NCBI GenBank assembly: GCA_951406725.2
Contig: OX597816.1
Span: 143,468,001 to 143,532,000, forward strand
Direction of reading: 5' to 3'
Length of the DNA stretch: 64,000 nucleotides
Origin: Octopus vulgaris
Lineage: Eukaryota
Positions 1-64,000 of the stretch are shown in pieces. Position 1 is the first letter of the stretch; each line of letters begins with the position of its first letter. The notes beneath the pieces are model-generated. The model worked only from the letters and a program-made list of their open reading frames with translations. It was not told the DNA's origin and ran no database searches. The translations under genes and the position numbers were made by a program.

Positions 1-263
1 AGCAAACTTCGACAAGACAAGTCAATGGGCCGTTCGATCTAATGGAAATACTAGACAAAGCTCCATCAAACCACATCCTAATCTTAGAAAATAATACATT
101 AAATAATGTAGCCCGGAATACATTACGCGATGGTCATGGCTGGAAAGCTGTTGATCATACACGTCTGTTCGAGTAGGGCTGAACATCTAAGACAACTAAA
201 AACAAAATTTAATAAACAGAAAAAGCGGTCAGTGGTAATAAAGTTTCTCTGGCATAAGAAAGG

Positions 264-770
264 CTATTCAGTATTGCTTCTATGTAAATAGATACAAAGA
301 GTGGCTAATATATATTTTAGCGTCGTAAAATCTTCAGGGCTAATTTTCAAGAATTTTTCGGCCAGAACCTCAACATGTTTTCGATGACTTTCTGCTTCTC
401 CAAACAACCCTTGCGTCCCTTTTAATATCAAATTATTCTTGTATTTTAACTCAATGAGTTTATATATTTTTAAGTGAAAGTGCGAATTAACACCATTCAA
501 GATTTTCCCAAAAACATTGGCAACATAAGAAAAACAATACTTCTTTACCCATGTCGTCAAATCAGCTGGACGTTTTACAACGTGTCTGCTTAGAAGTATT
601 TCTTTTTTTGTTACTGATGCTTTTTTTTTTCTTAGAGTATTTTTTAAAGAGAAAAAGTACTCAGCCAAACGGTTGTAAATCAAAATAATTTTGAGAATGA
701 AATTACCTGCTTGGTGAATATATTTTACTGCGCTGAAATGGATTCGAGAATCTGTTTCACTTTCCGCCAT
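264..770 (-). CDS. Hypothetical 168-aa ORF or first coding exon of an unknown gene
   Basis: Non-repetitive ORF in AT-rich DNA. Start context is acaaaaATGGCG and a donor-like CAG|GTAATT follows about 21 codons in. No domain recognised. Confidence 0.25.
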   Translation of the reverse strand: MAESETDSRIHFSAVKYIHQAGNFILKIILIYNRLAEYFFSLKNTLRKKKASVTKKEILLSRHVVKRPADLTTWVKKYCFSYVANVFGKILNGVNSHFHLKIYKLIELKYKNNLILKGTQGLFGEAESHRKHVEVLAEKFLKISPEDFTTLKYILATLCIYLHRSNTE

Positions 771-1507
771 TTTTGTCGTTATTTTGAATAAATGTGTTAT
801 CTATAGTTTAGTAGAAAATCTAATGTATATCATTAGCTATAAATGATTTTTAGAAATGTAATAAAAATAGGAAATCAATAAATATTTAAATACAGTAAAG
901 TATTATATTATTTTGATTTGTCAAAACTTTACTTCTTAATTGTGCTCGTAACCTTCTGCAATTAAGAAATTATCTTTCTTTAAATTTAGATTTTTCTTTA
1001 AATTAAGTTTACATATGTTACTTATTTTCATATAAGTAAGATGTGGTTTATTTTGATGCTGCAGTAATTTAATAAAACAGAGTAGTTTTAGAATATTTGA
1101 TTATGCTAAAAAAACTTCTATTAAAAACAAATCTGAATTATTTTGGTACATTTGAAGGGAGGCAATTCCTATTTTATTTGAATGATTTCTCGTTGCAGAG
1201 TTATCGGAATTCCCAATTCTAACACGAAACGAAACAAAACAAAATCAAATCATTAGTGCATACATTTTAGATAAGAAGAAATGTAACGGAAGGAAATTAC
1301 TCAGTGACACCACCTGCATACTAACGATAGAGAAATAGTAATAATATTTTAATGCAGTGAACTTTAAAAAGTTAACTAGATATAGTTAGTATTGGTTTCT
1401 GTTTTTCGTCACAAGGCCATCAATTTCGGGTGGGGGTGAGGAAAGTCCATTACATCGATCCCAGTAATCAACTGGAGTTTATTTTATCGACCTCAAAAGG
1501 ATATCCA

Positions 1508-1806
<299 letters not shown>

Positions 1807-2648
1807 TATTCTTATATAAGAATAATAAGTTTGTACTTTACTAAAGTATTGAGTAACCCATCAGATTAATGTAAAATTGTTTTTAATCATAACTGAACAT
1901 AAAAAAAGCATTAATCCATGTATCTATCTATTTATCTATCTGTCTGTCTATCTGCATAAACAAGCAGTCAACAAGTATCAAGTCAGTTTACTGTATATTT
2001 ATACTTATATAACACACTGAAGGAAAATGCCAAAAAAAAAAAAATCTACATAGCAGGAAGCCAGGAACTGTCAAGAATTGTGAAAAGTTTGTAATTGTTC
2101 AGGCTAAAGTAGAAAAGAATTCCATAGAGTTGACGAAACATAGTTTAGTGAGTAGATCAATGATAGAAAAAAGGCATACAGGTAATCCTTTACAGCTGTT
2201 TCTAGAATGTTTGCTTAATTGAAATATATCTCTGCATTTTGACTCCACCGCTGACTTTCACTAGCAACCTGTTCTATTGTCAAAAGGATGATGGTTAGGG
2301 TTACAGTGGTAGAATGAAAGAATAAAAATCAGGGAGATAAATTAAGCATCTAATCCTAAAGAGGAAGATACATAGATGAAACGTACTCATGTAAGTAGAG
2401 TGAGATGATGACCGGAAAGGTGAAGTGGGTAAATAGGGGTGGGGATTTAGTTCAGCCTAACTGTTAGGAAGCAATAAGAATTGGGAATATAAAGGTGTTG
2501 GGAGAATGATGATAATCAGAATTGATAAACATGTCTCATAAAATTGCTATTTTTGTTTGATGAGTGTTGATGAATAGTCAGTACATGGTTAAGAGAAGAG
2601 CTGGTTTAGCAGAGAGCCTAGCATGATACTGTATATATATATATACAT

Positions 2649-2708
<60 letters not shown>

Positions 2709-2949
2709 CATATATATATCTTATCTAGTAAAGACATCTGGGATATATCAAATTAATGAAAACTAGTGAAAATTGTATTTCTTCCTCTTAGATGTGCACG
2801 CACGGTGTTTGTTAGTAGTATTATTTCTAGTGTGATGCAAGTGAATTTTATTGTTTATTGAGTTTCTCCCACTGTTTTTTCTTTTTGGTACTGTCGATGC
2901 TTATGAGTTGAGCCTTAGAAGCTAGATTACTGTTCTTTGAGACTTTAGT

Positions 2950-3280
2950 ATTCAAACTGATTGTGCTATGCAGGCCAATAGACCAGGTATTTTGGTTACA
3001 AATCAGGCTGATAAAACATGTCTGCTCCTGGATATGTCAATTTTATAAAAATATTTGAAACATTAAGTAAATACAAAAACTCCGAGACAGGAGTCTTAAA
3101 AAATGTGGCATCAAAGAATAACGACTGTACCTGTGATCATTGGAGCTTTGGCAACAATACTAAATGGCACTCTAAAACAATATGACTAAATGCTAGGAAA
3201 CTCTAAAGTATTGGAACCACAAAAAATCGTTCTCATGGGTACTGCCCACATCCTAATTAAAAAAAAATTGTCAACTTGAA
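2950..3280 (+). mobile_element. Degraded 3' end of an RLE-type (R4-like) non-LTR retrotransposon
   Basis: Frameshifted translation gives QANRPxILV...TCLLLDMSI...SKYK...TTVPVIIGAL, matching the restriction-like endonuclease motifs. Confidence 0.75.
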
Positions 3281-3979
3281 AATAGTTGATTCCTTTAAAA
3301 CTGAAATATAAATTTAGATTCTGGTCTCCTTCCTATACAATACATCATTGCTAATCATAAATAACATTTATAGTGAAATGTCCAGCCTGCTGTTAGTTGA
3401 GATCTATGGGTGAGACTTGGAATGGATCATATAAAGCAAAGTAGCTATAACATGTCATTTCACTTCTCAGAGCTCTTGATTTCACTTGCTCTGGCTCATT
3501 CTGTAAGAGTAGTCAATATCCTGTTGTTAAGGGTCTCACAGGGTTTTCTGCCATGATACTTACTCAAGTACCAATCTCAAAATCCCCACTGTCCTCAATA
3601 AAGCAGAGAATGTTCTACCCTCATGTCAATCCCAATTTCCCCAACGAATTTCTCAAACCTGGTTGTTAATGCTCCCACTGCCCCTACAACTACTGACAAT
3701 TATTTTCTTCTTTGCTTGCATTCGTGCAGTTTCATCGTTTAGAAGTTTGTACTTATCAATCTTTTTCAGTTCATTATCATCCACTCATACATCTCTAGGT
3801 TTGGTAAATTGTTTATCAATTCTGATTATCCTCCTCCCCAATACCTTTATATTCCCAATTACTTCTTACTGTTTCCTGACAGTTAGGCTGAACTAAATCC
3901 CCACTCCTATTTACCTACTTCACCTTTCCGATCATCAGCTCACTCTAATTGCATGAGTACGTTTCATCTATATATCTTA

Positions 3980-4920
3980 GTTTTCTTCATCATTTTATCA
4001 ACTACAACAATGTCTGGTCTCCGAGCATCAGTCACTTAATCACATTGAATTGTAAAATCCCCAAAGAACTTATACACATTATTCTTGGTGAAACCTTCTG
4101 GTTAATGTTCGTAATGTTAATGTTCTGACACAATCTCCAATGAACATCCTTAGCTATGTTATCATGTCTTCTTTTGTATTACTTTTGAGCCATTTTGCTA
4201 CATTCACTCACAATTAAGATTGTGTCCTTTCTGATGTCATACATCCTACAAAGGAGTGATTCAATACATATATCTATTTTGATCTTAGTGTAATTAGTTC
4301 TCAAAGCTTGCTCCTGAGTGCTGCATAATGATTGCCCAGAGCATCATTTCATGTAATTTTTCCTTAGCCACTTCTGAGTGTTGGTCTTGTCTTTCCATCC
4401 CATTTCTCTGAGGTATTGTGAATGCATCACTTTCACTTTCCAGTTCATTCTTTGCTCTCCCTTTTGTATCTTAAATTATTTTGAGTATGTCACATTTTTG
4501 CTTGGTATTGTGTTACCATTTCTAACAGCAACAACCAAAGGTTCAATCTGCTGTATGACATGCCATCCCAGATTATTTTCCTTGTTGGGAAATCAGATCT
4601 TACATCTTATGAGACCTCTTCCTCTCTTGCTTCTTGACATGCGATCTTAGATGTCAAGAACCTTCTTAAGTATCCTAGTTGTCCCTAATAATACTGTTTT
4701 CTGGAGCTGCACATAATTATGTTATATGTTTACTTCCTCTATTCATCAATTCAAATCTTTAATGATAGTTACTAATGTGCCTATAACTACAGGAAACATT
4801 TTACCCACACTTTCTATAGTCTCTGTAACTTAGTAGGTCCAGCTTCTTTGCTATTTTCTCTATACCTCTCATATTGACTTGCTCATCATTTAGGACTGTA
4901 AAGTCAATTACCCGGTACTT
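3980..4920 (-). mobile_element. Degraded, rearranged R4-like RLE LINE fragments
   Basis: Minus strand yields VSECSKMAQK..KRRHDNIAK, a WDFTIQCD-like segment followed by RRPDIV, VIDFTV and PVVIGTL remnants. Confidence 0.75.
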
Positions 4921-4930
4921 TATATTCTCT

Positions 4931-5140
4931 AAGGTGGTGAGCTGGCAGAACCATTAGCATGCTGGGTCAAATGCTTAGTGGCATTTCACCCATTTTTACA
5001 CTCTGAGTTCAAATTCTGCTGAGGTCAACTTTACCTTTCATCCTCTTGGGATTGTTAAAATAAGTCTCAGTTGATCACTAGAGTCAATGTAATCGACTTA
5101 GTCCCTCTCCCAAACTTGTTGGCCTTGAGCTAAAATTTAG
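4931..5140 (+). mobile_element. tRNA-derived SINE with Deu/Nin-like central domain (family A)
   Basis: AAGGTGGTGAGCTGGCAGAA head, GAGTTCAAATTC B-box and CCTTTCATCC core; many copies in the window. Confidence 0.8.
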
Positions 5141-5159
5141 CTAGCAAGTATTTTATCTT

Positions 5160-5410
5160 GGCATTTGGTGACAACAAGTCTACTCAAATCTCAAGACTCT
5201 TTTTCGGGATTCTTGCAGAATATAGAATGGTACTTTTCTACAGGTTGACAATTTGAGTTCCAATTCCAATTTCTTCCAGTCATTTAGGTAGTATTTTAGG
5301 TGTTGTGCCAAGTGCACCAATTACTACAGGAATAATTTACTGTCTTCATCTTCTACAGTTTCCCCAGCTCTCTGGTTAGATCCTGATATTTCTCAATTTT
5401 TTCAATTTCT
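5160..5410 (-). mobile_element. R4-like RLE LINE 3' fragment
   Basis: Minus strand encodes EKYQDL and PVVIGALGTTPK motifs. Confidence 0.65.
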
Positions 5411-5462
5411 AATGAAAGCTAGTAGCTCAGATTCAAATTTGTCAAGCAAATATCAACACAAA

Positions 5463-5649
5463 ACACACACACACACACACACACACACGTGTGTGTGTAT
5501 GTATGTATGTATGTATGTGTGTATGTATGTATGTATGCATGTATGTATGAATGTATGCATGTACACATGTATGTATGTATGTATGTATGTATGTATGTAT
5601 GTATGTATGTATGTATGTATGTATGTATGTATGTATGTATGTGTGTGTG

Positions 5650-5681
<32 letters not shown>

Positions 5682-5765
5682 TGTATGTATGTATGTATGT
5701 ATGTATGTATGTGTGTATGCATGCATGTACATATGTTTGTATGTATGTATGTATGTATGTATGTA
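5463..5765. repeat. (AC)n/(TATG)n microsatellite
   Basis: Directly visible. Confidence 0.97.
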
Positions 5766-6113
5766 TACGTTTTTACAACGAACAGGAGAAAAAGTACTGA
5801 ATACATGGTGTAGAGTCTAATTATAAAGTATTACTACAGATGATCGCCCATTAGTTTTAGTTTGAATGTTCTTGTGCTGGCTCTAGGTGCAATCACTCTG
5901 CAATTTAAAATTCCCCAGCATAGAAGTACGCTTGAAAGTTTGAAGTTTGTATTTCTTTGTATATAAAAGCAAGAATAAAACATTTATGTTTTCATAACAA
6001 TACTCAGAATAAAACTTTTATGTTTTCATAACAATACTCAGTTTGAAATCATACGTCAAGTTACATTACATAGCTTACTAAGAAAACAGACACGAAGAGC
6101 AAGCTATAAATAA

Positions 6114-6778
6114 TCCGCTCTACTATAGGCACAAGGCCTGAAATTTGCGGGAGGGAGTAAGTCGATTACATCGACCCCAGTGCTCGACTGGTACTTATGT
6201 TACCCACCCCGAAAGGATGAAAGGTAAAGTCGACCCTAGCGGCACTTGAACTCAGAAGAGAAGACAAACAAAATACCGCTAAGCATTTTGTCCGGCGTGC
6301 TAACGATTCTGCCAGCTCGCCGCCTTAAACAAGTTATTAATAATCTTTTCTACTAAAGGCACCAAGGTCTGAAATTTTTGGGGAGGGGACTGGACAATTA
6401 CATCGACCCCAGTACGCAACTGGTACTTAATTTATTGACCCTGAAAGGATGAAAGACAAAGTCGACCCCGGCGGAATTTGAACTCAGAACGTAGTGACAG
6501 ACGAAATACCGCTAAGCATTTTGCCTGGCGTACCAACGATTCTGTCAGCTATTTTCTACTCTAGGCACAAGGCCTGATACTTTTTGGTGAGGGAATCAGT
6601 CGATTAGATCGACCCCAGTACGCAACTGGTACTTAATTTATCGACCCCGAAAGGATGAAAGGCCGAAAGGATGAAAGTCGACCTCGGCGGAAATTGAACT
6701 CAGAACGTAACGGCAGACGAAATATGCTCGGCATTTCGCCCGAAATGCTAACGATTCTGCCAGCTCGCCGCCTTAAAC
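6114..6778 (-). mobile_element. Head-to-tail array of three family A SINE copies
   Basis: Three repeats of the unit CACAAGGCCTGA...CGACCCCAGT...GAAAGGATGAAAG...GAACTCAGAA...CTGCCAGCTCGCCGCCTT, with per-copy variation. Confidence 0.9.
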
Positions 6779-7439
6779 TAGCTATTAATAATACTTATAC
6801 TATATGTTAATTTTTAATAGTAAGTCATGTACAAGTTATCTCCCTTGAAAGAAAGCGTCTTGAAAAATTTTCATTTGTGAATTATCCCCCTTCGCATATG
6901 ACAAGCAGGTTGTGACGCCATATTGGATTAGAACTTTCCTATGATATTTGATAATATATTCCTACAAGGTACTAAACACACGCACGCACGCACACATAGT
7001 GGTAGGAAACTCTCAAGAGAGCTGAACAGTAGGCCTTCCGTGAAGTAACTCTCCTCGGGCGAATCTTTCGGCTCTTAACTTCTTACACAGAGAGTCGGGC
7101 CTCATCTAAGCCATGACTCCTGGTTGCTCTTCTTTTAGCCATTCGGATCTCGAAGACTTATACATTTAAGCCGCTTGGAAATTTCATATAGTTGTAACTC
7201 TTCTCCGTTGATTCAGTTTTCAAATTTATATTTAAAGATAATCACACTCATACTAAAACGTATATTAAGTGGCTTCATTGTCTTAAGCTAAAATGTGAAC
7301 ACGAAGGGCCTACCTACCTACCTACCTGCCTGCCAGCCTGCTTGCCTGCCCGCCTGTCTATCTGCCTGCCTGTTTGCTTGTCTATGTATGTATGCGTGCG
7401 TGTGTATGTATGTGTCTCTTCTAATTTTTAATTATTATA

Positions 7440-9385
7440 AATCTTCCACTGAGAAGGGAGCCGATTTTTAACAGAGATACAAGGTTCCATCTTTGGAATG
7501 TAGTTAACACAGACAAATTCACATTTGGAACTTGAGAAAAGATTTGTATATTTTTACTGTTCCACTCGCAGATTGCACTTGTAATGTACGAATTAGCCGG
7601 TCGATTTCTCTTTCTGGAAATCCCAGTTTATCCAGATTTTCATTTAAGCATTTACTAACAAAACCTAGTGCGCCAATTATTATTGGTGTGAATATGAATA
7701 CATAGTCTGGATATAGAAGCTGGAGGTTTCGAAGCAGTTGTCCATAGGTGTCCTCTTTTTCTTTGATTTTCAAAGAGATATTTATATCTGCAGGGCAGCT
7801 GAACTCTGTGATGGTACATATCTTTGCTCCTCTCTCCCAAACAACAATATCCGACCTGTTATGTTCACATTTGACAGATGTTTTGATGGGAATATTCCAC
7901 CAGTATTCCTTGAGTTGGGGTTTATGAATGTATTCCATATCAGAGGGATTGTCTGAGTTTATTTCAGGACAGTCTTTTTTGCAGATGGCATTGTAAATTG
8001 TTTTAGCAACAATATCGTGCCGCATAGGGAGATAGTACCATAACGACATTTTAGGACAGCTGCTAATCACATGCAAAATGTCTTTCATAGCTTATACATG
8101 CGGTTGCACTGTCTCTCGAATTCACCAGGTACTTTGTGGCAATCTCATGTTCCTGGATCGCAAACGCATAGCCCTCAAAGTATGATGTGATGTAGTGGTC
8201 TTGTGTCCAAGAGAGGCTGCGCTTCGTGTCAATTCTACTGTCTTCTTAAAGCTTCTGGGCAACGTACACATGCTTTTTTGTATGTTGAGTGCTTTCTATC
8301 TAGGACTTTGGGGGTAAGAGAGCCCAACTGTTTTGGGGGCTAATTAGGAGATCATCAAGAAGAGAGTGCTTCCCGAGGAGCTCACTGCCAAGCTGCCAAC
8401 TCGTACAATGTTGCCCACTTCACTTTTCAGCACTCCATTTATATATTTATTTTTGCTGTTGTTGTTTAGCAGGTGCTGCCTGGATGATACCATACGGCAT
8501 TCAAAGACCGTCTGCACTAATCTCAGGCCTCTACCACCTTTATTTCTTCTTAGGTAGAGCCTGTGAACATCACTGTTTCTGTGGAAGTTCCCAGTTGTTG
8601 TCAAGATTTTGCGGGTTTTGATATCTATGGAGTGGATTTCCTCTACAGAACAATCAAGTATCCCAAATGTTAGGATCAGCACTGGTGCTACAAATGCATT
8701 GTGGGATATTGTTTTGTTGTAAGAGGAGCGTGCCGACTGTCATATTTTCCTAAGTCTGGTGTAATATTCTCGGGTCACTCTATCTGTAGCCACAGTGTCT
8801 TCATATGATATATTTTTGCCTATGCTTAGGTACTTGTAACATTCTTTGCGTGGAACGGGAGAGATAGAGAGACCGTTGATGCCCAGTGGTCAAATTCCAT
8901 GCCTATATCAATTGAAAATGTTATTAATTCCAGTAGTTTTTTCGGCATTCTTAATACTTTTAGTATAAATCTTCAGGTCGTCTACTAAGAAATTATGAGT
9001 TACATTGATATTTCTAGCCGTTGAAGATCCTAGTATGTAACCATTTGTTTTCTGCAGTAGGAACGATAGTGGATTCAGTGCCAAAATAAAAAGAAGTACA
9101 GAAAGATTATCTCCCTGGAATATTTCCTTTGAAATGCCTATGCTATCAGAAACAATTATTGTCCATGTCTTTGTGAATCTCTCTATAGCAGCAATTAAAG
9201 TAGTAGGTACTTTTACTTGATGTAGGCACTTCAACAGCCATGATAGAGTCGAATGCCTTCTTATAGTCAAACCATACTTTCTCATGGTTTCTACGTTGTT
9301 TTCTTACTTCAGAGTCAAAAATGACATCTATATCATACATTAAATTTTTTTTAAAGATTTCGACCTGTAATGACGATAAGCACAA
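7440..9385 (-). pseudogene. R4/Dong-like RLE non-LTR retrotransposon, RT to RLE region, disrupted
   Basis: RT motifs (DYKKAFDS, IFQGDNLS, FLVDDLKIY), then LYLRRNKGGRGL, zinc-knuckle HVISSCP, RHD, and endonuclease HNRSDIV...EFSCP...PIIIGALG. Several frameshifts and stops. Confidence 0.93.
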
Positions 9386-9396
9386 AAATCCTCAAT

Positions 9397-9463
<67 letters not shown>

Positions 9464-9602
9464 GTGAAGGGAAGAAATGGAGCTGAACGAAGATTCTACA
9501 GAATTCCTTTTATTATTTTCTACACATGTTTCAAAGGCCGCAAATTTCCAAATTCGGACTGAATTTGAATAATCCTTAACAAGATACTTCATTTATCCAT
9601 TT

Positions 9603-9693
<91 letters not shown>

Positions 9694-9809
9694 TGTATGT
9701 ATGTATGTATGTATGTATGTATGTATGTATGTATGTATGTATGTATGTATGTGTGTGTATATATGTGTGTATGTGTGTATATATATGTGTGTGTGTATAT
9801 GTATGTAAC

Positions 9810-9836
<27 letters not shown>

Positions 9837-9841
<5 letters not shown>

Positions 9842-10300
9842 ACTATTAAAACTCTGTGATAGATTGCTTGCTTGCTTGCTTGCGTGCTTGCTTGCTTGCT
9901 TGCGTGCTTGCTTGCTTGCTTGCGTGCTTGCTTGCGTGTAATAAAGCCAAACCGGCGCATAATGGGAAAATACTCTGAAAGTAAGGTAACCCTGAAATGT
10001 GAATACAAACGGATTAAAACAAATTTTGCGTAAATCGGACCGTGGATTCCCGAAATACGAGGTTTTTGGGCGCATATTGGGATAATACTCCGAAAGTAAC
10101 ATAACCCAGAAATGGGAATATATAATACTGTGAAAATTGTTTCTATTAATTTTATGTTTACGTTGTATAACAATTCCATTTGCATTTTTGAAGAAGTGTG
10201 CACATATGCCATAAACAACTGCTTTTACTGGAGTTCAAGTTTATCTCGGAAGTTCTGTTTCAATTAGATTCTGTAAATAATCAATAAAATCTTAAACACG
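9837..10300 (+). mobile_element. Probable non-autonomous Helitron-like element, 5' part, with internal (TGCT)n
   Basis: A|TCTATACTATTAAAA terminus followed by an internal microsatellite. The 3' end was not located, so the right boundary is arbitrary. Confidence 0.35.
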
Positions 10301-10388
10301 ATGACACGAACGAATTGAGATATTTAACTGAATCATCATAAAATAAAATTTCATCTGTAGTGGCACAGGATCTTCAGGCAAGTTAAGA

Positions 10389-10436
10389 CTTGCCTGAAGA
10401 TTCTGTGCACCAGTAAGTGAAACTCAGAACAGCAAG
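10389..10436 (+). ncRNA. Degenerate type I hammerhead motif in a Penelope-like repeat
   Basis: CTTGC-CTGAAGA...GAAACTCAGA...GCAAG. Stem I is intact; stems II and III are decayed. Confidence 0.4.
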
Positions 10437-11399
10437 CGACTGAACGCAGCGTAAGAAGCAGCAGAATTAATCTGAAATTTCTTCACCAGTCACCACACAT
10501 TGTTGTTAAGTGTTCACTACAAATAATGGTAACTATTTAATTATGGATTGTTCTTATTTGCCTATGTATAGTAGGGTATTTCTTTAATAGTGATGGTTTA
10601 TATTACGTATTTTTCTGCTCTGCCTAGTGACGTGGGCTTAGCCCAGAACCTCTGTTTAGGCTACAATTACATCCATTGAGGCTAGTAGGCGTCAAGGTTA
10701 ATCTTCATATCAAGAGATTGAATTATTTGTTCGTTTTTCTTTTTATTAAATATTATAGTGCCCTATTGCTATCACTTATCTTTAACATATTCTCGGTATC
10801 TTATAAATTGTACCAATTTTATAGTTTCCAATTAAAGTTTCAATTTAAATGAACTACAACTAAAATAACAGAAGTCTCTACTTAATCAAACTGACTAGAT
10901 TGTGTAAATTATTCATTTTCACACCATGTTGATTCGTTCAAATTATAATAATTCATTTTACATTAATATATAATACACACTCGTGTATTATAGTAATTTA
11001 TTTTACATTAACATATAATACACACTCGTGTATATGCTCCAACTCTTGTCAGCTCACTGATTGAAATTCAAATATTTTACATGGGTCTTAGTGTTGTACT
11101 AAGGGAGCGTGGATAAAATGGCAGACTTGTTCTGATGGGTGAGCTGAATGCTAGACCCGGGCATAATTTTGAAACCCGGACTTGTATAGGTTGTCACAGA
11201 ATCGGAAATTGTAATAACAATGATTCCCTTCTACTACAAATGTATCAAATGACCTAATGATAACTAATACTCGATTCTGGAAAAAATGCAATTAACAAGA
11301 CTGTCTGGAAGTAACACATGTTACTAGTCACTAACACATGATTTTGTTAATGTAACTGGATCAAAACCTGTTAAGGTTAAAAGAAACTATTCGAATCAA

Positions 11400-12600
11400 T
11401 TCTTCAATTGTAGATGCTTGAGGCCTTTCGATTTGTCAAGTGCCAAATACCATAATCAAGACCATAAATAACATGGCCTTCTCCTGGATCACCACCTTGA
11501 AGCTAAATACAGGGAGAGATGGTATCGTTACTGACAAAATACAGTATGGTAGACGTATAGTAATCCCTCGACTATCGCGGGTGCTACGTTCCAAAACACC
11601 CCGCGATAGGTGGAAATCCGCGAAGTAGAAACAGTACTGTACTGCACATTTTAAAAAATTATTTATATAATTATTTTATTAAAAATGCAAAACAACACCA
11701 CAGAGGAATCGACGTAAGCTTAAATAATAAACCGCGATAAGTGAACCGTAACATGGCGAGGGATTACTGTATACTTTAAGTGAGACAGCCTTTCAAAGAT
11801 GCAGTGTATACTCTCAGTAAGCCCTCTGTTGAGGAAATTTGAAAGGTACGCAATTGGCTCACATGAGAGCAGAAACACCAATCAAACAGAGTCTTTGTGA
11901 ACAACTTTAAAGTGTGTGTCAAGAATATGACTGATATGAAGACGAGCTTTGATCTGGTTACAGTATTATCAAATGATGAAGAGATTGATTTTGGCCAGCC
12001 TAAATGTTCTTACCTTGCTGCAAAATGAGAGAAAACTAAAAGTAATTTTAATAACATACCTATCAATGGCCTAAATATAGCTTTGGTATCTGATAAAGAA
12101 TGTTACAAGCACTTGGGTATTGGCTGAAGTTATATACAATGACGGAACTTGGAGTGCGTAACGTGGCACTGCAACATTCGATACACTCTAACATCAAGTC
12201 AAGTAGTCTTTGAATTTCATATCTCTTCGACATATTTACTAACCACCAAACGTCGAAGCGCACACAAAGATTAATAATGAATATTCGATGTAAATAACAT
12301 CATAGAGTTGGAAAGGAGCTCATTGGAAAGTGTTAACTGACTGATGACCAAGATTGCACATTGAGTGACGTTGTATAGTTTAGAAAGATTCTTTGTAACT
12401 GGAACATAAATACACATAATGGTATATCATGGTCAAACAACTAGTATAGTTTCCACTTCTTCAATCTTGGAACAAGAAATAATAACGAAACATCTAATGC
12501 AAAAAGTACATAGAAATAAGGTCAAACATTTAGGTGTGTTAACTGATGATGGGTCTGAAATCAACACTAAAAATGCCACCACAATACTATTTCCCTATGA
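11400..12600 (+). mobile_element. Highly degraded RLE-LINE reverse transcriptase region interrupted by a MITE
   Basis: PNTIIKTI...WITTLKL...IQYGR precedes the MITE and a GDSLS-like segment (GAGACAGCCTTTC) follows it. Confidence 0.55.
11558..11769. mobile_element. Tigger/pogo-type MITE
   Basis: Terminal inverted repeats (T/C)AGTAATCCCTCG ... CGAGGGATTACTG with TA on both sides; 212 bp. Confidence 0.9.
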
Positions 12601-12661
12601 GACATGATGTCGGGCATAAAACATTATTTAATATAATTAGTTGAAACCGTAGTCTTATACA

Positions 12662-12725
<64 letters not shown>

Positions 12726-13343
12726 CACTCTCATGATGGGGCTCTTTTGTAGATTTCGACGCATGAGGAGCCAACTAGTCATTTAAGTACGTTGTGTTTG
12801 TGTGTATATCAAACCAGTTTTAGATTTACGAACAAAATCTTAATGCAAAAGGCTGAAGTCGTATTTTCGTTTTTCCCACTTCATTGTTAGATTATCTTAT
12901 CTTGAGGACTCAAAGTCTTTTATATCACTGTAGCATAGTTTCTTCCATAATTTGCGATCTCGTCCCATTTTCTCAAAGTACGATATGAGTACATTTGAAA
13001 TTGATAAATTCGATATCAACTTATCTCCGTATCACAATATCTCGGGCACCATCATAGAGCCTGTATAGGAATAATTATGGGGATCGATATGGTCACTTAA
13101 ACCCTTCAAAGCGATATCCCAGTAGGATTGCAGTTTAACGAGTGAAATCAGCTAAATAATAAACCAATTAATAGCACTATTAATTGCGTAGGATATATAT
13201 TCTTAAATTACATAAAATTATTTAAAATGAATTGTATTTTAATATAAATGAAATGGCTATGGTAATGGTTACTTTTCTCTATACTGGATTTAATAATTTC
13301 TGGATGAAGAAAAAAGGGGCATAATTTGGAGAATTTATATGGA

Positions 13344-14079
13344 CTGGCTGGACCCGTGAAAAATTCACGGTAAATATATAAAATGTAAGCATCTGTAAAT
13401 TGCGTGCTGGTGCCGAGAGAGATATATGCCGAGAGAGATCCAATTCTGTTTCACATATTTTCCAAGTACAGCTGCCTTTGCGCTTGACTCAAGTGTCTTC
13501 GATTCTGTTGATCTCTATCTCTCTTATTTTGAAAATACACTTCTCTTTGGTCTTGGCTCATCTGTTCTATCCTTTGCTGATTTCTTTCCCTCCTATGCCG
13601 TATGATACGCTCCTTCTCCTCTTGGCTTATTTCATTTCTTCTCTATCTCATCCCGACGCGATTTTGATTCCTTATTTCCACCCGCTGTTCCTCGCGCAAC
13701 CGTTCTCTCCTTCTACACTGACGCTCTCGTGCTGCGTCTCTCATGCGATTATCCATATTTTAAAACTTGTTATTAAAACAATAAATCTCCAAAATGATTC
13801 AGAGTGCTTCAATTGAAAAACATACGAATGTATTAGACAGTTTTTGTTTAAAAAGTGAAAATATTTCTGAAATGCTCACCTAATATGCAAGGATACGCGT
13901 GGTTTTGCCTTTATTAACCAGGGGTCAATTTCAGTTCAGTCGTAGAAAGGAATTCAAATACCTATCAGCAACTCCCTCTCCCCCTCTCTCTCTTTCACTT
14001 CCTTGCTCGACAAACTCATCAAATTTAAGTATCTTAATTTTTCTGATTAAAATCGTTGCTGCTTCGGTGGCTCAGTAGA
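13344..14079 (-). mobile_element. Internally deleted Helitron retaining an STPR-like coding segment
   Basis: Minus strand has a candidate 5' A|TCTACT at 14079, a 3' hairpin CCGTGAA-TTT-TTCACGG (13354-13370) and terminal CCAG|T. The internal frame has 23-aa periodic repeats. Confidence 0.7.
13430..13756 (-). pseudogene. STPR-like 23-aa repeat region with two in-frame stops
   Basis: MDNRMRDAARERQCRRRER/LREEQRVEIRNQNRVGMR*RRNE/ISQEEKERIIRHRRERNQQRIEQ/MSQDQREVYFQNKRDRDQQNRRH/LSQAQRQLYLENM*NRI. Not in the ORF track because of the stops. Confidence 0.75.
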
Positions 14080-14892
14080 TATTGGTGCTGAAAAGTAGTG
14101 ATATACACATAGGTGGTGGTTTCAAGTCTCTTCCAGGAATTACAAGAGATCTTGTTAAAATTTTTTTATCTAAGCAACAAAATTTCCTGCAACAATTTCT
14201 TTCTCTTAAGCGTGACACACGCGTCAGGTACGTACAAAAAACAAATTGGCGTATTAATATTATTGATGATATGGTTAAGAGCTTGTATTTGAAAGTATAA
14301 AGAAAAAAGCAATCGCGTGCATGAATAACAAGGAATACAGGTGGCACATTCCAATAAAAGCAACAATCCGGTGCAAGACAACATCCCTGACATTATGCAT
14401 GCATTATTCTAGAGGCCAGCTGCTCAGAGGATGTTTTCTTTAAAGTTATAGGAAAAGGACCATCTTTGGAGAACTAATCAGTAATTTACAGCAGTTGTAT
14501 CCTGACTATACATTCGTATATTTTCAGAGATGCAGTGGTCTATGTAACAAGAGATTTGCATAAAAGCCTTACATACATGCACATAACTCGTTCATATACT
14601 CGCAAGTCCTTTAACTGACTTGACATAAAAGAGCCACTCTGATAAAAAAACTGGCTTAAATTATTGAGTAAACTTAAATCTCGAATAAAAACACATACAT
14701 AGCATATTGAAAATGTGTTAAAGATATTTTACTACAGTGAGAACGACAATGCACTTAAATATCAAACTGAGTGTTTATGTCAGCAATTCCACTCAATCCT
14801 ATAGTATTAATTGATAAAGTATGTTCTTCACTTCCCTTTCCAAATGAAAACCCATACATACAGAAGACACACGCACTGACGTTTTTATTCTT

Positions 14893-15250
<358 letters not shown>

Positions 15251-16202
15251 ATAAAGTTAATATTATATCAACTATTTGTCGTGTAATGTGAAGAAGAACA
15301 CTCACGAGGATGAGATTTAAAAGTGAAGTCGTTACTTTTTTAATGAGAACTAGATATTGTGTTGGCGCACATTCTAAATATTATAAAAAGAAGTAACATG
15401 AGAAATATTATTATAAAAGTATTGGAAATTAAAAACATAGATGGTAATAAATGGTGTTGCTCGGGTAATTGTTAGCGCAGTTAGTGTAATATTAGATTCA
15501 ATGTTTTCTGGATGAAGAAATAAAAGAATATAATTGGCGATAATTAGAAGAATTTCTATAGAAAATATAAAATTGGATTTGTTAGCATAAGGTAAATGGT
15601 AATAAGATAAGTTATATGCTGATATAATTGCCAAAATGTAATTTAATTGTAAGATATGTAAGCGTTGAGTTACTGATGGGTTTGATATACATGTCTACGT
15701 GTAATGTACTTATATGAGAATGGTCACAGCTTACATGTATGCATGTGATTTGAGTCAATTAATATGTACTTATAGAATGAAGGTAGTATTTTTTAAACAC
15801 AACCGAAGGTATATATTTAAGAAATAACGTGAATAAGGAGGAATAATTAGACTGTGGTAAAGGTTGGTGTCATAAAGTATAGAGGAAAACTAAACTTGAT
15901 GTCATTTAAAGATGTAGAGTGATGTACATGATTCTGTCCACAGAAATATCTTAATTGAAAAATTTTCCCAGTTGGTCAAAGAAACCAAAAATCTAACATG
16001 AATTGTTAGTAATTCTCACAGGAAAGAGGAAATGATTTCAAATATTTAAGGGATTTACAAAAAGGAGACAACGATGTTTCGACCAATTAGAATAGCACGC
16101 TTGTTTTAGAGTTGTTGATAATTGCCCTTATGTTTCTCGGACTAAGAGGTAAATTTAATTAGTTAAATCTTGATAGCTATCAAAATAGGCAACAAGGATA
16201 TC

Positions 16203-16324
16203 CAGAGGTTATGCAGTACGATCGTTTCAAGCAACTCTATTTAATTTAACGATGCAATCATTACATCAATTGTATTGTTCAATTAAATGAAGTTGCTTGA
16301 AACGATCGTGCTGTATTACCTCTG
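16203..16324. repeat. Imperfect 56-bp inverted repeat with a 10-nt loop
   Basis: Arms 16203-16258 and 16269-16324 pair on the + strand with 5 G-U and 3 mismatches (counted by hand). Confidence 0.9.
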
Positions 16325-16589
16325 ATTATATACAATCAAATTACAGAATCAAGAATTTTTCATACTTGTCGTTTGTTTAAAATTATAAAATTGTAAGCTA
16401 TTGCTTTATAGCCACTTATAAATTTTAAATTTATTTAGAAACAAATGTTTTACACAATAAAGGATGCAATAAAATAGAACAGAGATATTTGCTTTATTTT
16501 GTTTTGACTTATTTTCTTCAAATCTGTTTCAAGGTTACTTACTGTACAGCGCATTTTATTGCTCAAATTTTCATCAGTTATTGAGCTTC

Positions 16590-17310
16590 TTTAGGCTTCG
16601 ACGAAGGTCAACTCGCCAGCTTGTACCGACGGACATTCGGGCCAGGGCCTATGGACAATTCCCAGAACTCCCTGGCATGGCAGTGTTACAGAGGTGCTTT
16701 ATTTGTTCGGGATAAGCTCTTTAGACATGGTTCTGCGCCTTCGTCGGCTTATCCAAGGTGCGGACAGGACAGTGAACCTGTTCTGCACACAATTGTTCAA
16801 TGTCCGAAGATTTCGGAACTCTGAGCTTATGTCGAACATCTGCTGTCACATCTAAGAAGACTACAACTGTCGTCCGAATCTATAATTAAGATCGTTCCGC
16901 CGCCCTCCCTTAACAGGGAAGAGCAGACCTGTTTTCTCTCGGTAGTAGCTATTTCGAAAGAGGTAGTTTGGAAGACGAGAGTGAAAGGGATTGTGACGGG
17001 CATTTTTATCTCCAGCCTTGGGCTGGTTGACTTTTTCCTTTCCCATATGAAAAGAAAAATAAGGCTGGAGAAGAAATACCTATCGCACGGTGTGTTTTGG
17101 AAAAGATAGAAGTCTGTGGCGTGTTGAACGTGAAAGTACCCGTTTAAGTGAGAACACAAAAGGCAAAAATAAAGTCTTCAGTGTGAGAACGAGGTTTGTG
17201 GGGTCGCCCATGTCCTCCTCTTCACCTTTGTTTTAACATTCGATTTTTTACTTTGTTAATATAATTTTTGTAATTTTTAAAACCTTCATCCTTCACTGTC
17301 AACCCCATTC
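16590..17310 (+). mobile_element. 3' end of a Tx1/L1-clade LINE (zf-RVT region)
   Basis: SLAWQCYRGALFVRDKL...(C)PRCGQDSEPVLHTIVQCP zinc-knuckle region followed by a T-rich 3' UTR. Confidence 0.85.
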
Positions 17311-17319
17311 GATCCCTGA

Positions 17320-19430
17320 TCACCTGTCTGTCCTTGGTTTCGTCCTCTCTCTATTTAAATCTATATGGTTAATAAAGAAAAGAGTTATTGAGCTTCTTGT
17401 TTTATTTTTTGCAAACTTCATTTTTGAAAAACAAAAAAAAACAAAAAAAAAAACGTTTCGCATGTATGAGTGGAGCCAAAAGCACTCGAAATTCTTTGAA
17501 GAAAGGTTCTCAAATTTAGGATATTTTTCAAATGTGATTAAATTTTTGTAAAAGTCATACTTTGAGGCTTTTTCGAAAAGAAGTTTAAGTTCCATATTAC
17601 ACTGCAATTCAATCATTTCCATTTGTAGATTTTCAGGAACAGTCTCAACATCGACATCAAAAGGAAAAGAAAAAAAATTCAAATTTTTAAATGTTTTTTT
17701 TTCTTTAAATAAGTAACTTTTTAATTTCATCCGCGTATTCTGAAAAAATTCTCTTTTCACAAAAATTATTTAAAAATGTAAAATGTACAGAATTGTTTTT
17801 TCTAAGTTGTACTTCAAACAACTCTAACTTTTTTGAAAGCATTTATGCAGTTGCGAACATCAATAATTAAATTATTTTTACCTTGTAGTTTCTTGTTTAG
17901 GAGATTCAATTCCTCTGTTAAGTCAACTAAAAAGCATAAATCAGATAACCATTAATCACTGCTTAATTCAGAGATGCATTTCTGTTTCTCACTCATAAAA
18001 ATATTTATTTCTTCTCTTAATTCAAAAAATCGTTTTAGACAAGAACCTTGTCTTAGCCATCTAACTTTAGTGAAATAGAATACATCACCATATTCGGAAT
18101 CTATTTCCATGAGAAATTCCTTAAATTGTCTATGTTGAAGTGCCTGTGATTGAATGTAGTTTATTGTTTTTACAACATCCATAACATGACTCATGGATAA
18201 CACTTTTGAACATAGATTCTGTTTATATATCAAACAGTGAACAACAAAAACATCATCGCTATGTTTTATTACAGACTCAACTTCTTTCATCAGTAATGTT
18301 ACTGCACCGCTGTTTTTACAAACCATAGCAGGCGCTCCATCAGTTATACCTGAAAGTTTTTCCAAACTTAAGTTATTTTCTTTAAGACAACTGCATTCTT
18401 CAAGCTTGCAAGACTTAGCATTTTCTCAGTAATTTGACACGACTCATTCATTTATTCCACGAGCAAATACAGCAAGTTGAGATATGTCAGGAATATCAGT
18501 GCTTTCATCAAAAACCAGAGCATAAAATTTGAAGTTTTGAATTTTTTTTTGTAGGCGCAGGAGTGGCTGTGTGGTAAGTAGCTTGCTTACCAACCACATG
18601 GTTCTGGGTTCAGTCCCACTGCGGGACACCTTGGGCAAGTGTCTTCTACTTGCCGACCAAAGCCTTGTGAGTGGATTTGGTAGACGGAAACTGAAAGAAG
18701 CCTGTCGTATATATATATATATATATATGTGTTTATATATATGTTTGTGTCTGTGTTTGTCCCCTCAACATCGCTTGAAAACCGATGCTGGTGTGTTTAC
18801 GTCCCCGTCACTTAGCGGCTCGGCAAGAGAGATCGATGGAATAAGTACTAGGCTTACAAAGAATAAGTCCTGGGGTCGATTTGCTCGACTAAAGGCGGTG
18901 CTCCAGCATGGCCGCAGTCAAATGACTGAAACAAATAAAAGAAGCATAACTGAATTTCATCTGAAATTTCATTAGTCTGACGTGACAAAGACACTTTTGA
19001 GAAAGGCTCACTTTTTTCTGGTAAAATGTCTTTTACAACAGCTGATAAACACTCTTTCTCAAGTTCACCGTCTGAAAATGGTTTTATTTTTTTTTTTTTT
19101 GCAAGTAAAAAGCAACTGAATAACTTGCTTGAACAATATTTGACGGTTGTTGAAACATTGAACTGAATATCGTTTGTTCATTTTTAAAGTCAGATTTGAA
19201 TTTATTTAACTTCATTTTCTTTGCATCTTTACTGAACTGTGAGTATTTAAGAGGGACAGTTTTATAATGTTTTCTAACATTATATTCTTAAAAAAAACAG
19301 CAATACTTTCTTTGTGGATGAGACAAATCAACTTTGAGTTTTGGCATATGAAAAAATATTCTTTTCCCCATTGACTGCTAAATTGTTTATTTTCCTCTTC
19401 TGTTTTCCCTCTTTCTTGAACTCATTAAAT
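17320..19430 (-). pseudogene. hAT (Charlie/SPIN, GTF2IRD2-like) transposase pseudogene
   Basis: ALVFDESTD..DISQLAVFARG, ITDGAPAM, HCLI, HRQFKEFL, TKVRWL, LKRFFELREEI, PENLQMEMIELQC and FSKMK. Frameshifted and split by a SINE. A hAT-like subterminal motif near 21930-21950 suggests the element extends further. Confidence 0.93.
18552..18942 (+). mobile_element. tRNA-derived SINE family B (CORE-like domain, internal TA microsatellite, LINE-like tail), near full length
   Basis: AGGCGCAGGAGTGGCTGTGTGGTAAG head, GGTTCAGTCCC B-box, CCTTGGGCAAGTG core and tail GGCGGTGCTCCAGCATGGCCGCAGTCAAATGACTGAAAC. It interrupts the hAT reading frame. Confidence 0.92.
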
Positions 19431-20053
19431 AAATATTAACAGAATTTGTTCAAAAACATTTAATAATCACTGTCAAGTAGTTGTTCCATCTATTTTCTAA
19501 ATTTTATTAGAGAACATAATGTTTAAATTTTCAAATTATAAAATATTAAAGTACACCAGTATATTATGTTAACCAGTACACCAGTATATTATATTATATT
19601 AAGACAACACTGTCTTAATACTTTGAATTATTTATTAAAAAGTTACATCAAAAAAGCAATGATTGTTAATACGAAAGTTTAAAAAACTATCTTTTAAAAC
19701 AGAAAGCAAGTCTTACCTTAAAATTTTTTTTAATGCTTTCAAACAAATTGATTTAAATAAATAATTAAAAAACAAAGACAATTAGCAAGGCTGCATGAAG
19801 CACAAATAACTATAAAATATCATTTCAAACAGTTGTGGGTTAAATGCTATAATCTCTCTTTTACTGACAAAAACTTTTTACATTGGTCACTTTATACAGA
19901 AAAGTATGGTATGCAGTGAAAGCACTACTACTAGAGTTAGAATACTGTATGATAATGTGTATATTTTACTTACATTTGATATATAATACATATGCGCCGT
20001 CTTTCGAAGACTTATTTTAAAGTGTATACATAAAAGTGCATATATATAAAAGA

Positions 20054-20926
20054 CTAGCTTAAGGTGACCCGCTCTACGCGCGGGTAAGAGTGTGGTTGTT
20101 ACATTCTGTTGCTTCCTTTCTGTTTTTTATCACCACATTCTTCCTCCTTGTTTCTCTCTCCTTTCTCTCTTACTTTCCCACTCTCTTACTCTTCCTTTCT
20201 CTCGGACTCTCCCTCGCTTTCTCTTACTCTCTATCTTTCTCTCTCTCTCTCTCTCCCATTTATGAACAACAAAAGATCTTGGATATGTTGAGAAAGAAAA
20301 TATTTTGAAAGATCAATTATAAATATCAAGCAGTGACAACGGAAAGGTCTGCTTCAAGGCAGACAGCAAAACACTAACATTTAAAAGGGACAGACGAACT
20401 TGCGAGCTGAATAAAAAGAAAAATATTGGAAACCAAAGTTTGAAGGGATAGAATCTGAGGGTAGTAGAGTCGCCATGGCTGGCATTTCTTAACGACGGAC
20501 AGCAACGTAGTGGCAGTTTAACGGCTGGCATAAAATTTTGAACTTGATGTAAAAGAAAATTCCTAAACACCAAGTTTTGAAGTGACTCATCATGGCAAGC
20601 ATTCAAAACTTCTTCATCATGGACGACAACACATTGAAGATTTAAAGGCTGGCGCAAATTTTTTAGCTTGATGTAACAGAGAATTCCTAAACACCCGCTC
20701 CTGTAAATTTTAATCCCCTTCCAGCTCCATTTAGACCCCTTTTCACATTTTGGTTAATATAACCCGATTTCATTCGGGTCTACTCGGGTCACATTTTATA
20801 GGATGAGGAATTTTGTCCTAGAGGTCACGCCTTTCATTTGAGGAAAAAATAGTTGCCATGCAAACTCGTCAGCACTTTCAACATAGGTGTGCATATTTTC
20901 AGCTCAACCGACCACATAATTCACAC

Positions 20927-20968
<42 letters not shown>

Positions 20969-20977
20969 TATATACGC

Positions 20978-21053
<76 letters not shown>

Positions 21054-21639
21054 TGTACGCATTATATATACAAATGTATACAAATTATATATATTTATAT
21101 ATATATATAAATACAGATATATACACTTTGTATATATACATTATATATACATATTTATATATAGAACACACACACATAGATATATAAATTAACTCAATAA
21201 ATATCTGATTCATAATATTTGTTCTCACGATTGTGTGGTGGTGGTGGTGATAATAATTCTCTCTATGAATGCAGACAGATGTAGAGAGAGAGAGAGAGGA
21301 TGTGGAAGAAAGAGTGAAGGCGGTGGGGGAAAGATTGTAGACACTGTCAAACGACGTTATAGAGAGAAAGTGAAAGGAAGGGAGGAAAGAGAGAGAGAGA
21401 GACGGAGGAAGACAGGCAGATAAGAGAATGAGAGAAGATTTGTCAAAGTGTGCGTTTTTTGCCCTATGAACCACACCTTTTAAGACAGGGATTTCTAACC
21501 GAGCCCACTCACATCCTCACCTCATTTTACATGTCCGTGTAAATTTTGGAGTCAATCCGACGGGATCTAGTGGCCTCTAACCCGTTCCAATGCCCAAACC
21601 AGACAAAGAAACAAACTTTTTGCATTTCAGATTTATAGA
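20054..21639 (-). mobile_element. Non-autonomous Helitron
   Basis: Minus-strand 5' A|TCTATAAAT at 21639, 3' hairpin ACCCGC/GCGGGT (20067-20085) and CTAG|T at 20054. Inserted between A and T with no target duplication. Confidence 0.8.
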
Positions 21640-22048
21640 TATTGATAGCAAAAATGATGTTCTTAACACTTGCAAACTATATACACGTGCTACGAGAATA
21701 GAGCACTGCTGACAGAATTGAAAGCATTTTGCTTTCTCATGCTATTATTACAATAATGAATGAATGATCGTTGATTCAACATGAAATAATATCATTGCAA
21801 AAACAGTAGTATTTTTCTTTTTTTCTTTTTCAATAGAATCTTTAATGTTTGATAAACTTTAAAAAATGCTTGTTTAAATAAACCCATTTCAAGAAAGCAT
21901 CAATCGGGTCGATCGATAAAAGTCTGTGAGCTGCATGCGGCCTGCGAGCCTCTAGAAACGATAGCTAAGTCTCTTCTTAAATCTCACACCCTTTCGTCTG
22001 AAAATGATTTTGTAATTATAAACAAAAATGGATTGCAGATTCAGACTA

Positions 22049-22631
22049 TCTGTATTTTAAAACTATCATTAAAAAAAAAAAAGAATCGACAAAAAGCCGA
22101 AATTTCAGGATTTATGGAAGGGCGAGGTTAATGAAAAAGTTGTAAAAAATTTCAATATTGTTTTTAAATTGTTTCATTTTCGGTTTGAAATTAAAGAAAG
22201 TGGGGATCAAAATGGTGACCGCCAATTTCTTAAGTTTTTTTTTAAGGCGTATCTTATCGTTTTTAAATGCGTAGTGCAAAAGAGAAAAAAAGTTAGTCCA
22301 AATCGGTACTGAGTGGGGAGAGGGATTTCAAAAATTAATAAATTTCCATAATTCTTTTTTTCTTTCTTTTTTGTTTTTAACTGAAAAGGCGTTTCCCATT
22401 GTTTTTAAGTGCATAGTGCAACAGAAAAAAAAATGACAAATCGGTCCGGAAGCGGTGTAGGGAGATAAATAAATTTTCCAAAAATTTTTTCAATGGACAT
22501 TTCCTCCCATCATTTGCAATAAACATTTCCTCCCATCATTTGAAAAACAAAACTTGAAAATCTCCGTTAAAACCGAGAAAATCTAACTTATGTAGGTGTG
22601 CTATTCCCGGCAACGACGGAATACTCAGCAA
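22049..22631 (+). mobile_element. Probable non-autonomous Helitron (degenerate)
   Basis: 5' A|TCTGTATTTTAAAA and 3' imperfect hairpin TTCCCGGCAACGACGGAA followed by TACTCAGCAAG|T. Confidence 0.5.
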
Positions 22632-22925
22632 GTGTGTGTCTGTGTGTGTGTGTATTGTTAAATTTCTAGCTAGTCATTTTTTTTCTTTCTTGCCAAATAA
22701 ACTCACGCACTATATATTCCTTTTTCACTCGTTTATTATTGTTCTTATTTTATCCTATATCCATTGCCTGGAAATCTTTTGTCACACATCTGTGACCTCT
22801 TCAGTGACTCTTCCATCTACGTGTTTCCTCCTGTTCTCTTTAGTTCATTCTGTGTTTAGAGAATGGACTAAAGAGAACAAAAAACGACCAGAAATATGTA
22901 TATGTATATATATATATATATATAT

Positions 22926-23793
22926 TGGTAAAACGGTAAGATAACAAAAGAAAGAAAGAGACCTCAATATTATGTAAATAGAGGAAATTTATCTATACAA
23001 TAATATGTTACATTACTCGATAGTCAAGATAAAACTCTGAGTTTCAGATGCCGAAGTGGAAATCCACAACACCATCTCTTCGGTTATCTGGCTATTTGAA
23101 AACGCTATGAAAAAATACCGTTATATAAAGGGAAATTACTGTGTTATAACTCTGCTTGCCTGCGTACTTATATATCGCTCGCATTTTTCGTCATAAAAAT
23201 TATATAAAAATACATAAAAAATATATAAAAATATATAAAAATATATAAAATCTTCTTGGGACATAACATAGAAAGCATGTTCTATCTGTTTTCTTTAGGT
23301 GTCGATTATAACATACATTGGAAGATTTTGGCCAGATGTAAGCCCTATACCAACGGCAGCGGAAGGTGCGGTCTATGCGACATGGAGAGGCTTATCTGGC
23401 TTAGACCCTACTACATGTCTACACACAAGGACAGAACTTTTCGGATCATGCCCACATGTGATTAAATTTCTGTTACGTTTTTGGTCTCCTAAAGAAAACA
23501 GATAGAACATGCTTTCTATGTTATGTCCCAAGAAGATTTTATATATTTTTATATATTTTTATATATTTTTTATGTATTTTTATATAATTTTTATGACGAA
23601 AAATGCGAGCGATGTATAAGTACGCAGGCAAGCAGAGTTATAACACAGTAATTTCCCTTTATATAACGGTATTTTTTCATAGCGTTTTCAAATAGCCAGA
23701 TAACCGAAGAGATGGTGTTGTGGATTTCCACTTCGGCATCTGAAACTCAGAGTTTTATCTTGACTATCGAGTAATGTAACATATTATTGTATA
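22926..23793 (+). mobile_element. Penelope-like element 3' end with inverted pseudo-LTR
   Basis: 306-bp near-perfect inverted arms (22994-23299 and 23488-23793). The spacer encodes YNIHWKILARCKPYTNGSGRCGLCDMERLI, a Penelope GIY-YIG C-terminal motif. (TA)n lies on both sides. Confidence 0.9.
23698..23760 (+). ncRNA. Type I hammerhead ribozyme-like motif (mirror copy at 23027-23089, minus strand)
   Basis: Stem I AGATAA/TTATCT, core CCGAAGA, stem II GATG/CATC with inner GTGGA/TCCAC, GAAA, stem III ACT/AGT, GUU triplet. Confidence 0.65.
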
Positions 23794-24005
23794 TATATAT
23801 ATATATATATCGTAACATATATTTGCCAACTAAGCGTGGCGTTCTATACAAGACAGTCCGATTAGTATTTGTGTGGGGAGGTCATCGGTCCCATCTCTAG
23901 CCTTACGTAATATACACAGACTCGAGTTTCTAGTTTGTTACCCGTCCTCAGCGTGTGTTAATCACTAGCTAGCGATGTAAGCTCATTCCACTAGCAAATT
24001 ACTAT

Positions 24006-24081
<76 letters not shown>

Positions 24082-24348
24082 ATATTGTTGTCAAGAATTT
24101 GTAAACACTTTATGGAATAGTGGATCTCGAAGCAGATAAAGTTACAAATAATAGCGTATAAATATTGATAAAAAACTCTTGGATAGAAAAAGTTTATGAC
24201 TTGAACCCACATTTTCTATAAACATGACCGGCGTTCTACTGCTTGGACCAGAGAAATCCTTCGAATTCCTGGCGCCATTTTAGAAATGTTATTTTTACCA
24301 GCGAGAATTGTAAATATCTAACATACTATTTGTTGCTTTTTTTTCCTA

Positions 24349-24565
24349 AGGCGGTGAGCTGGCAGAATCGATAGCACACCGGGAAAAATGCTTAGCAGCA
24401 TTTCGCTCGTCTTTACGTTCTGAGTTCAAACTCCGCTGAGGTGGAATTTGCCTTTCATCCTTTCGGCGTCGATAAATTAAGCGCCAGTGAAACACTGGGG
24501 TTGATGTAGTCGACTTGTACCCTCCACCAACATTTCAGACTTTGTGCCTTTAGTAGAAACGAATA
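24349..24565 (+). mobile_element. Family A SINE, full-length single copy
   Basis: Same head, B-box and core as the other family A copies. Confidence 0.88.
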
Positions 24566-24709
24566 TTTGTAGCTTTTCTGCTTCAAGTTTCACCGTCCCA
24601 AAAAAGAATTATTTCACGTTCTCTCGAAGTTTATAATTCTTATGACGCCAACGACTTTTCTATCGAAAGAGTGGTTTAACCTAATGTTTACAAGCTTTCT
24701 CTCTCTTTG

Positions 24710-24770
<61 letters not shown>

Positions 24771-25873
24771 CCGTCGGTACAGAAGTGAGCTTGAGTAGGA
24801 ACACAGCTGGTTCCCCCTCCTCCCAGCACCTTTTATTTAACGGAAAACCAATTCATTCAGTTTTAAAAGTCTGAAGTCATTGAAAGTATAAAACTGACGT
24901 AATGTTTTCTGGTGAGAATACAACCGTTATTTGATCTCCTGGAGTATAATTTCATGTTAAGCTAGTGTTATTATTATCATCATTTGCATTTTTGTGTTGC
25001 CGTCATTGAATGAAAAATGAACGAAAGAGTGAGTCGTTTATGTTTAATTCAAATATGATTTATTTTTTCTCTCTAATGTTAATCAAAAACTCTTGTTGAG
25101 CATGATACTTTGCAGAATGTACTTTTATGTATAAAAGCGGCCGTTTATGTTAAAATAGAAATACTTTAGTTTAAAAAAAATCTACAAACGAACTAACAAA
25201 ATGTGAATAATACCACAGACCCGGAACCTTGTTTTAGGTTTCATACTATTCTCTTAGATGTTAACGCGTGTATATGTGGGTGTATTGGGATAGAAAGAAC
25301 AGACGTGTAAATACGACAATAATTGACTCTAGCATATTTTTTTTCTGTTTCAGCTCTGCATTTCATCGTTACGTCACTATGAACGTCACACTAAACAGGA
25401 TGACTGTTGCTAATAAGTAATATTTTCTAAAGTTCGCGGGTGAAGAGAGCATTTTTTTTTAAATGCTGTGAAACTGATATGAAACCATTTCGCCAGAGAT
25501 TTCTAGAACTAAGTTAAAAAGAAGAAAAGAAAGCAAAAATATATTATATAGCTGAATAAACTACAATTGTAAAAATACACATCCTAGTGGGTTTCCATAT
25601 TTTGTCGAATGTCATCATCAAGCAGGCATTACAAGTACATGAACGCCCATTCACAAACGTTAAGAAAGGTGATTGACCTTTAAAAAGGTTGAAAGATTAA
25701 AAGTTTTCTCCTTTTAATGTATTCTGCCATGTAACGAAAATTTCGTCTGCCACACATACACACACACACGCACATACATACACACATATGTATAAAGATA
25801 CATACACATATGCACATATATGTACATATATGCACACACATACATACATACATACACACACGTATTTATATAT

Positions 25874-26027
25874 AGGCGCAGGCGTGGCTCTGTGGTAAGA
25901 GGTTTACTTCCCAACCACATGGTTCTGAGTTCAGTCCTACTGAACGAAAGTGTCTTTTGCAGTAGCCTCGGGTCGACCAATCCATTGCGTATGGATTTGA
26001 TTGACGGAAACTGAAAGGAGCCCGTCG
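25874..26027 (+). mobile_element. Family B SINE 5' half
   Basis: AGGCGCAGGCGTGGCTCTGTGGTAAG...GACGGAAACTGAAAG. Confidence 0.85.
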
Positions 26028-26226
26028 TGACGGCGTGTGTATCGTTGGCGATTTTCTTTCTTCGTCTTCCCTTCTTTGGACTTTTTCTATATCTCTGACG
26101 AAGAGCTCCGCTCGAAACGTGAAATCCTTTCTTTTCTTTCCCTTCCTGAGCGTCCAATAACACAGTACCTGTACAACGTCCTCGTGTTGTTGTTTTTTCT
26201 TGCTTGTTCTTATTTGGATTGACTAT
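26028..26226 (+). mobile_element. Penelope-like pseudo-LTR fragment with minimal hammerhead motif (26091-26125)
   Basis: CTGACGA-A-GAGC-TCC-GCTC-GAAACGT. Paralogous to 56960-57172 and ends in (TA)n. Confidence 0.7.
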
Positions 26227-26425
26227 ATATATATATATATATAAAATACAAAATGGGATAAGAACGCAAAACATCCTGACAGCAAGGTGATACAAAAAGG
26301 GACAACAAACATCCAGATAGACAATACAAAGAAAACAAGTTTTCTTTCCTCAGTCAAGCACCAGATTACGCATAATAACGAAATATTAGCGCCATGCAGT
26401 GTTTAGGCATAAGCAAAATTTAGGT

Positions 26426-26482
<57 letters not shown>

Positions 26483-26845
26483 GGTTTAAGTGTGTGTGTA
26501 TACGCGCGCCCTTTTTATGTGTGAGACTGTGTATATGAGTGTGTGTGTGAGACTTTGTGTGTAGGAGTGTGAGTGTGTATGTCTAGTTAGTGTTTATAAA
26601 TTAGAGGCAGTGACCTCCAAAAATCTAATTTAGAAATGCTTACGCAACGAGGAATAAATTACATTAACATTTATCTTACCAATTGTTTTTCATTCGAATG
26701 GCGTCTGTAAATCATGATCCTCAGCGATTTATTATTTTAAAAGATATGCCAAATTTTCACACCTACAGGTGGACAACAACGTGTGTCTGTGACTCTGTGT
26801 GTGTGGTGTGTGTATGTGTGTGTGTGACTGTGTGTGTGTGACTGT

Positions 26846-26885
<40 letters not shown>

Positions 26886-27003
26886 CTATTTAGTGATCTC
26901 TTCATTGCTTCGGCCAGTATGGTGAGGCCTTTGCTTTATAATACTAAACAATGTCAGGACTTTCTTCCGGAAATGATTCAAATATTATAAATAATTGAGT
27001 TAA

Positions 27004-27527
27004 CCTTTCGTGGGCCGGTGGGGCTGGAATTACACAAAGGCCATAGGAGTCCCCTTTTATTTTTGCGCATTTCCGCACTGCCCATAAAGTAATATTTGTT
27101 TATCATGTATATATGTGTGAGTGCATTATACAGAAGAAATTTAGCACTTCTTTTTATAGTTTTATAAACTATACATATAGCACTAAATATAAAATAAAAC
27201 AAAAAGAATAAAAGAAAAAAATTATATCGATTCATATCAGTACAAATACGAAGAAAATTGACTTATAGTTCATCAGAATATCTGAAAAAAGAACAGACAA
27301 AAATAATTTCACAGAAGGCCGATGGAGTCCAGTTGAACCCAATGACCATATTTTATGCTGTAACATCCATATGACAGGAAATTTTAAACTCAAAATTTGT
27401 ATGAACATACATAAGCTATTGACAATAAAAGTCATGAGATATAAAATCATTTAAATAAAAAATGTAAAAGTTGCTTAACTTTTAAAATTTGCTGGGGTCG
27501 CAAGGGACCCCGCCGGTTCACAAATGG
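27004..27527. mobile_element. piggyBac-type MITE
   Basis: TTAA|CCTTTCGTGGGCCGGTGGGG ... CCCCGCCGGTTCACAAATGG|TTAA: imperfect terminal inverted repeats with TTAA target duplication. Confidence 0.8.
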
Positions 27528-27596
27528 TTAATGTCTTTTCTTCATCGCAAAATATTTTCTAATAAAAATATTTGATGCTAACTGTCTTAAATATAT

Positions 27597-27950
27597 TGGT
27601 TTTAAGTTTTGTCACAAGGCCAGTAATTCTGAGGGATGGGATAAATCGATTACATCGACCCAAGTTCTCAACTGGTACTTAATTTATCGACCCCGAAAGT
27701 ACGAAAGGCAAAGTGTTTGGCAGTATTTCAGCTTGGAACCCAAAGATGAACGATATGCCGCTAAGCATTTTGCCCGGCGTGATTACGATTCTTAACCGCC
27801 TTAACCGCTTTCTTAACCGCTTAAAATTTTGACACTAGGATAGCGATTTCGGAGGAGGTCTTAACTCGATTACATCGATCCCAGTGCTCAACTGGTACTT
27901 ATTTTATCAACTCCAAGAGGATGAAAGGCAAAGTCGATCTCAGTGGAATC
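27597..27950 (-). mobile_element. Two tandem family A SINE copies
   Basis: CGATTACATCGA...CAACTGGTACTTA...GAAAGGCAAAGT occurs twice. Confidence 0.8.
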
Positions 27951-28559
27951 CGCGTTAAATATATCGATACTAATTTGACATAGGCTTTCATCTTATCGTG
28001 GTCAATAAAAAAAGTATCAATCCAAGGTAGTGGATTGACGGAACTTGGATGCTTTGCGGTGTTTGATCCGACTGTTTGTGTCCTGTGTTTAAATACTGCT
28101 ATTAGCTTCTTGGGGTATTAGACTTAATCCGTCACCTAATTTAACACCATCACCAGGCACCCTGGATGTTTTTAACAAACTCTGCTCTGCTGTGAGGAAC
28201 TGAGATAGATCTTCGATTCAAGGATAACTTTCTACCTGCAACCAGTTCAGAGATCTGGGTCGCGGGTAATGCTTTCTCTTCTGACGCTCCCCTAGTTCTT
28301 TCCCCAAAACTTGTTTTTCATGTGGTTAGCATCTCTGTCATTTAGGTCAGTTGTTTATTGAAGTTTTACGAATGTTTGGTGGATATTCTAACTTGTTGAT
28401 GTTAAGCCCCAAATCACTCTGATCCAGCAGACTTATGATCAAAGAATGGATCTCAGATTACACAATTAAAATGTGAAATATTGCAAGCTATTCTCGCTGG
28501 ACATGTAAATATTTGGCTACTAGTAACCTCAACAGCAGCAGTTGAACTACAGAAAATCA

Positions 28560-30281
28560 ACAAATTCTTTCTTCTTCCCCGCTCGTCTTCATCAGAAAAC
28601 AGAGAAATCTTCACTGCCTCTGCCACCACTCCTGTGCTCCACCACCAACTCTCAATATTCATTGCAGTCACCCCCAGACCCATGAAATTACACAGCAATT
28701 TCTTGCATAGCAGGATATTTCTCTACTCTTCCAAAGTCTTCAAATCTCATGGAGGCACAGCTTGAATCCACAACAGCTTTCAAGCAGCACGTGAACAATG
28801 CATTTCCAAGCTGGCGCAATCATTAGAACTTCATCTGCAATATTAAACCGACTTTTCCAAAAGTCTTCTAGTGTCACATCACTGGAAGAAGTGACCTCAA
28901 AATATTTTCTAAAGAGAGTTTTCGTTTACAGTTTTTGAAAAATTTAGAAATGACCAGCTGGTCCATGGACTGGAGAAGGGAAATGGTGTTGGGTGGCCGA
29001 GTTTACAAATCTAATTGGTCCATCAAATAAGGAGGCAAGAACATTATCCATGACTAAAAGTGTTTGAGGGGAAGATTATTGTCCTTGAGATAAAACACTT
29101 TAGACAATCACTCAGTGAAAAGATCTCTGGTTACCCAAGCTTTGTGGTTCGGCCGCCACTAGACAGCAAAATGATTCTTAAGAATGTTTGCGAATGCTCT
29201 GGAGATCCAGGATGCATACGCACAAAGAAGTAAGGCAAGCCGGTTTTTCATCGGTTTCTGTCCGGACATTGAACTCTTCTCTTTTATAATATATGTTCTA
29301 TGAGATGACTTTTCATCCAAAAGTTCCGTACCGACACAGTGGAACACATGCTGCGAAATGAAGCCATCCTTGTCAATAATGTACACACAAGCTGCCTTTT
29401 AGTACTTATTAGCAGATTCACCATGGCTCACAACACTATGAAATCCATTTCTTTATCAGATTCTGGTAAAACAATCCTTTGAAGCAAGAAAATCCAGTAC
29501 TGTAGAATCACTTTTGGGACAATTTGTTCTAAGATTATCAAAAAACTATTTGGCTTTTTCAGAAAAGACCTATTCTTTTCTTTAATTCCCCATCGAAAGT
29601 AAATTTTCCATCTCTTCAATAAAATTGTTACATGATTTATTGAGTTCGATTATTCCCATAGCTACTTGAATACTCTTTAACTTGCATTTGTTTTTCACTA
29701 TGGTGCAGATGTTGATTTTGCCATTCTGTAATCCGATCTAAATGTTGTTAACACTTGTTCCATTCATGTTTACACATTGTTTCCGTCTTCGTTTCTATGG
29801 TAATCGATTTTATCACTCGCTCCGGTCAATTTTGCAAAACATATAGAAATATTATTTTTCTATATAAAGCACGAAAATTTGCAAGCTACATGAAATTTGC
29901 AAGATACACACGTTAGCAAACTGTTCGTACACGGGCCTCCTAGTCACTTCTATGTATGCAGTCTGTTAGTGGTTTGTTGTTTAAATTCTAGCTTGGCTCA
30001 ATATAGTTTTCTTGAGAAAACCTGTTCGCTAAACAAATTGCTCATTTATAGTACTGTTCGTACTTTCCTAGTACTTATAAACGTGCATTTTCTACTTGTG
30101 GTTTGTTCAAACTTCAAATTGTTAGGCGAACGGGCCCCCAGTCACTTACAGACATGCGAAATCAGATCATGGTCAGGTAATCAAATTTCAGCCCGTTGTG
30201 CGAATTCAATTTTTTCCATAAAAACCATTCGTTGATCAATTTGTTAGTTTAGAAAACCGTTCGTATATGAGCACCCCGCTG
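28560..30281 (-). pseudogene. Tigger/pogo (Tc1-mariner superfamily) transposon remnant
   Basis: RTYIIKE..MSGQKPMKNRLALLLCA.AS, NHKAWVT, LVMDN, a PPNT..LLQSMDQ motif, and a terminal TA|CAGCGGGGTGCTCATATACGAAC at 30281. Confidence 0.85.
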
Positions 30282-31239
30282 TATCTATAATTTAAACGCA
30301 TGAACGCTTACACACTTATACATACACACACAAACACACGCATATAACACACTCATGCGGTACTTCTCTCCAGCCATCTGGTTGATAAAGCGAAGAACTG
30401 GCAGAATCGTTAGAGCGTCTGATTGAACGTCACGCAGTATTTGTCCAGACTTTTTGCGGTCTCAGATCAATTCCTGCAGAAGTAGTTTACCCTTTCATCG
30501 TAGGAGCGGTGGGCTGGGGGAAAGGAAAGACAGTTGAACTGATGCTTTGCGGTATTTGTTTCGGCTCTTTGCTTGCTGAGTTTGAATCCCATCTCGGTGC
30601 CACATGTCCTTATTTTGCTGCCAGTTTAAGGATAAATGTAGTAGGAGGCTAGATCAGTGGAATGCTAGTAATAGCAGTGAAGTTTTAATTAATTAAATCC
30701 CTCCCTTTTCATACATATATACATACATGCGTGCATACGATGGGCTTCTGGATAGTTTTATCGAGCAAATTCGATTTACAAGCTACTCCTCAATCTAAAT
30801 CTAGATGAGATGAAACACATTTCCTAGGTGCTGTGCAGTGGAATCGAACTCGGAAATATACGATTGCAAAGCAAACTTGTTATCCCACATCCCCATCCAC
30901 ACATACAGAGGTAAGTATAGCCGACATTTAGGAACTTTGGAGCTGAAACAGAATCTACCAGTTTTATTATTACCTAGAAATTCATCAGATTTTCTCCCCC
31001 TCCCTCCCAAATTGTCGATGATTGTAGAAGTTAACGACTTATAATCATTTGTAAAATGACAACGAAACATTTGATCTATCTACCGAGATTCTGAAAAGGC
31101 TGGTATCCTATTTATCCAAAGCTGTGAGAAAGTCGCTTTTTAGAGTTACTCGTTTTGATTCATTTGTCGCCAGAAGTCCGGGAGTGAGAAGCTTCGATTG
31201 GCAATTCACTCGGATTTAGTATTATATTTTATCTTTTTA

Positions 31240-31580
31240 TCTTTTACTTGCTTCAGTAATTAGACTGTGGCCACGCTGGGGCACTGCCGTGAAGAATTTT
31301 TAGCCGAATGTAGCGGTAATATTCTATCGAATTATTTTGCTGAACCGCCAAGTTACGCGGACGTGAAAATATCAGCAGCGGTTGTCATACGCTGTTCACA
31401 CACACACGCGCGCGCGCGCGTGACGGGTTTCTTCCAATTTCAGCCTACCAAATCCACTCGCAAGGCTTTGATCGGCCCGAGGCTATAGTAGAAGACATTT
31501 GCCTAAAGTACCACGCAGTGGGACCGAACCCCAAATCATGTGATTGGCAAGCAAGCTTCTTGCTGCACAACCACGCCCGC
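31240..31580 (-). mobile_element. Family B SINE
   Basis: Reverse complement of the family B head, core and tail. Confidence 0.85.
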
Positions 31581-31611
31581 GTATTGATAATTCTACAATA
31601 CCTAATAATAT

Positions 31612-32428
31612 TTGTTTCAAATTTTGGCACAAATGATCTATTTCGGGGGAGTGGGTAAGTCAATTGTAGCCACCCCCCAGTACTCAACTAGTACATATTT
31701 TATCGGCCGCGAAAGGATGAAAGGTAAAGTGGACATCTGCGGAATTTGAACTCAGAATGTGAAGACGAACGAAATGTCGTTAAGCATTTCACTCGGCGTG
31801 CTAACGATTCAGCCAGCTCACCACCTTAACACAACCTAATAATATTTTTTCTACTCTAGGCATAAGGCCCAAAATTTCTGAGGAGGGAGCTAATCGATTA
31901 GACTGACCCCCTGTACGCAACAGGTACTTGATTTATTGACCCTGAAAAGATGAAAGGCAAAGTCGACCGTGGCGGAATTTGAACTTAGAACATAAAGACA
32001 GACGAAATACCTATTGTTTTACTACCCATAAGGGGCTAAACAAAGAGCGGACAAACATGGACAGACAAACGGATTAAGTCGATTATATCGACCCCAGTGC
32101 GTAACTGGTACTTATTTAATCGACCCCGAAAGGATGAACGGTAAAGTCGACTTCGGCGGAAGTTGAACTGGGAACGTAGCGGCAGACGAAATACCTATTT
32201 CCTTACTACCCACAAGGGGCTAAGCACAAAGAGAACAAACAAGGACAGACAGATGGATTAAGTCTATTATATCGATCCCAGTGCGTAACTGGTACTTAAT
32301 TTATCGACCCCGAAAGAATGAAAGGCAAAGCCGACCTCGGCGGAATTTGAACTCAGAACGTAACGGTAGACGAAATACCGCTAGGCATTTCGCCCGGCGT
32401 GCTAACGTTTCTGCCAGCTCGCCGCCTT
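31612..32428 (-). mobile_element. Tandem array of about four family A SINE units
   Basis: The GAAAGGATGAAAGG..AAAGTCGAC..GGCGGAATTTGAACTCAGAA unit repeats, with two tail variants. Confidence 0.9.
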
Positions 32429-33317
32429 CTTACCTAATAATATTCAGAACTTTTGCTGAATTGCCGTTTCACGTCAGTGTATTATCACCAGACATTACGC
32501 ACACATACGCACGTATATACACTCAAACGCATATATGAATGTGTATGTGCGTGTGCGTGTATTCATGCACATTTTTATAAATCTATATTTAGATTTAATT
32601 TTTGTTCTAGTTGTTTAATGATGTATCTCATATTCTGCTGGTGTTCTATCTCCATATTTTTAACAGATGTGTATCACTTAACTGGACGTTGACGTCACAA
32701 CTCAACACCACACCTCAGAAGCAATGCACTGTGCAGATTTAGCGTCTTGTCTTTTCTTTTTAGTTATAACGTTTTTTCTGGTTTCTATTTCATGAATGCC
32801 GTTGGGGGAAAAACGATTAAACCAAACAAGTTTATAATCTACTCAACTCTCTCCGTTTCTCCGTCTTACGTACATACACAAATAATTAATATATAGACAC
32901 GTACACACACATAGATATAGAAATTCATGTAAATATATATGTGGTAAGTAGACACATATGAGACTCAAAAGGCATTTCTTAATTCGTTTAATCGAAGTAT
33001 TATTCACTGAGAATACATTACAACTAATTAGAAATTCACTGGGACTATGACCAATGTCTATGTGAAAGGAATAAAAAGAGAGAACGAATCTCGAATTTAC
33101 TCATATGAAAGAAATATACGAATATTATCTAACAGTAACATTCTGGAACATTTAGATTTTTGTGCGACTGCTTGCTTCTTCAGCTACTGTAAAAAGAGAC
33201 AGATTCTGGTGAAGCCTTGAAATGAGCAGTTTTTTTTTTCATATGAAGTTGAGTATAAAAAGATTATAATGCATAAGGAATACGAAATGAGTATATTTAT
33301 ATAAATAAAATAGTAAA

Positions 33318-33633
33318 GAACCCCTTCGGTCATGACTGACCATGGGATTGCGCCTAGAAAGTTCCCCGCCGAGGCACACGTCTGGGCAATGTTTTTATGG
33401 AAGACCAGCAGTCAACCATACATAACAGCCTCCCCTCTCTGTGCTACTGATGTTACCCAAGAGAATGGCAAAGGCCGATACAGCTTAACACCCGTAACGT
33501 CATTTCTACAGATGAGTGAACTGGAGTAACGTGAAATAAAGAGTCTTGCTCAAGAACGCAACACAACCTGGTCCGGGAGTTTGAACTTACTACCTCATGA
33601 TGTGAGCGCGACGCTTTAACTACTGAGCCATAT
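33318..33633 (-). mobile_element. tRNA-derived SINE family C with RTE-like 3' tail
   Basis: Minus strand reads TGGCTCAGTAGTTAAAGCG (A-box), GTTCAAACTCC (B-box), a TTGAGCAAGAC core, and tail CAATCCCATGGTCAGTCATGACCGAAGGGG. Confidence 0.7.
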
Positions 33634-34559
33634 GAATAAAAACAAAAACAGACAGCAAAATCATTTTACTGATGTAGGGAAAGCATTTCCAGAGTTCTCT
33701 ATTGAGAAAGATATTGTTAGAAAGCATAAACATTTAGGAGCGAGACAAACATGAATCTATCCTATAGCAATCACAGCAAAACTGGGCCCACACCGTACAA
33801 GCCCCAACTTTAGATTCTGCCACTGTAGAAATTTGCTAAGCTGCTATTTCAACAACAAATATCTTTACAAAACGTACTATATTCTGTGAATCTTATCACT
33901 CATTCTCCAAACGTAATCCATTAACCTAACGTTCATAGAATTCAAACTTCGCTTTATCCAATACCAACACATTTAGATCTGACAGGATTACTAACTAATC
34001 ACGTAAAAGAAATCTAATACTCCATCTTTCATCACTTGGGGTATCTTGGACTGAGTCAAACCTTACACACCAGACTTTAGATTATGCTGTGTTTATTTGT
34101 AGTCAATTTTAGGCGGTGCATTGGAAGAGTTATTAGAGTGTCGGATATAATGTCTCGCTGTATTTGTTAAAGACACGCAGCACTCTGAGTTCAAATACTG
34201 TTGAGATTAACTTTTCTTTTCATCCTATCAGATTAATAACCTAGGGAGGTGGATTGACAGAACGGTAAGTTCGGTGGTTGCAGTATTGACTCCAGCTTTT
34301 TGCGTTGTGACCTATACAAGTTGAAGATTGTTTTGGCCGCCTAGTTCAACACGGTCCCTTTGTCTTTAACGGAGTCCAGTCTGTAGCGAGTAATCGGGTT
34401 TGGTTACCATTTCGAGGGAACATTCTACCCTCCCTTCCATCACATTTGAGTGCTCTGTAAAATGTCATCAGCTGTATCTTTTAAAAGACAACAAATCTCT
34501 CTCTCTCTCGAAATGTGCTTACTATATATATATATATAAAAGGCATACAATTTGTGTGT

Positions 34560-34641
<82 letters not shown>

Positions 34642-34643
<2 letters not shown>

Positions 34644-35050
34644 GCGTGGCTGTGTGGTAAGAAGCTTTTTTCCCAACCACATGGTCCCAGATTCAATTCC
34701 ACTGCGTGGCATCTTGGGCAAGTGTCATCTACTATAGCCTCGGGCAGACCAAAGCCTTGTGAGTGGATTTGGTAGACAGAAATTGAAAGAAGCCAGTCGT
34801 ATGTATATATGTATAAATTTATGTGTGTGTCTTTCTGTTTATGTTTGTCTCCCACCCATCATCGCTTGACAACCGATGTTGGTGTGATTACGTCCTCGTA
34901 ACTTAGCGGTTCGACAAAAGATACCGACAGAATAAGTACTTAGCTTACAGGGAAAAAGTCCTGGGGTCGATTTCTTCGACTAAAACCCTTCAAGGCGGTG
35001 CTCCAGCATGGTTTCAGTCAAATGACTGAAACAAGTAAAAGAATAAAAGA
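34642..35050 (+). mobile_element. Family B SINE, full length
   Basis: Collinear with 18552-18942; ends AAGTAAAAGAATAAAAGAATA. Confidence 0.92.
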
Positions 35051-35612
35051 ATATATGATATATATATAATTGTATATATGTATTTATATGTGTACGTGTA
35101 CAAGTGTGTGCGTGTATGTATAGCTATATATGTACATGTGAACGTATATATATTTGCGTGCTTATGTGTAAGTACCTGTGTTTGTGTATTCATGCGTGAA
35201 TGTAGTAACTTGACGTTAGATAATTATTCTCACATCCACCCGCTTCCGATCAACTTCACCAGTTCCATCGCATTCAATATACAGACGCATACATGAAAAC
35301 TATGTTATTACATTCCACCCCTGCCACTCTACTCACATATTCAAGTACACGTGCACATTCAGGCTTCTCGTTTTGTCCCTCTTCTCTTTTGCATAAACTC
35401 AAATATGCATTCACGCCCTAACACCTGTTCATACTTCACCACATCGCCTTCCGTCTCCATTTCTTTTTTTCCTGCACCGCTTCCCTTCCTCTCATGTGAT
35501 ATGAATTCATATCACATATGCATGCATGCATCCGTCCATCCATACATACAGAGGGAGAGAGAGAGAGAGAGACATACACACAAACATATATATGTATGTG
35601 TATATATATATT

Positions 35613-35665
<53 letters not shown>

Positions 35666-36099
35666 GGGGTTCTGTAAGAGACTGCGTGTCTCATGAACAT
35701 AGTATACAACCCTATGAAGCACGTGTAGTTGACAACTTTGAATATGAATAGCAAGTATTAAATATAATATTTTATGACATGGTTGAATTTATATTCTGAT
35801 TTGATGAATTTTATGGTGATTTCTGTCTCTAATGATACTTTGATATATATATAATAATTCAAAGAGAGTTAGAGGTTGTGAATCCAACCAACTAAGGGAT
35901 TGTATCTATCCAATCTACTGCTGGTAAAATACCCAATTATTAATACACAAGTGTTGGTTATTGTGTGGCAATTACATTACTGAGCGTAATAAATAGGTGA
36001 GGGTAAAAATATACATATACACACTCACACATATATATATATATATATACGCACTAATACTCTCTCATACACACACACACTCTTATGTTGGGGCAAGGT

Positions 36100-36410
36100 C
36101 ATTTAACCCTATTATCTCCCCTAATTTCGCTCTTGCGTCTCACGTTTGATCTTTGACTTCTGGCCGAAATCAGATCGCCATATTGATTCGCTAGCCTCTG
36201 CACGCATTTTTTTCTCTCCTTCTTTCTGTGTTTCTTTTCTGTGTATCTTTCTGTTGAAGAGCGTAGGCTCGAAACGTAAAAGACTTGTTTTATTTATATT
36301 CCTGAGCGCCATACTAATACAATTGTTTGTTTGTATTCCACCTGCCTTCGTCTTTTGTTTATTTCCGTAAACCTGCCTTCGTCTTTTGTTTATTTTCATA
36401 AAGCTTCCCG

Positions 36411-36412
<2 letters not shown>
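36100..36412 (+). mobile_element. Penelope-like pseudo-LTR with hammerhead motif (36246-36283)
   Basis: TCTTT-CTGTTGA-A-GAGC-GTAG-GCTC-GAAACGT-A-AAAGA, ending in (TA)n. A related minus-strand copy at about 36950-37100 lacks stem II. Confidence 0.7.
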
Positions 36413-36471
<59 letters not shown>

Positions 36472-38109
36472 TATACACATATATATACACATATATATAC
36501 ACATACGCATGTACACACATACAAAAGAACCAGTTATTAGTAGGTATAACACAATATTCCTATTAGAGAGTGTATAAGAAGTGAGATAATAAGAGTAAAA
36601 TCGGAGTACGCAATAGAGTTTGAGAGGAGTACAGTTTTGTAGAAATGAGAAGGTATATGAAAGGAGAAATATATATATATTAGGGAGTATAACTCCAAAC
36701 TTACAGGGAAAAATTCAATTTAGTATTAAATCAAATTTCATTATGTATATATGTATATAAATTATAAAAAAATCACTCTTATGTAATTCAAACATATACA
36801 TACATACATACATACACATAGACATATATATTTTATGCGTTAGGAAGGGTGGATTCATGCAGTGGTTCGTATTTTCCTTGCATATAAATATACACATACA
36901 TATAAACATACGATATGTTTACAGTTGAGGGCTTGGTATTATGGTCTACATTACGTTCTTCGACAGAAAGATACACAGAAAAAAAAACAAGGAGAGAAAC
37001 AAGGAGAGAAAAAAATGCGTGTAGGAGCTAACGATCTATCATGGCGTTCTGACTTCAGGCAGAGTTCAGAGGTCAGAGGTCAGACGTTAGAAGCTAGAGG
37101 GACAGTAGGGGAGATAACAGGGTCAAGTGACTTCCAAAACGAAGGTGGCCCCGACACAAAGGTGCGTGTGTGTATAAGAGAGTATGTATGTGCGTGTGAA
37201 AGAGGGCTGGGGGTATGGACGTGTGTATTTATGTATGTGTGGGTGTGGAGATATGGGGATGGGTGTGTGGGTGGTGTGTTGTGATGTGATATGTGTATGT
37301 ATGTGTAGGTGAACGATTTCCTTCACCTTCCTCTTATAATATGATTTCATACCATATATATATATATATATGCGCACACACATCAACGACATTATCAACG
37401 TCACCAAATACACCAAATTTGGAAGTAAAAATAAATGAAAGCATTAACAATACATCTGCTGGAGTATTTGTAAGAATACGTAAACGCTACATGTGATCTT
37501 TCTGGTAAGAAAAACAAAAGAGTGAGATATATTAAATGTACTTTAACAGGAACATCGGTTAGATCGATTTCCATTGGTCAGTGGTGATTAAGTGAAGAGG
37601 GTTTACAACATATCCTGGGAGGAGCACTTGTTTTCTGAGAGGTAGTAAGATGGAAGGTCACTTCTATGAAAAGAGGAGACTAAAGAAGGATGCAGTTGCA
37701 ATCTAATGTCCTAAGAAAATGAGAATTACTCCGTCTAGAGTAGAAGAGAAGTTTATAAGAATTTTGATTTATGATAGCAAAAATTAAAAAAAAAATGGAT
37801 TTCTCATTCAAGATCTGGCGAGTTGGGACAAAAATTAGAATTTTTCCGTTAGGCAAAAAGTACATCTCTTTCTCCATTGATGAACGAAGTAGCAGTTGTT
37901 ACAATGTTCCATATATTAATACACATACACGCATGTACGAACACACACACACACACACACACACACAAATACACACACACGCAGAGTTGATAAAGAAATA
38001 ATTTCTCAGGAGAACAAGAGACATTTCCAGTGCGGAAAGAGCAGATACATACGTACATACATACATACATCCATACGTACGTACGTACATACATACATAC
38101 ATACATACA

Positions 38110-38141
<32 letters not shown>

Positions 38142-38144
38142 ATG

Positions 38145-38178
<34 letters not shown>

Positions 38179-38306
38179 TATAATATATATTATTTAGCAT
38201 AGAAATTTTGAATACAATGTTAATAATAATATATTTAAATTTATATTATAGTATTGATAATATCTTTCAGCATTAATTGAAATACTTTATGCAGGTTTTA
38301 TATCTT

Positions 38307-38348
<42 letters not shown>

Positions 38349-39590
38349 GTATGTAGTATGTATGTATGTGTGTACAAGTGCGTGTCTTTGTGTTTGTACC
38401 TGTCTCCTCCTATTACTTGACAGCCACTGTTAGTTTGTTTACGTCCCATAAGATAGCTGTTTAGCAAAAGAGACCGATACAATAATTACCACACTTTAAA
38501 AATAAGTACTAGGTCGATTTGTTCGACGAAACCGTTCGAAGCTGTGCCCCAGTATGGCCGCAGATTAATGACAGAAGCAAATAAAAGATAAAAGACAACG
38601 GATACATATACATAGAGGGGAATCAGTTTGTTGGTAAAAACGAGAGTAACAGTAGAATTTATTCTTTCCAGAAGCACACACGAGAAGTTCAATACTTTAA
38701 CGTCGGTCTATATATATTTTAATATGTATTATCAAGCTCTTATTCTAGAGATATTTCATATATCAATACCCTGGTTCTTAAGTTGTTCATCGAGTTCATT
38801 CTAAATCCTTTTTACATGAAATATTTGTTGTTATCATGAGAAATTTTATTTCAGTATTAATTTTATCATACTCATTGCGTAAGTTGGACTTTAAATAGTT
38901 TTACTGCCAAGTTTTGCAGACAGATTTCATTCTGTAAAGCAAGTTACTTTACGGACTGGTTACGACTGAATAGGATGTTTTTATTAATTTTGCTGTTTCC
39001 GTATATTTTTACTAATTATTCAATCCATTAAGCCTGATTTAAAAATAAAGCGATTTGCAGCAAGTTCACTTCATTGACAGAAAAATGAAACTTGCACTTG
39101 CTTTCTGATGAGTGGTCAATAACCCATGAGACATGTCATGGCTGCCACCTTTATTTTTCTCTATAGAAAAAAATAACATAATGTATACACATCTACTTAA
39201 ATATCTGTAGCGAAAGGTTAAAAAAACGTTGTTTAACCATTTTAAAGATATTTTAGGTTTTCTAGTATTCGCTGTGTTTTTTTAATATTAATTACTTAAA
39301 TAGACCGTCGACAACTGCACGGAATGCAAATTAGACTAACCATTACAGCAACGACCTAGCTTGTATTTGATTTAATTAGCGAATTGCTATAAATTCTGTT
39401 CGTGGATAAAAGAATGATGGGTAGTACTTGTATTCTGATTAGTAGCCAACGAACCATAAAACGTCAGGAAAATCTGTTTTCATTTTTCTGTGTTTCAAAA
39501 GAATAAAGATATATTCGCATTCCTTTAAAGTTCCATAGCGAACTGTAGCATAATTATTATATGCTTGTTTCTCTCTTTCTCTCCTGCGCA

Positions 39591-39650
<60 letters not shown>

Positions 39651-39658
<8 letters not shown>

Positions 39659-40132
39659 CAGGCCTCGACTAGAAAAGCTAAAACTTTATTCTCTCCAACG
39701 TCGCCGTGAGCGCTACATCATCTGCATGATGTGGAAAATATTCCATCAGCATTGGCCAAATGATGTTGGCATCACCTTTAAGGTACATCCAAGGCTTGGG
39801 CCCCGTGCCATCCGCCCACAACAAAAATCGCACTCTCATCTCATAACAACAATACGGCACAATTATTTCACCTCAATTGGCCCCGCTCTTTTTAACATTA
39901 CACCAAAACACATTAAAACAGAAACAGACCCTATAGGGTTCAAGAAGTCTTTGGACAGATTCCTTCAAGAAATCCCGGATAAACCTCCTACACCTGGATA
40001 TGTCTCTGTAAACAATAACTCTCTACTTGAGTGGGCCATAGTGCCCAAATTCTGACTTGAAAGACTTCACCAGGTGGTGCTATTAAGTTAGACATGGCCT
40101 GGGCCAATAATGGCCGAAACCTATCAAAGTAT

Positions 40133-40136
<4 letters not shown>
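39651..40136 (+). mobile_element. 5'-truncated CR1/L2-group LINE 3' end within (TA)n
   Basis: RLEKLKLYSLQRRRERYIIC..WKI...GPALFN...FKKSLDRFL..IPDKP is open to the stop at 40055. (TA)n flanks both ends. Confidence 0.9.
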
Positions 40137-40177
<41 letters not shown>

Positions 40178-40197
40178 TTTTATTTTAACATTTTTTA

Positions 40198-40900
40198 AAT
40201 CTAGTTTCAGCTCACTAGCTGTGGCCATGCTGGGGCACCGCCATTTGGTGTTGCTACATGATTTTACTTCACGAATGCTTTTTAGCAATTGCCATTTGGT
40301 GCATGAGAGATTTCGATGCAGCTGCCCTTATCTGCACCTCCTGCTGTGAAGTTGTTTCATCTGGGATACCTGACAAGAAGAGATCCAGTTTCATTTTAAA
40401 GACATCTGCATCCACTCCATGCAGGTCTCTTAGGTTCTTCGGGAGGATATTGAAGAGCTGTGGGCCTCGGAAGCCCAGGCTATCACAGTATCTTGTCCTA
40501 CATCTTGATGGCAAATTTGGAGTCCTTGGCACTATGCAGTGGCACCCAGTTCTGGCATTTGTGTAACTCTCGATGCCAAAGTTTGGGACAAGTCCTTCTA
40601 GAATCTTCCAGATGCATATTATGGCATATCTTTCTCGCCTACGCTCTAAGGAATAGAGTCTCAATCTCTTGAGTTTTGCCAATAGCTTATATGCTGCACA
40701 GAGGCTGTCTTCGTGTAGCTTCGTTGGATCGCCTCAAGTTCTGTGATTAACTTGACACTGGATGAGAGCAATAGTCAAAGTGGCTTAGGACAAGTGCCCT
40801 CCAGAGGACCATCATGGTTTCTGGTCTCTTGTTCTGAAGGTTCAGCCGCCTACATTTCATTGCCAATTTAGCAACATGCACATGAAAGGTTGCATCATCA
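40198..40900 (-). mobile_element. CR1/L2-group LINE 3' end (second family)
   Basis: LKRLRLYSLERRRERYAIICIWKILEGLVPN...RGPQLFNILP...FKMKLDLFLSGIPD. Its 3' tail resembles the family B SINE tail. Confidence 0.9.
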
Positions 40901-41530
40901 CTCATGTAAATACCCAGGTCTCGCACTGATTGTGCCTCTGGGATTGCTCCTCATCTGGCTTCCAGCTGAACTCCTCTTTCTTGCTCCAAGACCAACAAGA
41001 GGCTCTTTCAGCTGCCTTTCCATCCGGTGCACAGCCAACCTTCACTTCTTTCCTCGCATTGCAATGGCTGTAAGCACCCTCCATGCCGACTGTGTAGGGA
41101 ATCCCCTACAGCCAACCTCGACTGGGAAAAGCTATACCTGCCATCCTGCAGAAGGCTCTCATATTTGGCACACTTCCGTTCATGGACCTCATCATTCCCC
41201 TCTTCCCACGGGATTTTAATTAAGATAGTTTTCTTGGTCTTTTCAGATCACAGGACCACATATGGCCTCAGGGTTGTATGGATGACCTGGGAAAACTGCA
41301 GTCTCTCCGCTAGATCCACTAGCAGCAAGCTATGTATTGTTTTTGCTGACTTTACTGGTCTCTCCCCAACTTTCACGAACTTAATTGTTGTTGCTGCCTT
41401 CCGGTGATGATGTTCCTTGCGCCTTTCTTGCTTTAGGGTGTGAGTAAGTGTTGCAAGTCCCCTATCATGGCACCACTTATATCTGCTTTGAGAAGGTGCT
41501 ATTCTGCACCCTGGTGCCAGAGTGCCTCTT
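40900..41530 (-). mobile_element. Hero/R2-like RLE LINE 3' fragment
   Basis: Minus strand gives WHD, LRPYVVL*SEKTKKTILI.IPWEEG.DEVHERK.AKY and a PVEVGCRG motif in a shifted frame. Confidence 0.75.
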
Positions 41531-41649
41531 TCTCTACAGAATCAATATAGTTATTTTGAGGAAAACAGACACCTCTTAAAATGGAATGTAAACACCTAAG
41601 TTTCACCAGTTTAATTTTATATATCTATGAAATGTTCAGGAGACTTAAT

Positions 41650-41779
<130 letters not shown>

Positions 41780-41826
41780 TCGAAAAATACCTTAGGAATG
41801 AGAACCCAGGTTCGAAATTTCCCCAA

Positions 41827-41872
41827 GACACCTGAAGAAGGCTGGATGGTATATTAGCCGAAACGTTGTATT
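41827..41872 (+). ncRNA. Minimal type I hammerhead motif in a Penelope-like pseudo-LTR (about 41779-41930)
   Basis: GACAC-CTGAAGA-A-GGCTG...TAGCC-GAAACGT-T-GTATT with a canonical core. Confidence 0.7.
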
Positions 41873-44800
41873 AACAACAAACAAGGCGAGGACAAATATC
41901 CGTCGAATGTAAATAATATAAATAATGAAAATAATGTATTAAGTACTCATTTGACAGCATGTCCGTCTTTTGATTACAGTCAATACAATAAAGAATGGTT
42001 TCTTTTATTTCACATTGGCCTGTAACTTTATCAAGATAAATATATCGCAACATCAATGCAGTTTGTTCTAGATGTGGCGAATCAAAACATGCACACAGAA
42101 TTATGCTCTAATATCTTGCATACTCACAGTCTGTTACAATAACGTTTCCAACTTAATCGGCAAAACAATTAAGGAACTCATTTTGACTACCAGATGATAA
42201 ATAATGAGCTTGCAAGTGTTCCTTTATAACTTGTGGTCTTACTTTTGTTTAAACACTTATTCATAACGCTAGTGTAACGAAATTACCAAGAAATTACCTT
42301 CGGATCACTGACAAAGTAGTTTTTGCCCCCAAACGCCAGTTCTTACACTTCAAAAATGTAACATCCAGTGTACATTGTAAATTTTTTTCAAAGATTTACT
42401 CTATTCTCCAACACCTTAGAACAAAAACATAATAAGACAATTTATGTAATAATCACCAGTTTGTAGTCGACATGGAAATAAGAAAACACTATTTTGCATT
42501 TGCTACAAAATCATCAGTCACACAAATGTTCTCCACCATCTTTCTTTATGTATCATTAAAATCATAGGAAATGTACGGTCCAAATGATCCTTGGGAAATT
42601 CGTTTAAAAATGTTTGTGTCCTCGTTTTGAAGCTTCATTAACCTTAGCAGTGGTAGGTACCGCTTTTTCTTATATTCCAATGATCTTATATGATCTGATG
42701 TAACAGAAAAAGAGGGTTTACTTGTCATCTGAGCTGTCTTCATTAATCACAGTTAATTGAGTAATGTATGTTTCTGTCATTATAGAATTGTAGAGGTATG
42801 TATTGTAATTTCGTCAACATTAGTAATCGATACGGAATTACTTCACCTGAAAAAAGCAAGACAGTGTGTTGTTCGTTAGATGAATTTTGATCTCCCTCAT
42901 AACAAGAATTAAATAAATAAACAAATATTTCATTGACAATTATCATAATTTTAATTCAGATGACTTTTAATAATTCACTCATTATATAATGTTGTTTTCA
43001 TTCATTTGCTTATCATAATTATACACGAGAATGGGCTGTGTCTTATAATTGTATACAGTACTAATATAATAATTATAATATCATAGAACTCGTTGAATAC
43101 GGAAAGTTGTTAAGTATATTACAGTACTTACTTTCATCCCTACCCAGACAACTATACATACTGCTAATAATACAAAATTGTGTTTTCTGTTATTTTTCGA
43201 ATAGTGACGGGCACCTGGTAAATACCATGGCTACAAATCGGAGTTGATTGTTGCAAATATTTAGATCATGCCTCCAGTTTGAGGATAGAATAAATTTATG
43301 CGCTGTCACTGACTGCATCAATCTATGAACTATGGTTTCTTACTTTCTGTCTTCCTCCATTTATATAGCGAAAGTCTTGCAAATGTGACTTCTGCCTTTC
43401 ACTCCTGATTAAGCCATTAAAAGGTTGTCACTTGAGAATACGTTGTCTGAGGAAGATAAACTCAGCCAATCGTCTTTGTCTTGGCATTGGATCTCAGCAG
43501 TTGTTATAAATATGGAGGCTTACGTGCAACAGTCTGTTCTATGTTAAATACATTAAAGAAAGGGAATCCACTCCAGTGAACGGATATCTTTCTCAACTTC
43601 GAGAGATACCTATCAAATCTAGCTAATTTATAACCGTAGTCATACGAGCCCATTGTTATGTCTTCTAGAAATATCAGCCACATGTTCTGTGAATCACATG
43701 TTGTTAAATACGGGGAGGACACATTCGAGAATGTAGATCTAAATATCCATAAAAAGCAGTATGGCTATGGCTGGGATACCTTTGCTCATATATCTGCTCG
43801 GTCAGTGATGACTTTTATCCCTATATTTCAATGCCTTCATGCAACAGAGCAACGAATTACTATGAGTCTTGTATTTAGCCCAAATTAACCTTGATGATAC
43901 AGAACTATTATCAAAGGTATTCTATCCATGGCTATCGCACCTCATTTCCAAGGATAGTGTACCGAGGGCATTTTTCAAGATAGTAGGGGATAACTTAAGG
44001 GAGATTTGGCTACTATTTCTAGCTATTTACAGCAACCACTTAGAGGTGCTATCGTTGGCTCGTTGAGCAGCAAGTTAACTGCTCAAATAGGAGAGTGCAG
44101 GGATGAATATGCCATGCAGTATGTAGTGACGTCTTTTTAAGATCTGAGTTATATTAATCGGTGGTCGATTCCGTAAACACTACTCTAGTATAGAGATTGA
44201 TTTAATAGACTATTCAGTTCTTTCAAATGTATGACCGTGTACGTAAGTTAGTATTTAGTTCCGTATCAACAGGTCTTGAGTTGAAGTCCCGTCAAGGCTA
44301 ACATTGCCTTTCCGAAGGTAGATTTGTTTACCAGAATTATTGGATCACAACTGAGTTGTAAATGAAGATTACGTGAGCACTTGAGATTTGCTTGTATTCA
44401 ATTTCAAATTATTTTCTACAAGTAATATACCGTGTTTGATGGCGTATAAAATGCAATTTTTATCAAAAAAATGTTTTAAAAAATTCATCCGGGTCCTATA
44501 TGCGAAGTTGGGCCTATATTAATATACTTTAATGCACTAAAAATGAGCATCGAAGGATGATAGGGACGTCTGGCCCAGAGTTGCAATATCTGATTCAACA
44601 AAGCTCGTGTGGTTGAGCAGGAGTTTTGTCACCTACGCAGTTGGGTAGTCCCGAGCAGCTCTGGTGTTGCGGTGAAAAGGGAAGAAACACCCACAGAGCT
44701 GCTTCACCGGCTGGTAAGATATCGACTCCTGCATTCAGAGACAGAGTAGAGCAGCGCCTTCAGCACACTAGTGTTTACTCGAAAAAAATATTGGTTTCAA

Positions 44801-45561
44801 ATTTTGGCACAAGGCCAGAAATTTCAGGGAAAGGGGAAAGTCGATTACATCGACTCTAGTGAATATGCCATGATACTTATTTGATCGACCTCGAAAGGAT
44901 AAAAGGTAAAGGCGACCTCGGTGGCATTTGAACTCAGAATGTGAAGACGGACGAAAAGCCCAAAGTGCTAATGATTTTGTCAGTCCTCCGCTTTCGCTTA
45001 CCCTAAAAAATTGAATCTATTTCAAGTGTCGCATACATCACAGTAATGGCGGTATATCATTCTGAAGTTTATTGAAGCTGGACTTTTATCTTCTTGATGT
45101 TTAGTCTCGTATCAACTCTCACTGAGATTCACTGGTAACCATCCCAAATTTTCGTATATTCTCATTGATCTTGATAAATTTCTTTATTTAAGACAGTAAG
45201 ATGGGATTTAGTGGCAATAACAAACAGATTGGCTGACCGTGTAGTTAGTTGTGTAATTGGCTCGTTCTTTTCGTATGTAGGAATCCAATTCTTCTTTCTG
45301 TCACTAAGTGGAGGTAAGAGGAACATTGCCAGACATGTATTGCTGATGTACAAGTTTCAGACGTTTTAGTAATACTTCCAAGAAGTTGGGCGGGTTATCA
45401 GTGGAGTCTACGTGGGAAGTTGGCCATTCCATTCATGCTTAGCACGGACAGATGACTGTGTATTTAGATACCCAAACTTAAAAGATAATACTCGCACACA
45501 TGAACAAACAAACACACGCACACATACACATGCATACACATACGTATACAAACACGTACAC

Positions 45562-45618
<57 letters not shown>

Positions 45619-46012
45619 AACACACTCTCTCAACTCTTTATATACACCTATCTCTTTCTTGCTCTCTTTCCTTCCCTCTCTTTCCCCCCCCTCTCTCTCT
45701 CTCCCTCTCGCTTACTTTCTTTCTCACACAAGCACAAACATATACAGACTGGCATATACAGACAGAAATGAATTTTTCTTATTTGGGAGGATGAGTCATT
45801 AAGGAAACAAGAAGGGAAAGAGAGGAAAAGTTATAAAATCAAAAGAAAGAAGAAAGCGAGGCGATGTGGTGAGAGACTGAATCAGAGAGAGAGAAAGAGA
45901 GAGAGAGAGAAAGAGAGAGAGCGAGAGAGAGAGAGAGAAAAGAGAAAGAGAAAGAGAGAGACGCTAGTTAAAAGTTAAAGACCGTGGGTGTATACTCAGC
46001 ATATTCACCTAC

Positions 46013-46071
<59 letters not shown>

Positions 46072-46395
46072 CTGAAAGGGAATCGCCTTGTGGTAAAATT
46101 TGAAGGAGCCGCCGATGGGCGAAATTCTCAGTTACAGTATTTTATTGATACAAACTTATATAAGAAAAACCATAAGCAACCTTATGTGTCTTTCCTTTGC
46201 TTATAATCTAAGATAGTCCTTTCGCCTGATCAAAGACACTGTATGTACACGGTAAAATCCGTATAATAAGCATTTTTATTCAGAGATAAAATTTCGGTAA
46301 ACCATCATGTAAGCTGGACTAATATATCAGTGAGAGGCACGTAATCCACCACTTAACCATATACTCATACTCTCGACTTTGAATAATGCACTCCC

Positions 46396-46479
<84 letters not shown>

Positions 46480-46483
46480 TGTG

Positions 46484-47295
46484 AAGGCGGCGAGCTGGCA
46501 GAATCGTTAGCACACCGGGCGAAATGCATAGCGGTGTTTCGTCTGTCAATACGTTGTTAGTTTAAATTCCGCCGAGGTCGACTTTGCCTTTCATCCTTTC
46601 GGGGTCGATTAAATAAGTACCTGTTACGCACTGTGGTCGATATAATCGAATTAATCCGTTTGTCTGTCCTTGTTTGTCCTCTCTGTGTTTAGCCCTTGTG
46701 GGTAGTAAAGAAATAGGTAGGTCGTCTGTGAATACGTTCTGAGTTCAAACTCTGCCGAGGTCGACTTTACCTTTCATCCTTTCGGGGTCGATAAATTAAG
46801 TATCAGTTGAGTACTGTAGTCGATGTAATCGACTTGTCACCTCTCCACAAATTTGAGGCTTTTTGCCTACAGTAGACAGGATTACTATTATTATATGTCG
46901 CATAAAGATGGTGAGCTGGCAGAAACGTTAGCATGCCGGGGGAAATGCTTAGCAGTATTTCGTCTGTCTTTACGTTCTGAGTTCAAATTCCACCGAAGTC
47001 GACTTTACCATTCATCCTTTCGGGGTCAATAAATTAAGTACCAGTTGCGTCCTGGAGACCCCTCCCCACCAAATTTCGGGCCTTTTGCCTAGAGTAGAAA
47101 AGAATCATTAGTACGCCAGGCAAAATAGCAGCATTTCGTCCGTCTTTACGTTCTGAGTTCAAATTCTGCTTAGGTCAACTTTGCGTTTTATTTTTTCGGG
47201 GCCGATGAAATAAGTGCCAGTCAAGTATTACGGTCGACACAATCAACTCTTCCTCCCACCCTCAGAACTACTGGTCTTGTACCAAAATTTGAAAC
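46484..47295 (+). mobile_element. Tandem array of about four family A SINE units after (ATT)n
   Basis: AAGGCGGCGAGCTGGCAGAATCG head and repeated GAGTTCAAATTC..GTCGACTTT.CCTTTCATCCTTTCGGGGTCGAT units. Confidence 0.9.
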
Positions 47296-48990
47296 CTTTA
47301 TTAGATGTCGCCAAAAAATTCTGGAAGTGTTTAAATGTTTCGAAAATAGCCTGGCAAGGAAAAGTTAGGGGGAACATATTTAATTTATTTTATGTTGCAA
47401 GTTGGGAACAATAGTGGGGTGTTCATTGAACCAAAAACTGCATTTTTGTCGGCGAGTTATAAGGGAGCGTCTGACTTGATACTGAACAAATATCTCAAGA
47501 AACAAGTTCGAAAAGTACCAATAGTTCTTTTTTTGCAAGAGTTTATTAATTTTGCGAAAGACATGCACAAACACACACATATACACTTGTACACACACAT
47601 ATTCACATATGCACATGCACACATCTGCACACACTTCACACACACATATACACGAAGTCGGCGGTGTATTAGGTCTATGAACTTACACGAAAGATTGCCG
47701 AAAAGCTTGTATTTACAACTATTCTGAGACTCTTTCCACATTGATTTCCAATACAATGCATTAAGGAGAAAGAGTAAGATTATTTCTTTATCTTTAAGTG
47801 AATTTCTATAGTTTTTTTTTCGAGTCATTACTATTTCAACAGACAACTTAATTTATTTTATAAGTATTTTACTTAAAACTTACAATCCCATCATACCACT
47901 TGAATTTAGTGGTATCTTTACACTCTGCACCTGGGAGCACTTCGTAATGCTCTTGTTAAGCTCTTATTAAAAATAGAAAATATGTATTTTATTTTACGAT
48001 TCAAAGCATGTCATGTAAATTTTTACATATATGAAACAATATCTTTTCTCGGTGAAAGAGATAAAAAGCGTAGGTTTTAAAATGTTTTCTTATGGAGTGC
48101 ATCAACTCGTCTCTTTCAAGTGTCCTTCATGAAAGAGTTTTAGTGAGTTATTCTCAACGTCTACTCAATTTTATTCATATTACATGGGCCGACATGAGGC
48201 TACAGGAAAGAACACTTGCTCAAGATACGACGCAATGGCATTGAAATAGGGACTTCGTGACTACAATGTAACATTCTTAACCATTCGGCCAAACTGCGCC
48301 TACATAACGAATTTGTTTGTTTGTTTGTGTGTGTGTATGTGTGTATATGTGTGTGTGCGTGCATGCATATGTGTGCGTGTGCGTCTGTGTGTGTTTGTGG
48401 ATGTCTGTATATATGTGTCTTTGTGTCTGAGTTTGTCCCTCACAACTGCTTGACAACCGGTATAGGTGTGATTACGAAGCCATAGCTTTGCGGTTTGGAA
48501 AAAGTGACTCTTAGAATAATTAAAGGCTTAAAAAATAAGTTTATGAACACACGCGCGCACACGCACAAACACACACACATCATGTTTACATATACACACG
48601 ACAGGTTTCTTTCAGTTTCCGTCTGCCAAGTCCACTCACAAGGCTTGCTTAGCCACAGGCAATACAACAGTAGAAAGCATTTTCCCAAAGTGCCAGGCAG
48701 GGGGACTGAACCATGTTTTAGGGAACCAAACCTTGTACCACACAGCCACATCTGCGTGTAATAGTAATAATAATCCTTTCTACTTAAGACACGTGGCCTG
48801 AAATTTTACGAGAGGGAACTAGTCGATTATATCAATCCCAGTGTTTCACTGGTACTTAATTTATCGACTCCGAAAGGATGAAAGGCAAAGTCGACCTTGG
48901 TGGAACTTTTGCTTAGAACGTAGATATGGGCGAAATACCGTTAAGCATTTTGTCCACACACACACACACACACACATACACGCACACACA

Positions 48991-49059
<69 letters not shown>

Positions 49060-49149
49060 CTTCACCTTAACCCCTCCAGGAGAAAGCGCTACTGCAAAGT
49101 TCACACCGCTCTTCTCATTAAATGTTAAAAGTAGGTAAGATTTTCCTTA

Positions 49150-49721
49150 GCTTTGTAGACAAGCACTTCCCCGTACAAATAGGTTCAGCAAAATATTTAA
49201 AAGGTACACCTTGAGAATTTCTTTTAGCTGTGTAACCAATGTAAACAAGATTTTAGTAGGTAGACCCACACCTAAGTCAGAGGCAGGATGCACATGTAGA
49301 GGTAACACATGTCCACTGAACGGCCACTGTAACACGAGGCAGAGGTAACACCAATAGGACCAAATGGGCAGCCAAACGTGCCTAAGTACGAGGGAACAAC
49401 TGAAGGCTCCTTCAGGACTCGCTATGACAACCACAAGCACTCCTTCAACATCCCGGAGAGACGTAACGCCACAACTCTGGCCAAGAACGTATGATTATTG
49501 AAAGACAGCGCTATCAACTACAGCATAAAGTGGAAGATACTAGAGAATGTAAAGCGTACTTCAATAGCAGCGAGAAGTGCAGATTATACTTAGCCGAGAG
49601 AAGAGCGATTTTAAAGAGCACCCAGCACAAAGGCATTTACTTGAATAGCAGAAGTGAGAGTTTTAATCCTTGCCTACATGAAAGGAAGTACATCCTATCA
49701 TACCTGCGTGGGCCATCATGA
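49150..49721 (+). pseudogene. Penelope-like GIY-YIG endonuclease region, frameshifted
   Basis: CPLNGHC, GTTEGSFRTRYDNHKHSF, NATTLAK, YSIKWKILE, CRLYLAERRAIL, LNSRSE..NPCLH.RKY. Confidence 0.85.
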
Positions 49722-50373
49722 CTATAATCACCAGTCGCCCAACTTTGTCCCTCCACCAAAACCTTGCAGTCCGGCAAAGTGTTTGACCAGAACATACACT
49801 AACACACTCACAAACAAACACACACACCCCAGAACGGCGAACACGTACCCAATTGACCTCCTCCCCTGCAATATATGCTCCCATACATATTATACCCCTA
49901 CAGACAACGCATGCACACAATATTTCAGTTTAACCGTCTGCCAAGTCACACCAACGAAGGCATAAATGCTGTATGCCCCCCCCCGCAAAGACTATACATA
50001 TAGTATCACTGTATACATTCTATTTCCACAAGAGTCCCAAAGGCAGGGGGACTGAACCATGTTTCTCAGGGAACCAAACCTTGTACCACACAGAACCACA
50101 TCTCCAGAGGCGATGTAATAGTAATACATAATCATTTCTACTAAAGTCACGTGGCCTGATTCGTTTCATCATCTCTTTCACAGCAACCACAAACCTGATG
50201 TGTCTATTCACCTCCAACAATAGAGAACAGTTGCCATATTTCATTCATAACGGCTACTTCTGATGAATGGTGCGTTACATTATCGGACTGTTGCCTAACA
50301 CTCCGTTGAACCCCTAGTGCGAAACTGATTGGTAAGATCAGCCGCAATGGACATACAATACTGTACACTTCGA

Positions 50374-50438
<65 letters not shown>

Positions 50439-50441
<3 letters not shown>

Positions 50442-51145
50442 TTTCTTTTCCCCCGTCTGTCTTGATAGACAATGGGTCGCGCCAAGGGTGGGGCCTACTT
50501 TGATGATGAGCAGCGTCTGCTGTGACTGAACAGTCCAATTCTAGAGTAGCAGTCCTTGGTACAGTTGCTGCACACGAACATCGATGGGTACGTGTGGGGT
50601 GTTGCTGCAGTTGTCCTCCTCCTGTCCCGCCTGTCCGACCACAGCTGTGCTCTCCTTTCCTTAGCCATGGAAACGCCTTTCCTCACTGTCCGACGCCAGG
50701 CAGAGCGGTCAGCAGCTGTTTCCTCCCACGTGTCCACACAGATGTTGGCAGTCCTCAGGTCGCGCTTGCACACATCCCTGTATCGTAGCTGTGGACGTCC
50801 CTTGGGTCGGGATCCCGTGGTGAGTTCGCTGTACAGGATGTCTTTAGGCATGCGACCGTCCTGCATGCGGCAGACGTGTCCGAGCCAGCGCAGTCGTCTC
50901 CGCACGAGGAGAGCATGCATGCTTGGTATATTAGTCTGTTCTAGGATGACTCCGTTTGGTACTCGGTCCTTCCAGGAGATGCCAAGGATCCGTCGAAGAC
51001 ACCGCATGTGGAAGCCGCTGAGGCGGCATTCTTGCCGGGTGTATGTTGTCCAGCTCTCGCTGCTGTAGAGTAGGGTGCTCAGCACGCAGGCTCGGTACAC
51101 TGCGATCTTGGTGGTTATTGTGAGCATGTTGTTTTCCCACACTCT

Positions 51146-51148
<3 letters not shown>
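50439..51148 (-). mobile_element. 5'-truncated RTE-clade LINE with an uninterrupted ORF C-terminus
   Basis: TKIAVYRACVLSTLLYSSESWT...FHMRCLRRILGISWKDRVPN...RRLRWLGHVCRM.DGRMPKDILYSEL..GSRPKGRPQLRY.D, a terminal C..C...SRIGLFSH finger, and a stop at 50495. Confidence 0.95.
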
Positions 51149-51182
<34 letters not shown>

Positions 51183-51184
<2 letters not shown>

Positions 51185-51442
51185 AGGCGCAATAGCCCAG
51201 TGGTTAGGGTAGCGGACTCGCGGTCGTAGGATCGCGGTTTCGATTCCCAGACCGGGCGTTGTGTGTGTTTCTTGAGCGAAAAACACCTAAAAGCTCCACG
51301 ACGCTCCGGCAGGGGGTGGTGATTCCTGCTGTACTCTTTCACCAATCTATCTCTCACTCTTTCGTCTGTTGGCTAAAACAATGCGAACGCATTGTGACCA
51401 GCGATGTGTAGCAACATCTGATGGTCTGGTCGGTCACGTGAT

Positions 51443-51449
<7 letters not shown>
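51183..51449 (+). mobile_element. tRNA-derived SINE family D
   Basis: TAGCCCAGTGGTTAGGG A-box, GTTTCGATTCCC B-box, TTGAGCGAAAAACACCTAA core, ending GTCACGTGATCACGTGAT then (TA)n. Confidence 0.85.
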
Positions 51450-51475
<26 letters not shown>

Positions 51476-51728
51476 CCTACTTGAGGGACGAAGAACTTGC
51501 CCAAAATTGACTGATGTTTATGACGTATCATATGTTACATTCACGATTAGTTGTTATCAGCAACACTTGCAGACGCTTCTCTATAAGTGCCAACACCTTT
51601 AGCAATATTTATAGCAGTCAATTTAAAGTTTAAGCGGAGTTGGTGGAATTTCTGTATTCTCATCTGTATCCTGAGCTTGCTTTTGTTCAAACAGCATCAG
51701 CTTCTCATTAGATAAACTCTTCTATTGG

Positions 51729-52160
51729 GCATTATCAATTCAATCATATCATTGAAACTCAACATCAAGTGTCATAATCTTTCCGAATTTGATGCAGACG
51801 TTCTACTTGTCGAAGACTTGTAAAGCCACAGATACAGTCTAGACATCGTATACCTTTTCCAGCACCATTCAAAGTCGAGTGTTTCACAGCATCCATTATG
51901 TTGAACTTCTTCCATTAACTTTAAGTTCATTACTTCTATCAGTTGCTTTTATTAGTAGTTTGAAAGTTCTTCTCGAATAATTTACCCTGAGGTTAGCTAT
52001 CACACCTTGATCCATTGGCAGGAGCAAAAAAGTTGTACTTGTGGGAGATAAACACAAACACTGAGATTACACACACATACACTCGCACACATGCACACGC
52101 TCCCACACACACGCATACACATGCACATACACACCGATATATATACACACACGCGCACAC

Positions 52161-52230
<70 letters not shown>

Positions 52231-53134
52231 GGACAGCTTCTTTCAGTTTCCGTTTACCGAATCCACTCTCAAGGCTTTGGTCAGCCCGAGGCTATAGTAG
52301 AAGACACTTGCCCAAGATGCTACGCAGTAGAACTGAACCCAGAACCATGTGGTTGGTAAGCAAGGTACTTACCACACAGCCACTTGCTTTTGTTGTTATT
52401 TTTGCAGTTTCGAAAAAAAAAAAAAAAACTGTTGAACGCATTATCACTTCAATCATATCATTCAAACTCAACATCAAGTGTCATAATCTTTCCGAATTTG
52501 ATGCAGACATTCTACTTGTCGAAGACTTGTAAAGCCACAGATACAATCTAGACATCGTATACCTTTTCCAGCACCATTCAAAGTCGAGTGTTTCACAGCA
52601 TCCATTATGTTGAACTTCTTCCATTAACTTTAAGTTCATTACTTCTATCAGTTGCTTTTATTAGTAGTTTGAAAGTTCTTCTCGAATAATTTACCCTGAG
52701 GTTAGCTATCACACCTTGATCCATTGGCAGGAGCAAAGAAGTTGTACTTGTGGGAAATAAACACAAACACAGAGATTACACACACATACACTCGCACACA
52801 TGCACACGCTCCCACACACACGCATACACATGCACATACACACCGATATATATACACACACACACGCACACACACACACACGCACACACACGCACACACA
52901 CATATATATATATATGGACGGCTTCTTTCAGTTTCCGTTTACCGAATCCACTCTCAAGGCTTTGGTCAGCCCGAGGCTATAGTAGAAGACACTTGCCCAA
53001 GATGCTACGCAGTAGAACTGAACCCAGAACCATGTGGTTGGTAAGCAAGGTACTTACCACACAGCCACTTGCTTTTGTTGTTATTTTTGCAGTTTCGAAA
53101 AAAAAAAAAAAAACTGTTGAACGCATTATCACTT
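51729..53134. repeat. Recent tandem duplication of about 0.7 kb, each unit containing a family B SINE fragment
   Basis: Units 51729-52437 and 52438-53122 are near identical except for CA-repeat length and a few substitutions. Confidence 0.95.
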
Positions 53135-53867
53135 TAGAACATGAAAATCAGTGGGAAAATTTATCCCGTGTTACGTGATTTCACATTCAAACATGAAAAT
53201 GAATAAGAAAATTAATTTCGTGTTTCCATTAATTTCGCGTTACGAGATTTTACGTGGTCGAACCCTCTAGCTGAAACGTTGCAGCTGGTTACGTCTCTGT
53301 TTATGTTTTAGTTTGTCATATCGTATGTTTCTATCAGTAATCGTAAAATAATGAGAGAGAAAGAGAGAGAGAGAGAGAGAAAAAAAGAAAAAAGAGAGAT
53401 AGGGAGAAAGAGGAAAAAGAAAAAAAAGGGCTTAAGAGAAGGAGAGAAAGAGAGGAGAAAGAGAAAGGAAATTGGTTAAGAAATTTTAATGCAGCTTTTT
53501 CTTTTCGCATCTGTACTAGATTTGAGAACATATGCAATAATAATGTGGATAAGAGAAAGTTAAGTAGAAAGCCCACACAGCAGAATAAATAAATAAATGA
53601 ATATAAAATAAATAAAAATATAAATACCCAAGGACAGACATATTTAAAACTTAATGGTTATTTGTACTTGAGGTTAGTATGTTAGGAGAGTCTGTCCTCT
53701 TATCAGCAGCATTGCCAAGATGACTCACCAAGACAAACTAACACAGAGGCTACCAATCATAACTACTTATAATAACTCTGCAGAGTTGACGAAAGTTTTC
53801 GTGAAAGACTGCCAAAGAGGAGAACTGCCAAAATAATGAAGTTTTTCTTTTTGCATGAAAATATCTT

Positions 53868-54330
<463 letters not shown>

Positions 54331-54416
54331 ATAGCTCAGTCGGTAGAGCATCAGACTTTTATAGGTCAACCTTAGAAGTAATCTGAGGGTCGCGGGTTCG
54401 AGTCCCTCTGCGGGCG
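54331..54416 (+). tRNA. tRNA-Lys(UUU) pseudogene, intron-containing, 5'-truncated by 6 nt
   Basis: ATAGCTCAGTCGGTAGAGCATCAGAC-T-TTT-A, a 19-nt insert (54362-54380) at the canonical 37/38 position, then ATCTGAGGGTCGCGGGTTCGAGTCCCTCTGCGGGCG. Acceptor positions 1-6 are absent and there is no CCA. Confidence 0.9.
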
Positions 54417-54426
54417 TATGGAACTA

Positions 54427-54801
54427 GTTGGCATTACCTTCAAAATACATCCAAGGCTTGGACCACGTTCCATCCGTCCACGACAAAAATCTAAATCGCA
54501 TCACATAACGACAATACGGCACAATTATTTCACCTCAATTGGACCCGCTCTCTTCAACATTACACCAGGACACGTCAAAACAGAAACTGACCACACAAAA
54601 TTCAAGAAGTCTTTGGACAAATTCCTTCAAAGAGTCCCGGACAAACCACCCACACCCGGATATGTCTCCGCAAACAATAACTCTCTGCTGGAATGGGACT
54701 CGGTGCCCAAATCCTGAATTGAATGACTTCGTCAGGTGGTGCTCTTAAGTTAGACATGGCCTGGGCCCATACTGGCCAAAACCTTTCTATGTTATTCTAA
54801 G

Positions 54802-54822
<21 letters not shown>
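54427..54822 (+). mobile_element. CR1/L2-group LINE 3' end fused behind the tRNA
   Basis: VGITFKIHPRLGPR...GPALFNITP...FKKSLDKFL...NNNSLLEW is collinear with the copy at 39765-40136. Confidence 0.92.
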
Positions 54823-54885
<63 letters not shown>

Positions 54886-55144
54886 ATATATACATTTATA
54901 AATTTTTACTGGGAAAAGTTTGACAGTGTCTTCGAGTTTCGGCTTGCTCAGCATCATCTGATGATGTGCTGAGCAATGACTTCTAAATGAATCTGGCACA
55001 CGGAAACTGTAAGGAAGCTCGTTGTATACGCATACAAACACACACATGATTGAATCTTCCATGCGTCAACATTTACCTTCTTGCAACAATGTAACCTTTA
55101 ATTTAATCAAGATATCGCTGGATTTTTGCCACTGAAAGAAGCCC

Positions 55145-55197
<53 letters not shown>

Positions 55198-55375
55198 TTG
55201 AGTGTGTGTGCGTTAGTCTCTCCACCATCGCTTGACAACCGATGTTGGTGTGTTTACATCCCTGTAACTGCTTGGCATACTTTCCTCGCATGAAACTAAT
55301 AGTAGCACACAAAAACATATATTGTGCTTATTATACATACACACACATATGTGTGTATGTGTGTATGTATATCTG

Positions 55376-55414
<39 letters not shown>

Positions 55415-55433
55415 AACACAATATATGTTTTAT

Positions 55434-55517
55434 GTGCTACTATTAGTTTCATGCGAGGAAAGCATGCCAGACATTATTTTTTAACTTGTCTGATGTCTCA
55501 ACGCAATCTTCAGGCAC
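55434..55517 (-). ncRNA. Type I hammerhead ribozyme with extended stem II
   Basis: Minus strand: GTGC-CTGAAGA-T-TGCG...(CAGACA/TGTCTG)...CGCA-T-GAA-ACTA-A-TAGT-A-GCAC, with canonical core and GUA triplet. Confidence 0.72.
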
Positions 55518-56959
55518 TGCCCACATGACACAACAAGCTAAAAATAGGGCGATAGAATGAGAGAAAAAAGCGAGAAAAGACGATAAAGAAGTAGATATAA
55601 AAGGTGGAAAGTTGAAAAACCAGAAAGCGAAAAGAAAACAGAAAGAAGTAAAAGGTGGGGGTAAAATTAGAGTTATTTTCCCTTTGACCGTAAAATATAA
55701 GACTGAAAAGATAGTGGCCTAGAATCTGTACTACAGCTACTCAATCTGGAGAGGGTGGTACTTTCCAGTTCCTCAACAGAAACTTAGCCATATGCTTAGA
55801 CCGCTGACGTTTTCGGTTCTGTGTTTTTCCCCTCGCCACTGTCTGACAACCGGCGTGGGTCTGTGTACGTCCCAGAAACTACTCGATTTGTTCTGTTTTT
55901 TTAAATATGTTTCATCTAAATTTTAGCTTGTTAAATAGTTTAGTTTAATCCCCAACATTTTCTATTGTTGTTGAATTTGTAAAATTCAGTTGCAAAAACA
56001 ATCCAAGCAAAAATGTATATACTAATATAGAAAAATAAAAGATTTCCAATAATTTATAGAAAGGTATAGTTTTGTGGTTAAGAAGTTCACTTTGCACTCA
56101 CGTGATTTTGGGTTGAATCCCACTGTGCGACACTTTGGGGAAACATCTTCTATTATAAACCCGAGCCAACTAATACCTTCTGAGTGAATTTGGTAGATGG
56201 GTACTGTGTGGAAGCCCGTCGTATATATAAATATATATAAATATAAATATGTATATATGTGTGCTTGTGTGTGTCTGTGTTTGACTTACTACTGCTTGCC
56301 AGCCGGTGTTAGTTTGTGTACATCCCTGTAATTTAGCAGTTTGGCGAAAGAAAGTGATAAGTACCGAGTCGGTTTGTTCGACTAAACTCTACAAGGCGGT
56401 GCCCATCACAGTCGTATCCCAATGACTTTTTAAAGTCATTTTTAAAGTTTGTTACTTATTCTATCGGTCACCTTTACCGAACGCTGAGTCACGGGGGATG
56501 CACAAACATGTCCAATTTATCGAGAAAATTATAAAAAGCCTTGATCAAGTTTCGATCTTTATTGGATTCTCATCAGCGGTGTCTACACCACTTGACCAGT
56601 CCCAGAAAAAAAAAAAAAACAAGTAGCCAATCCATTTCTATGAACATCAGCACTTCATTTCATATCAGGAGCAAGCCAACAACGATGGCTTCTGATCTAG
56701 ACACAAGGCCCACAATTCTTGAGGAACCTGGATTAGTTGATAACATCGACTCCAATACCTGACTGATACCTTATTTTATCAACGTTGAGAGATATAAAAG
56801 TTTATTTTATCGATGCAGGAGAGATGAAAGGTAAAGTTGATCGCGGTGTGATTTTAACTCAGAATGAAAAGAACCGGAAAAAATACTGAGAAGCGCTTTC
56901 TCCGGTACTCTAACAGTTCTACCAATCAACTAGCTTTATGCATATATATATATATATAT

Positions 56960-57172
56960 GATTCAAAATGGGACCGCGTGTGTACCGTTGGTGATTTTTT
57001 TCCCCTCTGTCTTCCCTTCTCTGGATCTTTCCTTCTCCTAAGTTTCCAACGAAGAGCTCCGCTCGAAACGTTAAACCCTCCTTCTTTCCTTCTTTCCCGA
57101 GCGTCCAATAATACTATATTTGTTCCACGTCCTCGTGTTGTGCTTTTTTGTGCTTTCATGTTTGGATTAACT
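56960..57172 (+). mobile_element. Penelope-like pseudo-LTR fragment with decayed hammerhead (57042-57076), flanked by (TA)n
   Basis: GTTT-CCAACGA-A-GAGC-TCC-GCTC-GAAACGT-T-AAAC; paralogue of 26028-26226. Confidence 0.7.
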
Positions 57173-57204
57173 ATATATATATATATATACCTACATACCT
57201 ATAT

Positions 57205-57284
<80 letters not shown>

Positions 57285-57386
57285 ATGTATTGGTGTTTGC
57301 GCACGCGCGTGTCTTGGTGTATAGATATGTAGTTAGATATCATTCACACTTACAGTATGTAAATATTTAATACATACACACGCACG

Positions 57387-57424
<38 letters not shown>

Positions 57425-58175
57425 AATATAGAATTTAATTATAAGGGTATATGTTTGAGAAAACTTGAGCCTAAGAAAATATTTTCTGTTAGATACAGAA
57501 CATATGTGTTGGCACGAGAGAGAAAAGACTGTACGGTTGTATATATGTGTGCATATGGTGTATGATTGTGTATGTGATGTGTGTATTTATTTATATTTAT
57601 GCGTATCTATAATCCATTACATGAACCTATAAGTATATATGTACAATATACATAAGTATATTTGTAAATAAACACACATGCACAAACACACACGCATACA
57701 CACATATATAAATGGACCGTTGAAGGTGAAGATTCATGAATTGTGATTCCAAGTTTCACGTTGTGGATTATTCAAAGGACTGAAGTAAAAAAAATAAGCG
57801 TTATAATAAGCAATATTCTGTACAAAAGCATCGAAATATAGTTAACAGTATATATTCATACACACACACACACACACACACTTAAAAGACTGCAGAAAAT
57901 ACATGATACAGTCACATTATTTAAAGGAAGGTTTTTGAAAGTTAACTATTTAAAAAAAAAAACTCATTAAAAAAACAGAATATCATAATCCTTTGGGAAA
58001 GATGTTTTTGTATAGCATATATTTTGTGTGTGTAAACGCTTTCGTTGTTTAACTTTTCAAACAAACGTGTTCTGAAACACTCCGTACAGAAGTTGATAAT
58101 TTTAATCTTTTATTTTGTAAAAAGGGAATATTTGAAATTTTATATATGTATATATATCTATTTCTTTATACGTGA

Positions 58176-58535
58176 CAGAAACGTTAGCGCGCCGGGCGAA
58201 ATGCTTAGCGGTATTTCGCTGAGGTCGACTTTGCCTTTCATCCTTTTGGGATCGATAAATTAAGTACCAGTTACGCACTGGGGTCGATGTAATCGACTTA
58301 ATCCGTTTGTCTGTCCTTGTTTGTCCACTCTATGTTTGTCCACTCTATGTTTAGGTATTTCGTCTGCCGTTACGTTCTGAGTTCAAATTCCGCCGAGGTC
58401 GACTTTGCTTTTCATCCTTTCGGGATCGATAAATAAAGTACCAGTTACGCACTAGAGTCAATGTAATCGACTTTATCCCTTTGTCTGTCCTTGTTTGTCC
58501 CCTCTATGTTTAGCCCCTTGTGAGCAATAAAGAAA
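58176..58535 (+). mobile_element. Two tandem family A SINE units
   Basis: GAGGTCGACTTTGC.TTTCATCCTTT.GGGATCGATAAAT and the tail GTTTGTCTGTCCTTGTTTGTCC each occur twice. Confidence 0.88.
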
Positions 58536-58639
58536 TATATATATATATACATTTAAAGTGAGGGTGAGAAATTTGAAATTAATTTAATTAAGATCAATTT
58601 CACACCAGTGGTCTAGCATATCAAAATCTGAAGGTTCAG

Positions 58640-58781
<142 letters not shown>

Positions 58782-60717
58782 GTAAACACCATTTTACAGA
58801 CGAAATAATAATGCAAGGTGAGATATAAATATAAACAAATATAGAATGGTTAAAGTGCAATTGTATCTGAAGCTAAATTTGGTTTTCTATCCCACCTGTG
58901 ATATACGCCTAAACGACAACTGCTCTATCTGCACCGCTAGCTGCCTATTACTCACTACCATCAGCACCGCCATATTACTCCTGGCATGTGAACACGCGCA
59001 CTGCCACATGATTGCTTTCTGTTTGTTTATACAACTTCGAACAAGAGAATACTGCGAATAAATAAATAAATAAATAAATAAATAAGGCCCTCCCCCACTT
59101 TCTTGTCTCACCTTTGTCGTTCGTAATCATTTTGTACTCTTTCATGCACACTCAAAGAGATGCTGACAGAATAACAGTAGTTGTTGTATAGCCCTAGGTA
59201 GGTCATGATAGAGCAAACCTATGATAGATATATTTCAGTTAAGACAATTCAAGCTACCCTTTGTATCGAATGTGTTCATTCCCTAGCTATCTTTGATTTG
59301 AACATGATTTGGCTGCTATTTCTAACACGTGGAGCAACTACTTAGAAGCTCTCATGTTGGATCTTGTAAAGGTTTACTATGGTTGTTGTAGTTTAGGGTT
59401 TTAGGTCAGAGCGGATTGAGCAGACTTTTGTTCAAATATGTTGCAAGCAGCAGCAGCCCTGTCTTTTATTCAGACACCGTATTTCCAAGACTTCATTAAC
59501 AAATACATCTCTTGTAACAGTTGAACAACGAGAATGAACACCAGGGGAATGATGTGTCAAATGCTGAAGCAACAAGGAACTTTTGATCAGATATTTAGAA
59601 CAGAGAGGTTCAGCATAACGAGGAATAGATCAAAACGAGAACATAAATATAACAGAAGAGAAAGTGAAAAAAAGAAAAAAAAGAAAGAAGATTGGAAAGC
59701 TTCTAGATTAGATGGTATTCAGGGATTCTGGTTTTAAAATTTCCCAAGCAAGTGCAACTGTATAGTACCGTTTCTTATTGGCTGTATAGAAAATGGAACA
59801 CCAACACAAATGGCAAAAGGAAAGGCAGCGGTAATATAGAAGGATAAAGAAAAGTGAGGGTAAGTCGATAATTAAAAGTCTACTACATGCTGACTGTTAC
59901 TACCTGAAGACACCTCTGAAAGCGGGGGGCCCGCCACGCAATATGGTAGAGGAGTAGGGGCCAAAACCGGACGTGGTTCCTCCTGATGATGTCTTGAGCT
60001 AACTGGATCCTATAAAGGAGCTGTTGTGGTAGCATACCACGAAACACGGTTGAAATTTATACTCAGTCATTTACCATCTATCCTTTTTCTTCTCTTCTTC
60101 CTTCCCTGTCTCTGATTCTTCATCGTCGGTTGAGTGAGTGTGTGTGGGGGTACCCGTGTTCCCTGTTTGTCACGAAGCCTACTATTTGCATTTGTCCTGC
60201 ACATCTCTCTCCCTCTCTCTGTATGATGTAAAGCGTGACTAGAGAAATCAAGCAAGCAACCAACCACTCAAACAGTCAAACAACCATCCAAAATTTATAT
60301 CGGCTGTTATTATATAGAGATACAGCCTCGGGGTAACCTGTTCATAGGGATAGGGTCAGGCCAGGTTTATGCGTAGTAGGGGTCGTGGTTGCGAGGCTGC
60401 TGATGTTGGTGAAGACGATTGCGGTAGTGTGTTATGATGTGCTGGGTTTAGGAACTTTAATGTTCCGAACGAATTATAATGGACTAATAAGGAAGCAGAG
60501 AATATATAGATAATAAATAAAGAGAGATTAAATTGAAACATTCTTGTGTTTTTAATATAACATGGTTGAAATAAAATTGTACCCTATTTATACATACACT
60601 CGTGCACGTACATACACAGACACACACATGCAAATACATCGATACAAACACACACATACACACATACACAGACACATACGCTCACACATACGCACGCACA
60701 CTGTGTCCGTGTATATA

Positions 60718-60992
60718 CAGTAATGTCTCGATATACAATTTAATTTGTTTCCGAAGACCACTCGTAAAGCGAAAACTCGTAAAGCAGAGCAATAATTTCC
60801 CATAGTAGTAATGAAATTTTATGCCGTCATTTTACTCCGTCACTGTTTAGACGCGTCAGAACCAGTGTTGCCACATGTCGCGATGTGGCCACACACACAA
60901 AAGGGCTGTTTAACCTTTTATATTTATTATAAAATAAAACTCGTGATCCCGGGGTCTCGTAAAGCGGGTCCTCATAAAGTGAAATATTACTG
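60718..60992. mobile_element. Tigger-type MITE
   Basis: TA|CAGTAATGTCTCGAT ... AGTGAAATATTACTG|TA, with subterminal CTCGTAAAGC repeats. Confidence 0.75.
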
Positions 60993-63900
60993 TATATATT
61001 TCTTCTTTCTTTCTGCTCCTCTCTTTCTTAATAACGTCCGCACACACACATACATAAAACGTGTGTGTGTACATAATACGCGCATACGTATATGTATATA
61101 TATAGGCTTTAACCAATTCAAATATGCTTGAGGCATATTGAACCCGTATGAAAACCATTCACTTTATTTTGTTATGGAGAAAATTTCTTGTAGACAAATA
61201 GGTGTAAACACACTAAATGAGTTCGAGGCACTTTCTATCCAGATTGATGGATGCATGCATTTCGGAGGAGTTATTTATTCTTCAGCATCAGACACCTGAA
61301 GTGGAAGGCGTTTATGACTGACTTGACATAGATCTCTTATTTTCCAGTCAACATACTATAACTGGTTGCGTTAATCGGCGGAGAGGACATAATACGGAAT
61401 ACATATATGTATACATACATGCAAAAATATATACATATATGAATATTACGTACACATATATTTACCTATGCATACGCATATCTATCAATACACACACATA
61501 CATATATAGACATGCATACATATATACCTGAATGTATTCATACACATACACACGCACACACACACATACACACGTTTTATGTGCGTGTAGTGTTGAAAAC
61601 TTGAGTAAAACTAATATATCTGAAAATTAAAATTCCGATAATCTTTTTAATTTTACGGCTCTCATGTTTTTTGTTTATTGTTCCAGTAAAACCATACAGC
61701 ACTATGCTATAGCAAGAGACTTACGCATGACCTTTGTCATATGCTGGACAGACAGCCTTCGACGTCAGACAGAATTTGACGCCAGTCAGGATCAACGACC
61801 GACGTACGTTATGAGGATGAATATAAAGATAAGAATTTAAACAGCCTGGTCTTTAATAAATGTTGAACATTTAATATGTAGAAAATAGGTGTATAGTTTT
61901 AAAGGAATTTAAAAAAAATATTTATAATTTATGTTAAGCGGTTGATAGTCAGAGTTGTTAGAGCGTCGGACAAAATGTCTTGCAGTATGATATTTCTTCC
62001 GGTTTTTTACATCCTGAGTTCAAATACAGCCAAAGTCAGCTTGGCTTTTCGTCCATCGGGTCAATAAAATAGAAGCTGTAGTCAAGTAAAAAGCAGAAGT
62101 CGATGTACTCCATTGGCCCTCCTCAAAATTTTAGCTCATGTGTCTATGTTGAAACAATTATTTATAGTCTATCACTGCCAGTTTATAAATGCATGTTGTT
62201 AGCTCGGGCGTATGGCTAAGAAACTATCAAGTTACACAACACGGTTCTGGACTTCATCTCAATATGCAGTAGTTTGGGAAAAAATTTCTATCATAGACTC
62301 GAATCAATCCAAGCCCTGATAGTAAAATTTGGTTGTTGGAAGGATTGTATCTGTTCTTGGATTGTAGAATTAATCTATTGTCCAGTTTAGTATCACCACG
62401 TAGTATTTGGTATCACCGTATAGCATAGTATTTGACCGAGTTCACTCTATTAGAGGATCGGAGTAACTTCTAGTGTAAGAAGAAAAAAAAAAACTGCTGA
62501 AGATGTGTGCCATCTACAATCAATCAATCAATCTGTTCAGGCGACTTGTTCGTACTAATGTAACTCTTTCACACCAGACGAGTTTCAGACGAGCGACGAG
62601 GCATGAATGTCTGGCTTGGGTTTTTATCACATCGGTCTTTACCTAGCTGAAATACCCCAACTCCACATGCTACGATGACAGGCGATAGCAGTAGTTCGCT
62701 AACTGAACTGGTTGGTCTTGTCCGTTGACAGTTTGTTGTCTGTTCATTCGCTCAGCTTCTAGTGATATTCACTACTGATTCAATGCATTCATCTACCGAA
62801 ACAGTTCACCTCCAACACGGTGCATCCTATGATTCAACGTAACCTTGCTCGGGTGCTTATATGCTAAGTGTCTCATAGCTGGGTCTCCGACAGATACTAC
62901 TACTACTACGGGTCAGAGTAGACTTTGGAAAAAATGATAAAGTTCGTGAAATATCAATTAAGTTTAACTGATATCAGAAGTTTAATTCCTGACTTGAGTC
63001 GAAAGTCTAACGTTTTTGGTTCCAATCTCAAAATAACCCACGTGGCACGCTTGGTTTCTACCTCACTTTCGTGCCATCAGTCTTGGAGGCCTTACAAACA
63101 TGCCATGATTACTGGGTCTATTAAACTAACCAAGTCATTAAAAAATCTGAGGTTTTTAAGGATTCATCAGCAAATTAAATAAGCAAAGACACTGAAAGAA
63201 AAGAAAAGGTTTTCTTCTCATTACCGATAAGCATTTATTATTTTATGCTTACATTATATTGTTTTTGCATATTTTATATTTCATTTAAACTACAAACTCG
63301 AGAGCAATTCTCGAAAAGTCAGAACTCACCTCTCACAGCCCACGAATTAATCTCACCCGTTTTACTAACTGCATTTTTTGGTCGACGTAGATCATCGCCA
63401 TTTTCCTTAGATTAGTTGTTGTTGCCCATGTCGTTTAGCGCCAAGTCAGCCCTGGACTGAACAGCCCTATGATTAATGACATTATAACTGTGGCCATCCC
63501 GTTTTAGTAGAAACATATGTAGGACTATATTTCACAATGTTACCGTTCTTTTTCAAAACAGCAGGTTGTAAATGAGGGAGATTTGGCTGCTATGGCTATC
63601 AGATTCTTATTAGCCTGTCTACTTTTGTAGTAACATATTTTGTACACTGTTAAAAAAACAAAACAAAAAAAACAAAAAAAACAAAAAAAAAAAACAAAAA
63701 CAAAAAATGCAAAAAACACCGTCATTATTTATGCTACAGAATAGTGGAAGTTGTCGGTGTAGAAGATATTCAGACTGGATGTGTCAATGCTTCTCTATTT
63801 GATATCCTCAATTATTTCATATCTGAATCAAAATTATATTGCATTATTCATGCGTCGATAAAAAAGTACATATATTATCCTAGATTCTATTTGATATGAC

Positions 63901-64000
63901 TTCAATTCTTTCACAAGAGTAGCTTTCTGCCAAGACAAAAATATGAAAGAAAAAGTATTGCTAACATATAACCAAATAATTCGAATTTTTCCGATTCTTT

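Follow-up and report, generated by a model that had tools for sequence, protein, structure and literature searches.

A tRNA joined to the 3′ end of a LINE may be a resident gene beside a later insertion, a single chimeric retrocopy or a member of a SINE family, and the unit that begins at position 54331 of the window raises this question. The window is the whole stretch of 64 000 nt that was analysed (G000:C3:143468001-143532000), within a genome of 2.8 Gb; positions of the unit are counted from the window start. Its features are collected in Table 1.

Table 1. Features of the tRNA–LINE unit and of its surroundings in the window.
Feature	Position	Strand	Remarks
Degenerate (TA)n tract	53870..54330	.	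5′ side of insertion site
tRNA-Lys(UUU) exon 1, nt 7-37, nt 1-6 absent	54331..54361	+	A box 54332-54343
19-nt tRNA intron at 37/38	54362..54380	+	Identical to intron of C9 resident genes
Exon 2, nt 38-73, without CCA	54381..54416	+	B box 54395-54405; A58 unchanged at 54401
3′ trailer of parent gene G000:C9:94936061	54417..54425	+	8/9 bases match; terminator T run down to one T
One junction base (A)	54426	+	Absent from both parent trailer and LINE
LINE ORF2 3′ end (APE + RT element)	54427..54717	+	Stop codon 54715-54717
LINE 3′ UTR	54718..54803	+	Two predicted hairpins and short terminal repeat; departs from family majority e.g. at 54744, 54768
(TA)20 (TG)20 tract	54803..54883	.	3′ side of insertion site; TA part 54803-54843
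T5 run, first downstream	54903..54907	+	Likely Pol III stop if unit is transcribed, ~575 nt
Solo 5′-truncated LINE copy, related subfamily	39652..~40139	+	Between TA tracts; 83% identical to tail; not tail's source

Structure of the tRNA–LINE unit

An earlier note on this DNA had described a tRNA-Lys(UUU) with a 19-nt intron at 37/38 and without nt 1–6 and CCA, a 10-nt linker behind it and TA tracts around the whole. All of this is read directly in the sequence, the tRNA at 54331–54416 and the linker at 54417–54426. The LINE 3′ end, which the note had put at about 400 bp, is present with a corrected length of 376 bp. The solo copy of the same LINE end, placed by the note at 39765–40136, also exists; its real span is longer (Table 1), and it belongs to a different subfamily (312 of 375 columns identical). 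The A and B boxes are intact and the tail is free of long T runs, as had been claimed: the first run of four or more T after the anticodon loop starts at 54903, and the LINE tail has none. The tRNA scores 37.6 bits (E 2.6e-4) with Rfam, which we used for tRNA calls instead of ARAGORN; the latter detected no tRNA gene in the window with bacterial settings, and relaxed settings gave mostly noise.

The unit combines a Pol III head carrying A and B boxes with a LINE-derived 3′ recognition tail, the two parts of a tRNA-derived SINE. It is thus SINE-like in architecture, and its transcription appears possible, judging from the intact boxes and the lack of a terminator until 54903. It equally has the arrangement of a chimeric retrocopy, with a small RNA 5′ of a 5′-truncated LINE in the same orientation. 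The marks of a resident gene (complete acceptor stem, conserved upstream flank and T-run terminator) are absent: a TA tract stands where nt 1–6 of the parent and its upstream flank would be. TA tracts lie on both sides of the unit. An in-frame ATG at 54418 opens a 99-codon ORF2 remnant, which we treat as incidental.

Parent gene and linker

The earlier note had proposed a search for a parent gene with the same intron and trailer, and such a gene was found at C9:94936061; it is identical to the window copy across nt 7–73 and the intron, and eight of nine trailer bases match. Intron-bearing tRNA-Lys(UUU) genes are clustered on C9 and C6 (66 cluster genes parsed), and introns of such genes in molluscs were reportedly described by Matsuo et al. 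in 1995. The introns of the resident genes measure 11 to 31 nt; the 31-nt intron of the gene at G000:C9:94908014 contains a 12-nt duplication.

Upstream of 54427, every long LINE relative differs from the window sequence, which rules out a linker derived from the LINE. Because the parent trailer matches and the LINE relatives diverge at this point, we read the linker as the trailer plus one extra base. The suggestion that the linker may be the 3′ trailer of the tRNA therefore holds for nine of its ten bases and fails for the tenth, the A at 54426, which was either untemplated or substituted later. Two loose contig ends (runs X1 and X5) carry the parent trailer on from 54425. Of the 24 sequencing runs considered, none of RNA, the best shared 0.51 of the sampled words; among the 32 contig pieces listed from four runs, with 4,430 more outside the list, none crosses the junction, and contigs lose rare variants.

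The same parent gave rise to two unspliced copies without a partner, L002 and L005, which lie in TA tracts, start at nt 4 and no longer have the T run of the terminator. Six or more dispersed copies can be traced to its trailer type.

The LINE tail and its family

A copy of the tail-donor LINE (L109) holds an open ORF2 stretch of 934 aa, in which Pfam gives PF14529, PF03372 and PF00078 only. The element has an APE endonuclease and an RT, and neither a restriction-like endonuclease nor an RNase H domain appears in this frame, as in the CR1 group; from its motifs we take it to be CR1-like. The nearest named relative of its protein is from Argonauta hians, which suggests an octopod host, and the listed homologues include no named clade reference. 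Among 40 scored of 1,887 candidates, the sequences closest to the tail are found at other sites of the genome, with 96–97% identity, and the solo copy at 39.7 kb was rejected as its donor with 83%. Beside that solo copy, at 40200–40300 on the minus strand, lies the 3′ end of a second LINE ('B') without a tRNA head.

The window tail differs from the majority of its subfamily at 11 of 374 positions (2.9%), and 7 of these 11 differences occur in none of 29 relatives. Over the tRNA and its trailer, a single mismatch to the parent occurs in 96 positions; the two rates are not distinguishable (p 0.47), and the tRNA part and the LINE part are compatible with one age. On the clock quoted for Octopus, where a JC distance of 0.065 corresponds to 18 My (PMC13282606), the insertion would be about 8 My old.

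A recurrent class of tRNA-Lys chimeras

Copies of tRNA-Lys were enumerated by three patterns, which returned 50 with the window intron, 88 with any intron (cluster and dispersed) and 27 spliced; as diverged copies escape such patterns, all counts are minimum values. The dispersed set comprises 70 copies, that is, 76 loci minus four probable resident singletons and two duplicates. A LINE or SINE lies within 30 nt of the tRNA 3′ end in 52 of them, 51 in sense and one in antisense. Six of the nine entries of the partner library were cut from loci of the tested set, and without these self-hits the ratio is 45/46 sense. Among the control genes, the single match in 70 (L165) is itself a chimera, so that none of 69 resident genes abuts a partner. 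Control windows shifted by 400 and 600 nt gave sense to antisense ratios of 13:9 and 8:9.

The trailers vary between dispersed copies, and because they differ from copy to copy we regard the chimeras as independent events. The unit in the window is one of dozens of them, some with the same LINE family, a class that the earlier note had missed. The partner is a full-length SINE, joined at its first bases, in 14/51 of the sense fusions and a very short tail in about 26. Spliced copies retain both the leader and the trailer of intron-bearing parents, which are C9 genes for L034 and L035 and the gene L241 for L101, L104 and L106; L036 shows the same retention. This combination shows that the template was RNA and that it was spliced before its ends were trimmed. 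Candidate target-site duplications of 23 short-tail chimeras average 4.6 nt, no more than chance would give, since shuffled pairs average 4.1 nt and 22% of the shuffles were as high; a 15-bp duplication was seen at L097 alone.

Several individual loci are worth recording. The 5′ truncations of the dispersed copies concentrate in the acceptor stem at nt 2–9 (eight at nt 7, eight at nt 5), often beside TA- or AT-rich DNA. The 5′ end of L014 consists of several tandem partial repeats of tRNA nt 1–14, suggesting repeated re-priming by the RT. In L037, L039, L105 and L081, a read-through 3′ flank of 30–100 nt precedes the SINE, and these copies possibly derive from Pol III read-through transcripts. 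L097 (G000:C1:159763000-159765000) is a mature tRNA-Lys copy with CCA and T58, without a partner and with a 15-bp target-site duplication; it was probably made by a different LINE machinery. L135 has three tRNA matches in 3 kb and is probably another resident tRNA cluster.

A junction hot spot and other Pol III heads

The window LINE, LINE B and several SINEs have a motif in common, and the starts of the short tails lie immediately before it, at about 55–70 nt from the 3′ end of the partner. The junction in the window lies inside ORF2, away from this hot spot. The B motif has 7,745 exact matches in the genome. In the first 30 copies by position, taken unselected, similarity to the LINE is lost within 3 nt of the motif in 11. 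An amplified SINE accounts for three of the 11 and U6 chimeras for two (L180 by Rfam, L168 by eye), which leaves six others. At two per 30, the B tail as a whole would have about 500 chimeras (95% range about 60–1,700; the sample is one chromosome end). The amplified element (L176, L181, L189) is a tRNA-like SINE whose B tail starts at the hot spot of the single-copy chimeras. The hot spot also yields short solo inserts without a captured RNA.

The B motif with an upstream T run has 108 exact matches. Among the first 30, Rfam finds an abutting head in 12: U6 in two, 5S in one and tRNA in nine, one of which is 113 nt long and, given this length, bears an intron. Two more of the 30 carry fragments of U6 or tRNA-Leu. 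In the window LINE family, 7 of 25 distinct T-run loci carry tRNA heads or fragments, with whole heads at L203, L208 and L222 (= L106) and fragments at L202, L207, L209 and L213; in four of the 25 the T run is native to a long LINE copy. In L209, a 5′ part of tRNA-Lys that ends at the anticodon U run is joined to the tail of this family. U6, 5S and other tRNAs are captured like tRNA-Lys, mostly at the hot spot.

A signature at position 58

Among the dispersed tRNA-Lys copies that reach position 58, T takes the place of A58 in 12 of the 24 that are spliced and in 2 of the 40 that are unspliced (p 4.6e-5). The copy in the window is unspliced and keeps A58. T58 occurs in none of 65 cluster genes; 64 read A, and two G rows are shifted by a 1-nt deletion. 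The remaining A positions of the spliced copies show at most one change each, with positions 22–47 constrained by the search pattern. A pattern for any base other than A at this position returned 14 loci, with 12 T, 2 C and no G, three of which appear to start at G59 (L233, which is ambiguous, L234 and L238); the trailer of L234 matches the resident gene L164. A second, intronless tRNA behaves alike: in tRNA-Gly(GCC), all 36 clustered genes have A58, and the 24 singletons have 15 A, 8 T and 1 G (p 2.9e-4). Seven of the eight T58 tRNA-Gly loci are joined in sense to a partner, one of them weakly.

A single amplified T58 variant is ruled out as the source, since T58 stands with many different trailers and beside either G57 or A57, and a resident T58 gene is ruled out by the cluster genes. 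The modification m1A58 is typical of eukaryotic tRNAs and causes both arrest and misincorporation by RTs (PMC4787781). The change from A to T is likely a reverse-transcription signature of m1A58 that was fixed in the genome. When sister copies were made from spliced precursors, the RT would have encountered m1A58, with either misreading as T or arrest as the outcome. L099 and L101, which are spliced and derive from different parents, both show T to A at position 33 in the anticodon loop, possibly another misreading by the RT. A literature search of limited coverage gave no report of an m1A58 signature preserved as A58T in genomic copies.

Mechanism of formation

A resident tRNA gene with a LINE landing downstream was rejected for the unit, because nt 1–6 of the acceptor stem and the upstream flank are gone; the tRNA is a retrocopy of a precursor. 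The view of the earlier note that an RT copied a precursor tRNA agrees with the parent trailer and the retained intron, both of which support an RNA-mediated chimera. As to how the two parts were joined, the unit is a single-copy chimera, in which an unspliced pre-tRNA-Lys(UUU) stands before a LINE 3′ end, and it was probably made in one insertion by a LINE RT that jumped from its own RNA onto the U-ended trailer. Synthesis would be primed at the TA tract and run across 376 nt of the LINE; the RT would then stall and add untemplated bases, mostly A, that pair with the oligo-U end of the precursor. Copying of the trailer, exon 2, intron and exon 1 would follow, and the second strand would be joined at nt 7 in AT-rich target DNA.

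For the R2 RT, jumps are described as requiring untemplated additions, mainly of A (PMC8857657), and by analogy such additions would select U-ended Pol III precursors. The same source also gives a 3-nt A overhang as nonproductive in vitro and ascribes the human L1 chimeras to prior RNA ligation. A literature search on template jumping onto oligo-U ends found no report. At the unit itself, two observations speak against a jump, since the junction keeps one T only, so that pairing with oligo-U is not visible, and lies off the hot spot. Head and tail are also not linked into a single event by a target-site duplication; the site is a TA tract.

The strongest alternative, which we nevertheless consider unlikely, is that ligation came first: RtcB would join a cyclic-phosphate pre-tRNA to cleaved LINE RNA, and the chimera would then be retrotransposed, as for human U6/L1. 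tRNA splicing leaves a cyclic phosphate at the anticodon loop, where L209 is joined, and the fixed hot spot, with 11/30 unselected B-tail copies breaking within 3 nt, could be an RNA cleavage site. However, the 14 fusions at the very 5′ end of a full-length SINE involve a Pol III end that should be triphosphorylated, and nascent Pol III trailers end in U-OH. Two Gly copies with mature CCA ends (L254, L261) are also fused, and the short solo inserts at the hot spot arose without any captured RNA to ligate. The ligation route is proven for U6/L1, where a cyclic phosphate is joined to a 5′-OH (PMC6789731).

A sequence of two insertions, in which a solo pre-tRNA retrocopy in the TA tract was followed by a TA-associated LINE one base behind its trailer, seems to us improbable. 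L002 and L005 are precedents for its first step, as their trimmed trailers run straight into TA; the extra A could be a remnant of TA; and (TA)3 or longer repeats lie within 25 nt of the 3′ end in 26 of 29 LINE relatives. Yet the second insertion would have to fall within a base or two and in sense, and the tRNA part is no more diverged than the LINE. Direct chimeras are moreover the rule among the dispersed copies (51/70), including those with the window LINE family (L106, L213 and L209).

Extended from the single jump at this unit to the whole class, the jumping mechanism gives a broader scheme that we offer tentatively, as possible rather than probable. Several CR1-like LINE RTs would stall at one site shortly before their 3′ recognition hairpin and from there jump to any Pol III RNA with a U end. 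Hundreds of head-plus-tail proto-SINEs would be seeded in this way at the boundary where existing SINEs took their tails. The copies would form a germ-line fossil record, in which m1A58 is placed mostly after splicing and before end trimming.

Single copy or SINE family

The earlier note had suggested here a snapshot of SINE birth and had proposed a genome-wide search for its junction, many copies of which would indicate a SINE family. The junction pattern has one exact match in 2.8 Gb, the mark of a single chimera. No daughter copy of the unit was found among the enumerated tRNA-Lys copies, and the position at which its head joins the LINE is repeated in no other of the 76 dispersed loci inspected. 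Shared junctions among these loci are limited to two pairs, which we take as segmental duplicates because their flanks are shared too. The many interspersed copies with one head–tail junction that define a SINE are thus absent, and with a unique junction and a tail 3% diverged with no daughter found, the unit is not a SINE family. Nor is it an isolated case, as similar chimeras are common.

The intact A and B boxes, the LINE recognition tail and the late terminator would also suit a nascent transcribed master copy whose past or current daughters escaped the patterns, and the upstream TA tract might serve as a TATA element. The junction found once, the 76 loci without its join and the changes that the tail has accumulated in the 3′ UTR hairpin region make this very unlikely. 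Least credible of all is an error of assembly, in which reads of a tRNA and of a LINE would have been merged over the TA repeats: long TA tracts, in which assemblies are error-prone, do flank the locus, but the junction is not within a repeat, the tail has private variants, and dozens of like chimeras have different parents and partners.

Comparison with known systems

The interest of these observations is carried by the class and by the signature at position 58; the window locus is modest by itself. The acquisition of LINE tails by SINEs is usually inferred from old consensus sequences, and here many independent intermediates can be counted, dated and assigned to parents, which makes testable what a chimera needs to amplify. 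The pattern at position 58, if the m1A58 reading is true, would be the signature that an RNA modification left on an RT in vivo, recorded in the DNA of the germ line. Both the modification state and the order of steps in tRNA processing could then be read from a genome sequence by itself, wherever such copies exist. Annotations of dispersed tRNA, U6 and 5S genes also call for caution, since in such genomes many of them are retrocopies. Our literature search, limited in coverage, met no report of pre-tRNA chimeras in cephalopods, nor of sense ones at such a scale; the repeat library of PMC13282606 may list some of the heads.

The closest known cases come from platypus and lizard (Doucet et al. 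2015, PMC4476161): in the U6/L2, U6/Mon-1, U6/RTE and U6/AnolisSINE2 chimeras, too, a Pol III RNA in sense is followed by a short stretch from the 3′ end of a stringent-type LINE or SINE. As described there, they are often 5′-truncated with small or no target-site duplications and are attributed to template switching, and the chimeras studied here are alike in this. By comparison with what that source describes, most heads here derive from tRNA precursors, whether unspliced, spliced but still with leader and trailer, or mature, and U6 and 5S occur besides; the host is a cephalopod; the junction hot spot is common to several families; and the position-58 signature is added.

Human U6/L1 chimeras (Moldovan et al. 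2019, PMC6789731) likewise have a small RNA, in sense, on the 5′ side of a LINE that is truncated to varying extents. They are made by RtcB from cyclic-phosphate U6 and 5′-OH L1 RNA, whereas many of our junctions, at SINE 5′ ends, trailers or CCA, fit ligation poorly. In human tRNA/L1 chimeras a tRNA is co-inserted with the LINE as well (bioRxiv 10.1101/2025.02.02.635956); the 21 loci given there are mostly antisense tRNA halves ascribed to twin priming, in contrast to the near full-length precursors seen here, 51/52 in sense. Unprocessed tRNAs copied by LINE machinery, which implies nuclear recruitment, are known as tailless and pre-tRNA retropseudogenes (Schmitz 2004, cited by PMC4476161 and PMC5322556). 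L002, L005 and L097 resemble them. As characterized in these citing papers, they are 3′-truncated and have no LINE tail, whereas the window copy has both a trailer and a LINE tail.

Finally, tRNA-derived SINEs with LINE tails, such as the mollusc SINEs with CR1 tails (PMC4758252) and SINEU (PMC4494074), have the same head-plus-tail plan, for which a template switch is proposed as the origin. Compared with the SINEs of those reports, the chimeras here lack amplification, a common junction and a central core. By Kojima's criterion, under which tail-only copies are many and chimeras a minority, the chimeras of this genome are independent retrocopies.
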